Assembly (NCBI RefSeq): GCF_003704095.1
Contig: NW_020844806.1
Coordinates: forward strand, 124,001 to 188,000
Direction: 5' to 3'
Source of the DNA: Pocillopora damicornis
Taxonomy: Eukaryota
DNA: 64,000 nucleotides
Numbering within the stretch: position 1 is the stretch's first letter; each line of letters starts with the position of its first letter. This document shows, piece by piece, positions 1 through 64,000 of the stretch. The position numbers were made by a program, and so were the translations under genes. The notes beneath the pieces are model-generated. The model saw nothing but the letters and a program-made list of their open reading frames with translations. It searched no databases and had not been told where the DNA came from.

Positions 1-3000
1 CTCAGTGGAACCACGTGGTCATTAACTCTTAGTGTTTGTTCCCTAATTTTAAGCATGTGAAGCACTAGGGCGGCTGACAAATAAAACAAACCACCCTCTT
101 AAGCTGATCTCTTATCGCCAGTGACATACATCACTTATTCATAATGTCAACCCAAAAGTATGTTATTATAAGGTGTGATGACGTATGTACATGACAAGGA
201 TAATACCTCTAAACCACGAAAACTCGAGAGTCTCTTTCATTGCTTTGGTTTAGGACTTGATGAAAAGTCCAGACAAGATCTTTGATTCTTGAACGGAACA
301 GCCTACTAAAACTGAACTTCCGAAGAGAATAAAGCTTGGGTGATCCAATGACAAATCTTTGCTTCTGAAGATACTCATATTTCTCCCCAGGAAAAAATAA
401 AGCTCTTTCCTTGAACTTAAAGGCTTAAAAGGATACCATAAGATCATGCACTAACTGACTCTTCATGTCATAATTATGCCCAACCCGCTTATCTTCACAC
501 AGAAAGTAGTTATTCTGGTTTCGAGACTGTTATATGAATTGAGCGTTCACTGTGCATTTATGAAAAGCAAATTCCCACGTTTCCCTTTCCGCGTCAAGCG
601 AATCCCCTCGTCATGGAGCTATAAAGATCTAAAATGACGTTTGGTTCAAATATTGCATGGTGCAACAGAATCCTGCAGTGTTTTAAACAAAACACTTTTT
701 CAGTACTGAAAACAACCACAAGGTTATGGCCACCATGTAAAAAATTCAAATACGATGGCTTAACTTTTTAATTGATCTACACTTTTTATGTGACAAAAGG
801 GTCTACTTTGGCGCCCTGGAATAAGTGTTTTACTTCGCACATGGTCTACATTCGACAGGCGCCAAGTTTAACACGTAAACAAACACCAGTAAGCAAACAG
901 CACCTCCTTATCGATTGTTTTGACTTTCAAAAGGTTGCGACAGGCGGAAACTATTATGTCAGTTGTATTTTTGCGGTTCGCTGCCGTAGGGCATTGCGGT
1001 AACTGAGTAAACAAGTCCGGACTTTATTTAACGTTCACATCAAAGTAAACCGGAAATGCTTTGTTTAATTGTTAAAGCGAGGAAAGACATACGAGTCAGG
1101 GCTTATTACTACCAAATGAGACTCATTTGATTTTGCTGCTAAAGAACAGATTAGATTCATTTGATATCATTGTTTCCCAAACTAGCTAAAAACAATATAT
1201 TTTCGGAATCTAGAAGAGGACAGCACATTTTCCCTAACAAAGCCTTAAGCTTCCATAATTTTGGCAGTAAATTTGGCGACTTCCTCACTGACTTTTATCT
1301 CATTATTTAAAATATAAAGTTTGATAACTTAAAAAATCTGTGAGCTTAGTAACCTTGGTTAAATTCTGCAAAACCCCATTTTCTCGGTTTTCCAACGCAC
1401 TACTAGTGAAAAATCTCGTCCAAGTTAGTTAGTAAGAGGGTTTCTCTTAGGCGCTTATGCTATAGAAAGCAGGATCAGCTTGGAATGCAATGGATCACAA
1501 CGCTCGTGAGACTTGATCTCTCGTAGATTTAAAAAAGTAATCGTCCGAAGTGATTTTCATCAAAAAATGCTCGATTCGCCCTGGTGGAAGCTTATCATGG
1601 CGAATACTCAAATTTTTGACGGTAGTGTAACGGACATGGGCTTAAGATGCTAGTCTACTTTGTGTCCTCTTCATAGTGAAGTGCAACGTCAAACAAATCA
1701 TTTGCAAGGAATATCTTTTTAAATCCTAAATAGGGCAAACAATTTATGAGCAAAGCGGCAATATACAATATAAAGATAGCGAATGTCAAAGACCAAATAT
1801 GGTCTTACTCAATCTTACCTGTTCTAAATGTCCTTTGATTAGATGGCATGGTGGACCATCAAAGTTACGGACTTGAGAGTAAGCTCTTCCCAGAACGAAG
1901 ATGAAAGAAACTGCGATGCTGAAGACTGCGATTGCAAATACAGACAGTAGGAAAGAGAGCGGCGTCCATGACAAAGAGGGCCACTCGAGCACTACAAACA
2001 TTTTTGATAGAAAGATTGCGTGCGGAGTACTCCGCTGACACTAATCGTTGATTAGTGAGAACGCCAACAATTACCTAAAAAGACGAAGATTACGAAAAGA
2101 GCGATTAACTAGGCTCAAAAGAATTGAAGGTGTGCGGTATCTGTTAAACACTGGTACATTCTTGCCGTAAGGGAAACTGTCTCAGCGGCCCACGTGCGCT
2201 TATCACGCTCCAACTTTCGATCACTCAATGCCGCTATCGCGAAGGCGGACAAACGAGCCATAAGATAATGGGTATATTTGATTTTCTAAGAATGTTAAAT
2301 CTTTTTAATTAATACCCCTTTCTGTCAGCATCTGGTTCCTACCACTACCTGCCTAATTAAGAAGTGAATATTAACCAGATTGAAATTTGTTTTCAACCTA
2401 CCTTATGATCGCTGGAAAAAGCGACTCCTTGAAACAGACAACAATATTGCAAAGGGAAGTCGCTCGCAAGCCTTTGAAAACCTACACTGATTGTACCGTG
2501 CGAGATCAAGGTAGATGCTTTTACAACGAGCTTCCGCTGAGAACGAGGCGGCGGAATTTTTGTTTTTCCTTGTCAGAAAACGTCTGGAAATATTCCACAT
2601 CCTAGCAACTATGGGCGCATTCCGCATTACGCACGATCATTGACCACGAGGAATGCATTATATGTTTCTGTGTATCTTGCGACTATGTTGTGAGAGGAGA
2701 TTAAGTTTAGTATCATGTGTCCGCACAGCGGTTATGTTTGATGCTCAATGATTATTTCTTTATTGACGATCTATTATTAAGTCAGTCATAAAAGAAACGT
2801 TGAGACAGAAATAGATACATAACACAGTGATGTCTTTACATAGAACAACGAATGCTTTTCTGTTTTGAGGTTTGTAATGTCAGAATCACGTATCCATTCC
2901 TTAGAGCTTGACCCCTCTTTGAAAATGACAAATCCTTCAAGCCGCAGCCGATGGCACTGGTATTGATGGAATGCGGTAACAGTCGTTCGCACTGAGATGA

Positions 3001-5649
3001 AAATCGTAAGTGATATCTTTAGGTTGTTTTTGAAACCTCTTTAAGGTCCATGACCTCCCATTAAGCTCAGATTATAAGTCTGGTTAACTAAACATATCTC
3101 ATATCTATGTTTCTCACGCATTTTTTGAAAGTATGGTTTATGCGGTTTTGGTATCGTAACGTTTAAAGGGTTCTCATTAGTTGCCTATAGTTGCATAAAA
3201 TAGTGTAATATTTTGCGCCAATTTCAAGCCTCATGTTTCTCAACATCTTGAAGATAAATATAACCAAATTTGATCCTAGCATTTGGTGAACTTAAGCAAA
3301 AATATCTTGCGTAAGTAATAATCCTTATTGACCGGCTGATTTTCAGTGGATTACATATGCACCTTCCTAAACCTTATTTTCCCTGATGAATTCAAGTTGC
3401 AAATTTACTTAGGGTTAGAAAAGGAATACGGAAACACATTGAAGGGAAGTTCTTGTCACTTTTCAATTTCAGTGCTACGATATCAGTCATGGGAAGTGGC
3501 TCAGTTTACGGTTCACAGTTAGACCAACCCTAACAAAATGCCATAATCCCCCTAAATTATTTATAAAATTTACATCAGTTTTCTAAGGAAAAAAAAAAAT
3601 TATGCATTAAAAGTAACCTGGAGATTCGAGCCGTACTGAGCCAACTTCAGAGCAACGTTGTGTTCGAACACGCTTAACTGAGACAAATGGCCTTGTTTTC
3701 TGCGTTTAAAGCTTTAGCAACACAGACGGCCATGTGTCTACGACATTAGCCAGGTACTTTGTCAAATCATTGTTTACCGGCCTCCTTTAGTTTTTATAGC
3801 CGAAATTTAGGTGATTCCTGAACAACCCCTCCTTCAGACAGTCTTTTTGATTGATTTGTATCAGCCTTATTTCGATTCCGTTTCCAAATGAAGATCTTTT
3901 TACCAAGCTCCTCGACTATTCTGACGGATGGCATTCCGACATGTATCTGAGAATCATGGGATGGACTTGTTCATAACAACACGGCATATGATGAACAATG
4001 TCTGCTTTTCACTAACAGTGGCATTTGTGGTTTTCTAACTACTTAGAGGTTGTTGCACTTGACTTAGTAGCTCTCTAACTTTGATTGCATTTTTAAGTTT
4101 ATTTTCTTTATCTAACTGTTGCTGCTGCTTTCAACTCTTTTTTTGCTCGAATTGGTTGTAGTGTAATGCTTTGCTTTCTCTCAATTTTCCTATAGCAAGG
4201 AAGTCTTACATCGGTACAGCTGAGATCTTGTATTAGGAACTCATCTATAATCATGAGCTTTTTGACCGATTCTAGCTGAATGAAACGAGTGATAATCGCC
4301 TTAAGCCGGCTTATTCCCAGTGTTATTTCTTCTCACTTCAAAGAGGAAGATAGGCTATGTTCGGCATCTCCTTGGGACGAGATGGAATTATCAGGCATGA
4401 CTGAATAACAATGCTTTCCATGTGTCAGTTTCGAGATTAGATCATGCCACTCAATATAAGGATCCGCAGGCTTCATTCGAAACAGTTAGACGCTCCCTTC
4501 ATTTGCTTATGCTACAAACTTTCTTCTGGCGTCGAATTGTTTTAACCATAAACGATGCAATTTAAAATTGCATGTGCTCTGTTAAGGGCATTATTTATTA
4601 CTGTGATACATGTTTTTTTTTCTTTCACCATGGTGATTCTGTACAAGAGTAATCTGCTCAACCTATAAACTCGTCAATTTTGTTTTAAATTGACTGTGTC
4701 CTACTCTACTCCAAATCTCTTTAGGGATTGCAAAATCAAGCCATACACTAGCCCTGTTTGAATTTGATCAATCACTAAGTAATTGAACGGCAATTTTCAG
4801 TTGCTAAGTTTTAAGATGATAATCACTTGGGCGCTTGATTGGCTAAAGTAAGTCTCTGAGATCGTCATTTTCCGGTCGTAACCACAAAGTTATCTTGCGG
4901 GTTTGCCAGCGCTCGAGAGTTTATCTTAAATCTTATGCCAAGCCAATTTGTGAAATGGAATTAATTTGTTTTATCACGTAATACTTGCTATAGGTATTCT
5001 CGCTTTGACTGGGATTTGTGCATGCTGTCTTCTGGCGCCGACAAGAATAAGTTTGATGAACATCATCTTAGTGACTGCCTTAATTAGCCGTAATTACAGT
5101 AAACAAACAGATGTTTAAAGAACTCGTGATCGAGAACACTCTTAAATTTGCAAACTATGTCAAAATTGGAAAGAATTCAGAGGATCCCTCGTATCACAAC
5201 ATGTAGCTCACGTCTCATCATGAATCTTAACTGCGTTTAACGAGATGTTACGCTATCACTCTCAGAAAATGACATAACCTGTTGGAAAGCTCACCTTAAA
5301 ACACGTTTTCCGCAATGAAAAGTCAGTAGAAATATGCGACTTGGACTTTTGCCTGTTGAGGTTGGGAACATTAACCTCAAACAGAACATATGGAATCAGT
5401 CGAGGGAAACTAGATAGCTGTGCAGAATTTCGAAAGAAGTTTCTAAAAATAAGTGCCGCTTTTTTTTTTTCTTTCCTTTTTAAATCAGTAGGCTCAATAA
5501 AAAGATTATAACGACAACACTTGAAAATCAACATTAACAAGAGCAAACAAAAATGACTAAGCACGCAGGAAAACCCACTTTTCGACGCATGAGAGCCAAA
5601 AAAAAAATTCCCCCCCCCCTTATTTCATATTGAGCGTTTTCTGGATTAA

Positions 5650-6270
5650 GGGAAGGTACGTTTTTTCTTGGGGGGGGAGGGATGGGGAATTTTGGTATTT
5701 TTTCCAAAAGAAAGTGTTGGCCCTCCCTCATGTTTTGATTAAAAAACTCCTGGCCCCCCCCACTTTTAGGTGACTGACAAAAGTGTGACCCTCCCCTCAC
5801 TACCACATGGTATGCTCCATGCCATAGAAACCTCAGAACATTTTTCGACATTTTGCTTGTAAACGCAAAATGTTTGAATATGAATAAATCTCGATATTGA
5901 ATATGTGCGCGCTGAAACAAGAAAATGCGAACGATCAGTGTGGGATCCGGGCTTTACTTTTTTTTATATAGATGAAGTTTTAATATGGAAGTATAATATA
6001 CATGCAGACACCCAGTAACCTTGTAAAACTAGTATCTGCACCGAATTAAAAGATACAAGTTGAAAAGAAAAAACTTAGTCTGTGAAAGAAAAATGGAAAA
6101 TAACATCACAAATATCTCCATTAAAAATTCTGGAAAAGGTGTGACCCTCCCCTTGAATAGCGGAAAAGAGGGTATGGCCCTCCCCCTTTGTTGCTCACTT
6201 TCACTGATGACCCTCCCCTCTGAGGCCCCAGCCCTCCCCCCCCCTCACCCAAGAAAAAACGTACCTTCCC
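5650..6270. mobile_element. MITE, PIF/Harbinger (Tourist)-like
   Basis: TIRs GGGAAGGTACGTTTTTTCTTGGG (5650) and CCCAAGAAAAAACGTACCTTCCC (to 6270), TAA on both flanks (5647-5649, 6271-6273), repeated internal TGACCCTCCCC motif, no credible ORF. Confidence 0.85.
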
Positions 6271-8297
6271 TAAGTAAGAAAAAGGGAGAACTCGAAAACT
6301 GCATGTTCTGCAATTTGTTGACAATTGAAGTATTTAAGATAATTTGCCTTGCAGCCGACATTCAGATCGATTCTTAAAGCCTCATTATAGCAGATTATCC
6401 AAAACCACGAGTACTGGAAAGCCGGTTGTCGTCCAACTTAATGCCGACCTCAAGTTTCAACTGAATCTTATTAGATACAAAACTTGGAAATACTGTCGAC
6501 AAAAACACGAAAACTGCTTGCGAATACGACTATCCGTCGTTTCGAGACCTTGTGCAATTAACCAATAATATATCTTATATTATTGGTTTTCGAACTTCAG
6601 GTTAGTGGTTTTGATTAAGGAACGAAAAAATGCAAACGATACAAATAAAAAAAAACCTAAGCAAAAAGTACTTCGGCTGATTCATGTCGTTTCTGACACT
6701 ACTCGTACTCCAAGAGCTTCCCTGAAGTAAATTCAGCGACTCAGTCCATAGGCTGATTATTTGTGCCATTTCAAAATCTGGATACGAAGGGGATTAATCA
6801 CTCAACCAATGACCACTTACTCATTGTCTTCGTTCCGTCCTGAAATACATATGGTCACTGCCACAGAACCCTTCTTCACTTCTTCAATATTCTTCTTTGG
6901 CAGCTCGCTGCTCACCCAGGTTCTGTTTATCTCTTAAACGGGCTTATATTACATTGCGATCATTTTCAGTGAAATAAAAGATTTGTTCCAGACTTAATGT
7001 ACTATGAGAGAGCAATTTATAACATATGCTGTTCACGTATAGTCCCCAAGAAACACAATTAACCAACTGACGGGCTACGCTAAACAAACAAAAAAAGACA
7101 AATAGAAAAAAAGGGAGAAGAAATTAGAAGCCAGTCCTAGATGCTACCCGCCGATCGATAATTGAAAAAATCAACGCGAGAGCTCGGCAAAAGTGAAATT
7201 TTGACACAAACAGACTAATCTCACCAAGCAAGTACTCAGTTAAACTCATTAATGCAAATAACTTATCATTTGGGTCAAAATCAACTTGACGCTCTGCTTG
7301 CCCTTACTCTCTATAGAAGTTGAATATATTTTCCTAAAAACACTAATTTTTCTACAAATGAATATCAAAATAACCATGCATCAATAAATGGCTGTATCGT
7401 CGTCATTGTCATTAATAAGGTCAACACATTTAGCCGTTTTTGCGGTCGAAGAACGTTTGACAGTAGTTCAGATAATTTCCTCGAGGCAAACTCCGTGATA
7501 TCAATTTATTGTAGTGTACTAAAGCGCACGTATGACTTTAATTTTCCTGTTAAACTTTATGAGATCAAATGCTTTAGAATGTCTGATAACCTTTAGGAGG
7601 CGTGGTAAGAATTTCTGGTCGCGTGCCGTGTGGTTAATTGAAGTGACAGATGTTGTTTGGCTTCTATCATCTTTGATTTGCAAGTAAACAGGAAGAAGTT
7701 AGGAAATATTTAGCTATACTTCAAGCCTGGTTCAGACTGGTTTGCTTTTAGTTTAAAACCGTTTTCGCTACCATTCAATGTGCTGATATTTGTCAGCAGA
7801 ACGGCTTTATTGCAGTCAGAAGTTCAATTATATCAGCATGGATTTGATTAAAATACTTTTTAATCTACACCAAAGTACATCGTCAACGCACGTTGTCTGA
7901 ACATTTGGCTTCGTGGTTCAACCAGGCACGCGTCAAACTTGTGATAAGGTTATCAAAACGAAATTAAGTTGTAATCAACCTTGAGTAAAGATAAGGAATA
8001 TTGACGACAAATGTATTATTAGTACAATACAAACTGGACGCATATTCAGGAAATGGAAATCTACTATTACTGAATAAACTTTAAGGTTCATTCAATCAAC
8101 TTGATGATAGAATGATCCTTTAAAGAATCTGCGACTATCCTTGAATTACCTCTTCACTTAATTTTCGGCTGGGAGCTGTTCATGAATTTAGTTTCTGAGT
8201 GGCGAGGCTTAAGAAACACAAGTGGTGAGAAGAAAGTATTCTGAAAGTTCATTTCTCCATACAGAACATGTGTAATCTTTCTACACTCAAACGCCAT

Positions 8298-8385
8298 ATT
8301 TGTCGTTAAAGGAACTCCATCTCTGCGCCACGTTAGATAATAATTTTTCGTTAGAGGAACTGCATCTTTATGCCACGCGAGATGC
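8298..8385. repeat. Two imperfect ~49-bp tandem copies
   Basis: TCGTTAAAGGAACTCCATCTCTGCGCCACG followed by TCGTTAGAGGAACTGCATCTTTATGCCACG. Confidence 0.6.
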
Positions 8386-9864
8386 ATTTGAATCCATACC
8401 AATTTACGGCATTCAGATTAAAACAACTAGTATGGTTGCAGCAGATGAAATTAAATTTATTACAGCATGCGAGAATTTGCAGACGTTTAGCGAGGGCACG
8501 GAAGCACGAGTGCAGTTGGTGCGCCGAAGAAAATTTTACAAGAGCCATGAGAATATCAGGGAGACAGTTGATATCATTTAAGTTTCCCTTTTTCCTGGAT
8601 GTTTTTCGTTCCAGTTTAATTGAAACGCTCAGGTGCTTCCTGTTATCTTCACAGCAGGTATCACAACAGTGCTGAACAATTGCCATATTTGCACGCAATG
8701 GGCAAGATACGCAACCAAACACGCAAAGTGGAAAGGTCTAAATACTTAAGTAATTTAATCCTGACTGTTAAACCACGTTCTAGCAGGTTTTCAATTTGTG
8801 ATTATCTATGAACGTCATCATGCTAAATATATCAAGTCTTGGCGAACCTCATTGAATATATCCTTAGTTAGTTCACAATCAAGAGATTATTATTTCTCGC
8901 TCACGATTCATTCGTCTCTTTAGTTAACCCAAAGAAGTACATCTCAGTGTTCAAGGCTGAAACCAACAACAGAAAGTTTCGTTTTGTCATGAAATGTATT
9001 AACCAGTCAACAACAATTACTTACAAAACCATTGCCGAGTTCCTATTTTAGCTAATTACAAACCAGCTCTTACATACATACGCGGTTTTCTTTATCAATT
9101 TTTTAGCATTTTTTTGTTAGTTAACTAAGTGCTATCAGTCTTTCCAAAACAGGACCCCCTCTTTATCATGAGAGGTTTAATCTGTGACAGGGTAACTCAA
9201 AAGAAAAGAACAGGTAGCTTTCACTCGGGTGACACAAGTATAAAGGGAATAGCGTATTATTTTGCGAAACAAGAGCCATGCATTTATCCTAGCTGCTTGC
9301 CTTATACATGTAGTAGACATGTAAAAAGCAAATCTTTACAGTTTAATTAATAGGCAAAATATATTGAAGTTTTTTTTTAATCCTTCCCCTACAATTTTTT
9401 TATGAAAATAGCAAGCCATGCAGATTATCAATCCATCATAATCAATTTTTGATAATCAATTCTGACATCCCCGGGTGTACCGGTGTGTAGGTCAGTCCAG
9501 AACTTTTATGTCTGCAATTCACCATCGTCTTGGGTGTTTGTTCATTTGTGAAGTTTCACTGATCTTCTTCTTACAACACTAAACACCTGCAAAACTTGTT
9601 TACAAATCCTAATCCTTTATAGGTTATTTCACTTCTTTTTTCTACTAAATTTGTTTTTAGATACCAATAAAGTCACCACACTAGATCACTGCTAATATGT
9701 GCTTTGCCTAAACTCAGCTCTATGCTGCTCTGTATCTAATAAAGAGGCCCAGAGTATTGCATTTCCTAAACAACCTTCAAGCTCTAAAGCTAAGACTTAA
9801 ACTAAAAACTTTGCCTTTTCATTATAGTTGGTGTCACTCATGCGGACTCAATAGCTGTCGAGCT

Positions 9865-12800
9865 TTACATCACCAGACAAGCCTCAGACGGCTGCTGCCT
9901 TGGTGAGCCAGCAGATAAGACAGGCATCATGATCACGTCCTACGAGAGAGTTTCATGAAAATCATATAGCTGAACTAAAGAACAAATATGTTAATAGAGG
10001 GGAGATCGTTGTAGTTTTAAAAATGAATCCGAAACAAACAGATAGACTAGCAAACAAAAAACCAAACAAACAAACAAACAGGACTATATGATCACGCGAC
10101 TGAAACTCGTGATCATCGGGCGAAAACAGTGCAACTTAAAACTAAGGCAACCTTTGATTAAGTCTTATGCTTATGTGAGCTCATAGTTTTATTGACTTCA
10201 AGATACCTACCGCAGGGTGGACAAGAAGATCATGCGCTCCTTCTGCACCATCTCGGTAAGTATTGGTGTTTCCATTGGGCCAGCGGACCTGCTCATAATT
10301 AGACGTGTTTACAAGCTTACAAGAAATGACTATTTCCACATTGACACTTGCAAAAATTAAATCGGGAAATAGCAAACTACACTACAAGCTTATGATTTGA
10401 CTTGTAACAATATGAGTCATTTGCTGTTTTTCTGGACTAAAAACGCGAAGTTAGAATTTTTTTTTTTAATCATAAAACAACTTCATTATAATTTCCAAAA
10501 GCACTGGTTGGAATTCACCTTTTGGGCTTTAGATTTCACGTGTAGTATCACGTGACTTTTGATGTAAACAAACCCCGAGAAGAAGAAGAAGCGTCTCTAC
10601 GCTCAAAATTGACATCTTTCTTTTGTTATTTATTTGATCGTTTATTAAGCAAGTTGTCATTTCGCTGCCGTTGAAGCAGATGCGAAGAATGTTACAGGAA
10701 GCGTTGCGGCATGGAATAATTAAACTAGTGCTGCGTACAGTGATGTATCTGATCAGGTATTTTCAGGGTATTTAGTGCGTAGATTGTCAGATAAATCCCC
10801 GTCCGACAGGAAATTAGTGCCCACGAATCGCTGTAGAACGTGAGGAAGCCTTAATTCCCGCACGTAATAATGTATCTGGGTGTGGATTTCCTTAGCTGAT
10901 TAATGTACCGATTTTTTTAACCCTAAGTAACGCAAATAGGAAATTCTGCGAAACTCAGAACAACCTTCAAGAAAAGTTAAACTTGAGAATGGTAGATCAC
11001 AAAAGTAAAGCTGATTTCAACGCAATGAGTGTGGCAGAGCTTAAAAAATATCTACAAGAACGGGGGATTTCAGCGAGCGGATACTTGAAAACCTCGTTAG
11101 TGGAAATCACCTCCGCAGTCGAAAAAATGGTTCTGCCAGTGGATCCAAATTTCGAAAAGGCGACGTCCCTGCTTTAGGGGAATTAATAATTCATGATATT
11201 CATATTCTTATACCCTAAAGACTGTTAACAGTTTTAACGCGTCGCCGCCGTTTGGATTGTACGACATTTTTAATTATTTGACTTGCTCTCCTGAACTCAT
11301 CACAGGCTCCACGCTCAGATCTAAAAGGGCTTTAACTGCTGCGTATTCCTCTGTCGATTTACCAGTTTGACGATCAAGCGTCAGAAGGGTGTTTGCCACT
11401 GATCGTTCAAGGCAAACTTTCATGCACCTCTCTTTGTCTGCTTCTCGTTCGCAAGATGCCTTTCGTTTACGAGTCGCGACACCCAGGCATGGTGATATAA
11501 AAGAATGACTGAATTAACTTACCCTTTCTTTACTAGCTTCAGCAGATATGGGATCAGGATCCTCTTCTGTTGGACCATTTCCACCGACGAAATGTAGACT
11601 ACAAACGTAGCTGTCCTTCGTGCACACAAACGAGTCACCTCGATGACATAACCTTATCCACCTTTACCTTCTCTACTTTTGTCTAACTGCCCCCGGAAAA
11701 TGGAAAACCTTGACTAGGTCGCCGTTAGCGTTTCTTACCCAGGAGTTGAAGTACCGTGAATCGTTTTTCAGGTGCCATGAGCTCATCTCTTTGTCGTAAC
11801 CATTATGTTTAGGTATACACTTACTAAACAACTGCAATCGTACACGTTCATAGATTTGAAATCGGTTTTATTTTTGGGAATCAAGGCCTCCTCACGTTCT
11901 ACAGCGATTCGTGGGCACTAATTTCCTGTCGGACGGGGTTTTATCTGACAATCTACGCACTAAACACCCTGAAAATACCTGATCAGATACATCAATGTAC
12001 GCAGAACTAGTTCGATTATTCCATGCCGCAACGCTTCTTGTAACATTCTTCGCATCTGCCTCAACGGCAGCGAAATGACAACTTGCTTAAAAACGATCAA
12101 ATAAATGTCAAAAGAACGATGTCAATTTTGAGCGAAGAGACGCTTCTTGAAAGTGGGAAGTTATTTAAGCGAAGTTCGGACACATGTGCTGCGAGCTCGA
12201 CTCAATGTCCGAACTTTCGGGGTTTGTTTTCATCAAAAGTCACGTGATACTACACGTGAAATCTAAAGCCCAAAAGGTGAATTAGTGAGATGCTCCTCAA
12301 AAACCTATTTACGTTAAGTTTGTGGGGAAATGGTCAAGTTGATAGTTAATTTCTCTAGAAAAAAATTGTGCAAAAAAAATCCTGTCTTTAAACTGCCCCT
12401 TAGATCAGGAGAAAAACTTCGTTTTCGTGTTAAAAAATACAGAACATAAACTATTGAGAGAGCAATGTGTGAAGCAAAACAAAAGAGAGGAAATGAAGCA
12501 GAAAAAAAAATCATAACCTGAAACATGCTAAATTCACCTTTGCAATTCCACTGCCTACGTGAAAAACGCGACCGATGTTCCCACTTCCTCCATCTTGATT
12601 TCCCCATTTCCAGTCTGGTCCTACAAATTAATAGAAAGTACATCTAAAGTCAAAGCAATTAATCTAAGTTCCCCGACGACTCTGCGATTGCTCTTTGTGT
12701 AATTGCAGCGCTTACTGTGGTCTTTAAATACCGTCAGGCCATTCTTCCTCCTTCTCCCTCCCTTTCCTCATTGAATTCATGTCCCACAATGACTGTAATA

Positions 12801-15800
12801 TAAAAAATCTACAGTTCCATTTCCAGTCGCCTTCATGTTGAGTTTGTGGTCCCCTTTCATATATGTTCTGAAAATTTCCAAGAAACCAAATACTTTCCCG
12901 CACGTTTTGTTGTTGTTGTTGTAATAATCTCCAGTAATAATCTCTTTAGCAACATATATGTAATTTGCATTGGTCCTTTGATTCCTACCCGCCTGACCCA
13001 CCCAGTTGCTCCAGGAGGACTCCGAAGTTTTCTAACCTCTAATCACACGGCATCCAACTTGGACTCCTTCAAGGAGAAGCACGCGTCTGTTCTCATCAAC
13101 AACCTAAAAATGACAGTGTTACTTCACGAAACTTAAGGCTCAAGCATTGGGGGCGCAAAGTAGCGGAAACTTTCGTCACCACAGTGTTTAAGTAGTCAAT
13201 ATAATTGGAGATCTCTCTACTCTGTCAATCCGCATGTACTCCAACAATTGCGCACACACCATATTTTTCTTCAACATGCGTCCGTTGTGACCGGCGGCTT
13301 ACTAAAGTGCGTAATCTTCCCCTTTCACATGTTCATTGTGCGGAAAGAAACGCGAACATATTATGTAGAAATTCCATATAATGAGTTTTAAATACAAGGA
13401 AATGTTTCTTACTTTGACATCAAAAGCAGATTCTTTTCCGTAGCGGTAGGAATTCTTATTTCCGCGATCCCATTGAACCTCGACCCAACCTGAAAGCAAA
13501 TGTGATCCCATCAGATTACACACTCAGCGAAAGATGAAAAAATGGAAATGACTTTGAGGAGGGTCTCAATGGGATTAACCTATAGCCGTAAAACAGCCAA
13601 AATTTAATCGTTAGGTGTAAGAATTGACAAATTTTAACCGTCAGTTGCAAAAATATTAACCGTAAAAAAAATTATGGTTATCGCAATGGAAAGATATTAA
13701 CCGATAGCCTTAAATTGGCTAAAAATTAATTTTAACCGTAAAAGCCATCAGCTCATTAAGACCCTCCTTGGGACATATCACATAAATTCTGTTATGGTGG
13801 AATCAAGCTTGCAAAGTCGAAATTGACATTGTCGAGTTTTGTCAAAGAAACGAATTGGAAAAGAAAAACGTCTGTATTTTCTGAGCGAGAATTTACCGAG
13901 TGGCAGCATGCAGATGACTAGATAAACCAACTCCTTACTCACCGCACTGTTTCATCATTTTCTCTTCACGCTCAGGTAATAGGAATCCTGCATCAAAATC
14001 TCGCCGCTATCTAACGTGGGTCTTGTGAGTGTTTTATAAATCAATTATTTAGAAATAAAACAAAGACAGAGCGGAAACAAAAACAGAAGACAACATAGCA
14101 AAACCAAAACAACAACAGCGGAAATCACAATGACAAAACAAATTAAGTGTGAATAAAGACTGAACTTCGAGTTTGGTGTTTTTAGATAAATGAATAGTTT
14201 AAAAGAAGGTTTGCAGTTATACAGGAGCCTACCAAGACTTTTTTTCACAATAAAACTAATTATCACATTCTCCATCCCTACTGGCTCTGCACTTGGATTC
14301 ACAGGACGCAGTATGAAGTTAGCTATCAAAATCCTAACTGACCAGGCGTTCCTCCAGCATCCACTACTGTACCAACTCTCCCTCCATCTTGGTCGCCCCA
14401 TTTCCAGTGCGGTCCTCTGCGAACACGTGTCCCCGGTGGGGGAGGTCTGGGATAGTTCTAAGGAGTAATAATAACAACAGCTCCGACATGACATGTACTA
14501 TTTTGAAATTTTATTTCAGTGCAAAGAGGCTTAGCACTGATTACTTGCGGGTCTGTGAGTGTTTAGCTATCTACCTTTCAGTTATTTGTTAATTTATTTT
14601 AGCCATTTGTCATTTTGCTAGTTCTCCGAGGTTGCTGCTGATAAAGGCCATAAAATTAAGCATGAGAGGGAAGACAACACGACACCAACAATAACAACGG
14701 AAACTATATAAGTGCCACTTTCTTTATACTTTCTACTGCATTCGCAAATCTTGCTGAAATATCTCTGCGTGTATCCAGATTGGTCAGTAGTTCAATTTCA
14801 TGGTTACTGTTTCTCTCCCGTATTAATTGAAGACAAGGAAGTACCATCAAAAGCATCAAGTTCAAAAATAAACTTCGCACAAAGCAAAATGTATACTACT
14901 CACCCCATTATCGTCATCGTCATCGTCTGCAACCAACATGGCCAATAAAAGAGCCATGAAAGGACGCTGCAAAAAGAAATAACAAACGAACAAGTGTAAA
15001 ACTGTCTTGCGCGTGTGTGCAACGTTTTTCCTTGTGAAAAGTAAGATTGAGAGCTATGGTAAACTTGAGTTTAGTAATCTAAACATTTTTTTTTGTTCCC
15101 TTCCCGGCCCTCTCCATTCTAACCCAGTTCCTCGGATAATTATCCTTAGCCCTGGCAAGAGTTTGATATTAATGGAACTGAGCTATCAATTCTCTCATCC
15201 ATGCATTGATAACTCTCTTACCAGTTCCCTTTCTTCCATGTCTTCGCCGAGACTTCGCATAAACTGTTGCAGCACAAGCAAGTTCCTAAGTTGTGTCATA
15301 TCTGTGGAATAGGAAAATAAACAAAACAAAGCTTCTTGTTTGTCATTTGTCACATAGAAATCAGTTTTTCAGATTCGTGAGAATTTTTAGCATCTGGCTT
15401 TTGGTTGAGCAAATTTTGGCAAATGCAACTGAAATCTACTAAAAAAAGTAAGAATGATATTACACTGAGGTTACCATGTTGCCAATGAAATTGAGCCACT
15501 CTGCTGGTTAATGTTTTAAAGTTCACCAAGAGTCTCCAAATTTTGGAAATAAAACCTCCACCCCGCCCATTTTATGATGAACCCCTTAACATTTTCGCAG
15601 TGCGAATTCAGTCGTCTAATATCGTATATCAGTATAACACTAAAAAAAAAGGGAATTGAATGCATAGGGTTGAATGTTACTCTATTCTGTGTGGCAGTAC
15701 ACTTATGTATGTGATGTTTTAAAGTGAAAGACATGATGAACCCCTTCCCCCTCCACCCTCAACTACAGAGGACAAGCTGTTCCAAGAAAACGTTTTGAAA

Positions 15801-18800
15801 AGGCGAACTCCCCCCTGAAATGGCAAATTTCTTATTTCACTATACATTTGAAATAGTTATCACAAAACAAAGTTAAGAGTTGACTCTATGGTTTAAATTT
15901 AAGGAAATAAAGTATTGGTTCCAGTGCAACGGATATTTATGGTCAGCAAACTCACCATGGGAAAACTGGGCGATAAAACGTGATAGCAACACTTGGCGCT
16001 TAAAAAAAGTGCTGAGTTCATCCATGTTTTGCACCATCACGTACATTCCTCCAGTTGTTTGTGCAATGCTTGCCAAAAGTTTCTAAAATTTCACAAAGAG
16101 CACAAATCAGGTATTTAGTTTTCTAATTGACAAACGGCAAATGGTTGAGTTTTGGGGGAAATCTTCAGCTCCTAATGATAGTCAAGCGTAAGTTTTTATT
16201 GTGTTTGTTTTGTTTTGTGTCTGTTCCTAGATCTGTTTCGTTTGTTTATTTTGGGGGTCGGAGGGGAGGGTGGGTGGGGAGCTATTGCAACAAGCCATGG
16301 GCTAAATTAAACGGGGACAAAAAGCGCTCATCATAAACTCTATAAATTCCGGAAATGAGGTACATTTAATATCTCCTTACAAAATCAACATGTCATTCAG
16401 CAGACAGGTAGCGATAGCCACAGGTCGTAATTGATATATTTATGTTTGATTGTTTTAACTTAACTAAAAGGAATCACGGCAGCTTGATGGAAGAATTACT
16501 ACCTCTCTATTGTCTTTTAAAAAAAGAATAAGCGAACAAGTTACTCAGTAAAATTCACAGACAAAGTCAAGTCTTACGTTCGCGCAAAATGTCTAGCTAT
16601 CAGGGTTTTTGAATCGTTAAACACCAAGACAACAATCATCCTTTAATTTGCGTAATGCGTCGTGTTCTCGATAAGAAACCTAGCGCTCAAAGTGTCCTTT
16701 ATGGGAGTGTTGTGGGGAAAAATTAACGAGCCTACGATGAAAAGGGATATATCAGTTCGCTAAGGAAGACTGGTAAAAACGCCTAACTTATTATTGTCAA
16801 CGAAACTTGGAAAGCCACTAGACAGCGAGGCTTGTTGACTCGTGCTACTTTACTTTTTTCTAATTTACAAATTCAATTTACCTTATCAGCATTTCCACAG
16901 CCAACGCAGGCGATTGGGATCTTATAAGGAAGACCAACTTCTTGCCAGCGAGGACCAAAGAGCACAGCGACTAATAGCACTGCAGTCAAGGCCTAAAATA
17001 AAATTGGCGAAAGCTCAACGTAAACACTCATGTCTAAAATGCTAAACCGACTGAAAGATCTTATCAAAATGTACGAGACGCTTAGAAATGCTATTTAAGC
17101 GTTGCAATAAACAATGATTTTAACTAATGGTTTGCGGCAAGATATATAAGCCAAGCTAAGTAAAGTGATCGGTAATACCGCCAATCCATATTCATATCAC
17201 GTAGCCGAAAGTGCATGGATTTAAAGCTCCATTTATTCCCCGGTGAGGAGGATTAAGTTTCTGTTTATTTTATTCCAAACGTTATCGTTTTAATGCCGGA
17301 AAAAGGACACCGTTTTATCTTTTACAGTCTTGCCTGTTCATTTTCACGTCCATTTTCATCAGTAGGTTTCCCGTCAGTCATGAGAATGATGCGTGGACAA
17401 AGCTTCCTTCCATTGACATTGACAACACCACCTTAGAAAGTAAACAGTCCGAAAGACAAGAAAGCGTGTATAACTTCCGTGTTCGACACAGTTAATGACA
17501 TTTACTGTCTATATTTGGTTGCTTCATTGGCTTCGTGACATGAAATGTAATCTACTCATTTCTCTGTAACCAAAATGGAATCGCGTGCTAATTACTTTAA
17601 ACGTACTTGTCTCTTTCTTGAGGTGGAAAAAAAAAGGATGAGGTCATATAAAATCTTGTTTCTACTGTCAAGAAGCAATATTAAGTTTTGCCTCATCAGC
17701 AGTTATCGTCTTACCATTTTTTCCAATCTCCTGTAGTGCCATCAGCAAACCATCTTTCATTGGGGTGGTTCCATTAGCTCTAAGTCCACCTGAAACAAAA
17801 GAAATCATCCCTCAGGAAACGAACAACAAGCCCATCACGAGATATGATTAGAACTTTCTTTTGTCATGTCAATCTTCTTAAGAAGAGATTCCATGACATC
17901 TTGACCTCTTTTTCCCCTGAGGCAACTTGGAAAGGCTGAATTCAAACAGGCGTTAAAAATTCAAATTTATGTTCTTGAAATTAGTTAGAACAGCTTCACG
18001 TAATTTTAAAACTCAGGTACCCTCCATATGTCAACCCATGTATAGTTTCATTAAAACAGAAGATCGGGTAGAATTCATGGCTAATCTATAGAATTTCAAA
18101 CGAAGAAAGGAGTGAAACTTACGAATTTTCAATTTGAGACTTGGATAGTTGTTTGATAAACTATGCAATATTTGCGTCCTCGCCCCAAACTCTACTATGG
18201 CAACATTTTCCTGAGTGTAAAAAGCAAATACATATCGATTAAGAAATCAAACTACTAACTAAAAAGATATGCACCTATAAAAACTCGAAACGCGGAAAAT
18301 AAAATACATTGTATACGTACAGTAAGTTAACTCAAGCTCAGAGCAAAAAACAAGATCGAAGACAAAGCACTGAGAGACAAATGCACAAGCCAGAGATTTT
18401 AGCTCTACTCCCTATAACGACGATAACTGCTTAGTCGCAAAGAAGAAATTAATTGAATTTTGACAGGATCCATCCAGAAGCATGTTTTTAAAACGGCTAC
18501 TTTTCAGTGAAAAGTCTCCTCAGCCGTTGCTTCTTCAAATAAAAGTTACGTGGACCTCAATGCACAAAACTGTTAGTCATTTTGGCGAAGCAAATCCATT
18601 CCAGCGCGGGTTTTTTATTTTTCTGAAAACTTACGCATTGATGAAAATTTGAGAACGACAATGTAATTAATCCAAATAGATCATATGAACAGGTTAGAAC
18701 AGGAGTAAGCTGAGACAAAGCAGTTGCCTATTATAATCACTTATCAGATAAATTCCTGGAAAACCGGAAGTTGCGACATGCTCGCCATTTTCCGAGAAAC

Positions 18801-19280
18801 TTAATCGAGGTCGCAGTAGAGATCACTTCCAGATCTCATTCAGACACTGGTTCGCTTAATTAAAACTCTAGGATGCAATAGATGTTACTAGTCTCTTTAA
18901 TGAATTACTTTTCGTTCTTTAATTTGGGAATTGAGTTAAGGAAGTCCCGGTTAACGGAAGTAACCATATTGTTTAACGCATCAAAGCTAATCAGTAACCA
19001 GAAAGCTTGTTTTTTGTTTTTGTTTTTGTTTTCTTTTTTAAGTATGTTTGATTACATGAACGTTTCCCATGTACAAATCCTTCTTTACCAGCCATACAAT
19101 CGTTCTTTTATAATAACCCCATGGATCGCCACTTCTCACCTTCAAATTCGCCTGCTTTGCAGTTTCCTCGACTCCTTCCAGAAATTTGAGCGCAGCAGCT
19201 TTTAGCTGGTTGATTCCCTCATTGTTATTCCAACCCATGGATCCCGAAGTGTCGAGACATAAGACTGTATCCAAAGGCAT
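9865..19280 (-). CDS. VWA + two MIB/HERC2 domains + C-terminal CaaX protein (~425 aa, 14 coding exons)
   Basis: Phase-consistent exons: 19280-19140, 18210-18123, 17789-17715, 17431-17334 (GC donor), 16992-16882, 16082-15956, 15301-15222, 14966-14904, 14457-14343, 13489-13413, 13103-13037, 12620-12538, 10288-10211, 9939-9865. VWA MIDAS motifs: LCLDTSGSM, GTTP, IILMTDG, and late IAQTTGG. MIB/HERC2 repeats: GTRVRRGPHWKWGDQDGG..GWVEVQWDRGNKNSYRYG and GCRVIRGPDWKWGNQDGG..VRWPNGNTNTYRDG. Ends CLVM*. Confidence 0.88.
10989..11280 (+). pseudogene. Transposon accessory-protein fragment (SAP-like N-terminus; YqaJ/SWIM-type ORF remnant)
   Basis: MSVAELKKYLQERGISASG is SAP-like. After a stop/frameshift, PPFGLYDIFNYL resembles the PxxxxxDIxNYL motif of ISL2EU second ORFs (recalled, not searched). 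Confidence 0.55.
11522..11775 (-). pseudogene. THAP zinc-finger transposase fragment
   Basis: Manual translation VFHFPGAVRQK*RR*RWIRLCHRGDSFVCTKDSYVCSLHFVGGNGPTEEDPDP shows the THAP FP..W..CxxHF signature with two in-frame stops, followed by a GTAAGT donor. Confidence 0.75.
13557..13768. mobile_element. Small MITE-like element (intronic)
   Basis: Imperfect TIRs AGGAGGGTCTCAATGGG / CTCATTAAGACCCTCCT and internal TAACCG repeats. Confidence 0.6.
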
Positions 19281-22200
19281 CCTGTTGGCAGTGAACGGTT
19301 CTATTCACTCTTTATGGTGATGGAATAATGAGAGCACTGTATAATATAAAACAGATATTGTCTTTAATTGTTATGTGAATCCGTTGTGTACGCTTTCGTC
19401 GACGGCCTTCTCAAACAATACGCGATAAATTTATGAATAAAAACCACTCACTAATGACACATTTGTTCCTAAACGTTCTACAAGTTATTAAAAACACATA
19501 GTTACCCTCTTTGCTCCACTTTCCGGTAGGCAGCTTAGAGGAGATAATTAACTCAGATTTCTGTTTTGTTTTTGAAGCATTTAAATTTGATCGTGTTATG
19601 GCGTAGACAGAATTGCTTTGTATGCACCCATGCAAATCGAATCCGTAGAACTGTCTTCGAATTCCCTAAAATAGAGAAGTTTCTGCTGTGTTTATAGCGT
19701 GAACAAAACTCGTGCACCGGGTGAGAAAGCTCGTTACTTTAAAGCAAACTGCAAACTATTCACTTTAACGCTACTCCCTCACTCGTAGCAAAGACGTGGA
19801 TACTTCCGGGATGTGTCGTCGATTGGTCTTTCATTTTCTCTTTGTCTTTGCAATCGCGACATCAGTGAAATAACAAATGATTGAACTTTGTTTGAGATGT
19901 CGTTTGACAGTCCTCTTACCTAACAATTCACTGCTTTGGTGATTGAAACTGCACTGATAGTGGTTTATAGCTATCGCTTTCAAGTCTTGTTCTTAGCTTC
20001 GAGTTTTGCACCTTTGGCTGCGACACTAAACAACACCCAGAATAAATTCTGGTTTAACCGGTTTTGTTATCATTAAGCCTCGGTTTGGTTCGTGACGTGG
20101 AGGAGAAAGGTCACGATAGTTGATTCTCTCTGGTGGAAAGAGAAAGGATTGAGAGTGGCGTGCGGCACTTAATGAGTTGGCAGAAATCGGATCCTTGTGG
20201 GATCGCCACGGAGCAAACATTGCAAGTTGCTAGAAAGAAATAAATAGCGAAATGTTGTTTCGACGCCAAATGAACGATTTTGGAGAGAGATGAGCAATTT
20301 TTCGTCGCTGTGTTATCATAAATCGATTTAGGTAATGTTGATAAAAGGGAACCGTAAGTTTTTGTTTATCTTTGTGAAATTGGCTTAACGTTATCACCGA
20401 CGCGAACAACGGACAACCAGACAATTCCACTGGCAAGCGAAGGATCGTAGAATAAATTAATAAAAAAATCGTTCATCAACAGGGCTAAGTTGATCCAGTC
20501 CGGTTTAGGTGTGTAGGGGGCCGGACGAGGGGCGGTGGTAGAAAATGGGCTCTGATATTAATTAGCTTAAGTACCCTAGCGGGATTATTAGACTTCTAAC
20601 TCCGCAAAGCTAAAGGCTGTACAGATTCAATACTACACAACTGGTTAAATTATAACAATGGTTTCTCTGCTGCACTGTACATGGAGGCCCTAGCGCCGGG
20701 TCGACCCCTAAAGATATCTACCCAAGTCGATGATTTCTACGCTCGGAATTTACCTGACAACCACAGTTAGCTGTTTAAATTAATTTTCAGAGGGAGTCAA
20801 TACTACTATCCGTTTTACCCATTTAAGCAGAAAATTCTGCTCAAAATTGACTCCATAGGGATAATCCTACATTTCCGCTGTATAGCATGCTGCTTTCCAC
20901 TGTTTGTTCAATAACAAGCCTCTGCAATGCAGTCGCGGTGTTATCAAAAAGAAGTAATCCTCTCTTAGAGGGAATCTGTATTATCCTTTTAGCAATAACA
21001 AATGGATGACTAGTATGCACTCCGCTGCTTCGTCTAAATCAACATTGTCATTTGGCACAAGTCCATGCCAAAAAGTAGGGAAAAAATAAATGGATTAAAA
21101 TGAAAAAGAAGAGGAAAAGTTGTGAAAATAATATTAAAAAACACAATATCAATAACACTATGGCGTAGAAAAGAGGGAGAAAAGAGTCGAAAGTGTCAAA
21201 AGCCTTCATTGGCGAACGACTTTTTTGTTTATGTAGGAACTGAGAGATAGCTTTTTGACCGAAAAACACTCTTAACCCCATGCAGGTATTCAGTGAGGGG
21301 CAACTCTTGCGGAATAAAGCTGAAGAGCGCCAGTGTATGTTTACATCAACCCAATCAAAATAATCGTTGGGTACTGTGCGAAGCCAAAGTAAATAAGCTA
21401 TTGCACAATCGGCTAAAGGGGGGCGATTACGCATCATTTCAATTTGTTGTCCGTAGGTCGCCTTAAATAGACTTTTTTTTACGGAAAATGAAATGTAAAA
21501 ATGGACTTTCAAATTTTTCAGTTCTATTTCCAAGCTTAAAATTATTCCTCTCGATTATTAGCGCGCTAAAAAAATAAATGAGGGTGCTGTTGTGAAAGTA
21601 AGGCCGACGTGAACACAAGAAATGATACCCATTAGGATACGTATGTAAAATAACAACTTAGAACATTCATATCACCTGCCGACTTTAAACGTTTAGATTT
21701 CGCCTTTGCTGTCGGAGGTTTAGCCAGTTATAAAAAAATATTTTGCCCCGGGGTATCTAAAACAGAGAGCCGAAGCTGTGCCGAAGAAAACTAAACGAAA
21801 CCAGTAAAGTAGCGAATAAAATTGGAAATGAGCTAAAACCGTGGGAGAGCAATATCATTATCTTAGCACTTCTTTTTTTATTCACCGGAGGAGGTCAGTA
21901 TAACCCGACTTCCAGGCTACAAATCATTCGTATCGGATGTATGTAGATTTTGCGAGTTACATCGACAATTTCCTAAACGCACCGTGCAACTGCTCAAACT
22001 GCAAATTACAATTGTAAAAAACACCATAGCGCAAATAAAAGGTGACGGACTTCAAAGTGACTGTCGACGATTGTTTTTCTTTTTTAAAAGCGTACAGACA
22101 GGACCTATCACACTTTATGTCTTTCTGGCTCCTCTTGTTGTTTACACATTACGATAAGTGTCCTAGAAGCAATGCATTTAGCAAACCTTAGAGGCGCTGA

Positions 22201-22814
22201 ATAGCCCTAACACACCACCTCTTTATTAATATTCAAGCTACTATCCATATGTGTTAAAAAAGATAATGATCATGTAGTCTTTATTCAGAGACAAATTCAG
22301 TTTATTTTATCGAACGCTTTTCGGATTTTTGACACCTCGCTGCCTTGATTGGTAAATAAACATGTCCCTTTCTACGTCCAAATAAGGAAAACTGTAATCA
22401 TTTGCTGCTGAATTTTTTCTAAACTTTAGGATATTAATTTAAATTCTAAAGCCCTGTTTTTCATGGTTTTGTCACTAACCAATTGAATACAAGGTAATTA
22501 TCCCTTTGCATTTAACTTGGTTTCATAAATCGAGAAAAGCTTTTGGAGCGAAGAAAACGATAGTTCCCGTGTTTGTTATTTAAATTCTGACACCTGTCAC
22601 TCTCAGATAACCCTGTCTATTTAATATTAATAGCACGTGAAATTCAAGGCGATGTAAACAAGATTCTGCCTCCCTGTTTCTGCCAGGGGCAGGATTAGAT
22701 CAAAGTGGTTACTAGAGCTTAGGACGTGATCTCCTCGTCTGGTAGAACAATTTGTTCTTGAAATTGTAAGAAATATTTCATACAATGTTATTTGTAACAG
22801 ACAAACCCGTTTCC

Positions 22815-23195
22815 ATGAATGAATGGAAGGAAATTCAACGTGCTGATGTAGAGAAAGTTTACGCACGCAAAAGTTCAAGCGAAGATGTCGAAATTTTGAG
22901 GCAAAGTATGGAAACCAACCAGGCGCGTTGTGAAGTGGCAAAACAACAGAACGCTCCAGTACAGGTCAAGGGCGGCAGGATCCGTCGCCATTCTTCGTAC
23001 GAGCCGAATCTCGATGATATTTTAGAGGAAGACGTCGATGGTAACGGAAGAGAGCATAACCGAGACCTTGCCGAGATACATCGCGAGCGAGCTCGTAACT
23101 CACGGGTGCTGAAGAAAGATCGAGAGGGACGAACCTGGCGAAAAAGACACTTTGTTAACAACAATTATACAAGACCGAGATCGTACACAGCTTAA
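22815..23195 (+). CDS. Small charged, probably disordered protein (~126 aa from ATG 22815; upstream exons possible)
   Basis: Coding-like composition in AT-rich surroundings, acceptor TGTAACAG at 22800, motifs RRHSS, LDDILEE, RPRSYT. No domain recognised. Confidence 0.6.
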   Translation: MNEWKEIQRADVEKVYARKSSSEDVEILRQSMETNQARCEVAKQQNAPVQVKGGRIRRHSSYEPNLDDILEEDVDGNGREHNRDLAEIHRERARNSRVLKKDREGRTWRKRHFVNNNYTRPRSYTA

Positions 23196-26100
23196 CTCTG
23201 GCGATTTGCCCATGTTGTTATTTCGAGGTGCGAAACGAATGAACCAAAAGCAAACATTTTGTTCAAGTCACGTGCAGACGAGCGCCATGTGCATATATAA
23301 CAAAAGCGTCAAAACATCTACACAAGATATCAGATATGAAATCCGAGTCCCTCGGGAATTTAAAGTCAGGCTCTCTTGCAGGAAAGCACATTTGAAATGC
23401 TGGAAAACATATAGACACTTCTTGATTTCTTGAAGGTTGCTTTGAAGAAAAGAAAATCTCATTGGGTTGTAAATGTAAACAGTAATCGCAATATCATGTT
23501 TTGATATTTTTAAACTTACGCATACCGTCGCGTCTTACAGCAAAACGGTGAGTGTGACACTTTGTTCTAGGTAGAAACTGTCATCGTGTGAGGTGTACAT
23601 AAAGAAGTAAAGGATCCCCTTTTTCTAGAGAGGTATCAGTTGTTCTTCGCAACATCTGAGAGGGTTTTGTATAAATTTACAAAGATAAGATCTTTTGGGT
23701 AGCTGCGCTGCCCATGTCGCCTTTTCTTTCAAGGTTTGTTCATCAAGGCGTGACATACACACGTTTTTCCACAGTATCGGAAAATGTTTTTCCTCAAACG
23801 ACCATGTTTACGAGCAAAGCGTTAATGATGTTAGTCATTAATCGCGCTAGTACAAGCATTTTATCTGCGAATAACATTTAAACGTTTGCTAAGCACAATT
23901 AACATGTTCTGAGTTTCAGTCTGTCGATGGGCCTATATCATACACAAATTCGTTTCCCAAATTGTTTGCTGATGAGACAAAATATTTTCAGAAACATGTC
24001 AGATCAAGTACACTTGGGTCTCATACGTAAATCAGTTTCCAAAAGATCGAAGAAATTGCTGTTTGACTGTAATGGTAATATTAGTGTTATTTTCCTCAAT
24101 AATCTTCGATCTTCTTTTGTAATTCAAATGACACTTTGTTAGTAGAGAGAAAAAACACATCCAAGATGTCCATGTTCAAACAGGGCAAATACCATCATCT
24201 TTCTATATTTCACTCATCATTCTTATTGAGTTTGTAGATAGACAACGCGTATCAAACCTCGAGTTATATATGTATTGAAGAAAAAAGTAATGATAAAGAA
24301 TTATGATAAAATTTATATTCTGTACAGTCAAATTAAAGTAAAATAAACGTGAAAGAGTTACATTTCTGCGGTGTGACACAAATCTTTACTCGTCTCTCAG
24401 CCTTTACTTACGATGTTTATCATGTAACACGTTCTAAAGAATTTTACAATACAGCGTTATTGATTCAGACCTGTAGAAATCGTAAGAATTGTTATTTTGA
24501 CTGGCTTTTTGTTTCTTTGTGTTTTTTTTTCCCTTTAGGTGATTCAGAAGACTATCTTTGTCTTGCTAAATCTTCCTGTACTGACTTATGCATTTATTCC
24601 TTATTTATTTATTCATTTCTGTATTTTTTGTAAAGTTAACATACACTTCAGAGTTAATGTTAAATAAGTAAAAAAAGTTCAGAACTTTGCGAGCAAAAGA
24701 ATTAAATATATCGCAAGATTCGACATCAACTTAATTATGTCTATTCATAAATTGGTTTCTTCGGCTAACATTAAACGAGAAGAAAATTTACATTTCAAAA
24801 AAGAAAAGACGAAAATATTAATTTTCTGGATGTACCAGTTGTTGCTACCAGGAAGATGCTATTGTCTGAACATGTCTTTATTAATAAACAAAGGCAGGAG
24901 GAGAATGGCAGGCTGTTCACGGCTTTTACCATATTTGTAAGCCTTTCACTATGGTGACTAATAACTTAACTAATAACAATTCCACAAGCCCAAAATTTAA
25001 CATTTCAAAGTACTTTATGATAGAGGGCTTCTAGTGGAAAGAAGCGCAAAATCGATATCGCTGACAAAATTCGCGCTGTATTTGAATAATGGCAACGTAC
25101 TTAATTTTCAACTCCGCAGATAATTTCTAGTCGACTAAAGGTTGATAAATCTTTCATTAGTGAGGTCGTTGCTTATAAGAAACTCTTCAAGTGTTTGTTA
25201 CCATTATGGTCGGCATGTTGAAAGATTGTTAAGAAATCAAATTAATCTTCGATAAAACCTCTTCCCTTAGTCAAAACAGCTTCACTTGAATCACGTCCGA
25301 ACCCCGAACAACTTTTTAAAATATATTTATAGTCTTTGATAGTTGTTACCATCATTTTAAAATTTGTTATTATTATTATTATTTCCAAGACCACCGTTGA
25401 CAACCCTAGGGGCTCTGAGAAAACCAATGCGGCCTAATGTCTTCGTTTCCCAAGCTAAATTGAAGTATTTCAGCACCGATTGTTTGAATAAGCAATGCTT
25501 TGCTAATCAGATGCAAGGAAATATATTTGATCCAATGAACGAATTAATACGTTGAGAAATCAGACTGTTATAGACTGTGGCAGGATGAAAACGTTATCAA
25601 GTTGTGCAATCACAAAAAGGCCGCTAAGTTCCAGATAATCCCAAGTATTTTGCAAAGCAGAAGCACAGGTTGAAAAAAAAAAAAAAAAGCAAAATCAATA
25701 GCGAAAAAACAAACAAAACAGTACGAAAGAAAAGGCCGCAAAAAAAAAAAAAAAAAAGCCATGGATTCACATATTTTTTTAAATTGATCGTCCTCGATTG
25801 AAGTATGAACATCGTGGAACCAGTAGTACTTCTTACGCATTTATAAGTCAGGTCGATAATCTTTATTAAGACGAAAAAAGGAGCAGAAATCAAAACCCAG
25901 CTGTTTTGTGATCGGTGAATGTAAATGGAGAAGCAGAACTGAAACTGCGAGCATGCGTATGGCTATCCAATTCTATCGTTTACCTTAACCAAAACAAACA
26001 GTCGCTAAATAAAGTATGGATGGTTCACCATGAGATGTACATCGTATGAAAATTAACTCGGAGGATCAAAAATGAAATTGCTATAAATTGTTGTTGGTCT

Positions 26101-26665
26101 GATGGTAAACTTCAAGGAGGCTGCTTAGTGTGGCTTAAAAGCTACTGGTGAGTTTATTCCGTCGATTAAAAAAAGCTCATTCGTGAAACCCAAAACTGTC
26201 GAACAAGAAAAGACAAGAAGGAAAAGAGAGTAGGGCACTGAGACGAGCTTGTTTGATCAACCTAATAAGGAAAGGAAGTTATTTTTTGTCAATACTTCAA
26301 TGCCTTTAATATATTTCTCCACGACAAGAAGCGATATTGAATCAACTGTCCCTGTAGAAATGACAGCTGCATCGTTTCATAACAAATAGAAATCAATCTA
26401 ACTTCACCCTGTCGGTGAACCAATGAGCAAATTTCTCGTTTAAATCTAAATTTGAGCGTCTTAATAAAGCCCGCAGTTTAAAGCCCCAGGCCTTTCTTCA
26501 AAAGCTATGTTAGTGTTGCATATGTCAAGACTCATCTAATAATCACCACATTTGCCGTTTCAGTCAAAGTCTATGACATTATTGATCGATGAATAGTTAC
26601 TCTTGACAACAATCAGAGATCACTTAGCGAAGGAGAGATTTTGAAATAAAAAACGGCCCTGTTAT

Positions 26666-40293: not shown

Positions 40294-42982
40294 CATAACT
40301 CTTTAACCCCCTTCGACATTATAAATTACTGATTGGTTCCTAAATTGTTTGGAATCCACCCTCCAACAGCCAGTGAGAAGTTCGATGAAGTAAAGGTAAG
40401 TGTAACGGATTTTTCATTTTGAGCTCCGCTTTCAGGTTTGACCGTAATTTAAGTATCACCGAAAATTCCATGATACTTGGAGAAAATTATGATACTTCAG
40501 ATATGTTTTATCATTGGCAAAGAAACTGTACTATACGTAACAGATGCCATGTGATACTTGTTGTATTGCATGTAAACTTCCTTTTTATTACATGTCATTT
40601 AATAGCAATATGAAGCTTTACAAACAGACCAAAAAGCAAAAAAAAAAACTTTTGCAAACTGAAAAAAAAGAGAACGTTCTAAGAATGATTTTTAAGATCG
40701 ATCTTAAACTGTTTGTTCTGGAAAGCTCCAAATGCCTTCGATTCAAGGTTCGATCGTTTTTTTATTTATTTATTTATTTATTTTTTTTTATTTGCCGTTA
40801 AGCAATCGGTATAATGCCAGAAACCATCAGTTTATGTTCTCTAGTATGCTGTTAACTTATGTCTAAGGGTAAAATTAACTGGTCTTAATTTCATGTCCCT
40901 CCTCTTCAGAGATTCAAATTCTTTCCATGCAGGCCTTGGAATAGTGCTGTTTGTGATAATACAAACCATTTAGGTTTGATGCTTAGCATTCTTCATGTCA
41001 CCAAGCCCCATTAGGATAAACAAAGGCGCACTTAATTTCGTCCGCTTGCATTATTATCAAAAGTGCTCCATGACTGATCACAATGATAAGAGAGAGAAAC
41101 ACCCGCAGTTCATGAAAATGATTCATTTAATAATGACATTCAAACTCACACGTGGTTGAAAATGATACCCTTTCTATGACAAATGGTAGTTAGACTTACT
41201 CCTCTACATAGCGCAGGAAAAATAATTTTCGATTCTTATTTCATAATTTTCAGTATTTTCCAAAAGATCTTGAATTTCTTCCAAATCTGATGCTTCGCGC
41301 AGTGACGATCTGATACTGCTTTGCAGTTTCATAACGAAAGGCGGTGTTAAATTTTAGTAGTATTAAACTTTAAAAACTTCTTCAGTGAATTTGGCATAAA
41401 CAGTGCAAGAGATCAGAAAAGGAAAATCCTGCCCTGGAATCAACCGAAGCTGCGGAGAGTAAATGCATCCTCGGAGTGGCAACAGATAACTGATATTTTG
41501 AGGTGATAAGTCGCCAACATAGAAAAGCAAACTGTAACAGCAACATAGCATTTATTCTCCTCAGGAGAAAGAGCGCTTCGATCAAAACTAATCACAACAA
41601 ACAGTAAAGATTATAATGATAATCAAGAAACAAGTTATTGAAATTATTTACACAGAAACTCTCAAGCTAGTTAATATTGCTATCTTCTAAGAGTTACCCA
41701 AATTATCAAAGTTCGGGGTCGAACGCAATATACCCAGAGACCAACGGAATAATCTTATCAATGCCCTTGGGAAAATGGGTGTGTCAAAAACATAAAGAAG
41801 ACGTAATTAACGTCTTGTACAACGTCAAACTAATTCGAAGAGATTGCGTGAGACTCACAGAAACAGACAAATAAACCGGATTAAGGAAAATCTGTCTCTC
41901 TCTCCTACAAGGAGTATAAGAAAAGTTGATAACAACAATTAAAACTCTTTAGCAAACCACTAAAAATGGTTCAATGAAGGCAAACAAAAACCTGATGAAA
42001 CAACAATCATTAAAAAATATATATTCCTGGTGTCCAGTTTACGTATAGTTTTTTGCAAGCCTGCTTCAGACTTTTTCATGATCTGAACCCTATAAGTTAA
42101 TCAAATACATTTCGAGGTGGGCTTTGATTCAGACTCCCTGCAAGCATGTGTCACACTTCCGGTCAGCTGAACAAGAAGTATTCACGCGGATTTTAATGAA
42201 GGGGTACCTTACTCGGCCCTCTGTTTTTGTTCATTGGGTGGGCTCACTGTCGACAGTGCTAAGGCTACAGAATTTGTCTCCTGTTGAACTGTAACATCAG
42301 GTGAATTTTAAAGAACTTTGGCCATTATGCCGGCATTATGTTAGATGTTCTGACTATAACATTGTACCAATAATGCTTAACTTATCTAACCCTATCTGAA
42401 ACGGGCAGTAGACGCCATTATGCATTATGACGGAAATCAACAGCTGAGAATACACGTCACCCTAAAAACTTCCTGTCTCCCCTTATTAAGTCTCGTGTAT
42501 TTCAAACAGTTTCCTTCCATCGTGAATTACCTTGTTAGAACTAAAAACGATTGCTGCTTTTAAAACTGTGAGTCAAGTATTCTGGTTTACCTTCAATTTA
42601 CACGCGACGCGATCTTCGAAGTCGAACCTTATATTAATTTAAGGAAGAAAGTTGGTACAACATCATTCACTTTGGTATAGACACAAAGTTAAAAATGTAT
42701 ATTGATATAGATGCTTCATAGCTTAGCTGCGTCTTATGATCGACACGGGGAGTTAATTCTATTTTCGGAGAATTTCGATTTCGAAGATTGCATAAGGTAA
42801 CAGTGACTCACAGTCTAACAATATCACAACAGCAATTGTATTTACCATTTACTAAAGAGAGAATCCTTCATTACCTATGTCTAAATCTATTGAATCTCTG
42901 TCTTAAATAAGTAACATTCTTTAGAGCGTCTATAGAGAGAGAAATAAATCCAGATGTAGCCAGAGAATATTCTGGGAAATAT

Positions 42983-43381
42983 TTAAACGAAGTCGCTGCT
43001 TTGAATCCAACGCAACTTTGAAGTCAGTGTCGCGCATTTCTGTTCATAATCTTTTTTCTCGCTGATAACCTTTTTCAATTCTCCTTTTACTTTAGATATC
43101 TCCAGCTGAAGATCTTTATTTTCCTGGATGATATCCTTCTCTTTTGATGAGTTTTTCTTTCGACACTTCAGAGCGTACTTGCGATTCTTTAAGATTCGCC
43201 TTCGCTTTCGAACCTTTTGGACCAGACCTTGAGGAAGTTTGCGAAGTCGCCTGTTTAAAGCTTGAATAGACATCGTTTCAAGTTTCTCGTCACTCAATTT
43301 TGCGATTAGAGAAAGATAACTGGAACTTCCATGCTTGGATTTCTTGGCTTTATTCTGCTCAGACGTTTCTCCACGAACCAT
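42983..43381 (-). CDS. Maf-type bZIP transcription factor, class A (copy 1), single-exon CDS; start uncertain
   Basis: Extended homology region (EHR) LSDEKLETMSIQALNRRLRKLP, basic region KRRRILKNRKYALKCRKK, leucine zipper. First in-frame ATG is 43381; the frame stays open to 43525 without an ATG. Confidence 0.85.
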   Translation of the reverse strand: MVRGETSEQNKAKKSKHGSSSYLSLIAKLSDEKLETMSIQALNRRLRKLPQGLVQKVRKRRRILKNRKYALKCRKKNSSKEKDIIQENKDLQLEISKVKGELKKVISEKKDYEQKCATLTSKLRWIQSSDFV

Positions 43382-43595
43382 AATCCTTATGCCCGAGTAA
43401 GCTTTAAAGAGATCTATCGCATTCAATCCACTCTCTTCGCCGGTTAAAATTTCCTTCTCAAAACCGCACCGCTCTTTGGTTGACCTACCTTCGTTTAAGG
43501 AGTAAATCGGGAAAAGTGGAACCCTTCAATGGCCGTCGTTAGTTTGCCTTTATGTTTATGTCGCATGAAGAATCAAAACAAGAAAGAATACTTGT

Positions 43596-43639
43596 CCAAT
43601 CAGATTGCAAGTTAATGATTAAGGGTAAGGGGATTCCCC
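43596..43639 (-). promoter_or_regulatory. kB site + CCAAT box upstream of Maf copy 1
   Basis: GGGGATTCCCC 43629-43639; CCAATCAG 43596. Confidence 0.7.
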
Positions 43640-44067
43640 GTTCGGTTTATTTTAGTAAAGTGGAAACATATCGTCATAGTAAACAATTTTCGTTCGTATC
43701 CCTCGTTAACCGACTGAAGGTAGTTTTATTCCATCGACAATGAAACGAATAGTTAGGTATCAATAGAATGATTACCCAGAGTCTTAAGAACAGTTTCAGT
43801 CGCCGAACTTTTCAAGAGCTGAACTTTATAGACCGACGCAAATAACTGTCTTGCCAGCCGCTAACGTATCAAATGTTGACCTCGGTTAGCCGTTCCAGAG
43901 TCGTTTCTGACTCAGTTTCAGGACTTCGAGTGGTTTCAGGATGAAGCTGTTATCCTGACGTATGCCTTAACATCAACACACGACGATTTTGGCGAGTAAA
44001 TCAAAGCTGCGTCGAAGCCGTTGCTCAGACAAAATTCACAGCTTAGCCATGCGTTAAATACGGTTAA

Positions 44068-44270
44068 CCCTTTAACTCCCAGACCAAATTTGTCATTCTC
44101 CTTACTGTCAACCATACAATTCTTATAATGTTGGTTCAAATAATTTGGCATTGGATCAACTTATTATCCCCAAATTGATAGTTTTCTTTATTCTCATCAC
44201 TTGTCTGGTTGATATTGTATCGATATTGTAAGGAGACATTTTTCTTTGTCACTCATGGGAGTTATACTGG
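44068..44270. mobile_element. MITE with TTAA target duplication (piggyBac-like)
   Basis: TTAA-CCCTTTAACTCCCA ... TGGGAGTTATACTGG-TTAA (degenerate right TIR). Confidence 0.75.
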
Positions 44271-45655
44271 TTAAGCCTTTAAAATCGCCCTCTTAATCTA
44301 TTTAAATGCCAAACTCTTCATGTACAGATTTAAAGGATTTTTTCCCAGCAATTTCGGCAAATGAACATTATGATCATACCTACGGTTTATTACAGCTTAA
44401 GCGAGATGCTATCGAACTTAAGCGGTAGCTCTGGCTCCAAATCCTTACTTTCTATGTTTTATCATCACTTAGAAACCTAATGAGGAAAATGGAACGTAAG
44501 TTAAAATATTGAGTCGAAAAATTCTCCGGATTCTGAAATATTCGTTATTCGGGATGTTTTTGTCTATTACTCAGTCATTAAAGATTCAAAGGTCTCTCCG
44601 TTTCCTCATTCCACTTCAAGGTCTCTTGTGATTCTAATATTACAACCTAAGTAGATTTACGACAACATATCAAAGACGTCAGTTACTGATAACATGCATG
44701 AACATACATTAAATTCAGGACTCTCTTTCTTATACATGCGGTATCAAGAAGTAGAAGAGTTTGGACGGAATGGGGGATGGGTGGATAGGCATTTCTATTC
44801 AAAACTTCCCTTCCCTCCCCTCACCTGCGCCTTACACATTGCCGAGAGTAATTTTACAGAATCCGAGATTTTGACGGATTAGAATCTGACAACCAAATGC
44901 CTATTTTAATATCGGCTCTCCAGGAGAGTCTCTTTCAGTTTCGATAGATGATGTAGTCATTTTCAGTTTCTGTATCCGTGTAAACATGTTATTGGCCGGA
45001 AGTATGGAGCGGGGCTCCTTCGCTCAAGCAGTAGTGTAGACTGGTTGCTTCAAAAACGCTAGAAACAAAAGAAAGCTATTAATTATGTTGTGAAATCGAT
45101 GGCGCGTGGAAATCAGACACTCGCGCGTTTGAAGTGGCATATATCACTACTGTGTTTAACTCTTATTTGACGGGAGTGAATCAACACAGTGAGAAAATAC
45201 TGTGAAATACTGAAAATACACAGACAATTGCATTATAAAGAAAGGTTTTTAAGAAGGAGAGAACGTGAGTTGCGGAGGAAAAGTTTCTTCAAGTTTATTT
45301 CTTTTTTTTAACTTTTTATAATTTCTTTCCGTTCTCTATATCTATAAAGTTGACTGTTTAATGGACCATAAGCTTTATTTTAACCGCTTGACTCTCAATA
45401 TGTACGCATCTTACATCTTTACAGAAATGACTTTATTTAATCTTCTGATCAATCATATCTTTTACTTCTTTAGCAGATGCAAATTTTCCAGCTTTCTCGA
45501 ATTCCCCCTTCTTAGAATAGTTAAGATGTCTCTGAGGCTATGCATATGTTCTGCGAACGATTAGTCATTAAATACATTTAATTTTGACAAAAAAAGGTGC
45601 CATATGCATATTACAAACAATACATCTTCGCAAAAGCTAAATTTTATCACCCAAA

Positions 45656-46237
45656 TCAGGCATCTTTTCTCGGGATTACCATGCTCTGTTTAAACAGCGT
45701 AAAGGATTGTTGCAGCTCCATATATTTTTTCTTGTAAGTCTCTTTCTCTTTCAAAGCTCTCAGTAATGACCATCTTCCATCTTCCACTTGTTTTCTCAGC
45801 GAAGTGTTCTCGTTGATAAGATCTTCCTGTTCTTGCTGTTTTCGAAGACGGCAAGTCAGGGCGTAACCCCGGTTTTTTAAGTTGCGTCTTCGTTTTCTTA
45901 TCTTCTTGGCCTCGTCCCAAGGAACATTTCGCAGAAACCTGTTCAATTCTTGCACCCGCATGTTCGCAATTTCTTCGTCGTTCAATATTTTAACATCTTT
46001 AGGAATCGATTCATCGTCCGATGACTCTGAGGTCGTGTTGTCATCGTCCTGGTGTACTTCTTGGCTTGTCTCTCCGTCGAAAAGATCTTGAATATCGCGA
46101 CTGTCATCTCTGTCGGCCATTTCGCTGCTCTTCTTCGCAGATGAAACGTTTCCAACAACCCACGAACAGCTGAAAGGAAGATCTGTTTCTTCACTGGCGA
46201 GAAACAAATCTGGAAAATCCATAGAATCTTCCTCCAT
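45656..46237 (-). CDS. Maf-type bZIP transcription factor, class B (copy 2), single-exon CDS, 193 aa
   Basis: Acidic N-terminus with DIQDLFDGET; EHR LNDEEIANMRVQELNRFLR; basic region KRRRNLKNRGYALTCRLRK; zipper; ACCATGG Kozak context. Confidence 0.93.
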   Translation of the reverse strand: MEEDSMDFPDLFLASEETDLPFSCSWVVGNVSSAKKSSEMADRDDSRDIQDLFDGETSQEVHQDDDNTTSESSDDESIPKDVKILNDEEIANMRVQELNRFLRNVPWDEAKKIRKRRRNLKNRGYALTCRLRKQQEQEDLINENTSLRKQVEDGRWSLLRALKEKETYKKKYMELQQSFTLFKQSMVIPRKDA

Positions 46238-46369
46238 GGTTAAACGTGAATCTGTAGGTATTAAGTTTGGCTGAAGCTGTAATATCTCAACAGTTTACAT
46301 AATCAAAAGAAAGATGGCGATGTTCCGGCAAAAAGCCGTAATGTAATACATACGAGTGAACTACTTAAG

Positions 46370-46464
46370 CCAATCAGATACCTACGATATTACATTTTGA
46401 TAAAGGGGAATCCCCTAACGCTATTCCAGGAAATTCTCGAATGGCTTTCCATGTATTCCGAGAA
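46370..46464 (-). promoter_or_regulatory. CCAAT + kB + HSE/GAS-like elements upstream of Maf copy 2
   Basis: CCAATCAG 46370; GGGGAATCCCC 46405-46415; TTCcaGGAaaTTCtcGAA 46424-46441; TTCCGAGAA 46456-46464. Confidence 0.7.
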
Positions 46465-49400
46465 TAAATCAAATTAATTAGCATACTGATTTTCCCTAAG
46501 TGTATGTTTCTTTCTACTTGACTTGTTCCGGAGGCATCGTTTCTTCATCATAAGGATGAAAGAAACGAATTTCTCACTAAAGTTTATTGCCTGCGACAGG
46601 AGCCCATCGCCCAGGAGCCTACGACTGTTACCGCACGAAGTCATCTTTTTAAAGGAAATGGTTGTCATGGTTTTAGCATACAATCCAAGGAATAACTTCT
46701 AATCAAGTGAAGTGAAGTGATTGGTTCAAGAAACGGGAAAGGGGCATTCAATTTCAAATCATGTATCGACTCGAGAGTGAGGCAGATAATTGCGCAGCAG
46801 CCCGACGACATTGAGACATTTTGTTTCATCATTCATCATTAACATTTCATTTATGTAAAAATAAAACAGGAAAAATTTAATAAAAAATATACGAGGTGTA
46901 GAAAATAGTTAAAAAACACAATTAAGATAGACTCACTTACTTTTTGGCAGTTGGATGGTAAGTTACTTCTTAGTATTTGTGGTGCATGCGCCGCCGCGGT
47001 CAAGTTTACTTAACCAAGTTGGTTTCCTGTTTTTAACGGCTGTTGCTTGGGATTAAATATCTCTATTTCGGTTCAAGCTGAGCTGGCCGGAAAACATGAG
47101 CCATGTTTGTCTCTATATTTGCCATGAGTAGTAGGAGGAGCTCAGTGAGACGAGATCGACCACAGCCAAAAAGTAAAAAGTACCAGCAATGGCCGGGTAT
47201 CAAATATAATCAATCGCAATGAACAAAACAATGAAACAACAATTGATGGTACCACGAACCTTTTTGAAAATTTTATTTCGAAACAGCCAGTTTTTGGCCA
47301 AAGGGGACAAAATTCAAGAGGACTCTTCAAGAAGCAACGTGATCACGATGCAATAGGCTACAAATACTTTACTAATGTACTAATGTCGTCAGTTACTTTT
47401 TGTTTTTCCCTTNNNNNNNNNNTTTCGCCATCACGTAAAGGTGCCATATCATTTTCAAAGTCAGGTTATCAATGTATCAAAATTGATTTGTTTTTATAAA
47501 AGACTGAGTGATCAGAATCACAGTGACCTTGATGTGTAGGTTATGATCACAGTTGAGGGATCTTTCCTTTCACTCCAAGTGACTGTTTTGACCTTAAACT
47601 CTGTAAACAGGAGAACACCAAGGAAGTGTTAGAAAATTGTAAGCCGAGTCAAGGATTGCAAATAAAATTTGAAAAGATAAAAAAAGACGCTGTTTCATAT
47701 CGCCGGCAACAGTCGAAAAGAAATAAACTCGTAATAACGTTTAGTGTAAAACTTGATAATAAAAATTCGATCGAGCATTGTACCAAATATCATGAAGTAA
47801 TGCCAGATGAAAGATTTTATAATTCAATGTCTGAAACAAAATCCTCAGCGCAGATCGAGACGAATTATGGTGTTTTCGTTTTAGCTGGTATCAGTATCGT
47901 TTACTCTCATTCTCTCTTTAGTCAAGTGGTAAGGTTCATGTATAATCCCGTGATCAGGAAGTGTGAATTTAATCAAGTTGTCGATGAGATATGATAAGTA
48001 ATCAGACCGTTACGTGTCTGATTTAGCATTTTATCAACAACGGTAAATGAACAGGAACGTACTGTAGGGAAGAAGTGTCAGCTAATAATATAATGTCATG
48101 GCTATTTTCCGCAAGTTTCATGGAGTTTAGCAGTTCTGCTTAGTTGTCTGATTTTACAAAATTATTGAGATACCACTAGTGCCCTAATTGGTCAAAGTCC
48201 TATCCTTTATTGCACCGGTTAGCCCATAGAAAATTTAAGTTTATATTGTGAAAGCAATAGGCGTACTAGGCCACGTGGGAAGTTGGGAAAACGCTTAAAA
48301 AGTTTGAACATCACCCGTCTCCGGCTCGTAATTAACAAATTCTTCTCGTGTTTTGTCAGCATGTAGCGTGAGTTATTACGCCAATAGAAAGTGAGGTCTA
48401 TATGTTTAATGACTAGACAATTACAACTTAAGTAGAAATAAGGTTGATAATGAATGCAAATTTTTTCAACGCACATTAATTTCTGGCTCGTGATTAATGA
48501 CGCATTACAAGTTTCCGGTGCGCTTGACAAGGCTGCCTTAATTACTTTTGAATAACAACATTCCTTGAATTCTAGGGGTGATGAACTCTTTCCAGATAAC
48601 GTTAGAAAGGGAAAAATATTTCCTTAAAGTAGCTATTCGTCAAGATAAACTAAAGTGAAACAATGGGTTTTTACTTTTGAAAAACAGTTCAAAACTTAGA
48701 TGTTCGGACTGATTATCGCGATAGATGGAAATAAACAATTGTCCTTGGAAGAAATTGAATTTACAAAAATAATAATTTCTTTTCTTCTTTCGCATCACTC
48801 TGGTAATTAATTATATCTCTATAGCTTATTATTTTTAACTTCTTTTTTGCTTTTGAGGCCGGGAATAATCAAGCAAAGGGTTTAACTTCGAGAAAAGTGG
48901 TAAAATGTGTTTTTCAGAATAAACTGGCGAGTTTGCGTGACACAGTTTGAATGTCGCTATGTTAACAATGGGTAACGGTGTCCATATTTATATATATATA
49001 TCCATAAGATTCATTTTAGATGAGGAAACGAGCTTTTAATATTTGTATAAAATCTAAACCTGAACTCGTCTTGTGACCCCATATTCCTTTCAGCTGTCAC
49101 TCGTGACTATCACGCCTCGAATGGTTTATGTTCCCTGATGTCACGCACGTCTCCTGCTTATCTCAATAACAAAATGGTCACATGTTTGTTTAACAAAGGC
49201 ATTTTATTTCGACCTCCACTTTAGGGAGCAAAATAGATTCGAATAAAAAAAATCCTGTTGATTGTGATGACTAAAGGTACGAAACGAGTTGACGTTCTGT
49301 ACGGGAAATTCACACAATTATGGACGAAATACACCGCGATGATCGCATGCAAAGATTCCACGAACCCAGTTCGAGTTCCTCGAAAGCCGCGTGCGATGAG

Positions 49401-50496
49401 GTTTAAGGAGTGGCTAACACGCAGTCTTTTTAAGCGAGGTTTTCCATTCATCCCTTTCTGCTGTAAAGGAATACTTACGGATTTTCAAAACACATTTAGT
49501 TTGAAATATTTGAAGTACTGTCAGCGTACTTGGTGCGAATAAAATGTATCAGTTCGTATCTATATTTTCGTTTCAACGACTCTCGACTCTCTCCATTTCA
49601 ATTCCACCAGACCCTATGATGAAATAGGGTGCAATTACGGATAATTATGTATTTTTTGCTATCAAAAGGCAATATACACATAAGCAATGAAAGAAACATG
49701 AATTAATACCGCTTCTTCAACTGCTAAGTGTAAAAAAATAAACACCCATACAATCTGAACTTAACATGTTATAATTTATTCCGCAGATAACACTTATCAA
49801 TTACATGTATTTCTCATCTTTTGGCGGAATCATTAATTACAATTTCTTTCGTAAAGTTAAAATAGACCACCACAGATTTAAATAGCTATTTTTGGTAGCA
49901 ACACGACAAAATTTCCGTGGAATTTGATAACATTTAACTGAATTGAATTTATCAACAACTGGACAACTGTAGCATGTCAGGGTTCCAAAATATAGTCAAT
50001 GTACACAATTCATACATCTAAATCAATCTGACTGGCTACTTATTCATCAAAAGTATCCAAAGACTTTACAATTTCTTTACCATAATACATTACTCAATAT
50101 GCTACTGAGCTTTGTGAACGCCACAACCACTCTAAACTGACAAATATTCAAAATATATTATATTCAGCGGTTTATGACCGATAGAATAAATGGAAAGCAA
50201 GGTTTCGTAAAAGATGAAGATCATTCAATTATATTAAAAACTTCTGAGAAACAGCTCTACCTTTGCCTCGATATACTTTAAGCGAGACTCGTTGCGCGAC
50301 GAAGGGTCTAGTAAAGTTCAATGTCACTAACATAACTAACGTTCGCTGCGTAAATCCTTGAGCGTGGGTTCTTGGACTTTGCGAAATTCTAATTACAGTC
50401 AGCTAAGTTACTTTCGTGATCATGTCATCCACAATATAAGTGCATGGAATGGAAATGTGTTCATGAATGTGGCCTCAAAGCCATTATTACCGATAA

Positions 50497-51057
50497 TCAC
50501 GAAGACAAGTGCCGCTTACGGCTCGAAAGCAATGCGTGGAGTTGTTCATATTTCTTCTTAAACATATCTCTGTCTCTCAAAGTATTGTAAAGGTTTTCCT
50601 TCGCTTCTTTCAACTCCAATTTCAATCGCTTGTTTTGCTGTTCGAGGCTTTCTTTCAGTGCCGTGCGCCTTTGTCGACAGAGTGTAGCATAGCCACGATT
50701 CTTCAGGCTTCTCCTCCGTTTTCTAATTTGCTTCGCCTCCGCTTTTGGCAAATTCTTCAACTGCTGGTTCAGAAGTCTTATAGAGATACTAATCAATTCG
50801 TCGTCGGTAAAGGGTTGGTTTTTGCCAACTTGCAAATCCAGTGGGCTCTGAGGCTCGCTACTGGCGATTGATTCGGTCTCGAAGTTGTCCAAATCTAGTC
50901 TTGTTTGCAACAAAACATTCTCGAAGTTATCTTCGCCAACCAGATCTCCCAGTCTATGGTTGTGTGACCAATCTGGACCGCAAACATCGCTCGAGAAATC
51001 CCTCTCCAAAATTTCGTCCATCGGGGACATTTCTGGGAAAAACTCGCTGTAATCCAT
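50497..51057 (-). CDS. Maf-type bZIP transcription factor, class C (copy 3), single-exon CDS, ~186 aa
   Basis: Likely start MDYSEFF (51057, AACATGG); acidic N-terminus; EHR FTDDELISISIRLLNQQLKNLP; basic region KRRRSLKNRGYATLCRQRR; zipper. Confidence 0.9.
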   Translation of the reverse strand: MDYSEFFPEMSPMDEILERDFSSDVCGPDWSHNHRLGDLVGEDNFENVLLQTRLDLDNFETESIASSEPQSPLDLQVGKNQPFTDDELISISIRLLNQQLKNLPKAEAKQIRKRRRSLKNRGYATLCRQRRTALKESLEQQNKRLKLELKEAKENLYNTLRDRDMFKKKYEQLHALLSSRKRHLSS

Positions 51058-51150
51058 GTTAGCAAAATGGGAATCTAACCAAAAATGAGACACATGATGG
51101 TACGATTTCTCATCAAAACTCAGCTCCATACGGGGTTGCTTGATTTTCGT

Positions 51151-51215
51151 CCAATCATATTGCGTGATTTGACTACATCTCACCTGCCTGTCAATCATGA
51201 AAACGGGGAATCCCC
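51151..51215 (-). promoter_or_regulatory. CCAAT + kB upstream of Maf copy 3
   Basis: CCAATCAT 51151; GGGGAATCCCCTAAC from 51205, the same 15-mer as at copy 2. Confidence 0.7.
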
Positions 51216-51393
51216 TAACAGTTTCTAAGCTTCTCAGCTGAAATGTCCAAGCACGTATTAGCTTTTGCAAGGTAAAATAGATCTTGGAACCTTTAAAAAT
51301 TGTTTCTTGTCCCCTGAAAACGTCCGAAAAACATTCCCTCACCGGAAAAAACAAAACTTTTGCGATTTTTTTTTCAGATCTAAAAAAAATATC

Positions 51394-53144
51394 ATTACGT
51401 CATATGTAATATTCTTACAATTCTTTGGTTTTCGTTCGGTTTTCAACCTGAATAAAATTTTCGTGGGCAATTAAGAATTTCTTTCTCGAAGAACAGTTCT
51501 AATGTTTCAGAAAACGTCGCGCAGAATGCGTGTTTCGTATTTCACTGGCCACAGCTGTTTGTTTATCGTACAGGTTCCACCTTAAAAGAGAAGGGAAAGT
51601 CCCTTGCCCTCTGAGGGTCAAAACAATGAAAAGCAGGTATGAAAAATATGCAGCGAACTCATCCTATCGAAATTGTGAAATCGGTAAACTGTAACATGTG
51701 AAGTATAAAGAAATTGATTTCTTCGCGTGGAAAATCTTTTAGGAAAAGGAGAAAATTGATTTTTACATCAAAGATCCCAGAGGGCGGTTGATCAGAGACT
51801 TTTAAGTGTCACGCATTCCAAAAAGGGAAAAACCCCTTCGGAAATGAAACAAAACCGCCGACTTAATGTCAGATGCAAATTTTCACTTTCGAAACTGAAA
51901 GTAAATTTCCCTGATTCCATTGCCCGTAATATTTATTTCTATTTTGGCGATTTGGCCTATAAACATTGTGCTTTTGATCATTTAGTTCAAAACCATATTT
52001 ATATTGCCAAATCTTAGCCACCATTTTCGCTCTATCGAGACTTTCATTTCAATTGCCTTGAGTAGGGAAATTTCCCTTAACCTCTGGGGGTCAACATAAT
52101 CTGAATTGCGACATGCACTGATGTTGCTATAAAATTTCGATCGTCACTGCTGTGAATTCTTATTTTTCAATTTTATTTAAATATATTTTAAAACATGGAG
52201 AGAAGGACCGGGGAAGGAGAGAAAGTAATTACTACTTTCTCCTTTCAATGTTCATCACTTTATATTAAAAACATGTCGGGCGAAGAAAAGATCGATTTAT
52301 TTAGGGGTCAATATTTATCTGCTGTCTTGTGTTTTCATCTTACTATGATCCAAAAATTATGCAGAAGTTGCATACTGTCTCGTTATGAAGGAAAGAACAG
52401 GATCTTAGCTGAAAAATAAAAATCTCCGTTACTCAGGCAGCAAAAAATAGACATAAAACTCTTGAATGATATATAAGTTTACAATCGCTATTACAGCTAT
52501 GAGTATTTTACATTACGACGTGACGTCTTTGGTCAGTATATTGGTATTAGATCGGCAAGGAAGAAACAAGATAAATCACTGTATTAAAAGTTGACTTCTG
52601 GGGATCAAAATCGACTCGTTAAGCGAATATTGGAAGCATGTTTAATGCTCAGCTAATCTATTATGCATGCGCAAAGAACGAAAACATTCAGAAAGGGAAA
52701 CTCCCTGCTGTTGTTTCCACAAGTAGAGGTCATTAATAGATCGAAATTAGTTTCGATTCTGGGACAAGCAGAGAGTTATTAAAACGGAGATGGGAAAAGA
52801 AAAATAATATATTGAAAAACGCAACATTTAGTTACTAGTGCAAGCCGGGTAAACACAAGTCAATCGAAGCTTCTCTTTCGTGAGGGTTTAGCCCTTCATC
52901 AGCGCCAAATACGATCATAGATGATAAACTCTATCGAGCTTTATTATTAGGTAGCATGAAGTGTATTGCATCACCAAAGAATCATAAAATATATTAGGAA
53001 AAAAGGCTCTCAGATGCGTTCGTGCTGCATTCATTTCGATCTCTCTTTGTAAAAAATAAATACATCTACCGACTGAAACAAAACCGAAAACAGACGCTAT
53101 CATTGGCCGAACTGATTAACTTGGATGAAAGCATGGGATTTCCC
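51394..53144. promoter_or_regulatory. Divergent control region with clustered kB, IRF and bZIP motifs
   Basis: GGAAAGTCCC 51594-51603 (reverse complement of GGGACTTTCC), GGGAAAAACCC 51825, TTTCACTTTCGAAACTGAAAGT 51881-51902, GGGAAATTTCCC 52065-52076, GGGAAACTCCC 52695-52705, ATTGCATCA 52965-52973, GGGATTTCCC 53135-53144, ATTACGTCAT 51394-51403. Confidence 0.65.
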
Positions 53145-53268
53145 TAGTATCGTTTGTGTTTGAGAGGTACTTTCCCGCTCTGGGCGTCTTTAATGAAACC
53201 AAACCTTTGCCCTCTGTTGCATTGCTTTTATACTGAATAGCATATAGTCTGTCGATCGCAAATTTGTC

Positions 53269-53853
53269 ATGGAGAAGAAGGAGTCTTACCTTGATTCATT
53301 TGGAGAGCGCGAATTTACTTCGAATAACACGCAGGGTCGACGAGCGCTTTCTGATGGTGTTTGTTATACACGTATGGTTGAAGGACTCCTGCAGATCACG
53401 CCAGAAACTATCGTGAGTCAAGGACGCCTTACAGAATCGGGTAATCTTCACCAACAATTAAATCACAATCGCTCTCTTTTGCTCAAAATAAATAAGAAGC
53501 TTTTCGACGACGAATACCTCGAAAGGACGTCGATTCAAGAGTTGAACAAGAAACTTCGTCGGCTGCCTGAAGGGCTGATTCGGAAATTCAGAAAAAGGAG
53601 ACGAATTCTCAAGAATCGTAAATATGCTCTAAAGTGCCGACAGAAAGGAATAGAGCGACAGAGCTACATCGCACATGAAAATGCAGCCCTTGAGCGAGAA
53701 ATTCTCCAAGCAAATATGGAATTGAGAAAAGTTATCCAGGAAAGGGACAAATATCGACAGAAATACGAACGATTGATAGGTGCTGTTTCTACTTTGAATA
53801 CATCAAGAGAGTTTTCTATGGTGGACTATGGCAGAATTGTAACGGAGCCTTGA
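53269..53853 (+). CDS. Maf-type bZIP transcription factor, class A (copy 4), single-exon CDS, 194 aa
   Basis: EHR FDDEYLERTSIQELNKKLRRLP; basic region KRRRILKNRKYALKCRQK, matching copy 1 except one residue; zipper. Confidence 0.92.
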   Translation: MEKKESYLDSFGEREFTSNNTQGRRALSDGVCYTRMVEGLLQITPETIVSQGRLTESGNLHQQLNHNRSLLLKINKKLFDDEYLERTSIQELNKKLRRLPEGLIRKFRKRRRILKNRKYALKCRQKGIERQSYIAHENAALEREILQANMELRKVIQERDKYRQKYERLIGAVSTLNTSREFSMVDYGRIVTEP

Positions 53854-54000
53854 CTGAAAAAGGAACTTAAAACTTGCCAAATAATAATTTCCATCGCTCT
53901 ACTCTTATATATCATTTGATTTTTGTTGTCAATTTCTGTTATCCTTGGAACACTCTGGCTCCGAGACTCTTTCAATGCTTTCAAAAGCGAAAGATATTAC

Positions 54001-54030
54001 GGGATTCCCCCCCTACGTCATCTTCATTGG
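54001..54030 (+). promoter_or_regulatory. kB + CRE-like + inverted CCAAT upstream of Maf copy 5
   Basis: GGGATTCCCC 54001-54010, TACGTCA, ATTGG 54026-54030. Confidence 0.65.
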
Positions 54031-54179
54031 GCAGAGCTCTAAATCATTTCTGTCATTATTTCAAAACTTGATTGACAGCCGGAGAAAGTCACGTGAGGCA
54101 ATATCGCAGCATCGTAACTTTCGTATCCACGGCCATGTGCTCTCGGTACGTTCAGTAATAGACTGACAGCGGACAAAAC

Positions 54180-54701
54180 ATGACCGATGAAGAACTTTAT
54201 GTCGATTTTCCCAAAATGGACGACACTTTTGATGCTGGGTTGGCTGAAGATAAACCCAGTTCTTATTGGGTCGGCTTTGAACCGCTCGTTGCCGAGGAAG
54301 AAAGCTCTCTAACGCAGACGCACCTATATTCTGTGCGCCCAGATTGTAACACAACCAGCTCTACGCCTAGTGAGCAGATCACCGACTTGGAAATCGCAAC
54401 ACTCCCTATACGCGAACTTAACAAACGCATGAAGAACCTTCCCCAAGCAGAGGTATTGCAAATCAGAAAACGCAGGAGAAGCTTGAGAAACCGCGATTAC
54501 GCGACCAACTGCCGGCGAAGGCGTACAGCGGTTAAAGAGAGCTTGCTGACAGAAAATCAGCGATTGCAAGATCAGCTACGGGCGGCAAATGAAGTCCTTT
54601 CCAGAGCAGTAAAAGAAAGAGACTCTTACAAAAGAAAATTTTCAGAACTACATAAGGCGTATGTCACCTTTAATAGACCTAATGTTGCAAGAAAATGGTA
54701 A
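54180..54701 (+). CDS. Maf-type bZIP transcription factor, class C (copy 5), single-exon CDS, 173 aa
   Basis: EHR ITDLEIATLPIRELNKRMKNLP; basic region KRRRSLRNRDYATNCRRRR; RRTAVKESL matches copy 3 RRTALKESL; zipper. Confidence 0.92.
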   Translation: MTDEELYVDFPKMDDTFDAGLAEDKPSSYWVGFEPLVAEEESSLTQTHLYSVRPDCNTTSSTPSEQITDLEIATLPIRELNKRMKNLPQAEVLQIRKRRRSLRNRDYATNCRRRRTAVKESLLTENQRLQDQLRAANEVLSRAVKERDSYKRKFSELHKAYVTFNRPNVARKW

Positions 54702-57043
54702 CTTTCATGCAATGGCATTCAGTATTGGACCGACATATTAATTTGAGTAGATTCGATCACCGGTCTCACAGCCACAGAAACAATAATAATACGTGTTACT
54801 GGAACTTTCCTTCAAAATTTTATCATGTGAAGTCGAATTAAGGTTAGTGTGCTCCAAATGTATACCAATTACACGAGCTATTTTGAGTAATATTCCGAAA
54901 GAATTTCATCATCAGTCATATTTCTGAGGCTTATAACGCCTGGTTATTTCAATTGGAAATTCCGTAAACTATAGCTTTAGAGACTCAGACACAACTCTCG
55001 TGTTTAGACATTATAGTTGCTTTTTGAATGGCTTTGTATTTCAGTCAGTGATAAAATTAACTTTACTTCAATTCACTTGATAAGCAAGAATAACAAGCTT
55101 ATTCCATTTGAATATTTATTTTTAGACCTCTTTATAACGCGAAAAGTCTAATGTAATTCGAACAATTGCGTATACATATTGTTTGTTGTTCAGAAGGGGG
55201 AAAGTTCTACCTACCTACTACTAACAATGATATCTGTTATAAAATCCAAAACTTGCTGTGGAAATTTCGTTATAAGGTCGGTAAAGATTGATTCGTCAGT
55301 TAGAGAAAATGTCTCACTGAAAGATCATTTAATACTGTTGCTGACTGAAAAAAAGTCATTTTGTGTATTATATGATTGTGTCCGTAGGCGATATTTCTAG
55401 ATAAACAGGAAGGAATAAATTTTTGAACCAAATGAATTTAGAGATATTCATGTAATTTGAAGAAACTATACTCTACTTCAATTTGATGTTGCATGCTGTT
55501 AACAAATTATGTACAAACCTGGTGTTAATAGCTTTAATAAAAAAAGTTTTTTAGGTAAATTTTGTATGCAATTGATGTCTTCAACACAACGGCTTTGATT
55601 TCAGCTTAACTCACCCTGCTTACTTTGGGTCAAAGCATTAGACAAAAGATTTTTAAAGTTTTCCTTGAGTTTACGTTTACTGATACTGCACAACTTCAAG
55701 GTGCATGATTTATCAAAGGGAAATTTCTTTGAACTAACAAATTTCAGGCAAGCCAGCAGCATGAACAGTTTGTGATGTCTCGACAAAAGTTACAGACTTA
55801 AGCAAACGTTTTCTTTGGTAACAATATGATACTGCTACTCTTTATACGCTTAGGCTAGTGACTTTTCTTCAATCAAACCAAGTGCAACCTAGAAATATTG
55901 TGACTTTACCGAGATGAACTGCTAATCAATTGTAAGTTAAAAACACTGCAGATTTTCATCCGGTTTTGTCGCGGCTGATAGGTCTTCAGCACCCATTTAG
56001 TACATGAAAAGAAGCATTGTGAGAGTAAAGTGTCTTCGCCAAGAACACAACAATAAAATTGAAACAACTCACAACTAGAACCCAGCGAGTTGATCATGGA
56101 ACCATCGTGTCTCTCAAATCGTTTTTATCAATTTAGAACCATTCGTTCATAGGGAAACTTTTCAAGCATAATTACGATTCTCTAAAGCTCGTTGACTCTT
56201 AACGATAACAGGGACGTCCCCTCTACAAGAGATATTCAATTTCGTTTGGGTTTAAGAGACTAGAAAGTGTTAAACATGAGAACTTGAGACGCACATGAAT
56301 TTCGATTCATTGAATAAAAAGAAAATTTGACTTCTTCGGTCGATAGTCGCTTAAATTGAAATGTTTTTCCGACAGTGGTCGAAATGGACGTCAAGATATC
56401 AAATCCTTTAGGAGAAAGTTTTAATGCTGGCAAAGAAAATTTTAAGTAGACCCAACTATAAAAAATCAACGAGAGGGGAAAAAACCAAAGATCACAATAC
56501 TTCTTAAAATAGGCTTTCATAACATATCCACAAACACATGAGTGCTAGTTCGACTTTACAACAAAAAAGGATACGTTGTGAACATCTCTCAGTACCACAT
56601 GAAGACCTCGAGGAACCAAGAATATGAACAAACCGCACAACAGTGTCACATCCATGTAGCAAATTGTGTAAAACGGAATATACTCCTTTTGTGTGATTAT
56701 TTGTTTGATTGCTCGCAATGTTTTGTTTTGTTTTGCGATTTCCATGCCTACTAAGTTCAGTTCATCTCCGCCTTTGCATACGTTTATGCGGCTCTTTGCG
56801 TCAACAAATAGAATTTCATTATCCATGAATAGGTTCATTTCTAGACAGCAGTAAAAGAAGTAGAAGAAAAAGGAAGGATAGCCATTAAATCTGATTAATT
56901 TCCCAAATGAAAAAGAAAAGAAAAGAAACTTGGTTGGTTATAAGAGTCTCGTTAACCCTCATGTAAGACACGACTTGTAGATAGTTTGCGAGACTGATGT
57001 AATTTTTTCCATCACCTCGTTGCTGTGTATATACTCAGAAAGC

Positions 57044-57161
57044 TTCAAGAAAATTCTCAGAACAGGACCGCGCAAGGGAATTCCCCCCGAAATGAAAACG
57101 AAAGTTTTCCTGTTTCAGAAACTTAATAAGCTATTCAGCTGCGACATTGGGGGGAAAACCC
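57044..57161 (+). promoter_or_regulatory. HSE/GAS + kB + ISRE + CCAAT + second kB upstream of Maf copy 6
   Basis: TTCaaGAAaaTTC 57044-57056; TTCTCAGAA 57054-57062; GGGAATTCCC 57076-57085; GAAAACGAAAGT 57094-57105; ATTGG 57146; GGGAAAACCC 57152-57161. Confidence 0.7.
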
Positions 57162-57236
57162 TCAGAGACTTTCACTTAGTCATTGTGATTCGCTTCTGAA
57201 AAGGGAGAAATTGTTCATCGACGCTGCATTTGTCAT

Positions 57237-57788
57237 ATGATGGAGGAAGATTTTGATGCCCTGTTCGGTGTGTACTCCACCGATGCCATGAAACACGTTT
57301 TTGAAAACCTATGGACGGAAGAGAGTCTTCTATTTGAGGAAAACAATTCTACCTCCAACACAGATGGCGACATCCAAGATCTTTTCGACGGTGAAACAAG
57401 AAATGAAGAAAATTACTCATCTTCTGAATCTGAAACTGAGAGCTTGAATCCTTCGACGATAAGCGACGAACAAATTCAAAATCTCCGCGTGCAAGATCTC
57501 AACAAGCTTCTTCGGGACCTCCCGCGGGACGAGGCAGCAAAAATAAAGAAGCGAAGACGCAACTTGAAGAATCGAAACTATGCTTTGAATTGTCGCATTC
57601 GTAAACAGCAAAAATACGAAGATCTGCTAAACGAGAACTTCTCATTGAAAGAGCAACTGGAGAGTGAGAGAAGTCAGCTAAGAAATGTCTGGACAGAGAA
57701 AGAGGCGTTCAAGAAGAAATATCAGCATTTGCAGAAGTCTTTTGCTGTCTACATGCAAAGCAAGATATCTACCGAGCTGCCGGCATGA
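57237..57788 (+). CDS. Maf-type bZIP transcription factor, class B (copy 6), single-exon CDS, 183 aa
   Basis: MMEED start and DIQDLFDGET shared with copy 2; EHR ISDEQIQNLRVQDLNKLLRDLP; basic region KRRRNLKNRNYALNCRIRK; zipper. Confidence 0.93.
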   Translation: MMEEDFDALFGVYSTDAMKHVFENLWTEESLLFEENNSTSNTDGDIQDLFDGETRNEENYSSSESETESLNPSTISDEQIQNLRVQDLNKLLRDLPRDEAAKIKKRRRNLKNRNYALNCRIRKQQKYEDLLNENFSLKEQLESERSQLRNVWTEKEAFKKKYQHLQKSFAVYMQSKISTELPA

Positions 57789-59111
57789 TGCTAAGGGCTG
57801 ACAGTCTGTGTCCATGAGCAATTCGCTATTCTATTTCATTATTAAGACTTAAATTATTCACCGAACAGTGATTGATAAACTGTAATCCAGCAGGCACCAT
57901 TATTTAGCATGCGTATTAGCTATGTTTGAAATAATTCCAGAAAGTACCACTCTTACAATTAAATTAAGTACAATGCGGGGTACAAGGGCTTACCTTGAAA
58001 TATTTCCAAAAATAGCTTAAATGAATCATGACTATCAATCAAGTGTAGAGATGTCTAAAAAGTGAAATTTGCAAACAGTAGTAACTCTTATAAAAGAAAA
58101 AATAATTGTGAAATATTTGCTTTTTGTTTCCCAAGGAGTGAGAAATAGTTGCTGTCAGAATGTACTGAAGATATGTATAAACATGTAGTTTACAAATGCT
58201 ATCGGATATTTATCGAATTATTAATAAACAAAAACACCTGTAATAAAGAGAAATACAAAGGCATTTTTGTGTATGCATTCATATGTTATTGTCTTGATCA
58301 CATCAAACATGGATCACTGTTTCATAATGCTTAAGTCACTCGCACTACCCACCCCTCCCCTGGAAATAGCACCAGTATGTTATGTAGACAGGTTGTCTTC
58401 CATTTCTAGTTTCATCGTGCTATTCAATATTTTATAGGCTTGTCTCTCTTTGTCATCTAAACTCCAGCGAAAGAAATCTTGACGAGATCATCGTCCTTTT
58501 TTTTTCTTCAACTGGGTACCACGAGGATTCCACCAGTCCTATTTTCAAGGCAGTAAGAAGTAGCAATAGATAGCACAGTTATAACAGGCGTAGACAGTGT
58601 AAGTCAATGAAAGGTAAGAATCAAATAATCTCGTAAACGATATCTCATGATTTTTTTTTTGTAATTGAAGAACAGTCATCGATTCAATATGTACATAAGA
58701 ATCTGATATGTTGCTCGTGGCTTCATATTCTTTAGTTATTTCCATGAAATGATGAAAGTTCGTTTATAATGGTGATTGATCGAAGATAATTCAGTCACGG
58801 ATGGCTGAGAGTTCAAAGGTTTTTCTAGGTAAAGTAACGCTACTTTGTTATTTGATACCGAAACGAACCTTGGAGGCTTACTTAGATATAAAGTCATAAA
58901 CTGAGGTGAAATTAAATCTTTCAAGCAATACAGGCAACGGATTATAAAATTCCAGATCACGTCAAAACTTGATCCGGTCACATGCTCGAATGAATGAAAC
59001 CACTTGTTCAAGTGACACCCATTAATTCGTGAATTTATTGTGACATTTTGACATTTTTCCATCAGCTCTAGAAAATTGAAGACTGAAAAATAGTGGATAC
59101 GAGAAGGAGCC

Positions 59112-61062
59112 ATGCGATGCACTGACTTTATTTCATTGGTGTTGTCCGTGTCGTATGTCACCTGTGGAGGTATTTGGTGTACGTTATAATGAAATTGTTA
59201 CCTATTGTTACTCTGCCTTAGCAATTAGCAAGCCCCAAACTCCGATGTAAAAAAAAAAGTTGTTTGCGTCTTAGCACCATTTTGTCGATGATTTGTTGCA
59301 AGGGTTACAGCCTTGCCTACTCAGTCAGTTGACATGTTAACATATTATTCATCTTCTCTAGTGAGGCGAAATTAACGCTTGACTGCATATGAGATCTTTT
59401 AAACAAAGCGTTGACAAATGTCAATGATATTGAAGTGCGTGTGTCGCGCCTCCGCTTGATTTTTCAGTAAAAAAACGTGACGATGAAAGTGCTCTGAAGG
59501 TGGGTAGAATTAGATCTGCAGATTCGTTCCTTATCTCCGGACTGAACCCAAAATACCAGCTTTAAGTCCGTACAACGCATTAATTAAGTGTGTACTGAAC
59601 TGAAGCCGAAAAATATGTTACTACATCGAACATTTTAACACTGAAATCAGCAAAATAGAAGGGCGGAGGGAGGTAGCTTGCGAGAAAAGTGTGATAGAAA
59701 ACGAGGGAGACTAAATACATCGAAGAAAGGACCCTTGTCACTGTTGTTTAAAAAAAAACCTTGCCAATTTCTCTCGCTTGCTCATTCGCTCACCTCCAGT
59801 AACCAAGAGACTGATAAATTGATACCCTGGACTCCTTAAAAACAAACATTAAACTTGACTTAAAAATTTTGTCGTCTCTTACTGAATGCATTCCACTCAA
59901 TTGTCTTAGGTTATGAATACGTAGGTTGCTATAAAGATTCGGACCCCAGAGATCTCCCACAAAGAGTTCACGGCCGTGAAGTGACAGTAAAATCGTGCGC
60001 CAAGAGCTGCAAGGACCTGTTTTATAGATTCGCTGGCCTTCAGTTTTCATATCTCTGCTTCTGTGGTAACAAGCGAGGGCGGTACGGTCTGCTGCCGGAG
60101 TGGAAGTGTTCGAGTGAATGTACCAATAAAGAAGACAAGCATTGTGGAGGATACTGGAGTAACTCCATTTACAAAACAGGTGTAGTTGATATCAGAGCTC
60201 GCCGATAATTTCTTTGAAAGGTTATAACAAAATTGGCTCTCGAGTCAATCGTCGCATTTTGCTATAATCACTCCGCGTAAGGGGGTTATGTCACTAAAGC
60301 ATCAGAATTTGCATTCTCCACCGAAATTGCAACTGCTCTGATGATTGCCTGAGTTACTATACCAAGACAATTATCGCGGACTCAATGAACATCGTCGAAT
60401 AATTCCCATTCCAATACGTCTACAACTTCTGTTTAATTTGACTTTAGGTTATGATCCACCGGCTGGTGTCAAGATAACTCCACTGCTAACAAAAGCCTTA
60501 GCTGATCTCAAACCGCATGTAAATGCTACCAACCACACGAAGGTGAGCATGACAAACATGATGATGAAGAATTTCAAGCGGGTAGGGTTGTTCAAGAAAC
60601 AATTCATAAAAACAGAACGTGAAAGTAAATGTTTGGATTAGCTCCGCAGCTTTGCTATCATTTCACATTTCCCCTTTTTCATCTTTTGCTTTCTTGAAAT
60701 TGTTCTACACACAAGCTTGATTTTGGAAATAATCATTGATTCGAGGAAACGAGAAAACAATATTGCGCAGGGCAAGATAAACTCAGAACCGTAATGAGGA
60801 AATTTTAACCCGAGAAAGTAAGGTCTCTTTTTTTTGTCTTGATTGAATGTAACCCTCAATTGAAAAATTGTGCTTAATTTTATGAACTACATGCAAAAGA
60901 ACGAAAGCAGCGGCGAAACTAGTTCTGGCCCTTTTAATATAAAGAATAAAATATGAAAAAATGGGAGATCTCCCTGCAGTCTTAACGATGATATATGATC
61001 ATTATATGGGTTTTCATCCTAATTTACAGGAACACAAGAAGGCTAAAAGTACCAACCACTGA
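59112..61062 (+). CDS. Small secreted WSC-domain protein (~151 aa, 4 exons)
   Basis: Exons 59112-59169 (signal-like MRCTDFISLVLSVSYVTCG, GCCATG context), 59910-60179 (YVGCYKD..TVKSCAKSC..FAGLQFSYLCFCG..CSSEC..CGGYWSNSIY), 60448-60542, 61030-61062. Phases are consistent; the last exon is least certain. Confidence 0.8.
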
Positions 61063-64000
61063 CTGAAAGAGAGAACGGAACTCTGGCATCCCAGGACATA
61101 TCTCGCTGTTCTGTTTGTTTTCTTGGCTTGACTTCCTTGAATGTTTTAGATGTTGAATAAAACTGGTAGTGCTTTTTTCCTGAGCAAATCATTAAAACTG
61201 TGTAATGAAGAAAGTCGCCCGATCGTCCTTTTTCTCTTTTTCCCGTTTAATAACTGAAAGCCCACAACAGAGTACCTTTAAAACAAAGCAATCTACTTTC
61301 GTCCACACAAAGATTTTTGTTTTGGTCTCAGTCTTCCACAGAAAACGCATATTTTAAGATGTCTTCAGCTATCGTTGACAGTCACGCCCAAACAGATGAT
61401 ACAAACGACTGTCTTTTAAGTCTCCCTATAAACCTGTCCACGCTAAAAAAGCGAAGCTTTTTCAAGCCTATAGCTATACTGTAGGATGTTAAAAAATCTT
61501 AAATGAGAAGGATAACAACTGTATGAATTCAAAAGCGTATTTCTCCTCAAATTTAAATTTTTACTATTACTATTATTATTATTACTATTACCGTTAATAT
61601 TATTTTATTTCTTTTTTTTGTCGAGAAAAAAACTGTAATCGCCTCGATTTTTTTATTAAAAGGGAAGTTTTAGAAAAGAGAAATTTCGATTGCTGCCAGC
61701 AGAAGGCTCACCTTCCAGGAGGAGTATCGGCAGCTGTACCAGCCCCTTAACCTGTACCTTTGTCTCAAGAGGCAAAGTTCTCCCATCAAATCTTTCGACC
61801 GGCAATGTGACCTTTTTTCTGCAGTGTTATAAATGATAGCGTTTGAAATTAAGCTTTATAATTAAGGGGAAAACGGATGTATGTGTTTAAGTTAGATAAT
61901 ATTTTCCAACTGAGTTCATTCTCAGGGCACCAAACAAGTACTCTTCTCTTTAACAGTAAAACTACCAGTTTCAATCTATTGTGTTATCCACGAGATGTAA
62001 TGTCAATTCATCTCATTGTCAGTGATTAACTCTTGAACGTAAGGGAACATTTTGTCTTTCTCTAAATTATAACAAGAGGAATAAGCTTGCTTCTGAAATA
62101 TTTACTACATCAATTGAAATTTGATATATTTTTCGCTTCCCTATTCATCTAGTTTTGAGAGAAGACCTCAATTTCAAGAAAAAGTTACCAGACATGATAT
62201 TCGTCGTCACCCTTGGAAAGATTTTTAGTTTGACTTTCCCAAGAAATTACTATCTCCTGATTATAGGAATCATTTCTAGAAAGAAAAAACTCAAAACTAC
62301 AAGCCTATATGAAGAAACAACGCTAACCTAACGAATTCTACACTATTAACTTAAAATATATTCCCGAATCATTAATTTCAGTCAGTGTAATAAAACGAAA
62401 AAAAAGACAGTCGATTAGCAAGAGTCAAGTTAGAGACATGTTAACGATCTTAAAAAGAAACTGTCATTTCAAATGTTTATTTTTTAGGGTATGATTTAAC
62501 GGTTGATGTACCTTACAACCTAAGTGAAACCAACTCCTATGTATTCCTGACATGAGAAACAATTAAAGTGTTAACCTCAAATCAACCTTCAAACATATTT
62601 ATTCAACCGTTACATCTAGTGAAATATGTCTTCCGCGTAAGATATGATTATTTTTGCCTATTTGAGTGGATTTTGACAACTAAATACAAAATGTCATCTT
62701 GGTGAAGACAAGAGAGCAATGGTATTTTATTTCTGAAATTCAAAGTCGAAATTTTTCCGCCATTGTCAGATTTTACGGTTGAGCACTTTTGTTTAGCGTA
62801 ATATTTCTGAAACGGAAAATTGTAAAGAAAATTAACCTGAAAAAATATCAAATATATTTAGAGCTCCTTTTCATTTTTATGATATTGATATAATCTGTTA
62901 GGGCTGAGAGTTACAAGAGTGCATACAAAGATCACTGCAGTCAATCTGACTTTGGTATACAACTGAAAAACATAATATGCCAAGCAATGAATAGAAAAGA
63001 TCACTTGTTCTCTCATAATTGTTTTTGTTTCCTTCTTTATAAATTTGGTCAGCAGGTAATTTCACATGGTCGTTAAGTCCTCCCTGGTCAGGCAAATCAA
63101 TGTTTAATCACAGTCCTGCGTAAAAAAGGCCAGTTCGTTCTTCCGAGAGATCATTAATATTGAATTTCTTTTGTTACGAGAAAAATAATTTTGAGGGACG
63201 TGAAGCTCTCTTCCACCAACGATCAGGAGAAATATATAGCTGCTCTCAAATGACGTGATTCTAGCAAAAATAGCAAGAAAAGCGTTCTAAAAAACTGGAT
63301 TTTATTGGGTCGAAACTTGTGCTTTAGGAACTTAGAGGTAAGGCAAATTCCAGTGTTTATGAATGTGTAGTCTGATAAGTCAGATCCAAAAATTGATCGG
63401 AGTTCGAAAAATGTTTACACGTCTCTAACTCCGCGTTCAGTCTTAAATCTTATAACTTAATTTCACTACTTACAATCAAAATTGATCATGATATGTGTTT
63501 CTGAGAGATCTCAAAGATTTAAACTTTAAACTTGTAAATGAAGCTGACGTTTGTCAACAATTTTCTGACTAAAAATTTACGAAAATTATAAATAACCAGT
63601 TCTCTAAAAGAAATACGGTTTCAGCCCATTGGGATAAAACTTGTATGATTGTCAAATGCTGAAATAGATCATTGCGGTAAACGAAAAATCAAAGTATTTG
63701 GAATTTGAATACAACAGCTAAGTTCAAATCAGTTGGATTGAGCTGCTTTTCTGGTTGTCAAACCACCTGCAGTAAGGTCCGCCATTTTGTATAAGATCGT
63801 ACTGAGATTCCTCCACTAAACAACTTCTAAATAAATTTAGACAAATTTTCGTTTTTAAATCATCTCAAATACGCCTTTTTTAAATACAGCTTCATTCTCT
63901 TTTCTCGTGGATTTGAAGCTGAGAAGATTCTAACGCTCATTACTCGCTGAAATTTTAAGTTATGAGTTTCAAAATTATGACATTTCTAATTTGTGATAAG

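What the first reader, a model, noticed from the sequence alone, without database searches (positions are those of the whole stretch)
42983..57788. Three paralog classes, each present once per strand: C-B-A leftward and A-C-B rightward
Seen: pairs are copies 1/4 (ILKNRKYALKCR, LPxGL), 2/6 (MEED, DIQDLFDGET, NLKNR) and 3/5 (KNLPxAE, RRTAxKESL). Transcriptional orders C,B,A and A,C,B are cyclic permutations of each other, not a mirror image. Inference: an ancestral A-C-B unit was tandemly duplicated and then inverted. Retention of one full set per arm hints at dosage balance or obligate heterodimer partners.
Basis: partly seen in the sequence, partly recalled or inferred. Interest (0 to 1): 0.7.

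Follow-up and report, generated by a model that had tools for sequence, protein, structure and literature searches.

The report
Coral Maf cluster wired to NF-kB
Six small Maf-type transcription-factor genes sit together in this coral genome, each with an NF-kB binding sequence just upstream that other corals have kept too, so the cluster likely relays the coral's immune and stress alarm to further genes.

Summary
In detail: six single-ORF bZIP_Maf genes in three classes, ordered A- B- C- | A+ C+ B+. The orientation switch is real and lies between genes 3 and 4, not at the 47413 gap. The dosage/obligate-partner reading is not supported: the genome has a third A and a third B on another contig, and other corals carry 3-4 tandem copies of the gene-2 type. 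All six strict kappaB sites of the 64 kb lie one each 134-258 bp before the six start codons (0.57 matches expected). Such a site is present in 32 of 37 dereplicated homologous promoters from other corals, against 34 of 948 background tiles. Anemone NF-kB binds these exact 10-mers on published microarrays. Class-specific co-motifs (STAT-like in B, IRF-like in gene 6) are conserved too. In published Nematostella data three Maf genes are cGAMP-induced and one is NF-kB-dependent; four consecutively numbered Montipora Maf genes rise together under heat. Best reading: an old stony-coral Maf expansion acting as an NF-kB-inducible second tier. Expression in this species was not examined. I found no description of the cluster or its promoter code in 10 literature searches.

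The parts
42983..43381 (-). Gene 1, class A Maf bZIP, 132 aa from the first ATG; the older, longer N-terminus is out of frame near 43515, leaving a short small-Maf-like protein
   Evidence: no indel listed there in 4 DNA runs
43629..43639 (-). kappaB site of gene 1 (258 bp before ATG), ATTGG box 39 bp downstream
   Evidence: 10-mer bound by anemone NF-kB, z 13.7-14.7
44063..44260 (.). High-copy short repeat between genes 1 and 2; not part of the system
   Evidence: depth thousands of times the flanks; copies in L017, L018, L021
45656..46237 (-). Gene 2, class B Maf bZIP, 193 aa, acidic N-terminus
46405..46415 (-). kappaB site of gene 2 (178 bp before ATG), ATTGG box 41 bp downstream
46424..46464 (-). 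Two STAT-type palindromes (TTCN3GAA) upstream of the gene-2 kappaB site
   Evidence: the motif label is recalled
47413..47422 (.). Assembly gap between genes 2 and 3; not the orientation switch
   Evidence: bridged by 57 letters in one contig of run X1
50497..51057 (-). Gene 3, class C Maf bZIP, 186 aa; start chosen by agreement with orthologs
51205..51215 (-). kappaB site of gene 3 (158 bp before ATG), ATTGG box 60 bp downstream
   Evidence: identical in 3 of 3 aligned orthologs against 0.56 identity for the rest of the 300 nt
51252..51257 (-). TACGTG element (hypoxia-response-like) of gene 3
   Evidence: 3 of 4 gene-3-type promoters; label recalled
51594..51603 (.). Distal kappaB site in the divergent 3/4 spacer
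   Evidence: same place in L023, L026, L027, absent in L031, L032; z 7.7-10.6
52695..52704 (.). Second distal kappaB-like site in the 3/4 spacer
   Evidence: a site at a similar distance from gene 4 in L031, L032
53135..53144 (+). kappaB site of gene 4 (134 bp before ATG)
   Evidence: z 9.7-11.4
53269..53853 (+). Gene 4, class A Maf bZIP, 194 aa, N-terminus not acidic
54001..54020 (+). kappaB site of gene 5 (179 bp before ATG) followed by a TACGTCA (CRE/PAR-like) element
   Evidence: co-element in 3 of 5 gene-5-position promoters; label recalled
54180..54701 (+). Gene 5, class C Maf bZIP, 173 aa
57054..57105 (+). Gene-6 promoter module: STAT-type palindrome 57054-57062, kappaB site 57076-57085, IRF-type element 57094-57105
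   Evidence: STAT-type and IRF-type elements in 2 of 2 gene-6-position orthologs, whose kappaB site is a variant that fails the stricter pattern; the 10-mer here has z 11.4-12.7
57237..57788 (+). Gene 6, class B Maf bZIP, 183 aa, acidic N-terminus

Best explanation
The region is a conserved stony-coral cluster of six divergent Maf-family bZIP genes, each with a kappaB site in its proximal upstream DNA, and it likely works as an NF-kB-inducible second tier of the immune and stress response. Shown: the genes, classes, order, synteny, the kappaB sites and their conservation, and (from published arrays) binding of these 10-mers by anemone NF-kB in vitro. Inferred: activated NF-kB binds each promoter and switches the short single-exon genes on together; class-specific co-elements (STAT-type in B, STAT+IRF-type in gene 6, TACGTG in gene 3, CRE/PAR-type in gene 5) tune which paralog answers which signal; the proteins dimerise among themselves through a shared Asn at the first zipper a-position and bind Maf-type sites, acidic B and C acting as activators and non-acidic A as partners or dampeners. 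The copies would then be kept for distinct regulatory inputs, not for fixed stoichiometry.
For: GGGRAWTYCC gives 11 matches = 6 sites in 64 kb, one before each ATG, none elsewhere; shuffles mean 0.57, 0 of 100 reach 11. Genome-wide 2559 matches in 234 Mb, so at most 0.0033 per 300 nt. Homologous promoters from coral metagenome contigs: 68 of 76 with enough upstream DNA, 32 of 37 after dereplication, background 34 of 948 tiles. The site is the best-conserved 10-mer of the 300 nt for genes 3 and 4. STAT-type palindrome in 16 of 17 class-B homologs, 0 of 5 A, 0 of 9 C, background 2.8%. PBM z-scores for Aiptasia/Nematostella NF-kB 9.7-15.4 for the proximal 10-mers (PMC5700166 supplement). The genome has an NF-kB-type RHD exon. 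Nematostella: three Maf-named genes induced by 2'3'-cGAMP (log2FC 5.1, 6.8, 4.1 in polyps); one falls on NF-kB knockdown (log2FC 1.40, padj 5e-7) (PMC8713801 dataset S1); three maf paralogs mark the immune cell state (PMC10946136). Montipora g30493-g30496, four consecutively numbered Maf genes, rise 2.0-2.4-fold under heat (PMC8590396). Asn at a1 in 200 of 202 class A/B/C homologs, Arg in the genome's large and small Maf.
Against: No expression or binding data for this species or these genes were examined. Only 1 of the 3 induced Nematostella Maf genes is on the NF-kB-knockdown list, and I could not tell which Maf it is; the Nematostella protein closest to this clade is named MafG, and the gene named MafG in the dataset is induced but not on that list (name match only). 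No Maf is among the 8 genes lowered by STAT knockdown, though that knockdown was weak overall. By alignment the site is not outstanding for gene 5 (61 of 272 other 10-mers as conserved) or gene 6 (33 of 272). 5 of 37 homologous promoters fail the kappaB pattern, among them both gene-6-position and both C134_B ones. The scan interval was chosen after seeing the data, and homologs are not independent. A Maf gene moves in opposite directions under heat in Porites and Acropora (PMC8691061; which Maf is not stated in the passages seen).
Confidence: 0.72

Rival explanations
1. Dosage balance or obligate heterodimers keep one A, one B and one C per arm.
For: Two of each class in the window, and the right half of the layout is kept in other corals. 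Class A homodimers carry 2 attractive and 2 repulsive g-e pairs, against 3-4 and 1 with B or with gene 3. A shared a1 Asn would allow A-B-C mixing.
Against: Genome copy number is A3:B3:C2. Gene-2-type B has 3-4 tandem copies in L043, L045, L059. B and gene-3 homodimers score 4/0. Gene 1 has lost its N-terminus in this lineage. Nothing ties strand to stoichiometry.
Confidence: 0.1
2. The palindromes are bound by another factor, or are constitutive promoter elements inherited from the ancestral gene; the cluster is a developmental or housekeeping set and not NF-kB-induced.
For: The genome's large-Maf gene has the same kappaB + ATTGG module, so it was inherited. Two of three induced Nematostella Maf genes are not on the NF-kB-dependent list. 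Other Rel-domain proteins such as NFAT can bind similar sites (recalled).
Against: Fourfold sites are saturated in the B and C pairs (3/14, 2/14), so mere inheritance would have erased the site. The sites are bound by cnidarian NF-kB in vitro. Small Maf and two Jun-type genes have none in 700 nt upstream. Published induction by cGAMP and heat.
Confidence: 0.13
3. The layout is an assembly artefact, or an accidental product of separate single-gene duplications with no meaning.
For: There is an N gap inside the cluster, bridged in only 1 of 4 runs. Stretch 44092-44207 is broken by a repeat in all four runs. Branch lengths between pair members differ (A far longer), so one block duplication is not proven.
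Against: The switch is spanned by a run not flagged as a source. The 3<- ->4,5,6 layout is found in L023, L031, L032 and 3<- ->4,5 in L026, L027, and the WSC-domain neighbour is shared with L032. Oculina tags G011280 (gene-1 type), 283 (gene-3 type), 284, 285 (gene-6 type) and Desmophyllum tags 005181 (gene-6 type) and 005186 (gene-1 type) each span six numbers.
Confidence: 0.05

Closest known systems
Maf family bZIP factors (MafG, MafB, MafA; Pfam PF03131; PDB 7x5e, 3a5t, 2wty, 4eot)
   Same: Extended homology region, basic motif R-x-L-K-N-R-x-Y-A-x-x-C-R and zipper align without gaps to MafG (E 8e-15).
   Different: Three divergent classes with Ile, Asn or Ser where MafG has Thr; Asn at zipper a1 in place of the a3 Asn of MafG and of this genome's small Maf; no Maf_N hit; six genes in 15 kb. 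Database names MafA/B/G/K for these proteins are labels by similarity: PMC4736632 (passages seen) places the large/small Maf split after the cnidarian-bilaterian divergence.
Cnidarian NF-kB target promoters, e.g. Nematostella TRAF3 (PMC10329013, passages seen)
   Same: High-affinity kappaB sites near the gene start.
   Different: TRAF3 was tested by EMSA and mutated reporters; these were not. Here a whole transcription-factor family carries the site, in every paralog and across coral families. No Maf appears in that paper's main text or in the 2026 review PMC13042239.
Heat-induced Maf genes of Montipora capitata g30493-g30496 (PMC8590396) and cGAMP-induced Maf genes of Nematostella (PMC8713801)
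   Same: Several Maf paralogs rise together under stress or immune stimulation; consecutive numbers suggest a cluster.
   Different: The passages seen treat them as oxidative-stress factors or list them only in a supplement; neither clustering, classes nor promoter sites are mentioned. Their orthology to genes 1-6 was not tested.

Membership tests
Maf bZIP family | bZIP_Maf domain (extended homology region + basic region + zipper) over the curated cut-off | tested here: met
   6 of 6, 57-73 bits against cut-off 22
Maf bZIP family | Maf-type basic region with Arg, Asn and Tyr at the MafG positions | tested here: met
   All six read R-x-L-[KR]-N-R-x-Y-A; gene 6 aligns gap-free to MafG. That these residues define Maf DNA recognition is recalled; the source paper was not held.
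Maf bZIP family | Binding to MARE sites as dimers | not testable with these tools
   No binding assay; no full MARE in the window itself
Large Maf (MafA/MafB/c-Maf/NRL) | Maf_N-type acidic transactivation domain | tested here: not met
   No Maf_N family hit; B and C have acidic N-termini (median net charge -0.23, -0.19 per residue), A does not (-0.04). The genome has a separate large-Maf-like gene on C2075.
Small Maf (MafF/G/K), partner of CNC/Nrf | Short N-terminus and small-Maf zipper pattern (basic a1, Asn a3) | tested here: not met
   a1 is Asn and a3 is Leu in all six; the genome's small Maf on C2929 has Arg a1, Asn a3. Only gene 1 is short.
Direct NF-kB target genes | Proximal site that NF-kB binds in vitro | tested here: met
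   6 of 6 promoters; the 10-mers have PBM z 9.7-15.4 with anemone NF-kB
Direct NF-kB target genes | Site conserved in homologous promoters | tested here: met
   32 of 37 dereplicated promoters, background 34 of 948; alignment footprint clear for genes 2, 3, 4, weak for 5, 6
Direct NF-kB target genes | Induction depends on NF-kB and on the site in vivo | tested here: inconclusive
   Only homolog data: 1 of 3 induced Nematostella Maf genes is NF-kB-dependent, identity unresolved
Dosage-balanced / obligate heteromer gene sets | Fixed copy ratio across genomes | tested here: not met
   A3:B3:C2 here; 3-4 tandem gene-2-type copies in L043, L045, L059

The most novel reading that the evidence does not exclude
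Stony corals have a private signal-decoding module: an ancient Maf expansion in which every paralog is hard-wired to NF-kB, each subtype adds its own second input (STAT, IRF, hypoxia-type, CRE/PAR-type), and a clade-specific zipper code lets the induced proteins combine only with each other, so that the mix of dimers tells infection, heat and hypoxia apart. Lineage-specific amplification of the STAT+kappaB class-B gene could then help set species differences in bleaching and disease response.
Probability: 0.3. Interest if true: 0.82.

Novelty: new variant of a known kind. Interest (0 to 1): 0.58.

Why it matters
NF-kB is central to coral immunity, symbiosis and heat stress, yet few direct targets are known in cnidarians; the 2026 review PMC13042239 (passages seen) calls for work to characterise them. 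This gives six to nine concrete, conserved candidate targets that are themselves transcription factors, with exact sites to mutate, and offers a reason why Maf genes recur in coral stress and anemone immune transcriptomes. The conserved class-specific co-elements make cnidarian STAT and IRF function testable on short promoters. The gene-order puzzle alone is of modest interest.

Tried and rejected
Gap as the site of the inversion: wrong, it lies between two minus-strand genes. Mirror (inverted) duplication: needs 3 further inversions against 2 for tandem models. Dating the three pairs to one event: fourfold sites are saturated or too few (8/15, 3/14, 2/14) and class rates differ, so undecided. 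Rooting the A/B/C clade against large and small Maf: unresolved, long branches. Viral contigs: no relatives. Earlier scan notes: nothing in 3 look-ups. Montipora gene ids not found in that paper's supplements; no Maf rows in the supplements held for PMC13319465; bioRxiv supplements could not be seen and may list Maf expression (10.64898/2026.07.18.739195). Autoregulation: no full MARE found in the window. CCAAT alone is weak (33% of background tiles); only GATTGG at a fixed distance (4%) counts. No structure or complex prediction was run: bZIP coiled coils would pass by likeness to solved structures. Dropped before the promoter count: L057 (small-Maf-like), two chance motif matches without a BLAST hit, and 13 of 89 ORFs with under 620 nt upstream.
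Full report
WHAT IS THERE. The window is animal DNA; the closest named proteins are from Pocillopora, then Stylophora, Oculina and Desmophyllum. Six ORFs between 42983 and 57788 each encode a complete bZIP_Maf domain without an intron, and tblastn finds no seventh in the window. Gene 6 aligns gap-free to MafG in the PDB (E 8e-15). The order is A- B- C- A+ C+ B+.

ASSEMBLY. The N gap (47413-47422) lies between genes 2 and 3, not at the switch. Of four DNA runs laid, one (X1, possibly a source of this DNA) has a 26.7-kb contig that bridges the gap with 57 letters and runs on to 58500; X14, which differs at 14 letters there, spans 51048-54010 across the switch. Five loci from other corals hold the same head-to-head 3/4 pair.

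CONSERVATION. Of 61 loci from coral metagenome contigs, L023, L031 and L032 carry 3<- ->4,5,6 and L026, L027 carry 3<- ->4,5; L032 also shares the WSC-domain neighbour. In Oculina the tags G011280, 283, 284 and 285 are gene-1 type, gene-3 type, a model that by eye joins a gene-4-type N-terminus to a gene-5-type protein, and gene-6 type; 281-282 were not retrieved. In Desmophyllum 005181 is gene-6 type and 005186 gene-1 type. Montipora foliosa, a complex-clade coral (clade recalled), has a protein that groups apart from the gene-4 type within class A and a C134-type A on one chromosome-size contig. Single class-C-like proteins exist in Exaiptasia and Nematostella. I infer that the cluster is at least as old as the split of these coral families; the quick trees carry only SH-aLRT 88-94 for the paralog subgroups.

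A search over signed inversions shows that A-C-B tandem reaches the observed order in two steps, as do C-B-A and six mixed-orientation units; none does it in one, mirror duplications need three. The genome has a further B->A pair on C134 that branches outside both cluster pairs and shares the left arm's B->A adjacency. Block duplication is plausible but unproven. Dosage balance fails its test: A3:B3:C2 here, and gene-2-type B stands in 3-4 tandem copies in L043, L045, L059. A g-e charge count gives B and gene-3 homodimers 4 attractive and 0 repulsive pairs; class A gives 2/2 alone and 3-4/1 with B or gene 3. This rough count suggests that A prefers partners, not that pairing is obligate.

THE PROMOTERS. 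The pattern GGGRAWTYCC matches 11 times, at 6 sites, in 64 kb; each site lies 134-258 bp before one of the six ATGs and there is none elsewhere; shuffles give 0.57 on average and never 11. The genome has 2559 matches in 234 Mb (reversed control 1763), at most 0.0033 per 300 nt. The C134 A copy and the large-Maf gene carry such a site, C134 B a variant; small Maf and two Jun-type genes have none. Among 89 Maf-clade ORFs in the fetched loci, 76 had enough upstream DNA; 68 of 76, and 32 of 37 after dereplication, have GGGRNWYYCC 380-620 nt before the basic motif, against 34 of 948 background tiles. The interval was set, and the homologs share ancestry; but synonymous sites between paralogs are saturated, so retention implies selection. 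In alignments the site is the best-conserved 10-mer for genes 3 and 4, near the top for gene 2, and unremarkable for genes 5 and 6, where it is shifted or varied. A distal site in the 3/4 spacer is kept in 3 of 5 orthologous spacers. Co-elements follow class (labels recalled): TTCN3GAA (STAT type), usually twice, in 16 of 17 B homologs, in genes 2 and 6, and in none of 5 A, 9 C and 4 C134-A homologs (background 2.8% of 470 tiles); an IRF-type element in gene 6 and 2 of 2 positional orthologs; TACGTG in gene 3 and 3 of 4 of its type (also 2 of 5 at the gene-5 position); TACGT(A/C)A in gene 5 and 3 of 5; an ATTGG box 25-70 bp downstream of the kappaB site in 5 of the 6 window genes.

OUTSIDE EVIDENCE. 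The protein-binding microarray of PMC5700166 (passages and supplement rows seen) gives final z-scores for Nematostella and Aiptasia NF-kB of 13.7-14.7 for the gene-1 10-mer, 13.2-15.4 for that of genes 2, 3, 5, 9.7-11.4 for gene 4 and 11.4-12.7 for gene 6; I did not see the whole distribution. The genome has an RHD exon reading RFRYPCEG (its NF-kB character is recalled). In PMC8713801 (one section and dataset S1 rows seen) three Maf-named Nematostella genes rise with 2'3'-cGAMP; 5501982 is lower after NF-kB knockdown (log2FC 1.40, padj 5e-7), the other two are not on that list, and none is on the short STAT list. PMC10946136 and PMC13319465 (passages) name Maf paralogs as markers of the anemone immune state. 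PMC8590396 (passages) reports g30493-g30496 up 2.0-2.4-fold under heat in Montipora; a Stylophora preprint (passages) lists a Maf-like gene up in alga-hosting cells at 48 h of heat. PMC8691061 (passages) reports opposite heat responses of a Maf gene in Porites and Acropora. None of these genes was mapped to genes 1-6.

PROTEINS. The DNA-facing motif is Maf-like in all six. Asn at zipper position a1 stands in 200 of 202 class A/B/C homologs, where the genome's large and small Maf have Arg and CNC has Ile (8 proteins without the motif and one unclassed left out). B and C have acidic N-termini, A does not. Gene 1's older N-terminus is out of frame near 43515 relative to Stylophora, with no indel listed in four runs, so it would start at 43381 as a 132-aa protein.

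MECHANISM AND ODDS. Shown: genes, synteny, sites, conservation, in-vitro binding of the 10-mers. Inferred: induction through NF-kB, tuning by co-elements, dimer code, activator/dampener roles. I give 0.72 to an NF-kB-inducible second-tier cluster, 0.13 to another factor or constitutive use, 0.10 to dosage or obligate partners, 0.05 to artefact.

NOVELTY. Maf factors, tandem paralog clusters and NF-kB targets are all known kinds. Ten searches of the paper library showed no paper describing this cluster, its three classes or its kappaB promoters; PMC4736632 (passages) notes only that eumetazoans have at least two Mafs, and PMC13042239, PMC8713801 and PMC10329013 have no Maf in their main text. 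Subscription journals and preprint supplements were not searchable, so prior mention cannot be excluded. Verdict: new variant of a known kind, interest 0.58, carried by the promoter code and not by the gene-order puzzle.

Noticed in passing
G000:C134:145099-147702 (L015 5099-7702, minus): A third B and a third A Maf gene as a B->A tandem pair with kappaB-like sites; the pair is conserved in L062, L063, L071, and its A ortholog lies on the same chromosome-size contig as the cluster in Oculina, about 2370 tags away.
   Followed up: yes
G000:C2075 (L002): The large-Maf-like gene carries the same kappaB site and ATTGG box, 441 and 365 bp before its first ATG, so the module likely predates the expansion.
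   Followed up: partly
L080 1093 (+): A very divergent Maf from another organism's contig has kappaB, STAT-type and GATTGG elements in the same order; its taxon was not determined.
   Followed up: partly
L043, L045, L059, L075: Tandem arrays of 2-4 gene-2-type B genes about 2-2.7 kb apart in other corals, each copy with enough upstream DNA having its own kappaB module.
   Followed up: partly
window 43509-43535: Frame break that removes the older N-terminus of gene 1 relative to Stylophora and Oculina; close relatives also have short forms (126-147 aa).
   Followed up: partly
window 10512-12283: Inverted arms of about 350 bp, 93-99% complementary, 1 kb apart; looks like a non-autonomous DNA transposon.
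   Followed up: no
window 44063-44260 and within 55675-56241: High-copy short repeats inside the cluster; the first has ends that begin TTAACCCTTT, as a MITE might.
   Followed up: no
window 26666-29794 (-): 1042-aa ORF ending in an fn3_4 domain (ATF7IP-like by recall).
   Followed up: no
window 59864-60208 (+) and L019: WSC-domain exon of a large secreted-type gene right of gene 6, syntenic in L032.
   Followed up: partly
P0214, P0231 (public gene models): Public annotations fuse neighbouring cluster genes into one protein (gene 4 + gene 6 types in Stylophora; gene 4 N-terminus + gene 5 type in Oculina), which may have hidden the cluster.
   Followed up: partly

Follow-up and report, generated by a model that had tools for sequence, protein, structure and literature searches.

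Large Maf proteins (MafB, MafA, c-Maf and NRL) combine an extended homology region and basic region with an acidic region N-terminal to the bZIP. Small Mafs (MafF, MafG and MafK) do without the 70–100 residues ahead of the bZIP that are considered below. In mammals, MafF is cytokine/NF-kB-induced, and some intronless inducible bZIP genes form a second tier after NF-kB, C/EBP-delta and the macrophage ATF3 circuit being examples. Six Maf-type genes in a 64 kb stretch of the Pocillopora damicornis genome (the whole of which is here called the window) resemble each of these systems in part. Their products share with large Mafs the extended homology region, the R..N..YA..CR contacts of the basic region and the N-terminal acidic region, but they lack the Maf_N domain, are 132–194 aa long, form a separate clade and do not have leucine at zipper positions d3 and d4. 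Their overall size is similar to that of small Mafs, which lack the additional residues that five of the six carry ahead of the bZIP. The idea of an inflammation-induced Maf gene is common to MafF and the cluster, although for the cluster induction is what we infer. Like the cluster members, genes of the C/EBP-delta/ATF3 type encode bZIP proteins in a single exon and have short promoters with kB and STAT sites, and the logic by which a first-wave factor brings on second-wave factors is the one proposed here. However, they belong to another bZIP family and are dispersed single genes, whereas the cluster comprises six neighbouring paralogs whose induction is presumed. Our literature searches turned up no account of the cluster or of its kB sites, only 'Maf' entries scattered through expression lists. 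On balance, we think it probable, though by no means assured, that six single-exon Maf genes on a coral-specific branch make up a conserved cluster, which NF-kB would switch together as a second tier.

An ORF check of the window returned six uninterrupted ORFs in approximately 15 kb (42983–57788), with exactly the limits given in the earlier note (Table 1). They fall into three paralog classes, A, B and C, each represented once on each strand. As had been claimed, the paralogs are strongly diverged (25–48% identity) and all six frames are intact. The reading frame of g1 remains open through the ancestral N-terminus, where no ATG occurs; the first in-frame ATG is at 43381, and the ortholog in another coral locus, L014, encodes 200 aa compared with 132 aa. 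Having lost its ancestral start codon, g1 may represent a weakened gene. Translation of g3 almost certainly begins at the ATG at 51057: the longer, TTG-started ORF would include the proximal kB site, and the N-terminus predicted from this ATG aligns with those of g5 and the Orbicella ortholog. A run of Ns between g2 and g3 is intergenic, 1.2 kb upstream of the g2 ATG and 3.1 kb past the g3 stop, and overlaps none of the ORFs or proximal promoters of the cluster. The g2–g3 spacing is 4.3 kb here, where the true length of the N run may differ, and 3.8 kb in another coral.

Table 1. Features of the Maf-type cluster and its putative regulatory sequences (window coordinates)
Feature	Position	Strand	Details
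g1 ORF	42983–43426	-	class A Maf gene; PF03131 E 1.9e-16; dN/dS 0.20
g1 from first in-frame ATG	42983–43381	-	132 aa
g1 proximal promoter module	43596–43639	-	11-bp palindromic kB 43629–43639; CCAAT box CTGATTGG 43596–43603
g2	45656–46237	-	class B Maf gene; 193 aa; PF03131 E 1.8e-20; dN/dS 0.16
g2 promoter module	46370–46464	-	STAT-type TTCNNNGAA 46456–46464 and 46424–46432; kB 11-mer 46405–46415; CTGATTGG 46370–46377
Assembly gap (N run)	47413–47422		between g2 and g3
g3 ORF, TTG-started	50497–51354	-	class C Maf gene; PF03131 E 5.3e-17; dN/dS 0.16
g3 from ATG 51057	50497–51057	-	186 aa
g3 proximal promoter	51151–51217	-	kB 11-mer 51205–51215; CCAAT 51151–51155
Central conserved region, putatively regulatory	51394–51903		between divergent g3 and g4
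TTACGTCA	51395–51402		central region
Distal kB site GGGACTTTCC	51594–51603		central region
kB-like GGGAAAAACCCC	51825–51836		central region
Octamer ATGCAAAT then inverted pair of IRF/ISRE sites	51869–51903		central region
Composite ISRE-like + kB site GAAAGGGAAACTCCC	52691–52705	+	570 bp upstream of g4
g4 proximal promoter	53102–53144	+	CCAAT 53102–53106; kB 53135–53144
g4	53269–53853	+	class A Maf gene; 194 aa; PF03131 E 2.4e-15; dN/dS 0.30
g5 proximal promoter	54001–54030	+	kB 54001–54010; CCAAT 54026–54030
g5	54180–54701	+	class C Maf gene; 173 aa; PF03131 E 1.6e-19; dN/dS 0.24
g6 promoter module	57054–57150	+	STAT-type 57054–57062; kB 57076–57086; ISRE-like 57094–57105; CCAAT 57146–57150
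g6	57237–57788	+	class B Maf gene; 183 aa; PF03131 E 6.8e-20

All six proteins matched Pfam PF03131 (bZIP_Maf; E about 2e-15 to 2e-20) over profile positions 1–92 or 2–91 with 57–74 bits (cut-off 22), a span that takes in the extended homology region and the basic region and reaches into the zipper. The basic-region signature R-x3-N-x2-Y-A-x2-C-R is invariant in the six and in two paralogs on contig C134, so that the assignment of a Maf extended homology region and an NxxYAxxCR basic region to each gene stands. As the residues with which Maf proteins contact DNA (R, N, Y, A, C and R) are kept, the proteins should bind Maf-recognition-type sites. In the zipper, L or I occupies d1, d2 and d6 and Y or F occupies d5, as in MafB; at d3 the residue is G, A, V or E, and at d4 it is A, V or T. 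Loss of the middle leucines suggests altered pairing, possibly between classes. The acidic N-terminal regions, which are under constraint, may activate transcription.

The solved structures most similar to g2 were MafB (64.9 bits) and MafA (60.8), both scoring above MafG (53.3), and together with the Pfam matches these alignments settle the fold. A Pfam search for Maf_N (PF08383) found no match in any of the six proteins, which group neither with c-Maf/MafA/MafB/NRL nor with MafF/G/K-type genes and of which five carry the pre-bZIP region absent from the latter. Their basic region reads NR.YA..CR and not the NK.AA..CR of CNC bZIP proteins, of which the genome has an example (L010, GKNKVAARLCR). 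By these features the cluster proteins belong with neither the small nor the large Mafs, and pairing with CNC proteins is therefore just a guess. A class B motif around DLFDGET was considered as an ETGE-type Keap1 site and rejected by eye, as the glycine is missing.

In a domain tree (101 columns; bootstrap not fully settled), cluster-type genes formed one clade of 57 rows (support 99/93), within which classes A, B and C were supported at 100/99, 100/99 and 99/97, respectively, and g4 was sister to Stylophora XP_022791127. This clade is apart from vertebrate large Mafs, from the coral's large-Maf-like L002 group and from its small-Maf-like gene, L001, for which the best match was MafG (97.8 bits). 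In this tree the cluster-type genes thus stand apart from the canonical Maf genes. Several clade members are named MafK-like or MafG-like in databases. A profile search returned 33 clusters (at 50% identity) below E 1e-30, followed by a continuum of canonical Mafs. Relatives with source names came from Oculina, Orbicella, Desmophyllum and Stylophora, and the protein atlas label was 'Cnidaria'.

The old, lineage-specific expansion postulated in the earlier note agrees with the saturation of synonymous sites between paralogs and with the presence of same-class clusters in at least four other coral assemblies. Gene order and classes are kept in other corals. As far as seen among the relatives found, it appears to be restricted to corals. 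Whole-gene dN/dS values against orthologs from another coral were 0.16–0.30 in five of five pairs (bZIP 0.09–0.24; N-terminal part 0.19–0.43). The copies are under purifying selection, and neutral evolution is contradicted.

The window contains 26 matches to GGGRNNYYCC where 3.7 were expected, a number reached in 0/100 shuffles, and every one of them lies within the cluster (43629–57523). Each of the six genes has a kB site 134–258 bp upstream of the likely ATG and beside a CCAAT box; the typical site is palindromic and p50-type, GGGGAATCCCC or a close variant. Upstream kB sites were also found at all 18 cluster-type Maf genes in five other loci (L014, 5/5; Orbicella, 7/7; L018, 2/2; L027, 1/1; L029, 3/3), approximately 20–180 bp from the ATG. 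A consensus kB site is lacking at one relative on a different contig (L006 type), and no kB site occurs within 4 kb upstream of L001. Between paralog promoters the kB block is the sole alignable part, and between ortholog promoters the kB, CCAAT and STAT-type elements are conserved islands. The kB block of g1 and the kB site of g4 are retained in orthologous promoters, for g4 in that of L014 (alignment A5), the STAT-type, kB and CCAAT elements of g2 are all conserved in class B promoters of the other aligned coral loci (alignment A3), and kB and CCAAT are invariant in alignment A4 of the g3 and g5 promoters. A 17 bp block of the g3 promoter (51201–51217) is identical in L014. These are genuine kB sites, too frequent for chance and kept across species, and the claim of one before each gene holds, with conservation in orthologous promoters whose flanks have diverged. 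A shared NF-kB-type promoter, which had also been proposed, can be kept only in modified form: the promoters are composite, with CCAAT, STAT-like, CRE-like and IRF/octamer elements besides kB. Class B promoters carry two STAT-type sites and some genes a CRE-like site; a search of the six promoters returned neither a Maf-recognition half-site nor an antioxidant-response element. A transposon origin of the promoters was considered and rejected, as there are no long repeats and just the kB blocks and coding similarity recur.

Between the divergent g3 and g4, the central region shares exact blocks of 10–35 bp with L014 in intergenic DNA that is 64% identical overall, and the 35 bp block with the octamer and inverted IRF sites is identical. 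This combination of kB, kB-like, octamer and paired IRF sites at the divergence of the two arms is enhancer-like. Closer to g4, the composite site GAAAGGGAAACTCCC has a counterpart in a kB site at a comparable distal place in L014 (3939). Neither ISREs (4 in the window versus 1.5 expected, reached by 6/100 shuffles) nor CTGATTGG (4 versus 1.6 expected) were significantly enriched, so the weight of both comes from cross-species conservation alone.

When the whole genome was searched, 124 copies of the exact kB 11-mer were found, compared with 27 of a reversed, composition-matched control (approximately 4.6-fold). Two of the 124 lie 120–140 bp upstream of STING genes and next to CTGATTGG, one of them with an ISRE. 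The same 11-mer kB site as in the cluster precedes the ATG, by 117–140 bp, in 3/6 STING copies, and among these kB-bearing copies CTGATTGG occurs at two and an ISRE at two, a vocabulary common to the Maf cluster. The STING promoters differ in how CCAAT is ordered and oriented with respect to kB, and they drive receptor genes whereas those of the cluster drive transcription-factor genes. The genome has one RHD gene, at C998. Two kB matches lie 3.4–3.7 kb upstream of its first exon; its promoter is undefined, and the matches might bear on autoregulation of NF-kB.

For g4, g5 and g6, polyA RNA contigs were found in four studies, and they run across the genes with no splice joints. The mapping covered these three genes, which are transcribed, and the contigs give presence, not expression level. 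Those of g5 extend to about 55520 or 56170, and its proximal promoter falls within the 3' transcribed region of g4. Those of g6 run from 57141 or 57213 to 58172–58260; 57141 is the furthest 5' start, and no contig in any run of the four studies covers 56661–57140, the g6 promoter stretch.

The cluster promoters look like those of a battery that is switched on together in immune or stress responses. In the scheme we favour, the coral's single Rel-homology protein (NF-kB) would switch on the six genes after such signals, with NF-Y as well as IRF and STAT inputs assisting at their promoters, and the Maf proteins would then serve as a second tier of regulators. The identity of the binding factor, the response to such signals and what the Maf proteins target or pair with are our inferences. 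The interpretation put forward in the earlier note is supported in part: the age of the expansion is upheld, to which the constraint, the RNA from g4–g6 and the conservation of the kB sites are added, and the promoters are not built on kB alone. It is very improbable that the array is a tandem expansion in decay or evolving neutrally, with common sites as duplication leftovers. Although g1 has lost its ancestral start and retro-copies are often intronless, as these genes are, the dN/dS values and the order and classes preserved in other corals already contradict it; the kB block also persists where paralog promoter DNA is beyond alignment, and g4–g6 have RNA contigs. The kB-like palindromes could instead be read by another factor, placing the cluster in a general oxidative or heat-stress programme tied to the CNC/small-Maf axis; we regard this as quite unlikely. 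The site is a textbook p50-type 11-mer that is over-represented in the genome and also marks STING promoters, and no Maf-recognition or antioxidant-response element turned up in the six promoters, but the changed d positions of the zipper hint at a different choice of partner, STAT-type or heat-shock-like elements adjoin the kB site in class B, and coral papers handle Maf genes as stress factors. Under this alternative, the new Mafs would be competitors or partners of canonical proteins.

The genes might also be cell-identity regulators, for example of immune-like cells, that are not acutely induced but kept on by resident kB/IRF/STAT factors. This is unlikely in our view, since composite kB/IRF promoters usually belong to inducible genes and the cluster promoters are built like those of the STING genes. 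Such a role would suit the RNA contigs, which come from four mutually unrelated polyA data sets for which no challenge is known, and in Nematostella Maf-family genes, not mapped to the cluster, mark a naive/basal immune-cell state with NF-kB1 and IRF2 (PMC13319465). Pointing instead to induction, four consecutively numbered Maf genes of Montipora, also not mapped to the cluster, were approximately twofold up under heat stress (PMC8590396). A Maf-like gene was up at 48 h in Stylophora alga-hosting cells. We count a preprint (10.64898/2026.07.18.739195) among the literature hints for an induced battery, and in Vibrio-challenged Exaiptasia a MafB-like gene, again not mapped to the cluster, belongs to the expression cluster of NF-kB (PMC7654579).

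For an NF-kB-switched cluster, the implications reach beyond the locus. To our knowledge, direct NF-kB targets in corals are largely unidentified, and research on coral immunity and bleaching lacks defined regulatory circuits. NF-kB rises during symbiosis breakdown. The cluster offers six neighbouring candidate NF-kB targets with sharply defined, conserved sites and, together with the STING promoters, points to a common grammar of kB, CCAAT and IRF sites that could predict the coral NF-kB/IRF regulon genome-wide. It also shows that cnidarian Maf diversity exceeds the two genes usually counted. More tentatively, the cluster may represent a third Maf subfamily of stony corals, perhaps of wider anthozoans, that originated as a gene cluster, has remained one and forms an immediate-early relay wired to NF-kB, IRF and STAT and whose classes pair with one another. 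If so, the relay would serve the innate-immune and heat-stress response with a STING-like promoter grammar, and the unusual zippers would pair the three classes and set a second wave of expression, bleaching included.

The six intronless genes (g1–g6) are present at exactly the limits proposed in the earlier note, as judged from an ORF listing, and their assignment to the Maf family was borne out, as all six match the Pfam bZIP_Maf profile across its whole length (E 2e-15 to 2e-20, 57–74 bits; cut-off 22 bits). In alignments, the Maf basic region shows no variation at its N, Y, A, C and R positions or in the RRR ahead of them. The six represent three classes with two members each, A comprising g1 and g4, B g2 and g6, and C g3 and g5, and these are arranged C-B-A leftward and A-C-B rightward from the central divergent point. 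While the ORF limits stand, the models of g3 and g1 need adjusting at their starts. Because a longer TTG-started ORF spans the kB site of g3 itself, the ATG at 51057 is most likely the g3 start. In g1, there is no ATG before 43381; the open frame continues upstream of it, with homology to the 200-aa ortholog in L014, the corresponding locus of a second coral. The ancestral start of g1 seems to have been lost, and its acidic N-terminal region with it. The open frame, and a run of N that affects no gene or proximal promoter, are listed in the Table with the other features located here.

Table. Positions of features in the window and at related loci
Position	Strand	Feature	Details
26666–29791	−	Uninterrupted 1041-aa ORF	C-terminal fn3_4/fn3 domain, E 2e-15
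43382–43525	−	Open frame upstream of g1 ATG	48 codons; matches ortholog N-terminus, without ATG
44923–44947		ISRE-like element between g1 and g2	Reverse complement of TCGAAACTGAAAG
47413–47422		Run of N	Intergenic
53141/53212 to about 55520 or 56170		PolyA RNA contigs over g4 and g5	No splice joints
53854–54179		g5 promoter within transcribed g4 3' region	kB site at 54001
54923/55080/55465		g5 3' untranslated region	27-nt insertion and two 10-nt deletions
56661–57140		g6 promoter	Zero RNA contigs in all four runs
57141/57213 to 58172–58260		PolyA RNA contigs over g6	No splice joints
C134:145097–147688 (L024 5097–7688)		Second mini-cluster	Class A-like and class B-like Maf genes in tandem
C2075 (L023 5168–5178)		Perfect kB 11-mer	431 bp upstream of ATG of large-Maf-like gene
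L029 5240–5298		Three GGGACTTTCC-type sites	Tandem array within 60 bp; Maf gene downstream

When the family profile was used to query the P. damicornis genome (a 234-Mb assembly of 4393 contigs), 13 matches were returned. Six are g1–g6, and a class A-like and a class B-like gene are neighbours on contig C134. The remainder are a small-Maf-like gene (L001), for which the best solved-structure match is MafG (97.8 bits), a large-Maf-like gene (L002), which best matches MafA and MafB and has vertebrate c-Maf, MafB and NRL as its nearest non-coral relatives, a CNC gene, and two weak, Jun-like matches. Among named organisms, Stylophora, Orbicella, Oculina and Desmophyllum supply the nearest relatives of the window's proteins. 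When 1.84 billion representatives were searched with a profile, 33 clusters fell below E 1e-30, and ordinary Mafs then followed as a continuum near 1e-26. The earlier note had allowed that the proteins might resolve as known dispersed Maf orthologs. A maximum-likelihood analysis of 107 domains, which is based on only 101 columns and in which the bootstrap is not fully settled, instead places the cluster-type genes in a single 57-row clade (ultrafast bootstrap 99, SH-aLRT 93), apart from the L002 group, the vertebrate large Mafs and L001. Within it, support is 100/99 for class A, 100/99 for class B and 99/97 for class C. The Maf_N domain was absent from all six proteins in the Pfam search. Their zippers retain d1, d2, d5 and d6 as in MafB, but at d3 and d4, which are leucine in MafB, the residues are small or charged. 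On these sequence features, namely the lack of Maf_N, the altered d3 and d4 and the separate clade, we conclude that g1–g6 belong to the Maf family but to neither its small nor its large group. In the databases they are named piecemeal, as MafK-, MafG- or MafB-like. A published survey of cnidarian MAF genes counted only 'at least two' and did not describe the cluster-type group (PMC4736632), and no account of the cluster, of a separate Maf clade or of a conserved promoter grammar was found in the literature.

L014 contains orthologs of g5, g4, g3, g2 and g1, with both order and orientation unchanged. In Orbicella faveolata, at least seven cluster-type genes are spread across about 30 kb, and the L018 and L029 coral assemblies each have two or three adjacent ones. 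Between these five genes and their L014 orthologs, which share 61–72% protein identity, dN/dS is 0.16–0.30 (0.09–0.24 in the bZIP part and 0.19–0.43 in the N-terminal part), ratios that are approximate because dS is near 1; neutral evolution, raised in the earlier note, is not what these values indicate. Synonymous sites are saturated in comparisons of the paralogs, and the duplications are therefore old, as had been proposed.

As claimed, each gene (6/6) is preceded by a kB site, one lying 134–258 bp upstream of the ATG. Matches to GGGRNNYYCC in the window number 26 vs 3.7 expected, all 26 inside the cluster, and the proximal site of g1, g2 and g3 is a perfect palindrome of 11 bp, GGGGAATCCCC. 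An upstream kB site is also present at all cluster-type genes examined at other loci (L014, 5/5; Orbicella, 7/7; L018, 2/2; L027, 1/1; L029, 3/3). In the paralogous promoters the kB block alone is alignable. Alignments of orthologous promoters (A3, class B; A4, g3/g5 type; A5, g1/g4 type) revealed conserved islands comprising the kB site and a CCAAT box of CTGATTGG type. Class B promoters also keep two STAT-type TTCNNNGAA sites, and those of g5 and g1 type keep TTACGTCA, except that in Pocillopora g5 has CTACGTCA and g1 has lost the element. Across the 2.2 kb separating g3 from g4, identity with the L014 counterpart is 64%, yet exact common blocks occur at the proximal kB site, at TTACGTCA, at a distal GGGACTTTCC and at GGGAAAAACCCC, together with a 35-bp exact block in which an octamer accompanies two inverted IRF/ISRE sites. 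The ISRE-like element between g1 and g2 resembles one arm of this central IRF pair. The tandem GGGACTTTCC-type sites in L029 are in a Maf cluster of another organism (GC 46%).

Genome-wide, the palindromic p50-type 11-mer occurs 124 times vs 27 for its reversed control. Three occurrences are in the cluster and two lie 120–140 bp upstream of STING genes; of the six STING copies, three have a kB site, with CTGATTGG beside two of these and an ISRE motif beside two. As the large-Maf-like gene also has a perfect upstream 11-mer, the kB wiring may predate the cluster clade. As controls, no kB site was found within 4 kb upstream of L001, and no consensus site upstream of the class B-like gene on C134; its class A-like neighbour has GGGAAACCCCC at −212. 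A single Rel-homology domain gene, on C998, is detectable by profile in the genome. Local arrays of the exact 11-mer are found on C2088 (5 sites), C2200, C1273 and C2633 (4 each), and C2974 and C3788 (3 each), and may represent further clustered kB-driven gene families. Two of the C2974 sites, with similar flanks, are located upstream (by about 0.85 kb) of small ORFs that are tandem paralogs with no assigned family.

PolyA RNA contigs from four separate studies, examined over g4–g6, cover all three genes, although contigs show neither levels nor exact starts. The g6 promoter is uncovered, which argues against DNA carry-over. Contigs of three studies traverse both g4 and g5, and the g5 promoter falls within the transcribed g4 3' region; the two genes may be subject to read-through or interference. 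The indels in the g5 3' untranslated region, seen in contigs of other studies, are likely allelic or sister-species differences. Elsewhere in the window, the stretch holding the 1041-aa ORF is the only G+C-rich one (GC 0.47 vs about 0.38).

The original interpretation is supported in part: the expansion is old, and the cluster-type genes form a separate clade, are under purifying selection and have conserved kB sites. Joint control by NF-kB is what we infer. The promoters fit selection for a p50-type kB site accompanied by NF-Y, STAT-type and IRF-type elements. On the most economical view, NF-kB would jointly control the six genes, with IRF and STAT inputs, and the Maf proteins would act as a second tier of regulators downstream. 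Published hints, none mapped to g1–g6 themselves, agree in direction with joint control. In heat-stressed Montipora, four Maf genes with consecutive numbers are up about twofold (PMC8590396). In Exaiptasia challenged with Vibrio, a MafB-like gene shares an expression cluster with NF-kB (PMC7654579). A Maf-like gene is up at 48 h alongside innate-immune genes in alga-hosting cells of Stylophora (10.64898/2026.07.18.739195), and immune-cell markers of Nematostella include Maf-family genes, with NF-kB1 and IRF2 (PMC13319465). High dN/dS has been reported for two 'mafK' genes in Orbicella sibling species (PMC12630909). For work on coral immunity, the cluster provides a compact, directly testable set of candidate NF-kB/IRF targets.

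Follow-up and report, generated by a model that had tools for sequence, protein, structure and literature searches.

In the corals sampled here, the STAT-type GAS element TTCN3GAA is conserved and is specific to the promoters of one class of Maf genes, class B. Judged from its sequence, the class-B promoter is probably a conserved module in which GAS elements, usually in tandem, stand beside a kB-type site, and which is likely read by a coral STAT5/6-like protein together with NF-kB. The heat-shock element (HSE)-like match that overlaps this module appears, among the sampled class-B promoters, to be limited to the copies of the coral analysed, Pocillopora damicornis.

The window, a 64-kb stretch of the P. 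damicornis genome, contains a cluster of six Maf-type bZIP genes, two copies each of classes A, B, and C, and all six ORFs are recognized as such by the PF03131 profile (57-73 bits against a cut-off of 22). The initial annotation had divided the Maf genes into these three classes and had guessed that the host was a coral; the trees back the division, and the guess is supported. The class-B genes of the window are copies 2 and 6, and the copy 6 protein shares 98% identity with one from Pocillopora verrucosa that bears the name MafK-like. A third class-B gene of the same genome (L006), located on another contig, was overlooked in the annotation and also has a GAS. All six genes of the window are transcribed from the expected strands, according to stranded RNA reads and contigs from runs that carry no treatment labels and whose read depth cannot rank the genes. 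In three of three contig runs, the RNA contigs of both class-B genes, which cannot fix the transcript start, end downstream of the GAS/kB module. Among 75 pattern matches in a scan of prokaryote genomes, no Maf relative was found.

Table 1. Features of the two class-B genes and of the comparison genes, in positions of the window.
Feature	Position	Strand	Evidence and remarks
Copy 2 CDS, class B (group B2), single exon, 193 aa	45656..46237	-	ORF, PF03131 73.4 bits, trees, stranded RNA reads and contigs
CCAAT-box-like motif, copy 2, 30 bp downstream of kB	46370..46374	-	sequence
kB-type site, copy 2	46405..46415	-	sequence match; retained in B2 orthologs
Proximal GAS TTCCTGGAA, copy 2, 8 bp from kB	46424..46432	-	position conserved in orthologs (alignment)
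HSE-like match, copy 2, four units, one mismatch	46424..46441	-	overlaps proximal GAS; no counterpart in orthologs
TAC-N3-GAA, a decayed GAS-like unit in the copy 2 spacer (23 bp)	46447..46455	-	sequence
Distal GAS TTCTCGGAA, copy 2	46456..46464	-	beyond the string quoted in the initial annotation and overlooked there
Copy 6 CDS, class B (group B6), single exon, 183 aa	57237..57788	+	ORF, PF03131, tree, RNA
Decayed distal GAS TAC-N3-GAA, copy 6	57032..57040	+	alignments; overlooked in the initial annotation
Perfect three-unit HSE, copy 6, in the 13-bp spacer	57044..57056	+	last TTC common with proximal GAS; absent in both orthologs
Proximal GAS TTCTCAGAA, copy 6, 13 bp from kB	57054..57062	+	intact in L014, decayed in L016
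kB-type site, copy 6	57076..57085	+	sequence match; looser GGG..CCC variant in orthologs
GAAA-N-GAAA motif, copy 6, downstream of kB	57094..57105	+	similar motif in both orthologs
Copy 1, class A (ORF 42983-43525, kB 43629-43639)	42983..43639	-	comparison gene, without GAS or HSE
Copy 3, class C (CDS, proximal kB 51205-51215, distal kB 51594-51603)	50497..51603	-	comparison gene, without GAS or HSE
Copy 4, class A (kB 53135-53144, ORF 53248-53853)	53135..53853	+	comparison gene, without GAS or HSE
Copy 5, class C (kB 54001-54010, ORF 54162-54701)	54001..54701	+	comparison gene, without GAS or HSE

The class restriction was assessed over the 80 bp that precede the kB site in non-redundant coral promoters (26 of class B and 14 of classes A and C), with kB anchors set by eye for nine of the 64 starting entries; Pocillopora is the sole pocilloporid of the set. 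A GAS is present in 24 of the 26 class-B promoters and two GAS in 20, against 0/14 for both in classes A and C. Because the promoters are not independent, 15 of the 26 class-B rows coming from one expanded clade of the tree, the Fisher p values for class B versus A/C (5e-9, 3e-6) are inflated; at the level of paralog groups, the comparison is 3/3 in class B versus 0/5 in the others (p=0.018). The two strings quoted in the initial annotation are exact and occur once each (46424-46449 on the minus strand, copy 2; 57038-57062 on the plus strand, copy 6), the TTCN3GAA elements do end 8 and 13 bp upstream of kB, and, as had been noted, the classes A and C of the window lack the element: none of their four promoters has a GAS, or an HSE of at least 8/9, in these 80 bp. 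When the 80-mers of copies 2 and 6 are shuffled 20,000 times each, a GAS arises by chance in 2.5% of cases.

The arrangement is constrained as well. The half-sites are separated by N3 in 24/26 class-B promoters (N2 in 2/26, N4 in 1/26), and 42 of the 44 GAS sites fit TTCYNRGAA, which we take to be the STAT5-type consensus. Of the 20 GAS pairs, 18 have a spacer of 9-13 bp, and the proximal GAS of the pairs lies 8-32 bp from kB. In alignments that leave out one duplicated promoter (L036), the GAS halves of the three class-B groups show identities of 0.91, 1.0, and 0.88 versus 0.60, 0.77, and 0.54 for the spacers; for group B2, the first of these, the sequence upstream falls to 0.50. In this genome, a YNR pair with 9-13 bp spacing is intact at none of the class-B promoters: the spacer of copy 2 is 23 bp, the distal site of copy 6 is decayed, and the proximal site of L006 is non-YNR. 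At the place of the decayed copy-6 site, both of the two non-redundant orthologs have an intact TTCTTGGAA in the alignments, and the distal 9-mer of copy 2 is also found in L019 and L006-group promoters. Downstream, ATTGG occurs 21-39 bp past the kB site in 17/17 B2-group promoters; we label the CCAAT-box-like motif of copy 2 as NF-Y, and the GAAA-N-GAAA motif of copy 6 is presumably IRF/ISRE-like. DNA contigs from three of four runs cover the copy-2 promoter and are near-identical to it, a single substitution lying between the GAS and kB; as they may be the source of the present DNA, we give them no weight as support.

A coral STAT gene is located on contig C1014 of the genome (G000) and was matched over residues 1-857 of protein P0143. 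Among solved structures it is closest to STAT5B/5A (E 4.5e-105), with STAT6 and STAT1 ranking lower, and it has DNA-binding, linker, and SH2 domains together with an N-domain (STAT_int, 32.8 bits against a cut-off of 26). In exon-by-exon profile searches of G000, STAT_linker recovered the gene, and STAT_int and STAT_bind gave no match. The N-domain gives a weak alignment with its STAT1 counterpart (29 bits), in which ML stands opposite the FL pair of STAT1, residues that we take to have a role in N-domain pairing.

These observations, namely a promoter architecture that is confined to class B and conserved across corals despite spacer drift, a STAT gene with an N-domain, and the transcription of all six genes, suggest the following mechanism. 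The module would consist of one or two TTC-N3-GAA sites, an adjoining kB-type site, and a CCAAT box. The STAT5/6-like protein would bind the GAS sites, and two STAT dimers might pair through their N-domains on GAS 9-13 bp apart, which is the least sure step because the GAS pairs of this genome have in part decayed. STAT would then act in synergy with NF-kB, so that class-B Mafs, unlike those of classes A and C, would receive input from STAT, in response to a trigger that may be of an immune or wound type. The HSE-like match would be a later overlay of this lineage, placed in the spacer, possibly gained once and then common to copies 2 and 6.

The initial annotation had described a conserved heat-shock/STAT-like element and had proposed that class B integrates HSF1 and/or STAT with NF-kB. 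As for the HSE itself, at least three alternating nGAAn units in 5-bp phase are found in both copies: copy 6 is perfect over three units, the sole such HSE in the 64 kb, and both copies score 11/12 over four units, as had been described for copy 2 with its one mismatch. Within about 1 kb, the class-A and class-C promoters of the window have a single 8/9 match, which falls in the copy-4 CDS. HSE calls near GAS need ortholog checks because the two motifs share letters, and in the 23 non-Pocillopora class-B promoters, the 80-bp stretch never contains a perfect HSE, a four-unit HSE, or even TTCnnGAA, and one of the 23 has an 8/9 match; class-A orthologs, on the other hand, have a perfect HSE beside kB (L037) and an 8/9 match (L038). 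It is thus highly improbable, however good the matches in copies 2 and 6, that the HSE is a conserved class-B feature and class B the heat-responsive Maf class of corals, and for the sampled corals this is refuted at the sequence level. Of the element described as conserved, the GAS part stood and the HSE part did not; of the proposed integration, the STAT and NF-kB half is favoured by the class-specific GAS and the full STAT gene, but the HSF1 half is not supported as a conserved class-B trait, and HSE+kB is not enriched genome-wide (two matches versus four in the control, one orientation). A narrower proposal, compatible with the GAS/kB module, is that the Pocillopora lineage has laid an HSF input over it and that copies 2 and 6 may also answer directly to heat, which we entertain only tentatively. 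The four-unit 11/12 HSE occurs in two of three Pocillopora class-B promoters versus 0/23 of the others (p=0.009), shuffling with the GAS fixed yields it at rates of 0.27% for copy 2 and 0.065% for copy 6, the genome has four matches to HSF DNA-binding domains, the copy-6 HSE is within the range seen at small-HSP loci (perfect in 1/7, 8/9 in 4/7), and STAT and HSF1 are reported to share a short region of human Hsp70/Hsp90 promoters (PMC2989708). Against it, the pattern was noticed post hoc, L006 has no HSE, HSE+kB lacks the enrichment mentioned above, and the two HSEs may go back to a single event: the copy-2 cassette from 46447 to the proximal GAS has its best match in copy-6-group promoters, and the 23 bases ahead of the copy-2 GAS score 27, 20, and 18 against three of these versus 2-13 against their own group. 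This likeness may reflect gene conversion, or a local duplication of short units within the copy-2 spacer, of the kind present in the 18-bp spacer of the L030 promoter.

Two further readings concern the GAS sites themselves. The TTCN3GAA pair might be bound by a factor other than STAT, such as a zinc-finger repressor of the BCL6 kind or a protein of the ETS type. Three of the 44 sites are TTCCTAGAA, which we take as the BCL6 consensus, and GGAA lies within many GAS sites. In addition, knockdown of STAT in Nematostella was silent in an immune assay, cGAMP-induced genes reportedly not being reduced (PMC8713801). However, the palindromic N3 sites, the YNR middles, and the constrained pairing distance fit STAT5/6-type binding, the coral STAT is of that type, and seven of 44 sites have GGAA on neither strand, and we regard another binder as unlikely. 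The sites might instead be leftovers of an inherited promoter that do nothing today. This would agree with the fact that one site has decayed in a number of promoters, among them all three of this genome, but it is very unlikely, given that each of the three class-B groups, with proteins just ~50-60% identical to each other, retains the sites while spacers and flanks diverge.

Genome-wide, GAS and kB lie in proximity at 57 distinct places versus 30 at the control distance (p=0.0025), and at 39 versus 29 with paralogs collapsed (p=0.14), so the enrichment is weak at that level. A GAS+kB pair lies immediately upstream of an IRF ORF (L054) and of two CARD_2 ORFs (L073, L074), the GAS being tandem in the latter. 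The annotated neighbours of the GAS-kB matches are mostly not obviously immune genes, and the majority of the profiled ORFs (150 of 184 from 25 loci, plus 91 from 14 regions) have no family or unrelated ones. A strict tandem-GAS pattern gave 86 versus 43 control matches; this count was set aside, because simple repeats are among the 50 places listed and none of the class-B promoters of this genome fits the pattern. One may speculate, with little expectation of being right on all points, that in corals, class-B Mafs, IRF, and RIG-I-like genes share an interferon-free STAT-tetramer/NF-kB promoter logic that predates the Maf paralog split, and that the Pocillopora lineage then put an HSE in the STAT spacer, spread it to two paralogs by promoter conversion, and so wired heat directly into an immune switch.

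In the literature searched, which excludes most subscription journals, we found no paper on these Maf promoters and none on a coral promoter with a STAT GAS element. The class-B GAS pair beside kB offers a ready probe or reporter, with classes A and C (kB without GAS) as built-in negative controls, and if the Pocillopora HSE works, a reef builder would provide a tangible example of how heat and immune signalling can be rewired within one lineage. In Montipora, four neighbouring Maf genes with consecutive numbers increased to a similar degree (FC 1.96-2.39) after five weeks of heat (PMC8590396), which counts against the proposed mechanism; in Stylophora, Maf-like genes were up at 48 h with immune genes (10.64898/2026.07.18.739195); and Nematostella immune cells are marked by Maf genes (PMC13319465). 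In the accessible parts of these reports, Maf classes and promoters are not resolved.

Known systems offer three comparisons. In the human Hsp70 and Hsp90beta promoters, STAT and HSF1 sites are reported to overlap in a short stretch (PMC2989708), and copies 2 and 6 likewise have STAT-type and HSF-type sites in one stretch, although the overlap in coral is limited to two Pocillopora paralogs, is not conserved, and belongs to a non-chaperone gene. STAT5 tetramer sites are described with spacings of 2-17 bp (PMC13234138); the coral TTCN3GAA pairs, 9-13 bp apart and often with one weak site, resemble them, and the coral STAT is STAT5/6-like with an N-domain, whereas the pairs of this genome are partly decayed or respaced and the N-domain pairing is only predicted. 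In mammals, the proximal promoter of IRF1, which likewise encodes a transcription factor, has a GAS near kB (PMC8264192). Unlike IRF1, where STAT1 acts with NF-kB, the coral GAS is usually doubled and of the STAT5 type, the target is a class of Maf paralogs, and the binding of STAT is a prediction; anemones, moreover, are reported to be without interferons (PMC8713801). As in IRF1, only a few turns of the helix separate the class-B kB site from the GAS, ahead of the transcript as far as the RNA contigs show, and the coral IRF ORF is itself preceded by a GAS+kB pair.

The Maf bZIP domain PF03131 (57-73 bits) is encoded by six single-exon ORFs in the window, three per strand between 42983 and 57788; their named relatives come from Pocillopora (98-100% identity), Oculina, Desmophyllum, and Orbicella, which identifies the DNA as that of a Pocillopora coral. 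The trees group copies 1 and 4 as class A, copies 2 and 6 as class B, and copies 3 and 5 as class C, and two further Mafs of this genome, L006 (class B) and L008 (class A), stand in tandem on contig C134. All six window genes have an upstream match to an NF-kB-type (kB) site and are transcribed on the expected strand in one stranded raw-read run; RNA contigs of three further runs span all or part of every CDS, and no intron-like joints are listed in them. According to PMC4736632, the large and small Maf groups are later than the cnidarian split, and therefore vertebrate names fit the coral Mafs only loosely.

The initial annotation described a conserved element upstream of the kB site in copies 2 and 6, composed of a heat-shock element (HSE) and a STAT-type site, TTCN3GAA (GAS), and not seen at classes A and C. 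The sequences it quoted are exact, the GAS does end 8 bp (copy 2) and 13 bp (copy 6) from the kB site, and none of the four class-A and class-C window promoters has either element within 80 bp of kB; copy 2 also has another GAS, and copy 6 has a decayed GAS, both of which had been overlooked. A metagenome scan with a class-B alignment of 36 proteins yielded 32 loci with Mafs of every class, and the protein encoded at one of them matches an Orbicella faveolata entry at 100% identity. After the removal of three entries with too little upstream DNA and 20 near-duplicates (at least 90% alike), the 64 promoter entries were reduced to 26 class B, 14 class A/C, and one other, with kB anchors placed by eye in nine entries. 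TTCN3GAA occurs within 80 bp upstream of kB in 24 of the 26 class-B promoters, and occurs twice in 20 of them, versus 0/14 for class A/C in both cases. Because 15 rows belong to one clade, row-level p-values are inflated; by paralog group, the GAS is found in 3/3 class-B groups versus 0/5 A/C groups (p=0.018). The two exceptions are L017, in which both sites have decayed, and L036, in which the pair sits ~200 bp farther upstream, apparently displaced by a local duplication. STAT5 prefers TTCYNRGAA, which fits 42 of 44 GAS sites; of the 20 pairs, 18 have a spacer of 9-13 bp, and the GAS halves are more conserved than the spacer and flanks. The architecture of the module and its conservation across corals are observed in the sequences.

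Coordinates of features at the Maf cluster and the STAT gene
Feature	Position	Strand	Remark
Flanking gene	26666-31838	-	C-terminal fn3_4 domain match; presumably ATF7IP-like
Short MITE-like high-copy repeat	44064-44264		thousands of partial reads map here
Copy 2, kB site	46405-46415	-	
Copy 2, quoted GAS/HSE sequence	46424-46449	-	
Copy 3, proximal kB site	51205-51215		RNA contigs run beyond it, to 51389-51746
Copy 3, distal kB site	51594-51603		retained in ortholog L014
RNA contigs joining copies 4 and 5	53200-55544		3/3 contig runs
Copy 6, quoted GAS/HSE sequence	57038-57062	+	
Copy 6, kB site	57076-57085	+	
Flanking WSC-domain exon	59864-60208	+	domain match
Four GAS matches upstream of STAT	C1014, 72197-72719		within ~730 bp of first coding exon

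Conservation thus holds for the GAS and fails for the HSE. Copy 6 has the only perfect three-unit HSE of the window, but perfect HSEs, four-unit HSEs, and TTCnnGAA are all absent within 80 bp from each of the 23 non-Pocillopora class-B promoters, one of which has an 8/9 match; a perfect HSE lies near the kB site of the class-A ortholog L037, and therefore the element is not a conserved class-B feature and also occurs outside class B. The copy-6 ortholog L014 has two GAS sites 13 bp apart, and the HSE of Pocillopora falls in that variable spacer. The HSEs at copies 2 and 6 are nevertheless unlikely to have arisen by chance, judging from GAS-fixed shuffles (0.27% and 0.065%, respectively) and from their presence in 2/3 Pocillopora versus 0/23 other class-B promoters (p=0.009). 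The copy-2 spacer might derive from a local duplication rather than from a cassette common to copy 6; it scores 27, 20, and 18 against three copy-6-group promoters versus 2-13 against its own group, which suggests that both copies share one cassette, through old promoter conversion or retained ancestry. HSF domains are encoded in this genome, and its seven small-HSP loci have perfect HSEs at one, matches of at least 8/9 at four, and a kB site at none. Genome-wide, HSE followed by kB gave two matches versus four in the control (one orientation). Among the orthologs of L008, L037 and L038 carry a perfect or 8/9 HSE ~25-35 bp upstream of kB, decayed in L008 itself, and retain downstream motifs that we take to be IRF-like and ETS-like.

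Across the genome, a GAS lies 6-28 bp from kB in 67 matches at 57 places; the reversed pattern gave 18, and a spacing of 106-128 bp gave 30. This proximity gives p=0.0025 by place and, with paralog families collapsed, is not significant (39 vs 29, p=0.14). GAS and kB precede the first Met by ~130-170 bp in an IRF ORF (L054, C580) and in two CARD_2 ORFs (L073 and L074, C1291), presumably RIG-I-like genes, where the GAS is tandem and kB overlaps it. Repeated pairs occur in paralog families on C1273, C2469, C4382/C139/C1224, and C3893: four lie close to MIB_HERC2/ApeC exons, six lie among EGF-repeat ORFs, and the others are unassigned. Other neighbours of the genome-wide matches are mostly uninformative. 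A match at L065 (C1232) is likely due to chance; it falls within a long ORF that encodes stonustoxin-like, fn3, and GTPase domains.

Contig C1014 carries a STAT gene that aligns with every part of an 857-aa protein; this protein has N-, coiled-coil, DNA-binding, linker, and SH2 domains, and its nearest relatives are STAT5B/5A and next STAT6. The GAS matches upstream of the gene hint that STAT may regulate itself. P. damicornis NF-kB expression is described in 10.1101/640177. We infer binding and cooperation of STAT and NF-kB at class-B promoters, and their trigger, as follows: activated STAT dimers would likely occupy both GAS sites, possibly in tetrameric form, with NF-kB on the adjoining kB site and a CCAAT factor on the downstream box, so that NF-kB input would be common to all Maf classes and class B would gain STAT input. 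Against this reading, the pair in this genome is respaced at copy 2, half decayed at copy 6, and non-YNR at L006. Further objections come from two reports, in which STAT knockdown in Nematostella had no effect on cGAMP-induced genes (PMC8713801) and four neighbouring Montipora Mafs rose to a similar extent in long heat (PMC8590396).

Several observations concern the cluster itself. RNA contigs join copies 4 and 5 in all three contig runs, one of them beginning within the copy-4 CDS, and the copy-5 kB site is therefore transcribed sequence; read-through or overlapping transcripts are possible. At copy 3, the long RNA contigs and the retained distal kB site suggest a second promoter farther upstream. 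The copy-2 group is tandemly expanded in other corals (L018, L020, L022, and L030; 2-4 or more copies per contig), with the GAS pair retained in most of these genes. Gene order is partly kept (A-C-B and B-A runs) across L014, L021, L032, and L037, and in L014 and L021 the copy-3 ortholog is inverted and placed between copies 5 and 6.

Our literature search found nothing on coral class-B Maf promoters; a human precedent for STAT/HSF overlap appears in PMC2989708. At the sequence level the class-B module has the features expected of a composite of GAS and kB. It is a real, conserved, and class-specific promoter module, of a known type in a new setting. The GAS pair appears similar to STAT5 tetramer sites, which are mediated by the N-domain and for which PMC13234138 gives a spacing of 2-17 bp, and by analogy the module would work like the mammalian IRF1 GAS and kB unit outlined in PMC8264192.
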